28,629 nucleotides of DNA from Prevotellaceae bacterium. GTDB lineage: Bacteria; Bacteroidota; Bacteroidia; Bacteroidales; UBA932. This document shows, one piece after another, positions 1 to 28,629 of the stretch. How positions within the stretch are numbered: the first letter of the stretch is position 1; each line of letters begins with the position of its first letter. The notes beneath the pieces were generated by a model that ran no database searches, had not been told where the DNA came from, and worked only from the letters and a program-made list of their open reading frames with translations. The position numbers and the translations under genes were made by a program. The stretch is from contig JAIRMD010000076.1 of NCBI GenBank assembly GCA_031258915.1, positions 1-28,629 of the forward strand, in the 5' to 3' direction.

Positions 1-239
1 GCCCAGGGAAACAGCAGCACCGTTTCCACATCAAACACCAGATACAGGATGGCGAACAGGTAGTAGCCTACGCGAAATTGCATCCACGTGGCGCCCCGCG
101 TGGGGATGCCGCACTCGTAGGGCTCGCCCTTGTGCGGGCTGGACGACCGCGGCGCGAGCAGCCGCGCCAGCACCAAGGCTATGACTACCAGCGACAGCGC
201 CGTGATGAAAACCACCAAAAATAAAACCGAGTTACTCAT
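1..239 (-). CDS. nuoA: NADH-quinone oxidoreductase subunit A (runs off the left edge of the window)
   Basis: Not in the ORF track. Manual translation from ATG at 239 gives MSNSVLFLVVFITALSLVVIALVLARLLAPRSSSPHKGEPYECGIPTRGATWMQFRVGYYLFAILYLVFDVETVLLFPW, containing the NuoA/ND3 signatures YECG and YLxFDVE. Confidence 0.93.
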   Translation of the reverse strand, partial: MSNSVLFLVVFITALSLVVIALVLARLLAPRSSSPHKGEPYECGIPTRGATWMQFRVGYYLFAILYLVFDVETVLLFPW

Positions 240-304
240 TTAGCATTATGTTGAGTTTTAATTTATTGAACTAATTCAACGGGAGGGGCTCAAAAATCAG
301 AGCG

Positions 305-312
305 CAAATGTA
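305..312 (-). promoter_or_regulatory. Bacteroidota sigma-A -7 box (TACATTTG) for the nuo operon
   Basis: Perfect TAnnTTTG on the minus strand, about 65 nt upstream of the nuoA ATG. Confidence 0.65.
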
Positions 313-482
313 CGACATATTAAGAATACATTCATCACGATTTGTGAAAAAGTTATTTACAAATAGCTAAACTCAACACGGTTTCCCAATCAGTCAATAG
401 CGCTTGGCTAACTTTCTTCGGCCCTATCCGGTCAAAATCTACGGTAATAACCCAAAATGCTCACTAACTGTAGATGCGCATG

Positions 483-1670
483 TCATCGCTTGACGTTCGG
501 CAGGAAGGCTGCCACAACGCCCAGCAGCGGGATGAATGAGCAGAACTTGTAAACGTACGAGAGGCTTTTAACGTCCGCAACGTTGCCCAGCACAGCGGCG
601 GCTACGCCGGCAATGCCGAAGGCAAGCCCAAAAAACAGACCGGATATAAGCCCAATCTTGGTGGGAAGCAGCTCCTGCGCGTAAACAAGTATCGCCGGAA
701 AAGCGGAGGAAAGCACAACGCCAATGGCAACGCTCAGCACGCACGTCCATACAAGGTTGGCGTAGGGCATCATCAGCGAAAAGGGGGCTGTCCCCAAGAT
801 GGAAATCCAGATGACGTACTTCCGCCCGAAGCGGTCGCCGATGGGTCCTCCCAGCAGCGTGCCCACCGCCGAGGCGAAAAGAAACGCAAACAGAAACACC
901 TGCGACTGCTGGGTGGTAATGCCGAACTTTTCTATCAGGTAAAACGTGTAGAAGTTGCTTAGGCTTGCCATATACACGTACTTGGAAAAAATCAGCGCCA
1001 GCAGCAGGGCTATCGAAAAGTAAATCTTCTTTTTAGACAGGCGCACGCGGTGAATGACGGCTTTTTTTACCGTGCCGGAGCGCAGGAGCTGTATTTTTTC
1101 CCTGTACCACTTTACAATGGGGCTTTTTGTCAGCAGCGAAATGACGGCGATGCCTGCAAATACAGCGATGTAGCGCTGCCCGTAGGGGGCAACGATGGCG
1201 GCCGCCAGCAGCGGCCCTATGGAGCCTCCAAAGTTTCCGCCCACCTGAAAAATGGATTGCGCCAGCCCGTGCCGTCCTCCCGATGCAAAGTGCGTCAGCC
1301 GCGAAGCTTCGGGGTGAATGACCGATGAGCCTAACCCAATAAACGCCACAGCGCCCATAACCCAGTACATGGAGCTTGCAAACGCCAGCATCAGTAGGCC
1401 TAACATAGTAGAGGTAGTACCCGCGCTAAGGTACCACGATTTGGGGCGTTTGTCGAAAAAAACGCCGAATATGGGCTGAAATACGGAGGCGCACAGCTGA
1501 TAGACGAGAACTATCAGCCCAATTTGCCCAAAAGTCAAAGACAGGTTATCTTTAATAACCGGGTAAACAGCGGAAACAGTGGATTGAAAGGCGTCGTTGA
1601 AAAGATGCGCCAAGCTCAGGTAGAGCAACATGGAAATAGATGTGCCCGCAGTAGGAGATGAATTTTTCAT
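483..1670 (-). CDS. fsr: MFS transporter, fosmidomycin-resistance (Fsr) family
   Basis: 395 aa with about 12 hydrophobic segments. Motifs HLFNDAFQS, HPEASR, GLAQSIFQVGGNFG and GGPIGDRFGRK are typical of Fsr. Confidence 0.85.
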   Translation of the reverse strand: MKNSSPTAGTSISMLLYLSLAHLFNDAFQSTVSAVYPVIKDNLSLTFGQIGLIVLVYQLCASVFQPIFGVFFDKRPKSWYLSAGTTSTMLGLLMLAFASSMYWVMGAVAFIGLGSSVIHPEASRLTHFASGGRHGLAQSIFQVGGNFGGSIGPLLAAAIVAPYGQRYIAVFAGIAVISLLTKSPIVKWYREKIQLLRSGTVKKAVIHRVRLSKKKIYFSIALLLALIFSKYVYMASLSNFYTFYLIEKFGITTQQSQVFLFAFLFASAVGTLLGGPIGDRFGRKYVIWISILGTAPFSLMMPYANLVWTCVLSVAIGVVLSSAFPAILVYAQELLPTKIGLISGLFFGLAFGIAGVAAAVLGNVADVKSLSYVYKFCSFIPLLGVVAAFLPNVKR

Positions 1671-1677
1671 GCAGCCG

Positions 1678-2445
1678 CTACATGTTAACGCTTTTCAGCT
1701 TGATTTGCATAAGCGCCCGTTTGGTGTCGAGGGTAAAGTCGCCGTTCATCATCCATGCGTAGTAGCTGGGCTCCTTCGCCAGCACATCGGCAACTTTTCG
1801 CCCCTTGTGCTTGCCAAAGTTGATAACTTCGTTACCGTCGGCATCCAGCACTATGCGCCCTGCGTAGTCAACGTTACGGTTTTTTGCCGAAAATTCCGCC
1901 AAAAAAGCCACGTCGTTTTGCAGCTCGGCGTAGCGGTCGAGCTGCGCCCGCAGCACGTCGTAGGTGGCGCGGGTATCGACTTCGGCGTTGTGGGCGTTAG
2001 TCAAATCCTTTTGGCAGTAAAATTTATACGCCGCAGCCAGCGTGCGCTGCTCCATGCGGTGGAATATATTTTGCACATCCACCAAGTGTCGGTTGCGAAA
2101 ATCAACATTCACGCCCGCACGCAGAAACTCCTCAACCAGCAACGGCACATCAAACTTGGTGGAGTTGTAGCCCGCCACATCGCACTTTTCAAGGTAGGCA
2201 GCCAAATCTTTGGCTACCTCCTTGAATGTAGGGCAATCTTTCACATCTTCATTGGTAATACCGTGCACCTTAGCTGCCTCTTCCGAAATGGGGATAGTGG
2301 GGTTGATACGCTGGGTCTTCACATCCTCGCTTCCGTTGGGCATGACTTTGATGATGGAAATTTCAACAATTCTGTCACGCGCAACATCCAGGCCTGTGGT
2401 TTCGAGGTCAAAAATAGCGATGGGATTTTTCAGGTTTAAGTGCAT
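1678..2445 (-). CDS. 3'-5' exonuclease, DEDDh / DNA polymerase III epsilon-like
   Basis: Motifs FDLETTG, GYNSTKFD and AHNAEVD plus a C-terminal INFGKHKG. Lies directly downstream of dnaN, the usual Bacteroidota arrangement. Confidence 0.9.
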   Translation of the reverse strand: MHLNLKNPIAIFDLETTGLDVARDRIVEISIIKVMPNGSEDVKTQRINPTIPISEEAAKVHGITNEDVKDCPTFKEVAKDLAAYLEKCDVAGYNSTKFDVPLLVEEFLRAGVNVDFRNRHLVDVQNIFHRMEQRTLAAAYKFYCQKDLTNAHNAEVDTRATYDVLRAQLDRYAELQNDVAFLAEFSAKNRNVDYAGRIVLDADGNEVINFGKHKGRKVADVLAKEPSYYAWMMNGDFTLDTKRALMQIKLKSVNM

Positions 2446-2462
2446 TGCTCTCCCTGCGCAGC

Positions 2463-3587
2463 CTACGCATTAATCATCATTGGCATGAGCAGCATCAGCG
2501 TTTCCTCCTTTTCGGGGTCTTCGCCTACCGGCAGAATAAGCCCGGCGCGGCTCGAATCGGAGAACTCAAGGCTAACTTCCTGCGTGTGCAAGTTCATCAG
2601 CATTTCTATAAGAAAAGATGATTTAAAGCCGATTTCCAGCTCGTCGCCCTCGTACTGGCAAGCGATGCGCTCTACGCCCGATTGCGAAAAATCGAGGTCT
2701 TGCGCAAGTATTGTTATCTGGTTTTCGGTGAGCTTTATACGAATAAGCCCCGTACCGGCAGGCCCCAGCGGGGCAATACGCTTCACCACCGAGAGGAGCT
2801 CTACCCTGTCTATGCTCACCTTGTTGTGGTTGTCCATAGGAATAACGGTGTTGTACGCCGGAAAAGCGCCTTCTATCAGACGGCACACCAGCCGGTAGCC
2901 CGACAAGCGGAAAGCAGCGTTTTTGCTGTCAAAGGTAACCTCTACCGATTCCTGCTCCTTTGTCAGAATGTTGCGCAGCAGGGCGGCGGGCTTTTTCGGC
3001 AAAATGAAGGAGGTGTTGCTATCCACTTTAACGTCGGGGCGGCGGTAGCGCACCAGCTTGTGGGCGTCGGAGGCCACAAAGGTAGCGCAATCGCCCGTCA
3101 TGTCAAAGTAGATGCCGTTCATCACGGGGCGCAGCTCGTCGGTGGCGGAGGCAAAAATTGTTTGCACAATTCCTTCGTTGAGCGTTGGCGCTGCAAAGTT
3201 GATGGTGGTAGCATTGCTTTCGATTTCGGGTACCTTGGGAAACTCCTGCGGGTCAAAGCCCGGCAGCGTGAGCTTACCCGTTGCCCAGCTGATTTCGATT
3301 TGGAAGGTTTCGGGGTTTACGGTAATGGTCAGGGGCTGCTCGGGAAACTCTTTCAGCGAATCTGCCATCATGCGCGGCACCGCAACGCCTCCCTCTTCCT
3401 GTACGCTGGGAACAGCGAGCTCCGAAATGAGCGTGGTTTCAAGGTCTGACGCCATCATGGTCAGCTTACCATCTTGGAGCTGGAGCAGAATATTATCCAA
3501 AATAGGCAGCGTATTCTTGCTATTCATTACTTTACCCATCAGCTGCAGGTGGTTGAGCAGCTCTGTGCTTGGAACTACAAATTTCAT
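2463..3587 (-). CDS. dnaN: DNA polymerase III beta sliding clamp
   Basis: 374 aa with NTLPIL, ASDLE, ATDELRPVMNG, ASDAHKL, RLIEG and a terminal LLMPM. Confidence 0.97.
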   Translation of the reverse strand: MKFVVPSTELLNHLQLMGKVMNSKNTLPILDNILLQLQDGKLTMMASDLETTLISELAVPSVQEEGGVAVPRMMADSLKEFPEQPLTITVNPETFQIEISWATGKLTLPGFDPQEFPKVPEIESNATTINFAAPTLNEGIVQTIFASATDELRPVMNGIYFDMTGDCATFVASDAHKLVRYRRPDVKVDSNTSFILPKKPAALLRNILTKEQESVEVTFDSKNAAFRLSGYRLVCRLIEGAFPAYNTVIPMDNHNKVSIDRVELLSVVKRIAPLGPAGTGLIRIKLTENQITILAQDLDFSQSGVERIACQYEGDELEIGFKSSFLIEMLMNLHTQEVSLEFSDSSRAGLILPVGEDPEKEETLMLLMPMMINA

Positions 3588-3741
3588 GCTTAAATTAAGG
3601 GATTATTAGGCTTTTCCGCTCTTTATACCAGTGACGGCAACCGGAGCAGGAAAGCGGGTTAAACTTATATCCTCTTTGCCCAACCTGTTATTTTGAAAAA
3701 TTGGATTCTTGAGGTATTTACTTATTTATTCTTGAGGGAGG

Positions 3742-3749
3742 CAAAATTA
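3742..3749 (-). promoter_or_regulatory. -7 box (TAATTTTG) for dnaN-exonuclease-fsr
   Basis: Perfect TAnnTTTG followed by C on the minus strand, about 155 nt upstream of the dnaN ATG. Confidence 0.55.
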
Positions 3750-3788
3750 TAAAATAATCGCATACGCAGAGCACGAAACTTATAAACA

Positions 3789-4778
3789 CTACTTCGTCAA
3801 AAAGAAGTTGACATCTTTTATAAGCAGGTCGAAATCAACCCATAGCGCTATGGCAAGATTGGGGTCGTCGTCCTGCTGAAGGTAGCACCGGTTGAGGTCT
3901 GTCTGGGTTGGGCGTCCAAAGGCGTCGAGCGCGTCGCCCACCGCCATGTAGAGCAGCTTGACGATGCGGGAAGCGCCGCCTCTTCCCTCAATGGTAAAAA
4001 TGTAGGCAGGGTTGGCCAGCATAATGCCGTCGGCATCCTCCTTGCTAAGGCTGGTGGCATACCGCTCAAACTTTACATCCTGGTAGTACGAGAGGTAGCG
4101 GCGCACGCGCTCGTCGTTTAAGTTATCGTATACCCTGCCGCTATACAGCGCCTTTACTTGCGCCTGCCCCAGCGTGTCGATGCTCAGCTTGAACGAGCGT
4201 TCGGGCTTGCTCAAATCCTCTACGCTGATGGCTGCTATTTGCGATGGCAGCATATTTATTACCGTCGTTTTATACCAAAATAGAGGGTTGGCGTCTAACA
4301 GCGAAAAAATATCCAGCGCTTCGTTGCCGCTTACCTCCAGCACGTAGGGTTGTCCGGTGTAAACGGCGCCCACCGCTATGGTGTCTAACATGTGAAGCGA
4401 GTAGCGGCGAATTTTTCCCAGCCAATCCGATACCGTTACGTGCAGCCGTGCGCTGTACGCCTGCCGGTACGCTTCGGTATATTCGACCGGCAGCGGATAT
4501 TTTACTTGTAGCATTTGCAAGGCAAAGAGCGCATCGGCAACCCTTTCCTGCTGCGCTACCCTGTCGCCTTCAATGTGCCAAATGTTGCTGCGCTTGCGCA
4601 AATGCACCTGCTGCGCGCCATCGGAGATGGTAATGCTGCGTACTTTGTTGGCGTCGGCAAAGCCAAAATCGGTAGCGCCGATCAGCAGCGAACGGCCTAA
4701 AATGAGCAGCAGCGCAGCCACCGCCAAAATCAGCCCGAGGACGATAATAATTGACTTGCGATTTGTTGTTTGTTGCAT
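3789..4778 (-). CDS. Membrane-anchored hypothetical protein, probably DUF4340 family
   Basis: 329 aa with a single N-terminal hydrophobic anchor followed by a soluble region. The position upstream of dnaN matches my recollection of gldG-DUF4340-dnaN synteny. Family not confirmed by search. Confidence 0.6.
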   Translation of the reverse strand: MQQTTNRKSIIIVLGLILAVAALLLILGRSLLIGATDFGFADANKVRSITISDGAQQVHLRKRSNIWHIEGDRVAQQERVADALFALQMLQVKYPLPVEYTEAYRQAYSARLHVTVSDWLGKIRRYSLHMLDTIAVGAVYTGQPYVLEVSGNEALDIFSLLDANPLFWYKTTVINMLPSQIAAISVEDLSKPERSFKLSIDTLGQAQVKALYSGRVYDNLNDERVRRYLSYYQDVKFERYATSLSKEDADGIMLANPAYIFTIEGRGGASRIVKLLYMAVGDALDAFGRPTQTDLNRCYLQQDDDPNLAIALWVDFDLLIKDVNFFLTK

Positions 4779-4780
4779 TT

Positions 4781-4831
4781 TTTATACTCAAAAGAATTTT
4801 ATACTCAAAAGAATTTATGTTCAAAAAAAAT
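4781..4831. repeat. 17-bp tandem repeat (TTTATACTCAAAAGAAT x2 plus one degenerate copy)
   Basis: Perfect copies at 4781-4797 and 4798-4814, degenerate copy TTATGTTCAAAAAAAAT at 4815-4831. Abuts the ATG at 4778. Confidence 0.9.
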
Positions 4832-4869
4832 TGGCGGTAACGTAATAAAGCATGCTGTTGTAAAAAAAT

Positions 4870-5120
4870 GGCAATCAGGGATAAATGTGCATCTTTGTGC
4901 ATGAAAATAAAAATCACGCTTCATTGCCCCAACTGCCAGAATACAAAAATAAAAAAAAATGGCAAGAAATCGTGCGGGAAGCAAAATTATCTGCGCAAAA
5001 AAATGTGGACGGCAGCTTATTGACCATGCCTTGCGCTATAAAAGGTTGCCATTCTTTGCGGACGCAAAAGTATTATTGATGCTTGTTCGCGGCACGGTAG
5101 CGTATGCGTTTAAGGGTTAG
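4870..5120 (+). mobile_element. Degenerate IS1-family transposase 5' fragment (InsA-like zinc ribbon) with a possible left end
   Basis: From ATG 4901, joining frames at three A-runs gives MKIKITLHCPNCQNTKIKKNGKKSCGKQNYLRKK/CGRQLIDHALRYK/GCHSLRTQK/VLLMLVRG. This has the CPxC...KNG...G.Q.Y.(C)xxCGRQ zinc ribbon of IS1 InsA-type proteins. GGCAAT at 4870 resembles IS1 termini (GGTAAT). Confidence 0.8.
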
Positions 5121-5200
5121 TATTGAAATAGGTGGGAATGTAACAATACGTAATTCGGCAAGAAAAATGATTGCTCTTGAAATCGAATTACGGAAAGTCA

Positions 5201-6508
5201 TCATAAATTACATATATTTTTTGGAACGAATTTTCTAAACAAATATCGAATGATACCCTTACGCTTTATTAAACTTTTGAATTGCTGCTGATATAAATCC
5301 CAGAAAGTATAAATTGAAGGAAGTAGCTTATAGCCATACGGAATGAAATTTTTGATTTTCCTGTTTAGCTCTGCATATTGTCCCCATTTGATTTTGGCAG
5401 GTTTTCGGCTGGGCTGTAAAGTTCCCAAAAATAATTGACGCCATTCATCAGCTACTTTTTCGAGCGCAAAATGGGAAGAAATGTAATTCATCGTTTCCTG
5501 ATAATTATTATTATCACGATTCAACAAGGTTATGACAGCCCCTGCTAAATCCTTTTCATTCCGGTACAAAATTCCTGCCCCCGAATATACGGTTTCCGCA
5601 TAAGCAGGACATTTTATGGTGGCTATCAAACAGCCGTACGCCTGCATTTCTACCGCCGTATAGCCAAATGTTTCCGATACGCCCGACGGATTGGGAACTC
5701 CCACGCGAGTATGTTGCAATACATCTGCTTTTTCACGTCCCAATATACCCCAAAATTTTACACTCGGCAATATTTTCCCTGTCCCGTCTGTCAGATACGG
5801 CATAAAAGACTGTTCGTAAGCAGACGCTGCAATACCATACCGGCCTAAAGGCGTTTGGCGATTGTATAAATTGCCGGAACCGATTACATTTAAAAATGCA
5901 TCCGGACATGCTTCCAAAATTGTTTTCCATGCTTTTGCCAATACATGAAAACCTTTGGCCCGTATCAGACTGCCGATATAAGTAACATGCATCGGACGCA
6001 TGGAATAGTCCGTCGTCTGGATTTTTTCGGCACAGAACGGATTGTAAATAGCCACCGATTTACGATAAGCCGCATGATCACTATATAAATTTAACTGTTC
6101 ATTGCTTACGCAAACAATGCGATATACCCGTTCTTCCACAGCCAAATAGCGCAACTGTTTCGGTTGAATATAATTCTGTGCCAAAACAACAATTTTCAAC
6201 TCCCTGTGAAAGACGTCAAGGTTGAATGAGTCGCATCGTAAAACCAAAATATCAACTCCATCTTCTTTTACTTTTTGCGCTAAACTATTCCGGTTTTCTA
6301 CTGTTTTGACGCGCATATTTTCAGGCAATATACCTTCCTTATGGGTATAAACCGTAATATTTAAATCCCTATAATTTGTTCCAAGCGAGTATGCCAACAG
6401 AAACATTGCATATTCGGAACCGCCTATACCCGGATTTCCATGCAAAAGATTACGACAGTCAACTTCCGAGATCCCCGGATTGATAATGTAAAAAGCAATG
6501 TGTTTCAT
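5201..6508 (-). CDS. Glycosyltransferase, GT-B fold, family 4-like
   Basis: 435 aa with an N-terminal GIGGSE loop, YIGSLIRAKGFH, and the EX7E motif ETFGYTAVE. Visibly more AT-rich than the flanking genes. Confidence 0.85.
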   Translation of the reverse strand: MKHIAFYIINPGISEVDCRNLLHGNPGIGGSEYAMFLLAYSLGTNYRDLNITVYTHKEGILPENMRVKTVENRNSLAQKVKEDGVDILVLRCDSFNLDVFHRELKIVVLAQNYIQPKQLRYLAVEERVYRIVCVSNEQLNLYSDHAAYRKSVAIYNPFCAEKIQTTDYSMRPMHVTYIGSLIRAKGFHVLAKAWKTILEACPDAFLNVIGSGNLYNRQTPLGRYGIAASAYEQSFMPYLTDGTGKILPSVKFWGILGREKADVLQHTRVGVPNPSGVSETFGYTAVEMQAYGCLIATIKCPAYAETVYSGAGILYRNEKDLAGAVITLLNRDNNNYQETMNYISSHFALEKVADEWRQLFLGTLQPSRKPAKIKWGQYAELNRKIKNFIPYGYKLLPSIYTFWDLYQQQFKSLIKRKGIIRYLFRKFVPKNICNL

Positions 6509-6650
6509 TGTAGCAAATAGCTTATGCCTAATATATTAAGTTGTATAATTTAGTGCGAAGGCAACGAATATTTAATTTAAGTTGCTATTATAAATTATGT
6601 AAACGCAAGCATGGTGAATAGCATAATTTAATAGTAATTTTTCTTTGTAT

Positions 6651-6706
6651 TTTCCGGATTGCGAGCGGTGAATCAATCAGGGAAACCCCATAGCGCAATC
6701 CGGAAA
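6651..6706. repeat. 13-bp perfect inverted repeat enclosing a 30-nt spacer
   Basis: TTTCCGGATTGCG (6651-6663) and CGCAATCCGGAAA (6694-6706). The spacer contains GGGAAACCC. Confidence 0.85.
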
Positions 6707-6735
6707 TTAAAACCGGCGCAGCCCAATGCACCCTA

Positions 6736-6963
6736 TCACTTTCTACATAATTTTTGATACCCTGCCTTCAACAGGATTTCGCAGGTTTTCTCCCTGACAT
6801 CGCCATGGATAATGATTTCGCCGTCTTTAACCGAACCGCCTGCGCCGCATTTTACTTTCAGGAATTTTTCCAGATTTTGCAAGTCTTCGTCTTTGCCGGT
6901 AAATCCGGATATTAAGGTAGCTTTTTTGCCGCCGCTATTGCGCTTGTCCCAAAAAATGCGCAG
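6736..6963 (-). pseudogene. yciH: 5'-truncated translation initiation factor SUI1/YciH (bacterial eIF1 homologue)
   Basis: The minus-strand frame reads LRIFWDKRNSGGKKATLISGFTGKDEDLQNLEKFLKVKCGAGGSVKDGEIIIHGDVREKTCEILLKAGYQKLCRK*, with the SUI1 signature LKxKCGxGGSVKDGEIII(Q/H)GD. It is preceded by an in-frame TAG (6964-6966) and has no ATG. Absent from the ORF track. Confidence 0.85.
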
Positions 6964-7001
6964 CTAAGGGTTAAATTTTAACGGCCTAAAGGTGCAAATA
7001 A

Positions 7002-7020
7002 TTTTTCAAACTTTGAAAAA
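7002..7020. promoter_or_regulatory. Perfect 9-1-9 palindrome TTTTTCAAA-C-TTTGAAAAA
   Basis: Read directly from the sequence. Function unknown. Confidence 0.4.
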
Positions 7021-7032
7021 CAGCAGCACAGG

Positions 7033-7176
7033 TCAATAGTTAAACAATATTAAAACGCTTACTTTCAAAGCAAAAGAGATTGCCGCTACCGTAAAGAACG
7101 CCGTTGCGCGAGGCTTAAACGCCGCCGCTATCAGTATGCAGGCAGCCGCTACCGCCGCACCGGGCGCAAAAAGCAT
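7033..7176 (-). CDS. Small hydrophobic ORF (47 aa, two putative TM helices) or remnant of a longer membrane-protein gene
   Basis: MLFAPGAAVAAACILIAAAFKPRATAFFTVAAISFALKVSVLILFNY*, two hydrophobic stretches separated by KPR. Below the ORF-track size cut-off. Confidence 0.4.
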   Translation of the reverse strand: MLFAPGAAVAAACILIAAAFKPRATAFFTVAAISFALKVSVLILFNY

Positions 7177-7385
7177 AGCTGCAACCGATAATCAAGAAAA
7201 TACAAATTCGCCCTTAGGTTTGTAAATGTATGATAATTAGCGAAGTGCGTTTTTGTATCAACGGAATACAGGCGCCGTCAAAAATCGGGTGTACTTCAAA
7301 TTGTCACAAGCCGGAATGTCAATAATTTCGTGCATTTTCCCCCTGCAAATATGCCAACACGCTTGTAAAGATGAGAATTTTCATG

Positions 7386-7393
7386 TAAGTTTG
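7386..7393 (+). promoter_or_regulatory. -7 box (TAAGTTTG) for polA
   Basis: Perfect TAnnTTTG followed by CA, 35 nt before the polA ATG. Confidence 0.7.
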
Positions 7394-7427
7394 CAGCCAC
7401 ACATAAAAAAAAATATCCTGCTGCTGC

Positions 7428-10238
7428 ATGAAAAAATTATTCCTTCTTGATGCATTTGCCCTCATTTATCGGGCGTATTATGCTTTTATTAAAAAACCTA
7501 TGGTGAATGCTCAGGGGCTGAATACATCGGCCATCTTTGGGTTTACCAAAACGCTGATAGACCTCATCCGCCGCGAAAATCCAACGCACATAGCCGTATG
7601 CTTCGACCCGGGCGGCGAAACGTTCCGCCACCAGATGTACCACGCATACAAGGCAAACCGTAGCGAAACGCCCGAAGTAATCATGCAGTCGGTACCCATC
7701 ATCAAGGAGATTATAGCGGCGTTCAACATCCCCATTATCATGGCGCCAGGCTTTGAGGCCGACGACGTAATCGGTACGCTGGCAAAAAAGGCGGAGGCCG
7801 CCGGATTTGTAACCTACATGATGACGCCCGACAAGGATTACGGGCAGCTGGTGACGGACAACATTTTAATCTTCCGGCCGGCGCGCTGGGGAAAACCGGA
7901 CGAAAAAATCGGCGTCCACGAAATATGTCAGCACTACGGCATACAACGCCCCGAGCAGGTTATTGACGTGCTTGCGCTTTGGGGCGACGCTTCGGACAAC
8001 GTGCCCGGAGCGCCGGGAATTGGCGAAAAAATAGCCACAAGGCTGGTAGCAAAGTACGGCAGCTTGGAGGGGGTAGTTGAGCACGTGCACGAGCTCAGCG
8101 AAAAAAACCGCGAGGCGATAGCGCAAAACATTGCGCAGCTGGAGCTGGCAAAAAAGCTGGTAACGATAGACCTGAACGTCCCCGTGGAGCTGGACGAAGA
8201 GCTGCTGCGAAAAAAGGAGATAGACCAAAACGCTCTGCGCAGCCTATTCTCCATGCTGGAGTTTCACTCCCTGACGCGGGAGCTGCTCGGCAAAAGCGCA
8301 TCGCAGGCGACGGCAAAAAAGCCGTCCGAAGCGCCCACGCAGGGCGATTTGTTCGCCTCAGCCGCTATGGCTGCGCCGGCTCAAGCGAAAGAGGACGCTG
8401 CCGACGCCAAATTGCACTTCAAAACAAGCGCCGACGTTCCCCATACGTACCACGTGGCGCAAAGCGTAAGCGAGGTAGAGGCGCTGTGCGGTATGCTAAT
8501 GCAGCAACCCGAATTTTGCTTTGACAGCGAAACGGACGGCATCAACCCCATTGACGCGGATGTGGTAGGCTTGTCGTTTGCCGTAAAGCCTTACGAGGCT
8601 TGGTTTGTACCGCTATCGCCGGGCGAAGAACATTTTGCGGAAAAGGTGGCGTTGCTTCGCGCTCCGCTGGAAAATGAGGGCATTGCAAAAATAGGGCAAA
8701 ACATCAAGTTTGACTACCTCGTGCTAAAGCACATCGGCATTGCGCTGCAAGGCAGCCTGTTTGACACCATGCTGGCGCACTACCTGCTGGAGCCGGACAT
8801 GCGCCACAACATGAACTACCTCGCCGAAATTTACCTGAGCTACCAGCCTATTTCCATCGAAAGCTTGATCGGCAACAAAAAGGAAGCGCAGAAAAAAATG
8901 TCGCAGGTTGCGCCGGAGCTGCTGGCAGAGTACGCCGCCGAAGACGCCGACGTAACGCTACAGCTGCGCAAAATTTTATTTGAGGAGCTGGACAAAAATA
9001 ACCTGCGGAAGCTCTACGAAGAAATAGAGGCGCCGCTGGTGTACGTGCTGGGCGATATGGAGTGGGAGGGCGTGCGCATCGACGCCAAAGGGCTTGACGA
9101 GTACGGAAAGGAGCTGGCGAGCGACCTGCAAAAGCTCGAGAGGGAAATTCAAACGATTGCCGGCGAACCTGCGCTCAACGTTTTTTCGCCAAAGCAGCTG
9201 GGCGAAGCGCTGTTTGACAAGCTGAAAATCGCGGACAAGGTGCGCACCACCGGAAAAACAAAGCAGTACTCCACCAGCGAGGAAACGCTGATGGCGCTGC
9301 GCGACAAGCACCCCATTATTGACAAGGTGCTGGAGCTGCGGGGGCTGAAAAAGCTGCTATCGTCATACGTAGAAACCTTGCCCACGCTGGTAAACCCGCA
9401 TACGGGGCACATTCACACCTCGTTCAACCAAGCGGTAACCTCCACCGGACGGCTGAGCAGCAACAACCCCAACCTGCAAAACATCCCCATCCGCGACGAG
9501 CGCGGGCGCGAAATCCGAAAAGCCTTTATCCCCTCCGACGAAAACCATATCCTGCTTGCCGCCGACTACTCGCAGGTGGAGCTCCGCATCATGGCGCACC
9601 TGAGCAACGACGCCAACCTCGTTGAGGCTTTTATGAAAAACGAGGATATTCACGCAAGCACCGCCTCAAAAATATTTCACGTGCCCATCGATCAGGTGAG
9701 CAAAGAGCAGCGGAGGCGGGCAAAAACCGCCAATTTTGGCATCATTTACGGCATATCGGCGTACGGGTTGGCGCAGCGGCTCAACATTCCGCGTAGCGAA
9801 GCAAAATTGCTCATCGACGGCTACTTCACCACCTACCCGCAGGTGCGCGCCTACATGGACAACGCCATTAAGGCCGTGCGCGACAGGGGCTACGTGCAAA
9901 CCCTCTGCGAACGCAAGCGCATGCTGCCCGACATCCACTCGCAAAACCCGGTGGTGCGCGGATTTGCCGAGCGCTACGCCATTAACGCGCCCATACAGGG
10001 GTCTGCCGCCGACATTATTAAGCTGGCGATGATAAAGATACACCGCCGCCTGCGCCACGAAAATCTTCAATCGCGCATGATTTTGCAGGTGCACGACGAG
10101 CTGGTCTTTGACGTGTGGAAATCCGAGCTCGAGCAAGTTAAAAAATTGGTCATAAGCGAAATGGAAGCGGCGTACAAGCTGGTGGTGCCGCTGATTGCAG
10201 AGGCCGGAACAGGGGAAAATTGGCTCAACGCGCACTAA
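7428..10238 (+). CDS. polA: DNA polymerase I
   Basis: 936 aa. 5'-3' exonuclease (LLDAFALIYRAYYA, GFEADDVIGT, PDKDYGQL), 3'-5' exonuclease acidic motifs (FDSET, QNIKFD, YAAEDAD) and polymerase motifs (DYSQVELR, RRRAKTANFGIIYG, QVHDEL). Confidence 0.98.
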   Translation: MKKLFLLDAFALIYRAYYAFIKKPMVNAQGLNTSAIFGFTKTLIDLIRRENPTHIAVCFDPGGETFRHQMYHAYKANRSETPEVIMQSVPIIKEIIAAFNIPIIMAPGFEADDVIGTLAKKAEAAGFVTYMMTPDKDYGQLVTDNILIFRPARWGKPDEKIGVHEICQHYGIQRPEQVIDVLALWGDASDNVPGAPGIGEKIATRLVAKYGSLEGVVEHVHELSEKNREAIAQNIAQLELAKKLVTIDLNVPVELDEELLRKKEIDQNALRSLFSMLEFHSLTRELLGKSASQATAKKPSEAPTQGDLFASAAMAAPAQAKEDAADAKLHFKTSADVPHTYHVAQSVSEVEALCGMLMQQPEFCFDSETDGINPIDADVVGLSFAVKPYEAWFVPLSPGEEHFAEKVALLRAPLENEGIAKIGQNIKFDYLVLKHIGIALQGSLFDTMLAHYLLEPDMRHNMNYLAEIYLSYQPISIESLIGNKKEAQKKMSQVAPELLAEYAAEDADVTLQLRKILFEELDKNNLRKLYEEIEAPLVYVLGDMEWEGVRIDAKGLDEYGKELASDLQKLEREIQTIAGEPALNVFSPKQLGEALFDKLKIADKVRTTGKTKQYSTSEETLMALRDKHPIIDKVLELRGLKKLLSSYVETLPTLVNPHTGHIHTSFNQAVTSTGRLSSNNPNLQNIPIRDERGREIRKAFIPSDENHILLAADYSQVELRIMAHLSNDANLVEAFMKNEDIHASTASKIFHVPIDQVSKEQRRRAKTANFGIIYGISAYGLAQRLNIPRSEAKLLIDGYFTTYPQVRAYMDNAIKAVRDRGYVQTLCERKRMLPDIHSQNPVVRGFAERYAINAPIQGSAADIIKLAMIKIHRRLRHENLQSRMILQVHDELVFDVWKSELEQVKKLVISEMEAAYKLVVPLIAEAGTGENWLNAH

Positions 10239-10256
10239 GGATCTACTTTTATACGC

Positions 10257-10272
10257 TTGTGCACGGACACAA
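10257..10272. promoter_or_regulatory. Candidate LacI-type operator TTGTG-CA-CG-GA-CACAA upstream of the LacI-uxaB-uxaA unit
   Basis: 16-bp CG-centred palindrome with perfect 5-bp outer arms, the usual architecture of LacI-family operators. Confidence 0.55.
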
Positions 10273-10318
10273 AATTATAGTTCTCTATTTATCAGAGTGT
10301 TGTGATATTTTTATGCCT

Positions 10319-10346
10319 TAATTATGCTTGTAGAATAGCATAATTA
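10319..10346. promoter_or_regulatory. 10-bp perfect inverted repeat TAATTATGCT-N8-AGCATAATTA
   Basis: Arms at 10319-10328 and 10337-10346, in the polA-LacI intergenic region. Confidence 0.45.
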
Positions 10347-10439
10347 CACAAAAAAATATTATTTTTGTATTTATATTGCAAAACGGTAAAGCAATGTGGT
10401 AAATCCCAAATCATACTAATCATAAAAAAATACTTACCG

Positions 10440-11558
10440 ATGCCTGATACTAACGAAATTAAGAAAACCACTTTTTCTGACGATAAAGTGCGCATAAAAG
10501 ATATTGCTGTTTTGGCAAACGTGTCAGCGGGTACCGTTGACCGCGTAATCCACAATCGCGGAGGAGTTGCTCCCGATAGCAAAAAGCGCATTGAGGATAT
10601 TCTACAGGAGCTCAACTTCAAGCCCAACAGAATGGCGCGGGTGCTGGCCATCAAAAAAGATTACAAGCTGGTGGTGCTGCTGCCCGAAGCTGCGCAGGGC
10701 GACTACTGGTGGGACATCATCAAAGGCATTAAGCGCGCAGAGGAGGAGGTCTCCGACTACCGCGTAAAAACGGAGGTGCTGCAATTCAACCAGTATAGCA
10801 TGGAGTCGTTTGCAACGCTGGCGCAGCGCCTGCTCGACCTCACCCCCGACGGCGTGCTGATGGCGCCTTTCTTCAGGCGCGAGGTGCTCAAGCTCACCAA
10901 AGAGCTGGAGGAGCGCAATATTCCGTTTGTCTTTGTAGACTCTAACGTAGAAAGCGTGAATTGCCTTGCCTACTACGGTCAGCAGTCGCACCAAAGCGGC
11001 TACGTGGCTGCAAAAATAATGCTGGGCAACCTCGAAAAATCTTCTACCATACTTTTGGTGCACATGATGCGCGAAGGAGGCGAAGCTATCGGCTCTAACC
11101 AAACGGCAAAGCGCGAGGAAGGCTTCCTTGCCTACATCGAAAAATATTCGCTTGAGCTGTCCTACCAGCTGGTTCGGGTGAACTTGCACGCGGAGGATGA
11201 AAGCGGAAACGAGGCGCACCTTGAGGAGATATTCAGGCAGCACCAAAACATACGGGGAATTATCATGTTCAATTCGCGTATTTACCGCATTGCTGACTTT
11301 TTGGAGAAACGAAAAATAAAAAATATCCGCCTTATAGGCTACGACTTGCTTGAGCGCAACGTGCAGTATCTAAAAAGCGGCGTGATAGAATGTCTTATTG
11401 CGCAACGTCCGCAGCTGCAAGGATACTACGGTCTGACGGCCTTAGCAAGACGACTCGCCTTTCACCAGCCCTCAAAACCGGTATGCTACATGCCCATTGA
11501 TATTCTTTTTAAGGAAAACATCAACGACTACAAGGTGTACCCATTTGATGTGGACTGA
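10440..11558 (+). CDS. LacI-family transcriptional regulator of hexuronate catabolism (UxaR-like)
   Basis: HTH IKDIAVLANVSAGTVDRVIHNRGGV plus a periplasmic-binding-protein-like sensor domain, directly upstream of uxaB-uxaA. ATG 10440 (372 aa) is preferred over the track's TTG at 10365. Confidence 0.9.
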   Translation: MPDTNEIKKTTFSDDKVRIKDIAVLANVSAGTVDRVIHNRGGVAPDSKKRIEDILQELNFKPNRMARVLAIKKDYKLVVLLPEAAQGDYWWDIIKGIKRAEEEVSDYRVKTEVLQFNQYSMESFATLAQRLLDLTPDGVLMAPFFRREVLKLTKELEERNIPFVFVDSNVESVNCLAYYGQQSHQSGYVAAKIMLGNLEKSSTILLVHMMREGGEAIGSNQTAKREEGFLAYIEKYSLELSYQLVRVNLHAEDESGNEAHLEEIFRQHQNIRGIIMFNSRIYRIADFLEKRKIKNIRLIGYDLLERNVQYLKSGVIECLIAQRPQLQGYYGLTALARRLAFHQPSKPVCYMPIDILFKENINDYKVYPFDVD

Positions 11559-11603
11559 GGAGCGCTAAGCGCTAACCCGAGTGTTGAGAAGTTGAACGAA
11601 TTG

Positions 11604-11624
11604 CATTAAACATTAACCATTAAC
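11604..11624. repeat. Heptamer tandem repeat CATTAAA-CATTAAC-CATTAAC
   Basis: Three units ending 8 nt before the uxaB ATG. Confidence 0.75.
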
Positions 11625-11632
11625 CAGAAAAA

Positions 11633-13075
11633 ATGTTACGCTTAAACAGAAAAAACGTCCCGGAGGCTAAGGTACGCCCCGAAAGAATTATACAGTTTGG
11701 CGAAGGTAATTTCCTTCGCGCTTTTGTTGACTGGATTGTGTTCAACATGAACGAAAAAGCCTGCTTCAACAGCAGCGTAGTGGTAGTGCAGCCCATAGAA
11801 AACGGCATGGTGGATATGCTCAACGAGCAGGACGGCTTGTACCACCTCAACCTGCAAGGGCTTGACAACGGCAAGCAGGTGGACAGCTTACAGCTGATTG
11901 ACGTTATTAGCCGCGGGCTAAACCCCTATACGCAGTTTGAGGAATACCTGAAGCTTGCCGAAAACCCCGAAATGCGCTTTGTGATTTCAAACACAACCGA
12001 AGCCGGCATCGCGTTTCGCGACGAAGATAAGCCGGACGACAAGCCGGCAAAATCCTACCCGGGCAAGCTGACGCAGCTGCTCTACCACCGCTTCAAAACC
12101 TTCGGCGGAGCCGCCGACAAGGGGTTTATCATCCTGCCTTGCGAGCTGATTTTCCACAACGGGGCAGCGCTGAAAAAGTGCATTGAGCAGTACGCTGACC
12201 TTTGGCAGCTGGGCGACGCCTTCAAAGCGTGGTTTAGCTCCTCGTGCGGCGTGTACAGCACGCTGGTTGACCGCATTGTGCCGGGGTATCCAAAGGATAC
12301 TATCAGCGAAATTTTGGCAAAAATAGGCTGCGAAGATAAGCTGGTGGTAAAAGGCGAAATCTTTCACCTCTGGGTAATCGAAGCGCCGGCAAGCGTAGCG
12401 TCTGAATTTCCCGCCGACAAGGCGGGGCTGAACGTGCTGTTTGTGCCCAACGAAAAACCATACCACGAGCGCAAGGTAACGCTGCTCAACGGTCCGCATA
12501 CCGTCCTCTCGCCCGTTGCCTACCTGAGCGGCCTGAACACCGTGCGCGAAGCTTGCGAGCACGAGCTTATCGGAAAGTACGTCCGCAAGGTGATGTACGA
12601 CGAGCTGCTCCCAACGCTCGACCTGCCCAAAACCGAGCTCGAAGCGTTTGCCGACGCGGTGCTCGAAAGATTCCGTAACCCTTTTGTAAAGCACTTCGTA
12701 ACGAGCATTATGCTCAACTCATTCTCCAAATTTAAAACGCGCGACCTGCCCGGCATAAAAATTTACTTGGAGCGCAAGGGACGCCTGCCGGCGGCGCTGA
12801 CGCTGGGGCTTGCCGCAATCTGCGTGTACTACAGGGGAGGCAAGCGCGGCAACGATGACATCACCCCCAACGACGACCCGCAAATTCTTGAATTGCTCAC
12901 CAACCTGTGGACTTGCTCCAACGGCGACGCTAAAAAAGTAGCCTCAGGCGTGCTTGCAGCCACCAAGATTTGGGGAGAAGACCTGAACGCAACCCCCGGC
13001 CTCACCGATTTACTTGCCAAAAACATCGAAAGCATTTTGAGCAAGGGAATGCTGGAAACGGTAAAAGCGCTATGA
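11633..13075 (+). CDS. uxaB: Tagaturonate reductase (altronate oxidoreductase)
   Basis: 480 aa with IIQFGEGNFLRAFVDW, SNTTEAGI, LPCELI, LVDRIVPG and RKVTLLNGPHT, and adjacent to uxaA. Confidence 0.95.
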   Translation: MLRLNRKNVPEAKVRPERIIQFGEGNFLRAFVDWIVFNMNEKACFNSSVVVVQPIENGMVDMLNEQDGLYHLNLQGLDNGKQVDSLQLIDVISRGLNPYTQFEEYLKLAENPEMRFVISNTTEAGIAFRDEDKPDDKPAKSYPGKLTQLLYHRFKTFGGAADKGFIILPCELIFHNGAALKKCIEQYADLWQLGDAFKAWFSSSCGVYSTLVDRIVPGYPKDTISEILAKIGCEDKLVVKGEIFHLWVIEAPASVASEFPADKAGLNVLFVPNEKPYHERKVTLLNGPHTVLSPVAYLSGLNTVREACEHELIGKYVRKVMYDELLPTLDLPKTELEAFADAVLERFRNPFVKHFVTSIMLNSFSKFKTRDLPGIKIYLERKGRLPAALTLGLAAICVYYRGGKRGNDDITPNDDPQILELLTNLWTCSNGDAKKVASGVLAATKIWGEDLNATPGLTDLLAKNIESILSKGMLETVKAL

Positions 13076-14562
13076 TGAATAAATTTTTGCAGATACACCC
13101 CGCCGATAACGTTGCTGTTGCCGTTGCTCCGCTTTTTGCGAAAAGCCTGATTACGGTAAACGGCGTCAGCTTTGCGCTAAAATCGGACATTCCGCAGGGG
13201 CATAAATTCGCGCTTGCGCCGCTACAAGCTGGCGACAACGTGATCAAGTACGGCTACGCTATCGGGCGCGCCATAGCCGGCATTGCGCAGGGCGATTGGG
13301 TGAACGAAAAAAACATAAAAACTAACCTCGAAGGGCTGCTCGAATACAAGTACTCGCCGGTGAGCGCCCAATCCGCCTACGCCAACCGCAACATGACCTT
13401 CAAAGGCTACAGGCGCAAAAACGGCGAGGCGGGCATTCGCAACGAGCTGTGGATTGTGCCCACCGTGGGCTGCGTGAACGGCGCCGCCAACCAGCTGGCG
13501 GAAATGCTCAAGGCCGAAACCGGTGAAAGCAAGCTGGACGCCATAGCTGCGTACAACCACAGCTACGGATGCTCACAGCTGGGCGACGACCACGAAAATA
13601 CGCGGAAAATTTTACGAGATATTGTGCTGCACCCTAACGCCGGCGCGGTGCTGGTAGTAGGCTTAGGCTGCGAAAACAACCAGATAGAGGCTTTTCGCGC
13701 TCTTTTGGGAGAGTACGACAAGGAGCGTATTTTTTTCCTTGAGGCGCAAAAGGTCAAAGATGAGCTGGAGGAAGGGATGAAGCTGCTGCGTGAGCTGTAC
13801 GCAAAAGCGTCCGCCGATATGCGCACCGACGTACCGCTGTCGGAGCTGCGCGTGGGGCTTAAATGCGGCGGCTCCGACGGGCTTTCGGGCATCACGGCAA
13901 ACCCTCTGCTGGGCTTGTTCTCCGATTTCTTGGCAGCGCAAGGCGGCGCTACGGTGCTCACCGAAGTCCCCGAAATGTTTGGCGCAGAAACCATCCTGAT
14001 GAATCGCTGCGAAAGCGCCGGGGTATTCGATAAAACGGTGCACCTGATTAACGACTTCAAAGAATATTTTGTCAAAAACAACCAGCCGATATACGAAAAT
14101 CCCTCGCCCGGAAACAAGGCGGGAGGCATTTCAACGCTTGAGGAAAAATCGCTGGGGTGCACGCAAAAGTCCGGGACGTCGGTGGTAAAGGATGTGCTGA
14201 TGTACGGCGAAAGAATTAAGCAAAAAGGGCTGAACCTGCTAAGCGCACCCGGAAACGATCTCGTGGCGGCAACTGCGCTGGGAGCGGCGGGCTGCCAGAT
14301 GGTGCTGTTCACCACCGGGCGGGGAACGCCCTTCGGCAGCTTTGTGCCAACCGTAAAAATATCAACCAACACCCAGCTCTTTCAGAGCAAACCCGGCTGG
14401 ATTGACTTCAACGCCGGAAGCATTGTTGAAAGCGAAGCGATGGACGCTGCCGCCGAACGCCTCATTGCCTACTTGATAGAAGTTGCCAATGGCGAAAAGG
14501 TGAACACCGAAAAGAAAAATTTCAGGGAAATAGCAATATTCAAAACCGGAGTAACGCTATAA
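13072..14562 (+). CDS. uxaA: Altronate dehydratase
   Basis: N-terminal SAF domain (IHPADNVAVA, GHKFAL, VIKYG), GCSQLGDD, CGGSDGLSGITANP and FTTGRGTPFG. ATG 13072 overlaps the uxaB stop (ATGA), giving 496 aa. The track's TTG at 12970 is rejected. Confidence 0.95.
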   Translation: MMNKFLQIHPADNVAVAVAPLFAKSLITVNGVSFALKSDIPQGHKFALAPLQAGDNVIKYGYAIGRAIAGIAQGDWVNEKNIKTNLEGLLEYKYSPVSAQSAYANRNMTFKGYRRKNGEAGIRNELWIVPTVGCVNGAANQLAEMLKAETGESKLDAIAAYNHSYGCSQLGDDHENTRKILRDIVLHPNAGAVLVVGLGCENNQIEAFRALLGEYDKERIFFLEAQKVKDELEEGMKLLRELYAKASADMRTDVPLSELRVGLKCGGSDGLSGITANPLLGLFSDFLAAQGGATVLTEVPEMFGAETILMNRCESAGVFDKTVHLINDFKEYFVKNNQPIYENPSPGNKAGGISTLEEKSLGCTQKSGTSVVKDVLMYGERIKQKGLNLLSAPGNDLVAATALGAAGCQMVLFTTGRGTPFGSFVPTVKISTNTQLFQSKPGWIDFNAGSIVESEAMDAAAERLIAYLIEVANGEKVNTEKKNFREIAIFKTGVTL

Positions 14563-14768
14563 GAATTAATCCCGCATTTAAAAAGTGTGCTATTATGGAC
14601 GATAGAGCGCTACCATTTCTTTACCATACATTGAATTCATCGTATTGATTCGCTTACGCACGCTTATTCCCTCCAGCTTCGCCCTGCACGTTTTATGCGC
14701 AACCTCCGTTGTCTGCAGAAAATGTCGGGATAACTTTACCGCACCAATTTTTTTCCGGATATTTTGCG

Positions 14769-14776
14769 TACATTTG
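14769..14776 (+). promoter_or_regulatory. -7 box (TACATTTG) for fabI
   Basis: Perfect TAnnTTTG about 30 nt upstream of ATG 14807. Confidence 0.6.
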
Positions 14777-14806
14777 TTCTCAATTTTCAAAAAAGGAAAA
14801 AATAAT

Positions 14807-15691
14807 ATGAATTTTGGGTTACTAAAAGGCAAACGAGGCCTTATTTTTGGAGCGCTCAACGAGAAATCTATTGCGTGGAAGGTGGCGGAGCGCGCCTACG
14901 AAGAAGGAGCGCAGGTTGTGCTGACAAACACACCTGTCTCCATGCGCTTTGGAAACATTAACGAGTTGGCAACCAAGCTCAACACTATCGCCATTCCTGC
15001 CGATGCAACTAAAGTGGAAGACTTGGAAAATTTGGTAAAAAAAGGCATGGATCGTCTCGGCGGACAGTTCGATTTTGTGCTGCACTCTATCGGCATGTCG
15101 CCCAACGTGCGCAAGGGAAGAACGTACGACGACCTCAACTACGATTACCTGCAGCAAACGCTGGATATATCCGCCATTTCGTTTCACAAGATGCTGCAAG
15201 TATGCCGCAAAGCCGACGCCATCAGCACCTGGGGCTCGGTGGTGGCGCTGTCGTACATTGCGGCGCAGCGCACGCTGTACGGTTACAACGATATGGCCGA
15301 CGCCAAGGCTATGCTGGAATCCATTGCCCGCAGCTTTGGGTACATTTACGGGCGCGAAAAGAAAATCCGCATCAACACGGTTTCGCAATCGCCCACGCTG
15401 ACTACGGCCGGAAGCGGCATCATGGGCTTTGACAACCTCGTGGATTTTGCCGACCGCATGTCGCCGCTCGGCAACGCCAACGCCGAAGACTGCGCCAACT
15501 ACGTTATCACGCTATTCTCCGACCTGACCCGCAAAGTTACCATGCAAAACCTCTTCCACGACGGCGGATACGCTAGCATGGGCATGAGCTTCCGCGCCAT
15601 GAAAGTCTACAACGAAGGGCTTGAATACAGGGATGTAAAGGAGGATAAGACGCGGCAGCAAAAGAAAAACGAACCGGAAATCAAATCATAA
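14807..15691 (+). CDS. fabI: Enoyl-ACP reductase (NADH)
   Basis: GLLKGKRGLIFGALNEKSIAW, LHSIGMS, YNDMADAKAMLES and INTVSQSPT. Start at ATG 14807 gives 294 aa. Confidence 0.93.
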   Translation: MNFGLLKGKRGLIFGALNEKSIAWKVAERAYEEGAQVVLTNTPVSMRFGNINELATKLNTIAIPADATKVEDLENLVKKGMDRLGGQFDFVLHSIGMSPNVRKGRTYDDLNYDYLQQTLDISAISFHKMLQVCRKADAISTWGSVVALSYIAAQRTLYGYNDMADAKAMLESIARSFGYIYGREKKIRINTVSQSPTLTTAGSGIMGFDNLVDFADRMSPLGNANAEDCANYVITLFSDLTRKVTMQNLFHDGGYASMGMSFRAMKVYNEGLEYRDVKEDKTRQQKKNEPEIKS

Positions 15692-15706
15692 AGAAATTAC
15701 CTCACC

Positions 15707-18073
15707 ATGACAAAAATACTTAGCGCCTTTGCTATTACGCTTTTCGCCTCAATAGCTGCGCTGTCGCAGCCGAAAAAAATTTACCGAAACGGTTGGATTG
15801 ATTTTAACAAGAACGGGATAAAGGATACCTACGAAGACCCGAAAGCCGACATTGACGCCCGCATCAACGATCTTCTGCGCCAAATGACGCTGGAGGAAAA
15901 AACGGCGCAAATGGCTACGCTGTACGGCTCGGGGCGCGTCCTGAAGGATTCCCTGCCTACGCCGGAGTGGAAAAACGAGGTTTGGAAGGACGGCATCGGC
16001 AACATTGACGAGGAGCACAACGGCCTTGGCTCCTTCGGAAGCGAGTACGCCTACCCTTTCCCCAAGCACGTGCAGGCCATTCACGCCATCCAGCGGTGGT
16101 TTGTGGAGGAGACGCGGCTGGGCATCCCCGTTGACTTCACCAACGAAGGGATAAGGGGGCTGAACCACTACCAGGCAACGCTGTTCCCGGCGCAGAGCGG
16201 GCAGGGCGCTACGTGGAACAAAGACCTGGTAGGCCGCATCGCCGCGATTACGGCCATCGAAGCGCGGGCGCTGGGCTACACGAACATCTACTCCCCCATT
16301 TTGGACATAGCCCAAGACCCGCGCTGGGGCAGAGCTGTGGAGTGCTACGGCGAGGATCCCTACCTCGCGGGGCAGCTTGGCAAGCGGATGGTCGAGGGGC
16401 TGCAGGCGCACCGCGTGGTGTCCACCCCCAAGCACTTTGCCGTGTACAGCGTCCCCGTGGGCGGGCGCGACGGCGGCACGCGCACCGACCCCCACGTGGC
16501 GCCGCGCGAAGTGAGAACGCTCTACCTTGAGCCGTTCCGCGTGGCCTTCACCGAGGCGCACGCGCTGGGCGTAATGAGCTCGTACAACGACTACGACGGC
16601 ATTCCAGTCACCGCAAGCTACCGCTTCCTCACCGAAATACTGCGCAACGAGTGGAAGTTTAAGGGGTACGTGGTCTCCGACAGCCACGCGGTGGAGTACC
16701 TGTCCGACAAGCACAAGGTGGCCGGCGACGCGGTGGAGGCCGCCGCCCAAGCGGTGAACGCGGGGCTGAACATCCGGACAAACTTTACGCCGCCGCAGGA
16801 CTACATCCTCCCCCTCCGAGAGGCGGTGAGGCTGGGGAAAATCTCCATGAGCACCATCGACTCTCGCGTGCGGGACATCCTGTACGTGAAGTTTTGGCTG
16901 GGCTTGTTCGACAACCCATACGTGGGCAGCGAAAAGGAGGTGGACAAAATTGTTGCCAACCCCGAGCACAAAAAGGTTGCGCTGGAGGCTGCGCGTCAGT
17001 CCATCGTGCTGCTAAAGAACGACAGCGCCCTGCTGCCCCTGAGCAAAAGCCTCAAAAGGATAGCGGTGATAGGCCCCAACGCCGACGAGCGCCGGGACTT
17101 TATTTGCCGCTACGGGCCTGCCAACCCCAAAATAGTAACCGTGAAGGAGGGCGTGCAGGCCTTGCTGCCCGGCGCACAAGTTGTGTACGAAAAGGGTAGC
17201 GACATTGTGGATAAGCGCTTCCCCGAGAGCGAAATTATCCCCGAGCCGCTCACCCCCGACGAGCAGCAAATGATAGACAAGGCAGTGCAGGCGGCGCAAG
17301 CGGCAGAGGTGGCCATAGTGGTGCTGGGCGGCTCCGAAAAAACGGTGCGCGAATCATTTTCGCGCACAAGCCTCGACCTTCCCGGCCGCCAGCTTAGCTT
17401 GCTGCAGGCAGTTTACAGCACGGGAACACCCGTGGTGCTGGTGCTGATAGACGGCCGCGCCGTCTCCATTAACTGGGCAAACAAGTACATTCGGGGCATC
17501 GTGCAGACCTCGTTCCCCGGTGAGTTCACGGGGACGGCCATCGCCGAGGCGCTCTTTGGCGACTACAACCCCGGCGGCAAGCTGGCGGTTACCTACCCGA
17601 AATCGGTAGGGCAAATCCCCTTTGCATTCCCCTTCAAGCCCGGCTCCGACTCCAAGGGCGAGGTGCGGGTGTGGGGAGCGCTGTACCCGTTTGGGTATGG
17701 GCTTAGCTACACCACGTTTGCCTACTCCGATTTGCGCATTACCCCTTCCCAAATTGGCGCGCTGGCTACGGCTGAGGTGTCGTTCAAGGTTACCAACACC
17801 GGGCAGCTTGCCGGCGATGAGGTGGCGCAGCTCTACCTGAGCGACGAGGTGAGCAGCGTTACCTCCTACACGCAGGTGCTTCGCGGCTTTGAGCGCATCC
17901 ACCTGAAGCCGGGTGAAGCAAAAGAGCTCCGGTTTACGCTCTCGCCGCAAGATTTAGGCCTTTGGAACAGGCATAGCGAGTTTGTGGTTGAGCCGGGATT
18001 TTTTACGGTCAGCGTTGGCGCATCGTCAAAGGACATACGGCTGACGGGGAGATTAGAAGTGGTTAAGAACTAA
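15707..18073 (+). CDS. Secreted glycoside hydrolase family 3 (beta-glucosidase/beta-xylosidase)
   Basis: Signal-peptide-like N-terminus, DPRWGRAVECYGEDP, TPKHF, nucleophile motif VVSD, AVIGPNA, LYPFGYGLSYTTF and a C-terminal Fn3-like domain. Confidence 0.93.
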   Translation: MTKILSAFAITLFASIAALSQPKKIYRNGWIDFNKNGIKDTYEDPKADIDARINDLLRQMTLEEKTAQMATLYGSGRVLKDSLPTPEWKNEVWKDGIGNIDEEHNGLGSFGSEYAYPFPKHVQAIHAIQRWFVEETRLGIPVDFTNEGIRGLNHYQATLFPAQSGQGATWNKDLVGRIAAITAIEARALGYTNIYSPILDIAQDPRWGRAVECYGEDPYLAGQLGKRMVEGLQAHRVVSTPKHFAVYSVPVGGRDGGTRTDPHVAPREVRTLYLEPFRVAFTEAHALGVMSSYNDYDGIPVTASYRFLTEILRNEWKFKGYVVSDSHAVEYLSDKHKVAGDAVEAAAQAVNAGLNIRTNFTPPQDYILPLREAVRLGKISMSTIDSRVRDILYVKFWLGLFDNPYVGSEKEVDKIVANPEHKKVALEAARQSIVLLKNDSALLPLSKSLKRIAVIGPNADERRDFICRYGPANPKIVTVKEGVQALLPGAQVVYEKGSDIVDKRFPESEIIPEPLTPDEQQMIDKAVQAAQAAEVAIVVLGGSEKTVRESFSRTSLDLPGRQLSLLQAVYSTGTPVVLVLIDGRAVSINWANKYIRGIVQTSFPGEFTGTAIAEALFGDYNPGGKLAVTYPKSVGQIPFAFPFKPGSDSKGEVRVWGALYPFGYGLSYTTFAYSDLRITPSQIGALATAEVSFKVTNTGQLAGDEVAQLYLSDEVSSVTSYTQVLRGFERIHLKPGEAKELRFTLSPQDLGLWNRHSEFVVEPGFFTVSVGASSKDIRLTGRLEVVKN

Positions 18074-20738
18074 TAGTCCTCCCGCTATCCTCCACCATTT
18101 TCCTCAGCTCGCGGCTAAACTCCCCCCTCCTTAGCAGCTCTTCCAGCGTCAGGTGCATGCGGTAGCGCCAGTAGTGGTGGGGGTTGCTCGGCAGGTTGAT
18201 GCGCTCAGCGCGGGGGTTGCTGCGGCGCAGGCTGCCGCTGGTGGCCAGCAAATCCTGCAGCGGGAAGACCGCCCACATGGACGGCGCGTTGAGGTGCTGC
18301 AAAACTATTTCGCGCACCACCCACGGCTCGCAGGTAGCGGGTGCCTCTCCATCGTGGCGCAGCACGTGGTTGTAGAATCGCTGCGTGGCGCTCCTGTCCT
18401 CCTCCCACCACTCGCGCAGCCCGCTGGTGTCGTGGCTGCCCGGGCTGCATACCGAGAGGTAGGGGGCGCACGCAAGCGGCGCAAACTCTACGCTGCTGTC
18501 GTTGGGCATACGCTGAATGATGAGGCTGAGCAAGCCCAGCTGCTGCATCACCTCCGGCACGCACGAGGGCACCATGCCGAGATCTTCGCCGCACGCCAAC
18601 ATGCTGGTAGCGTACCGCACCGCCGGAAGCTTTTGCAGCGCCTGCTCCTTCCAAAACAGGTTATGGCGCTGGTAAAAAAAGTCAAGGTAAATGGCGTCCA
18701 GCGCCTGCTTTTGCTGCTCGTCGAGCTCGCGGTACGAGCGTGCGTAGTGCATGGCAATGCGCGGGTGGTAGCGCGAGGGCTGGCTCTTATCTTCGATAAG
18801 CACCACGTCGCTGAGCAAGTCGAGCAGCTTGCTTTTTAGCTCGCTGCTATCGCCATTCTGCTTTGCAAAAAAATCCTCTATCTTACGCTGCGTGCCGAAC
18901 TCCGGCTTGAAGCGGAAGCTGTGGGCTTTGTACTCCTCCATGAAAAATTGCGCTACGGCGCAAGCCTCGTCGCCAAAGAGCTCCTGCAGCACGTGCTCCC
19001 TGATGTAGGGAGTGCAAAGCCTCTCGGCGTTGAACCATGCGCCGCGCCGGTTGAGCTCGGAAACGGAGAGCGGGAGCGCAGGCGAAAAGTATCCCAGCAA
19101 CCCCTGTACGGAGTGCAGGGGGATTTCCCAAATGCGAAAAAAGCCCAGTATATGGTCAATCCGGAAGGCATCGAAGTACTCGGACATGGCGTGCAGGCGC
19201 TGCTGCCACCAGCGGTAGCCGTCCAGCGCCATGCGGCTCCAGCAGTAGGTGGGGAAGCCCCAGTTTTGGCCTGTTGCAGAGAATGCATCGGGCGGCGCTC
19301 CGGCCTGCACGTCCATGTTGTACAGCTCGGGCGCTACCCACGCATCGCAGCTGCTGCGCGATACGCCTATGGGGATATCGCCCTTGAGTATGACGCCCTG
19401 GCTGCGGCAGTAGGTGGCGGCCTCCTTGAGCTGATTGTGCAGCAAAAGCTGCACGTAGCAGTGTATGGCCACATCGTCATACTCCGGAAAATCGGGGCTG
19501 TTCAGCGCCGCTATTTTCGCTTCGGAGAAGGCCGCAAATTCTTCCCACGCCGCAAAATCGGCGGTTTTGTACCTGCCGCGCAGGTAGCAAAATGCAGCGT
19601 AGGGTTGCAGCCAGCGTTTGCGCTGAGCAAAGAAATTTTTGTACTCTTCGCTGGCGAAGACGGCGGTTTTTTCCTTGCCGTATGCCAGCCGCACGTACTT
19701 CCACTTGAGCTGCATCACGCGCTCGTAGTCCACCTCTTGCAGGGCGTTCAGGCGGCGCTGCTCGGCCTTCAGCTGCTCGGCCTGCTTTGGCGTGAAGCAG
19801 CCTGAGAGCGGCGCGAGGTCGAGGTAGAGCGGGTGCAGCGCAAGCACCGAAATGCCCGAGTAGGGGTAGGAGTCGCGCCAGGTCAGCGTAGCAGAGGTGT
19901 CGTTGACGGGGAGCACCTGTATCATGCTCAATCCGGCCTGCTTTGCCCAGTCGGCCAAGAGCTTCAAGTCCGAGAACTGCCCCACGCCGTAGCTGCCGGC
20001 GCTGCGCAGCGCGAACACCGGGATAGCCACCCCCGCTCCGCGCGGTGCGCTGAGGCCAAAATCCGGCACCTCGTCGTTGCGCCAGAGCGCGGCGTTGCTG
20101 TGCTCTACCGGGGGCAACACGCGGTCGCGCTGCCGCTGCTCGTAGCGCACAACTTTTTGCTGCTTCACGTCGTAGATGGCGTACTTGTAAAAGATGGGCT
20201 GGCACCGGTTCTCGGGCGTGAAGCCTGTTTGCCACGCGCCGTGCAGAGCGGGCTGCATGAGCAGCGGGCGGTGCGCATCCCAGCCTCCCAGCGCCTCGTC
20301 GCTGCCGGTAACGCACAGCAGGCACCCCTGCGGAATGCACGAGGCGCGTATCGTCAGCCTGCGGGAGTGGTGGCAAAACGCTTCGCCGCCGTCGCGCAGC
20401 TTTTCGCTGCGCCTAAAAAAGACGGAGGTGTACGGCGACGAAATGAGCGCATCGCCGCCGCTTGCCCGCCAGCTGTCGGACAGCACTACGGTTGGAAACG
20501 CGGCAGCCTGCGGCGCAAGCGTGCGCCAGCCTCCGCCTTCCTCCTCCAGCTCGCCGGTTGCCTTGCGCAGGGCATACCTGTAGCGCAGCGCTTCGGGTAG
20601 CCGCTGCTGCGCCACCTGCAAAGTCCAGCGGATGCCATCCGCGCACGCCATCGGCTGGTCGCCGGAGCGCAGGTTGCTTTTCACCACTAATTCTTCGCCC
20701 CACCGGGCGGCGTACTCTACTTGGAAAATAATTTTCAT
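18063..20738 (-). CDS. malQ: 4-alpha-glucanotransferase GH77, DPE2-type with N-terminal CBM20-like region
   Basis: 891 aa with GAGVAIPVFALRS, QVLPVNDT, LKGDIPIGV, GAPPDAF, FRIDHILGFFRIW, CGEDLG, SHDTS and YWRYRMH. Confidence 0.95.
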   Translation of the reverse strand: MKIIFQVEYAARWGEELVVKSNLRSGDQPMACADGIRWTLQVAQQRLPEALRYRYALRKATGELEEEGGGWRTLAPQAAAFPTVVLSDSWRASGGDALISSPYTSVFFRRSEKLRDGGEAFCHHSRRLTIRASCIPQGCLLCVTGSDEALGGWDAHRPLLMQPALHGAWQTGFTPENRCQPIFYKYAIYDVKQQKVVRYEQRQRDRVLPPVEHSNAALWRNDEVPDFGLSAPRGAGVAIPVFALRSAGSYGVGQFSDLKLLADWAKQAGLSMIQVLPVNDTSATLTWRDSYPYSGISVLALHPLYLDLAPLSGCFTPKQAEQLKAEQRRLNALQEVDYERVMQLKWKYVRLAYGKEKTAVFASEEYKNFFAQRKRWLQPYAAFCYLRGRYKTADFAAWEEFAAFSEAKIAALNSPDFPEYDDVAIHCYVQLLLHNQLKEAATYCRSQGVILKGDIPIGVSRSSCDAWVAPELYNMDVQAGAPPDAFSATGQNWGFPTYCWSRMALDGYRWWQQRLHAMSEYFDAFRIDHILGFFRIWEIPLHSVQGLLGYFSPALPLSVSELNRRGAWFNAERLCTPYIREHVLQELFGDEACAVAQFFMEEYKAHSFRFKPEFGTQRKIEDFFAKQNGDSSELKSKLLDLLSDVVLIEDKSQPSRYHPRIAMHYARSYRELDEQQKQALDAIYLDFFYQRHNLFWKEQALQKLPAVRYATSMLACGEDLGMVPSCVPEVMQQLGLLSLIIQRMPNDSSVEFAPLACAPYLSVCSPGSHDTSGLREWWEEDRSATQRFYNHVLRHDGEAPATCEPWVVREIVLQHLNAPSMWAVFPLQDLLATSGSLRRSNPRAERINLPSNPHHYWRYRMHLTLEELLRRGEFSRELRKMVEDSGRTISS

Positions 20739-20764
20739 CAGGTGCTTTTTTATAGAAAAACCTT

Positions 20765-20779
20765 ATTTCAATCGTTTGC
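20765..20779. promoter_or_regulatory. Candidate LacI/MalR-type operator, malQ-proximal copy (ATTTCAATCGTTTGC)
   Basis: Exact reverse complement of 20884-20898, and itself a CG-centred quasi-palindrome. Confidence 0.6.
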
Positions 20780-20883
20780 AATAACGTTTTAATGTGATAG
20801 TACAAAGCGCATTACGAAACAAATTAAGTGCAAAAAAAGAAGATTTCAAAAAAAAAATCATAAAAAAATTTTTTTTGTACATC

Positions 20884-20898
20884 GCAAACGATTGAAAT
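20884..20898. promoter_or_regulatory. Candidate LacI/MalR-type operator, MFS-proximal copy (GCAAACGATTGAAAT)
   Basis: Exact reverse complement of 20765-20779. GCAAACGATTG resembles canonical LacI-family operators. Confidence 0.6.
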
Positions 20899-20983
20899 CT
20901 ACAAAGATTTTTTTTTGCACCAAAGGAGCGCTACAACCTAAGAAAAAATAGCGTATAATTGCACTTTATCAAAAATCAAATTC

Positions 20984-22297
20984 ATGGAAAAGCCCAGCTT
21001 AAAATTTTGGCAGATCTGTAATCTCAGCTTCGGATTTTTTGGGGTACAGATTGCGTATTCGCTGCAAAGCGCTAACATCAGCCGCATATTCGCCACTCTT
21101 GGCGCCGATCCGCACAGGCTTAGCTACTTTTGGCTGCTTCCGCCGCTCATGGGGATTGTTGTGCAGCCCATTGTAGGCTCGCTGAGCGACCGCACATGGA
21201 CGCGCTTTGGCCGACGCATCCCGTACTTGCTTGTGGGCGCTTTGGCGGCCATCATCGTCATGTGCCTGCTGCCCAACGCCGGCAGCTTTAGCCTGAGCAT
21301 TGGCGGCGCTATGCTCTTCGGGGTGGTTGCCCTCATCTTCCTCGATACTTCCATCAACATGGCCATGCAGCCATTCAAAATGCTGGTGGGCGATATGGTC
21401 AACGAAAAGCAAAAAGGATTTGCCTACTCCGTGCAGAGCTTTCTGTGCAACGCCGGTAGCCTTGTCGGGTTTCTGTTCCCGTTTATTTTTACGTGGATAG
21501 GCATTTCAAACGTTGCGGCGCAGGGTGTTGTTCCCGATTCGGTGATATACTCCTTTTACGTGGGCGCGGCGGTGCTGATACTTTGCGTGATCTACACGGT
21601 GGCTAAGGTGAGGGAGATGCCGCCGCGCGAGTATGCGCTGCTTCACGGCATAGCAGAAAGCGCAGAGAATGTGAGGCAAAAGGAGAAATCGGATTTCGTT
21701 ACCCTGCTGAAAAAAGCCCCTAAGGTGTTTTGGACGGTGGGGTTAGTGCAGCTCTTCTGCTGGGCTGCCTTCATGTACATGTGGACGTACACCAACGGCG
21801 CCATTGCCCACAACGTTTGGGGTGTTACCGACGTAAAATCGCCCGGCTACCAGACGGCGGGCAACTGGGTTGGGGTGCTCTTTGCCGTGCAGGCGGTAGG
21901 CTCTGTGTGCTGGGCGATGGTGATACCGCTCTTTAAGTCGCACAAGGCGGCTTACGTGGTCAGCCTGCTTTTGGGGGCTGCCGGATTTATCTCCACCGCC
22001 TTCATCCACGATAAGTACCTGCTGTTTGCCTCGTACCTGCTCATTGGATGCGCTTGGGCTGCGATGCTGGCGCTGCCGTTTACCATCCTCACCAATGCGC
22101 TTTCGGGCAAAAACATGGGAGCATACCTCGGGCTGTTCAACGGCACTATCTGCCTGCCGCAAATTGTGGCGGCGCTCGCCGGCGGAGGGCTGCTCTACCT
22201 TGCTGGCGGCTTGCAGGTGAACATGCTCCTGATTGCCGGTGCGCTGCTGATAGCGGGTAGCATTGCGGTAATGGCTGTAAAGGAAAATTCAACGTAG
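20984..22297 (+). CDS. MFS maltose/sugar transporter (SLC45/MalT-like)
   Basis: 437 aa with LSFGFFGVQIAYSLQ, VQPIVGSLSDRTWTRFGRRIPY, DTSINMAMQPFK and YLGLFNGTICLPQI. Sits between malQ and a GH13. Confidence 0.9.
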   Translation: MEKPSLKFWQICNLSFGFFGVQIAYSLQSANISRIFATLGADPHRLSYFWLLPPLMGIVVQPIVGSLSDRTWTRFGRRIPYLLVGALAAIIVMCLLPNAGSFSLSIGGAMLFGVVALIFLDTSINMAMQPFKMLVGDMVNEKQKGFAYSVQSFLCNAGSLVGFLFPFIFTWIGISNVAAQGVVPDSVIYSFYVGAAVLILCVIYTVAKVREMPPREYALLHGIAESAENVRQKEKSDFVTLLKKAPKVFWTVGLVQLFCWAAFMYMWTYTNGAIAHNVWGVTDVKSPGYQTAGNWVGVLFAVQAVGSVCWAMVIPLFKSHKAAYVVSLLLGAAGFISTAFIHDKYLLFASYLLIGCAWAAMLALPFTILTNALSGKNMGAYLGLFNGTICLPQIVAALAGGGLLYLAGGLQVNMLLIAGALLIAGSIAVMAVKENST

Positions 22298-22301
22298 CCG
22301 C

Positions 22302-22365
22302 AATCTGAAATCCAAAAATCCAAAAATCCAAAATCTGAAATCCAAAATTTGAAATTTAAAATCTT
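22302..22365. repeat. Degenerate 7/8-mer tandem array (AAATCCA / AAATCTG type, about 9 units)
   Basis: aatctg aaatcca aaaatcca aaaatcca aaatctg aaatcca aaatttg aaattta aaatctt, filling the MFS-GH13 spacer. Confidence 0.85.
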
Positions 22366-22372
22366 TAGAATT

Positions 22373-23794
22373 ATGAAACCACTTTTCCGTACTACCATAG
22401 CAGCGGCGTTGGCCGCGATGCTTTACCTTGCCTCGTGCAGCAATGCAAGCACAGAAAGAGCAGCGTCGGCAGACGCTGCGATAGAGTCGCTATCCCTGCC
22501 TGATTGGGGCAAGGATGCCGTCATTTACGAGGTCAACCAGAGGCAGTACACCCCCGAGGGAACGTTTGAGGCGTTTCGGGCGCACCTGCCCCGCCTGCAG
22601 CAGCTGGGCGTAAAAATCCTGTGGTTTATGCCCGTAAGCCCCATTGGAAAGCTTGACCGCAAGGGAACTCTCGGCAGCTACTACTCCGTACAGGACTACT
22701 GCGCCGTAAACCCCGAATTTGGGACAATGGACGACTTCAAGCGGGTGGTGCAGGAGGCGCACAAGCTGGGCATGAAGGTCATCATCGACTGGGTAGCCAA
22801 CCACACCTCGCGCGACCACGCTTGGCTTAGCGAACACCCCGACTGGTACGTTGCGGGAGAAGACGGAAAGCCCATCGGCCCTTACGACTGGACAGATGTA
22901 GCGCAGCTCAGCTACGCCGGCAGCGATATGCAAAAAGAGATGATTGCCTCCATGAAGTATTGGCTCACCGAGGCCGACATTGACGGCTTCCGCTGCGATG
23001 TGGCAAGGCTTGCAAGCGACTACGCGACCGAGCAGCAGGCGCTCGACTTTTGGGAGGCGGTGCGCAGGGAGTGCAGCGCGGTGAAGCCCGTGTTCATGCT
23101 GGCGGAGGACGAGGGTTTTAGGGCGCTGACCAACGCAGCGTTTGACGCCAACTACGGCTGGGAGCTCCACCACCTGATGAACAGCATAGCGCAGAGAAAG
23201 AGCGACGTGGAAGACCTGCGCAGCTACTTTGAGCGCGAGGTTCGCAACTTCCCCAAGCGCACGCTCCGCATGTTGTTCACGTCTAACCACGACGAAAACT
23301 CGTGGAACGGCACCGAATTTATGCGCATGGGCGACGCTGCCCAAGCTATGGCCGTGCTCACCTTCACCGCACCGGGGGTTCCGCTCATCTACACCGGGCA
23401 GGAGGTCGGCAACCGGCGCAGCCTTGAGTTCTTTGAAAAAGACCTCATCGGCCGCAGCAGCGAGGCCGACTTCACCTCATTCTACCAAGGCCTCACCGGG
23501 CTGAAATCGGAGTTCAGCGCGCTGCACAGCGGAGAGTACGGCGCCGACGTGGTATGGGTGAACAATTCGCAGCGCAAAAAAGTGCTCAGCTTTGTCCGGG
23601 AGGATAGCTTCAGCAAGGTATTTTGCCTGTTCAACTTTTCGCCCGAGGTGGTGAAAAATGTTGAGCTGGAGGGAGATGCCTTTTACGGCGAGTACAGCGT
23701 TTGGGGCAAGGGCATGTCCGTAAAGTTCGACACCAAACCCTGCTTTACGCTCAACCCGTGGGAGTACAGAATTTACGCTACGAAGAAGGGGTGA
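22373..23794 (+). CDS. Alpha-amylase family GH13 lipoprotein
   Basis: ATG 22373 gives a signal peptide II ending LYLASC (Cys22). GH13 regions DWVANH, GFRCDVA, MLAED and SNHDEN supply the catalytic D/E/D. Confidence 0.92.
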   Translation: MKPLFRTTIAAALAAMLYLASCSNASTERAASADAAIESLSLPDWGKDAVIYEVNQRQYTPEGTFEAFRAHLPRLQQLGVKILWFMPVSPIGKLDRKGTLGSYYSVQDYCAVNPEFGTMDDFKRVVQEAHKLGMKVIIDWVANHTSRDHAWLSEHPDWYVAGEDGKPIGPYDWTDVAQLSYAGSDMQKEMIASMKYWLTEADIDGFRCDVARLASDYATEQQALDFWEAVRRECSAVKPVFMLAEDEGFRALTNAAFDANYGWELHHLMNSIAQRKSDVEDLRSYFEREVRNFPKRTLRMLFTSNHDENSWNGTEFMRMGDAAQAMAVLTFTAPGVPLIYTGQEVGNRRSLEFFEKDLIGRSSEADFTSFYQGLTGLKSEFSALHSGEYGADVVWVNNSQRKKVLSFVREDSFSKVFCLFNFSPEVVKNVELEGDAFYGEYSVWGKGMSVKFDTKPCFTLNPWEYRIYATKKG

Positions 23795-25211
23795 GCGCCG
23801 CCAAAATGTTCAGCTCTTTGGCCTTTTCCTGCATGTACCTGTAGGCTTCGTCGTAGTCGTTGCGGATAATGCCGTCGAGGATAGCCTCCTTGATGGCCTC
23901 TTTGATTATCCCCACCTGTCTGCAGGGCGGCAGGCTGTAGGTGCTCATGATGATTTCGCCGGATATGGGCGGCTGGAAGCTCCGTATCCTGTCCTTTTCC
24001 TCAATATCCTTGAGCTTTTGGCGCACAAGCGCAAAGTTTTGCAGGTGTCGCTTCACGGTGCTCTCATTCTTTGAGGTAATATCCGCCTCGCACAGCAGCA
24101 TCAAATCGTCAATGTCGTCGCCGGCATCGAAGAGCAGGCGGCGTACCGCCGAGTCGGTTACCTCCTCCTGCGACAGCACAATGGGGCGCAGGTGCAGCTC
24201 TACAAGCTTCTGCACGTACCTCATTTTTTCGTTTAGCGGAAGCTTGAGCGCCTGAAAAATTTTGGGCATCATCTTGGCGCCAATGAACTCATGCCCGTGA
24301 AACGTCCAGCCATGCCCCTCCTCGTAGCGCTTGGTTTGCGGCTTGGCTATGTCGTGCAGCAGGGCTGCCCACCGCAGCCACAGATTGTCCGATTTTTTGG
24401 CTACGTTGTCCAGCACCTGCAGGGTATGCAGGAAGTTGTCCTTGTGCTGGCGCTTCCCAACAGCATCCACGCCTTTCAGCCGGTGTACTTGCGGCAGGAT
24501 AAGCTCCAGCAGCTCCAGCTCGTCCAGCAAGAAAAATCCAGCCGAGGGCTTAGGGCACGCCATGATTTTATTCAGCTCATCGGTAATGCGCTCTGCGGAA
24601 ACCACGCCGCCAAGCATGCGCTGCCTGTTTCGGCGTATTGCCTCTTTGGAGCGGTTGTCGATTTCAAAGCCCAGCTGCGCGGCAAAGCGCACGGCGCGCA
24701 TCATGCGCAGGGGGTCGTCGCTGTAAGTTACGTCGGGGTCGAGCGGGGTGCGGAGGCGCTTGTCGTGTAAATCCTGTACGCCGCCAAAGGGGTCTACCAG
24801 CTCGCCGTAGCCATCGGGGTTGAGGCTAAACGCCATAGCGTTGATGGTAAAGTCGCGGCGCTCCTGATCTTCCCTGAGCGTTCCGTTTTCCACAACCGGC
24901 TTGCGCGAGCTGGCGCGGTACGACTCCTTTCGGGCGCCCACCAGCTCCACCTCCACCCCGCCGTGGCGCAGCATCGCCGTGCCGAAATTCTTAAACACGC
25001 TGAGCTTGGCGTGCAGCTCTTTTGCCAGCGCTTCGGCAAGCGCAATGCCGCTGCCTTCCACCACCACGTCAATATCCTTTGAAGGGCGGCGCAGAAAAAA
25101 ATCGCGCACGTAGCCGCCAATCACAAAGGCACGCACGCCCTGCGCCTGCGCTATGCGCGATATTTGCTTAAATACAGGTAACTGGAGATGTTCCAACGTA
25201 GTAAAGTCCAA
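23778..25211 (-). CDS. cca: CCA-adding / poly(A) polymerase-family nucleotidyltransferase with HD domain
   Basis: VIGGYVRD, DIDVVV, DQERRDFTINAMA, DDPLRMMRAVRF, SAERITDEL and LLHDIAKP. Confidence 0.9.
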   Translation of the reverse strand: MDFTTLEHLQLPVFKQISRIAQAQGVRAFVIGGYVRDFFLRRPSKDIDVVVEGSGIALAEALAKELHAKLSVFKNFGTAMLRHGGVEVELVGARKESYRASSRKPVVENGTLREDQERRDFTINAMAFSLNPDGYGELVDPFGGVQDLHDKRLRTPLDPDVTYSDDPLRMMRAVRFAAQLGFEIDNRSKEAIRRNRQRMLGGVVSAERITDELNKIMACPKPSAGFFLLDELELLELILPQVHRLKGVDAVGKRQHKDNFLHTLQVLDNVAKKSDNLWLRWAALLHDIAKPQTKRYEEGHGWTFHGHEFIGAKMMPKIFQALKLPLNEKMRYVQKLVELHLRPIVLSQEEVTDSAVRRLLFDAGDDIDDLMLLCEADITSKNESTVKRHLQNFALVRQKLKDIEEKDRIRSFQPPISGEIIMSTYSLPPCRQVGIIKEAIKEAILDGIIRNDYDEAYRYMQEKAKELNILAALTPSS

Positions 25212-25234
25212 AATTCTTTTGTTTTTTTCTCAGC

Positions 25235-27061
25235 CTACTTAAAGGTTTGCAAGTCGCACAGCTTCTTGTACATTCCGCCTTTGGCCATCAGCTCGCTGTG
25301 CGTGCCTTGCTCCACAATCTCTCCCTCCTGAAGCGCCACTATGCAGTCGGCATTCCGGATGGTGGAGAGGCGGTGGGCAATGACGATGGAGGTACGGTTT
25401 TTCATCAGCTTGCACAGGGCATCCTGCACCAGCTTCTCGCTTTCGGTGTCGAGCGCAGAGGTGGCTTCGTCCAGAATAAGTATGGGAGGATTTTTGAGCA
25501 CCGCCCGCGCTATGGCAAGCCGCTGGCGCTGCCCGCCGGAGAGCCGCACGCCCCTGTCGCCGATGCAGGTGCTGTAGCCATTTTCCATGTGCATGATGAA
25601 ATCGTGCGCGTTGGCAACCTTGGCCGCTTCAACAACGGCCTCGTCCGGTACGCCGTCCAGCCCGAAGGCGATGTTGCCTCTGACGCTATCGTTGAAGAGA
25701 ATGGCCTCCTGCGTAACAATACCCATAAGGCTCATCAACCCTTTTGGCTGGCACTGCCTGATGTCTACGCCGTCCAGCAGAATTGCCCCCGAAGTTACGT
25801 CGTAGTAGCGCGGAATAAGGTCAACCAGCGTAGTTTTTCCCGCTCCCGAAGGCCCCACAATGGCAACCATTTTCCCTTTGGGGATGGTCAGGTTGACGTG
25901 CTTCAGCACAGGCTTCTCGCCGTAGGAAAAGCTTACATCCTCAAACCGTATCTCCCGCGCGAAGCCTTTCACCTCCACCGGATTTTTGGCTTTTGTTATT
26001 TCCACCGGCGTATCCAAAACATCAAAAATGCGGTCTGCGGCGGCCAAGCCTCGCTGAATGCCCGCGTGCGCCTTGGTAATATCTTTTGACGGCACCAGAA
26101 TTTGGTAGTAAAGCCCCAGGTAAGCAATGAACTTGGGTACGGTAAAGGTAGATGCGTCGCTAAGCAGCATTATGCCGCCAAAGAGCAGGATGAGCATGGC
26201 CACCGTTACCCCAAAAAACTCCGACAGCGGCACCGCCATTTCCTGGCGGTTGGTTGCCTGCTTCAGCGCGTTGCGGTGCGCAGCGTTGACCTTCGCAAAG
26301 CGCTCCCGGACGTACTCCTGAGCGTTGAACGCCTTGACTATCCGGCTGCCGCTAATGGTCTCCTCAATGATGCTCATCAAGTCGCCCTGCAAGCTTTGCA
26401 CCTCCACCGCCTTGCGCCGCAGCTTTCTTGAAACCAAGCTGATGAGGTAGCCCGACAGCGGCAGCGTAACTATCGTAATGGAGGTGAGCTGGTAGGACAT
26501 GTAAAACAAAACGGCAAAGTTGCCCAAAATAAAGATGGGGTCGCGAAAAACGACCTGAAATGAGGCAACCACCGACGATTGCACCTCGTTGATGTCGTTG
26601 GACAGCACCGACAGGAGGTTGCCCTTGCGCTGGCTGGTGTAGTACGCAAGGTGTAGCCGCGTGATTTTACCAAACAGCGCTTCGCGTATGTTCCTCATCA
26701 CGTTGGCGCGCATGCTGTTGAGTATCCTGTAGCCTAAGTACTTAAAGAGGTTGGCTAAAAATGAGGCCAGCGCCAGCGCAGTGATCACAAAAATCAGCGA
26801 GCCAAGCGTACCGTACGCGTCTTTCATCTTCAGCATGGCGAAGTAAAACGCCGTTTTGAGGTACCTTGCGGAAAGGGTGAAGTCCGGCAGCTGCGCTATC
26901 TGCTGAATGTCGTCGCTGCTGAAAAGAACTTCTATCAGGGGCATGATGAGGAGGTAGTTGAACACCCCGAATACCATCGCCAGAATGACGACCACAAGGT
27001 ATTTTGGCCAGTAGCGGCTGTATGGCTTTGCAAAGCTGACTAAGCGGTAAAATTTATTCAT
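25235..27061 (-). CDS. ABC exporter, MsbA-like (fused TM + ATPase)
   Basis: N-terminal TM domain, Walker A GPSGAGKT, signature LSGGQRQR, ILDEATSALD and IAHRLST. ATG 27061 is preferred because the track's TTG at 27091 lies inside the -7 promoter box. Confidence 0.9.
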   Translation of the reverse strand: MNKFYRLVSFAKPYSRYWPKYLVVVILAMVFGVFNYLLIMPLIEVLFSSDDIQQIAQLPDFTLSARYLKTAFYFAMLKMKDAYGTLGSLIFVITALALASFLANLFKYLGYRILNSMRANVMRNIREALFGKITRLHLAYYTSQRKGNLLSVLSNDINEVQSSVVASFQVVFRDPIFILGNFAVLFYMSYQLTSITIVTLPLSGYLISLVSRKLRRKAVEVQSLQGDLMSIIEETISGSRIVKAFNAQEYVRERFAKVNAAHRNALKQATNRQEMAVPLSEFFGVTVAMLILLFGGIMLLSDASTFTVPKFIAYLGLYYQILVPSKDITKAHAGIQRGLAAADRIFDVLDTPVEITKAKNPVEVKGFAREIRFEDVSFSYGEKPVLKHVNLTIPKGKMVAIVGPSGAGKTTLVDLIPRYYDVTSGAILLDGVDIRQCQPKGLMSLMGIVTQEAILFNDSVRGNIAFGLDGVPDEAVVEAAKVANAHDFIMHMENGYSTCIGDRGVRLSGGQRQRLAIARAVLKNPPILILDEATSALDTESEKLVQDALCKLMKNRTSIVIAHRLSTIRNADCIVALQEGEIVEQGTHSELMAKGGMYKKLCDLQTFK

Positions 27062-27088
27062 GTTTTCGATAATTTCGGTTCTGCGCGG

Positions 27089-27096
27089 CAAAGATA
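27089..27096 (-). promoter_or_regulatory. -7 box (TATCTTTG) for the ABC exporter-cca unit
   Basis: Perfect TAnnTTTG preceded by a T-run, 28 nt upstream of ATG 27061. Confidence 0.75.
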
Positions 27097-27169
27097 CATT
27101 TTTTTTGGCTAACTCTTTTCCGGGTGCTATGCTGCCGGGTTCTCCCGGATTTGAAGTGTATGCTGCGCG

Positions 27170-27547
27170 TTACGCGCCGGCTGCAAAGGCAAAGAAGTAG
27201 CTCATGAAGAAGTTCCACACCGTAGCTACTCCGATGGCGAGCAGCTTGGAGAGGTAAAAGTGGATTTTCAGCTTCTCGACGAGCAGGTAAATTACGCCGC
27301 TGTTGATGGCAAGCCCTACTAAGGCAATGGCAATGAACTTCACGTACTCGGCCGGAATGCTGTTGTGGCTGCGGAACGTCCAGAGGCGGTTGAGCGTATA
27401 GTTAGCGCTTGCGGCAACGATGAACCCCAGCGCGTTGGCAAGGTACTTGTTCATCCTTACCTGCTCTTTGCAGGCGTAAGTAACGGTAAAATCAACCACC
27501 ACGCCCGAGCCGCCTACGATGCAAAACTTGATGAACGCTGCTATCAT
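27170..27547 (-). CDS. GtrA-family small membrane protein
   Basis: From ATG 27547 (125 aa): FIKFCIVGGSGVVVDF, ANYTLNRLWTF, KFIAIALVGLAIN and VWNFFMSYFFAF. The track's upstream extension to 27718 is the GH2 remnant read in another frame. Confidence 0.9.
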   Translation of the reverse strand: MIAAFIKFCIVGGSGVVVDFTVTYACKEQVRMNKYLANALGFIVAASANYTLNRLWTFRSHNSIPAEYVKFIAIALVGLAINSGVIYLLVEKLKIHFYLSKLLAIGVATVWNFFMSYFFAFAAGA

Positions 27548-27858
27548 TTTTTTCCCTCCTCCCCGTTGAGTATCGGCTCCCCGTTGATGTGCAAGCCATC
27601 GCGCCCGCGCACCTCCACCTTGCGTATTCCCACGCGGGGCGCCACGCCACCCACCGCCTTGCCTCCGGCCACAATGCGCGATTGCTGGCTGTAGAGGTAG
27701 GGCGATTCGGGCAGCCACAGCTGGGGGTTTTTCAGGCTCAGCGCCCGCCGCACCTGCCGCTGCCCGCCCGCCTTTAGCGAAAGCGTAGCGGCGGTAAGCG
27801 GCAGGACGGCGGCAACCGCTGCTTTGGCCGTGAGGAAGGGTAAGAGAATGCTTTTCAT
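27544..27858 (-). pseudogene. Collapsed GH2 glycosidase remnant (signal-like start plus Ig-like domain only, no catalytic barrel)
   Basis: The 104-aa ORF contains LKNPQLWLPESPYLY and VGIRKVEVRGRDGLHINGEPI, matching the GH2 pattern nPxLWsPexPxLY...fGiRxie...gfxlNGep that directly precedes the TIM barrel. It then stops, overlapping the gtrA ATG. Confidence 0.75.
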
Positions 27859-27879
27859 GCGATTTTTTTTTATTACGAA

Positions 27880-27966
27880 TTATGAAACCTCGCTGCAGCT
27901 AAACGCATATTCGCCCGAGCCAGCCAGCAGCCTGCCGCTCCATCGCACCTTAGCGTCGCCGGTTGC
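27880..27966 (-). pseudogene. C-terminal stub of a glycosidase (GH78 alpha-L-rhamnosidase-like tail)
   Basis: Reads ATGDAKVRWSGRLLAGSGEYAFSCSEVS* in host-like GC-rich DNA. The terminal GSGxYxF resembles GH78 C-termini. No start codon, because the frame runs into AT-rich DNA and a stop near 27990. Confidence 0.45.
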
Positions 27967-28157
27967 CTTATGATGATAATTATAGTGATTTTATGCAATG
28001 GATAAGCCAGTATAAAGGCAAGGATATACCCATTTACGAGGTTGCTTACGAAAAAGCATACGGAAAAAATTTATTGTTAGGCTCATACTGGGGAGGATAT
28101 ATAAAGTTCTCCAGTGAGAAAACGAAGAAAATATTTGAAAATTACATTGCTAAATGA
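27963..28157 (+). other. AT-rich orphan reading frame, probably a foreign gene fragment
   Basis: LPYDDNYSDFMQWISQYKGKDIPIYEVAYEKAYGKNLLLGSYWGGYIKFSSEKTKKIFENYIAK*. Protein-like composition, sharp composition change near 27966, no recognisable family. Confidence 0.35.
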
Positions 28158-28284
28158 AGCTATTCTCAGGAGAAAACCCACGTTTTTCCACTACAGCAGT
28201 AACGTGCATAACCCGCAAATCCATTGCTTCCTGCTCATCCTTGCAAAGCTCAAGGTGCATCATCGTTGTCAATTCTTCCTTCAT
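28150..28284 (-). CDS. Small hypothetical protein (44 aa)
   Basis: MKEELTTMMHLELCKDEQEAMDLRVMHVTAVVEKRGFSPENSFI*. The ATG is preceded by an A-rich leader and a perfect -7 box about 20 nt upstream. Confidence 0.65.
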   Translation of the reverse strand: MKEELTTMMHLELCKDEQEAMDLRVMHVTAVVEKRGFSPENSFI

Positions 28285-28304
28285 TTTTGTTTGATTTATT
28301 GGCG

Positions 28305-28312
28305 CAAAGCTA
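28305..28312 (-). promoter_or_regulatory. -7 box (TAGCTTTG) for the 44-aa ORF
   Basis: Perfect TAnnTTTG followed by C on the minus strand. Confidence 0.7.
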
Positions 28313-28432
28313 CAAAATTTTATCATCAAAAGCAATGGGAATTTTGGCTTGCTCATTTTTGAGCGCCTGCTTTTTTTTATAGGCGTGTGCAGAGAATAAT
28401 TTCCCACATTTTTTTTTTCAAGAAAATGTTCG

Positions 28433-28440
28433 TACATTTG
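28433..28440 (+). promoter_or_regulatory. -7 box (TACATTTG) for the putative ncRNA
   Basis: Perfect TAnnTTTG followed by C. No credible CDS follows before the terminator. Confidence 0.75.
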
Positions 28441-28445
28441 CTTCC

Positions 28446-28628
28446 AGATGCTGAACGGCGCTTCGCCGACCGTTTAGGCTATTCAAAGGACGGCGCTTGC
28501 GTTGTGGCCACTGCCACCAGAGCCGACACCCGGGTAGCCGAAAGCATTACCGCTGTACTACGGTACGGTGACCGCAGGTAACGCTGCTTGATAGAGAGTT
28601 AGGAGGTTTTACTTCCTAACTCTTTTTT
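28446..28628 (+). ncRNA. Putative structured non-coding RNA (~180 nt, rod-like; 6S/Bacteroidales-1-like candidate or attenuator leader)
   Basis: Bounded by a promoter box and a terminator. Nested helices found by eye: 28463-28473/28560-28571, GGCTATTC/GGGTAGCC (28477-28484/28532-28539), CGGCGCT/AGAGCCG (28491-28497/28519-28525, one mismatch) and GTGGC-CACT-GCCAC (28504-28517). The 5' end is estimated from the -7 box. Confidence 0.65.
28593..28628 (+). terminator. Rho-independent terminator
   Basis: AGAGTTAGGA (28595-28604) pairs perfectly with TCCTAACTCT (28614-28623), followed by a T-run. Confidence 0.88.
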
Positions 28629-28629
28629 A

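Follow-up and report, generated by a model that had tools for sequence, protein, structure and literature searches.

A possible orphan RNA between a promoter and an intrinsic terminator in the decayed remains of a prophage in a Prevotellaceae bacterium

GibS of Bacteroides thetaiotaomicron is an intergenic, trans-acting small RNA (sRNA) that has its own promoter and its own terminator. In phage lambda, the '6S' RNA is a 194-nt transcript that runs from pR' to tR' and is antiterminated by the Q protein. The Bacteroidales-1 motif (RF01693; PMC2864571) has been reported as a 6S RNA homologue in B. thetaiotaomicron and Segatella copri, and SrcF provides an example of an sRNA in S. copri (bioRxiv 10.1101/2024.04.05.588293). 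We compared with these systems a unit of about 180 nt in a Prevotellaceae genome, for which an earlier note, written from the DNA letters, had considered a 6S/Bacteroidales-1-like RNA, a new sRNA or a two-state attenuator. The window, by which we mean the whole stretch of 28,629 nt that was analysed, is one complete contig (C197) of a MAG that is 70% complete and consists of 260 contigs. The unit lies within the last 200 bases of the window, and the contig ends at 28629, one base past the T-run of the terminator.

Related records are named as termite-gut Prevotellaceae or Bacteroidales MAGs. A run search listed a single public run with this stretch, a DNA run of a termite gut metagenome, in all likelihood from the source sample itself, and listed no RNA run carrying the sequence of the unit. 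In the Logan data of one DNA run, 28337-28629 forms a single unitig with a depth of 45.9, as compared with 38.1 for the host flank. This unitig continues just 38 nt beyond the end of the window before the graph branches, indicating that more DNA follows. An independent Logan contig covers 27500-28147, so the junctions between host and phage remnants are not the artefact of one assembler. Between 28260 and 28373, the depth in the one metagenome that holds the stretch is 3-4 times that of the flanks, with variant contigs diverging on both sides, and a contig of a congener (G004:C27) also breaks in this region. The segment is a repeat or a strain-variable piece of phage DNA that breaks assemblies. 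The last 15-55 bases of the window do not overlap with any further contig of the MAG, no second copy of the unit was found there, and a look-up by exact product found no longer contigs on record.

The unit begins with a Bacteroidota-type promoter, whose -7 box (TACATTTG) is indeed present on the plus strand exactly where the earlier note had placed it. By itself, a bare TAnnTTTG box is weak evidence, since the window holds 30 such sites versus 17.4 expected. The longer 36-nt promoter segment was matched at 88-91% identity in several genomes in a BLAST search of 400 genomes of the same family, and the sequences matched, identical at 29-32 of 36 positions, are promoters in these relatives, two of rplS (L031, L032) and one of an ATPase gene (L026). 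The extended word GAAAA-N2-3-TT-NN-TAnnTTTG occurs at nine sites in the MAG versus 0.22 expected under a first-order Markov model, although the word was derived partly from the present site and the fair count is the eight other sites. Six of these eight lie 15-144 nt upstream of open reading frames of at least 82 aa. Judged from its sequence, the promoter is real, and the extended word makes a usable promoter signature for the lineage. We infer that transcription most likely starts at about 28446, at the first base of the predicted helix P1. Near-identical 36-nt words also precede rplS in other genera of the family, and sites of the extended word in the MAG are found, for example, on contigs C20, C154, C234 and C242.

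At its other end, the unit closes with an intrinsic terminator (Table 1). The stem and T-run that the earlier note had described are both present, with a stem of 15 bp rather than the 10 bp then given. The hairpin has a folding energy of -19.7 kcal/mol and a z of -5.8, and none of 300 shuffles was as stable. On inspection of the opposite strand, no T-run follows the stem, and the element is therefore not a terminator in that orientation. We conclude that the terminator is real. The idea of a two-state attenuator, in contrast, found no backing in the folding energies. The best duplex between any part of the body and the 5' arm of the terminator reaches -7.6 kcal/mol versus -19.3 kcal/mol for the hairpin, forbidding the hairpin costs about 20 kcal/mol, and duplex energies calculated over the whole body gave no antiterminator helix in the RNA that would be exclusive with the terminator. 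Since no segment of the body is able to compete with the terminator, termination should be constitutive, and since the alternative folds of the body are also negligible in the ensemble, the sequence offers no two-state switch.

Table 1 Features at the right-hand end of the window
Feature	Coordinates	Strand	Basis or description
GH2 glycosidase fragment	27574-27870	-	Pfam Glyco_hydro_2; congener loci L016-L022
Last ~21 codons of 962-aa gene	27889-27951	-	Comparison with congener loci
Last ~55 codons of head-morphogenesis (MuF)-fused polymorphic-toxin-type protein	27963-28157	+	Full-length relative, L025 1-1317
Divergent 44-codon gene	28150-28284	-	Shortened copy of a 68-74-aa phage-associated small protein (alignment)
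Open frame	28387-28581	+	64 codons from GTG 28387, 51 from ATG 28426
Bacteroidota-type promoter	28408-28443	+	T-run, GAAAA block, -7 box TACATTTG at 28433-28440
Transcript body (predicted)	28446-28592	+	Predicted three-way junction, then hairpin P4; ~147 nt
P1 (predicted)	28447-52/28543-48	+	6 bp
P2 (predicted)	28453-60/28467-75	+	8 bp with bulge
P3, long arm (predicted)	28477-28539	+	63 nt
P4 hairpin, UACG loop (predicted)	28551-28570	+	8 bp
Intrinsic terminator	28593-28628	+	15-bp stem 28593-28607/28611-28625, UUU loop, six-T run 28623-28628

The body between these two elements is predicted to fold into a three-way junction that is followed by the P4 hairpin and then by a weak hairpin of 4 bp. 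Several of the pairings pointed out in the earlier note are present, namely the helices GGCUAUUC/GGGUAGCC, CGGC/GCCG and GUGGC-CACU-GCCAC, each with a pairing probability of at least 0.98, and the GTAC-TACG-GTAC hairpin reported at 28555-28566, with a probability of 0.997. The long rod into which the note had assembled them is a minor alternative, at -70.6 kcal/mol versus -76.1 kcal/mol for the three-way junction (5.5 kcal/mol worse) and with an ensemble probability of 0.0003. It spans just 28463-28571, and its loop is one-sided, with 3 nt opposite about 20 nt. The second alternative fold that had been proposed is similarly disfavoured, at -71.2 versus -76.1 kcal/mol and a probability of 0.001. 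The whole unit has a z of about -5. The 150-nt body taken without the terminator has a z of -1.74, and 13 of 200 shuffles fold as well as it does. Across the tests made, the z of the body ranged from -1.5 to -1.9 (p 0.05-0.09) and that of its sub-domains from -1.5 to -2.5. The value for the whole unit is owed to the terminator alone, and the earlier description of a stand-alone "structured" non-coding RNA is not supported for the body, which folds only marginally better than its shuffles.

We searched for the unit among known RNA families. Rfam 15 at gathering thresholds gave no match over the window, and the hits obtained at E <= 10 over 28200-28629 (430 nt) were at chance level, the sole one on the unit being a partial alignment to the terminator hairpin. 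The cmscan comparison with Rfam, 6S and Bacteroidales-1 included, thus yielded no family match to the unit, and Rfam likewise gave nothing over 15 related phage and genome loci. The 6S models RF00013 and RF01693 found nothing at E <= 1 in the whole MAG and no candidate in 18 genomes of the family (up to 30 relatives), a 99%-complete congener among them; as a control, RF01693 does match B. thetaiotaomicron, which belongs to another family of the same order. The silence of both models across the family implies that its 6S RNA is not found with current models. In 14 congeners, whose copies of the neighbouring GtrA gene share 70-85% DNA identity with the one here, the unit was not found, which indicates that it is not the 6S RNA of the family.

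No relative of the body was found by other means. In BLAST searches of 60 relatives and 400 family genomes the body was unmatched, and just the promoter word and the AT-rich phage part gave matches. A covariance model built from the single sequence (R1) reached a best E of 0.5-0.8, which is chance level, over 150 family genomes (including 8 congeners) and 32 loci. At the 14 loci with a gene for the small protein encoded next to the unit, nhmmer and blastn gave no match to the body. Phage and plasmid collections gave none either, and scanning metagenome contigs (2) and viral contigs for exact words did not recover the body. A 34-nt match in one genome (G013) and a 22-nt match in three viral contigs were set aside as chance matches inside coding regions. 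The homologues with compensatory base changes that the earlier note had looked to were found in none of these searches, and covariation is not countable where there is no homologue, which removes the only computational route to proving an RNA structure. The failure to find a relative is not proof that there is no RNA. A search of the MAG for antisense targets gave just chance-level matches of 19-21 nt.

The unit sits in a decayed prophage remnant beside truncated host genes. To its left, on the minus strand, an intact GtrA gene is followed by the remnant of a GH2 gene and then by the tail of a gene for a 962-aa protein, and all three genes are intact in the congeners (loci L016-L022). Of the GH2 gene, about 300 nt are left, and by comparison with these loci the window has lost stretches of about 1.6 kb and about 1 kb. 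From about 27955 onwards the GC content is 33-41%, versus 50-60% before, and the DNA is phage-derived. It opens with the end of a MuF-fused gene, whose 55-aa remnant itself has no match besides self and whose full-length relative in L025 matches PHROG families of head morphogenesis and of Bxa ADP-ribosyltransferase. The divergent gene that follows is shortened from a protein of no known family with the pattern MKEELTT..H..FCKDEQEAMDLRVM, which stands tail-to-tail with MuF-type genes in seven genome loci and seven IMG/VR viral contigs. Nothing like the RNA body was found in the loci that carry this protein. The two remnants together form a decayed toxin-type module (27963-28284) with relatives at L025 1-1592, L037 1490-1810 and L039-L051. 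In one genome (G128), a gene resembling those for ADP-ribosylglycohydrolases lies in the same small operon, which suggests a toxin/immunity set.

An open frame runs through the promoter and the body (Table 1). Its last 46 codons coincide with the GC-rich body, and 13 nt separate its stop from the terminator. Over the body it outscores the other five frames, with G at 0.48 of first codon positions. Its log-odds coding score is 7.4, where pieces of real genes reach 31 ± 14 in frame and -46 ± 23 off-frame. Against a composition-matched null, 7-9% of dinucleotide shuffles reach this score, and 7% of real gene pieces score as low. The earlier statement that the stretch holds no credible coding sequence was therefore too strong, as the frame is open and its score borderline (p about 0.07-0.09). 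The searches run gave no credible protein relative and no sign of the protein-level conservation that had been raised as an alternative. The product of the frame has no Pfam or PHROG family and a low language-model (Atlas) recognition value (1799). It gave no match by tblastn in its own genome and all fetched loci, has no paralogue in the MAG, and in a protein search of 400 family genomes obtained four matches at E 0.03-0.1, which is chance level. A phmmer match among 1.84 billion representatives, to a 1427-aa BspA-like repeat protein, was rejected: seven near-identical repeats add up to its E of 2e-9, whereas one repeat taken singly reaches about 29 bits with 14 of 32 identities, which is chance level at that library size. 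The ATG at 28426 sits in the promoter spacer, between the -33 and -7 elements, and the same AAGAAAATGTTC word in the promoter of the ATPase gene (L026) opens just a 9-codon frame and is not a start there. Past the inferred transcription start, the sole ATG frame has 9 codons, and the long frame has just a GTG 25 codons before its stop. With the ATG in the promoter, no ATG in the long frame past the start and no protein relative, the transcript is probably untranslated. A real small protein in this frame is unlikely, and a decayed gene tail is possible.

Taken together, these observations lead us to favour, tentatively and with somewhat less than even confidence, an orphan, mobile-element-borne, stand-alone transcript that is probably non-coding and that is either functional or a relic. 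The canonical promoter would drive an RNA from near 28446, and this untranslated RNA of about 180 nt would end at the intrinsic terminator. If functional, it would act in trans by base-pairing through those parts of the junction and linkers that are left unpaired; that it is a transcribed relic without function is just as possible. Like an sRNA gene, the unit has its own promoter, as far as the DNA sequence tells, and its own intrinsic terminator. The new sRNA considered in the earlier note is thus still the best reading, in that its promoter and terminator hold up, although it is unproven and has no homologue. That the unit encodes a functional phage-borne regulatory RNA of a kind undescribed in Bacteroidota, be it a terminated late-operon leader that needs processive antitermination or the RNA partner of an enzyme whose gene lies past the contig end, seems doubtful.

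The orphan transcript has to be weighed against readings in which the same stretch is something else. It might be coding sequence, either the decayed 3' end of a gene that a deletion has joined to the promoter or, less likely, a real protein of 51-64 aa, and we regard this as unlikely. All neighbouring genes at the locus are deletion remnants, and the open frame crosses the GC-rich body and stops just ahead of the terminator as at the 3' end of a gene; it is also the best of six, with its G-rich first positions and a score that few shuffles reach. However, equally few real gene pieces score so low, the lone database match is to a chance-level repeat protein, the product has neither a relative in the 400 family genomes nor a Pfam or PHROG family and is poorly recognised by Atlas, and the ATG lies within a promoter shared with other genes. 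The proposal that the unit is the 6S RNA of the lineage, of the Bacteroidales-1 type and sequestering RNA polymerase, is close to refuted. The length of about 180 nt and the possession of a promoter and a terminator would suit such an RNA, and the family has no assigned 6S RNA, as neither 6S model matches in the 18 family genomes. Yet neither RF00013 nor RF01693 matches the unit, which was found neither by BLAST in 14 congeners nor by the covariance model in eight, and its location is in phage-derived DNA. The extended, end-paired rod with a two-sided central bubble that marks 6S RNAs is not predicted here; at minimum free energy the RNA forms a three-way junction with hairpins, and the rod has a probability of just 0.0003. 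Housekeeping conservation was likewise not seen, either in the 14 congeners or across the 400 family genomes. The 6S/Bacteroidales-1-like reading offered in the earlier note is not supported, on the grounds of the covariance models, the predicted fold and the failure to find the unit in the congeners searched.

Two further readings place the meaning of the unit beyond the contig end. By analogy with lambda, it might be a cis-acting leader whose promoter serves genes past that end, such as the head genes located after the MuF gene in phages related to this one, and read-through would then need a protein or RNA antiterminator that modifies the polymerase. A strong promoter followed about 180 nt later by a strong constitutive terminator in prophage-derived DNA is consistent with such a leader, the DNA does continue for the 38 nt of the Logan unitig, and in related viral contigs (L049 and L050) structural genes continue MuF-ward past the reverse small gene, at the position of the unit. 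We nevertheless consider a leader fairly improbable, given that the RNA contains no antiterminator structure, that related phage loci have no comparable leader at the same position and leave the body unmatched, that the other promoters of this type in the MAG stand just 15-144 nt upstream when they precede long open reading frames, and that intact late genes downstream are doubtful for a phage here reduced to fragments. Much less likely is that the RNA, as a retron msr-msd, tracrRNA, IS110 bridge RNA or omega RNA would, partners an enzyme of a mobile element or defence system whose gene lies past the contig end. The mobile DNA setting, the contig break and the coverage variation nearby would fit such a partner, and the predicted junction, which is closed by P1, has one short arm and one long arm and carries a G directly behind P1, is reminiscent of the topology of retron non-coding RNAs. 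The strong terminator would, however, part the RNA from the enzyme gene, no Rfam model matches, the HEARO and omega models included, and searches of the 70%-complete MAG gave no reverse transcriptase (no RVT_1 match anywhere) and no transposase that could credibly be assigned to IS110. Nor did a crude k-mer scan reveal any CRISPR-like array. These negatives weigh little, as the MAG lacks part of its genome and mobile DNA frequently escapes binning. Two other candidates were rejected: for a type III antitoxin RNA, which would have direct repeats of about 35-45 nt in tandem ahead of a terminator, no tandem repeat was found at a score of at least 30, with one 9-nt word occurring twice, 35 nt apart; and a DGR variable repeat was dropped, as the peptide appears to be without the usual C-terminal motif and no reverse transcriptase was found.

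Should the orphan transcript that we favour be made and have a function, the sparsely known RNA repertoire of termite-gut Bacteroidales and their phages would gain one orphan sRNA or leader. For now it is a candidate seen in one copy in one genome, within DNA that is decaying, and it raises no wider question. What is useful here is negative: the unit is not the 6S RNA of its lineage, and the structure that had looked strong is due entirely to the terminator.

Among the described systems, the Bacteroidales-1 RNA resembles the unit in being a stand-alone unit of about 180 nt from the order Bacteroidales. It differs in being a rod that bears a bubble, whereas a three-way junction plus hairpins is predicted for the present unit, which has no covariance-model match, is not conserved within its genus and lies in a prophage remnant. 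The pR'-tR' unit of lambda likewise has a strong, constitutive promoter with an intrinsic terminator placed about 190 nt further on, in phage DNA at the head of the late genes or among them. Here, by contrast, the phage is a fragment, there is no sequence relation to lambda, and no late or antiterminator gene is visible up to the contig end. The intergenic, trans-acting sRNAs of Bacteroidales, such as GibS and SrcF, differ from the unit in that it is a singleton without sequence or model similarity to any family; like them, it would combine a TAnnTTTG promoter with an untranslated RNA in or near their range of 100-200 nt that ends in a hairpin and a U-run.
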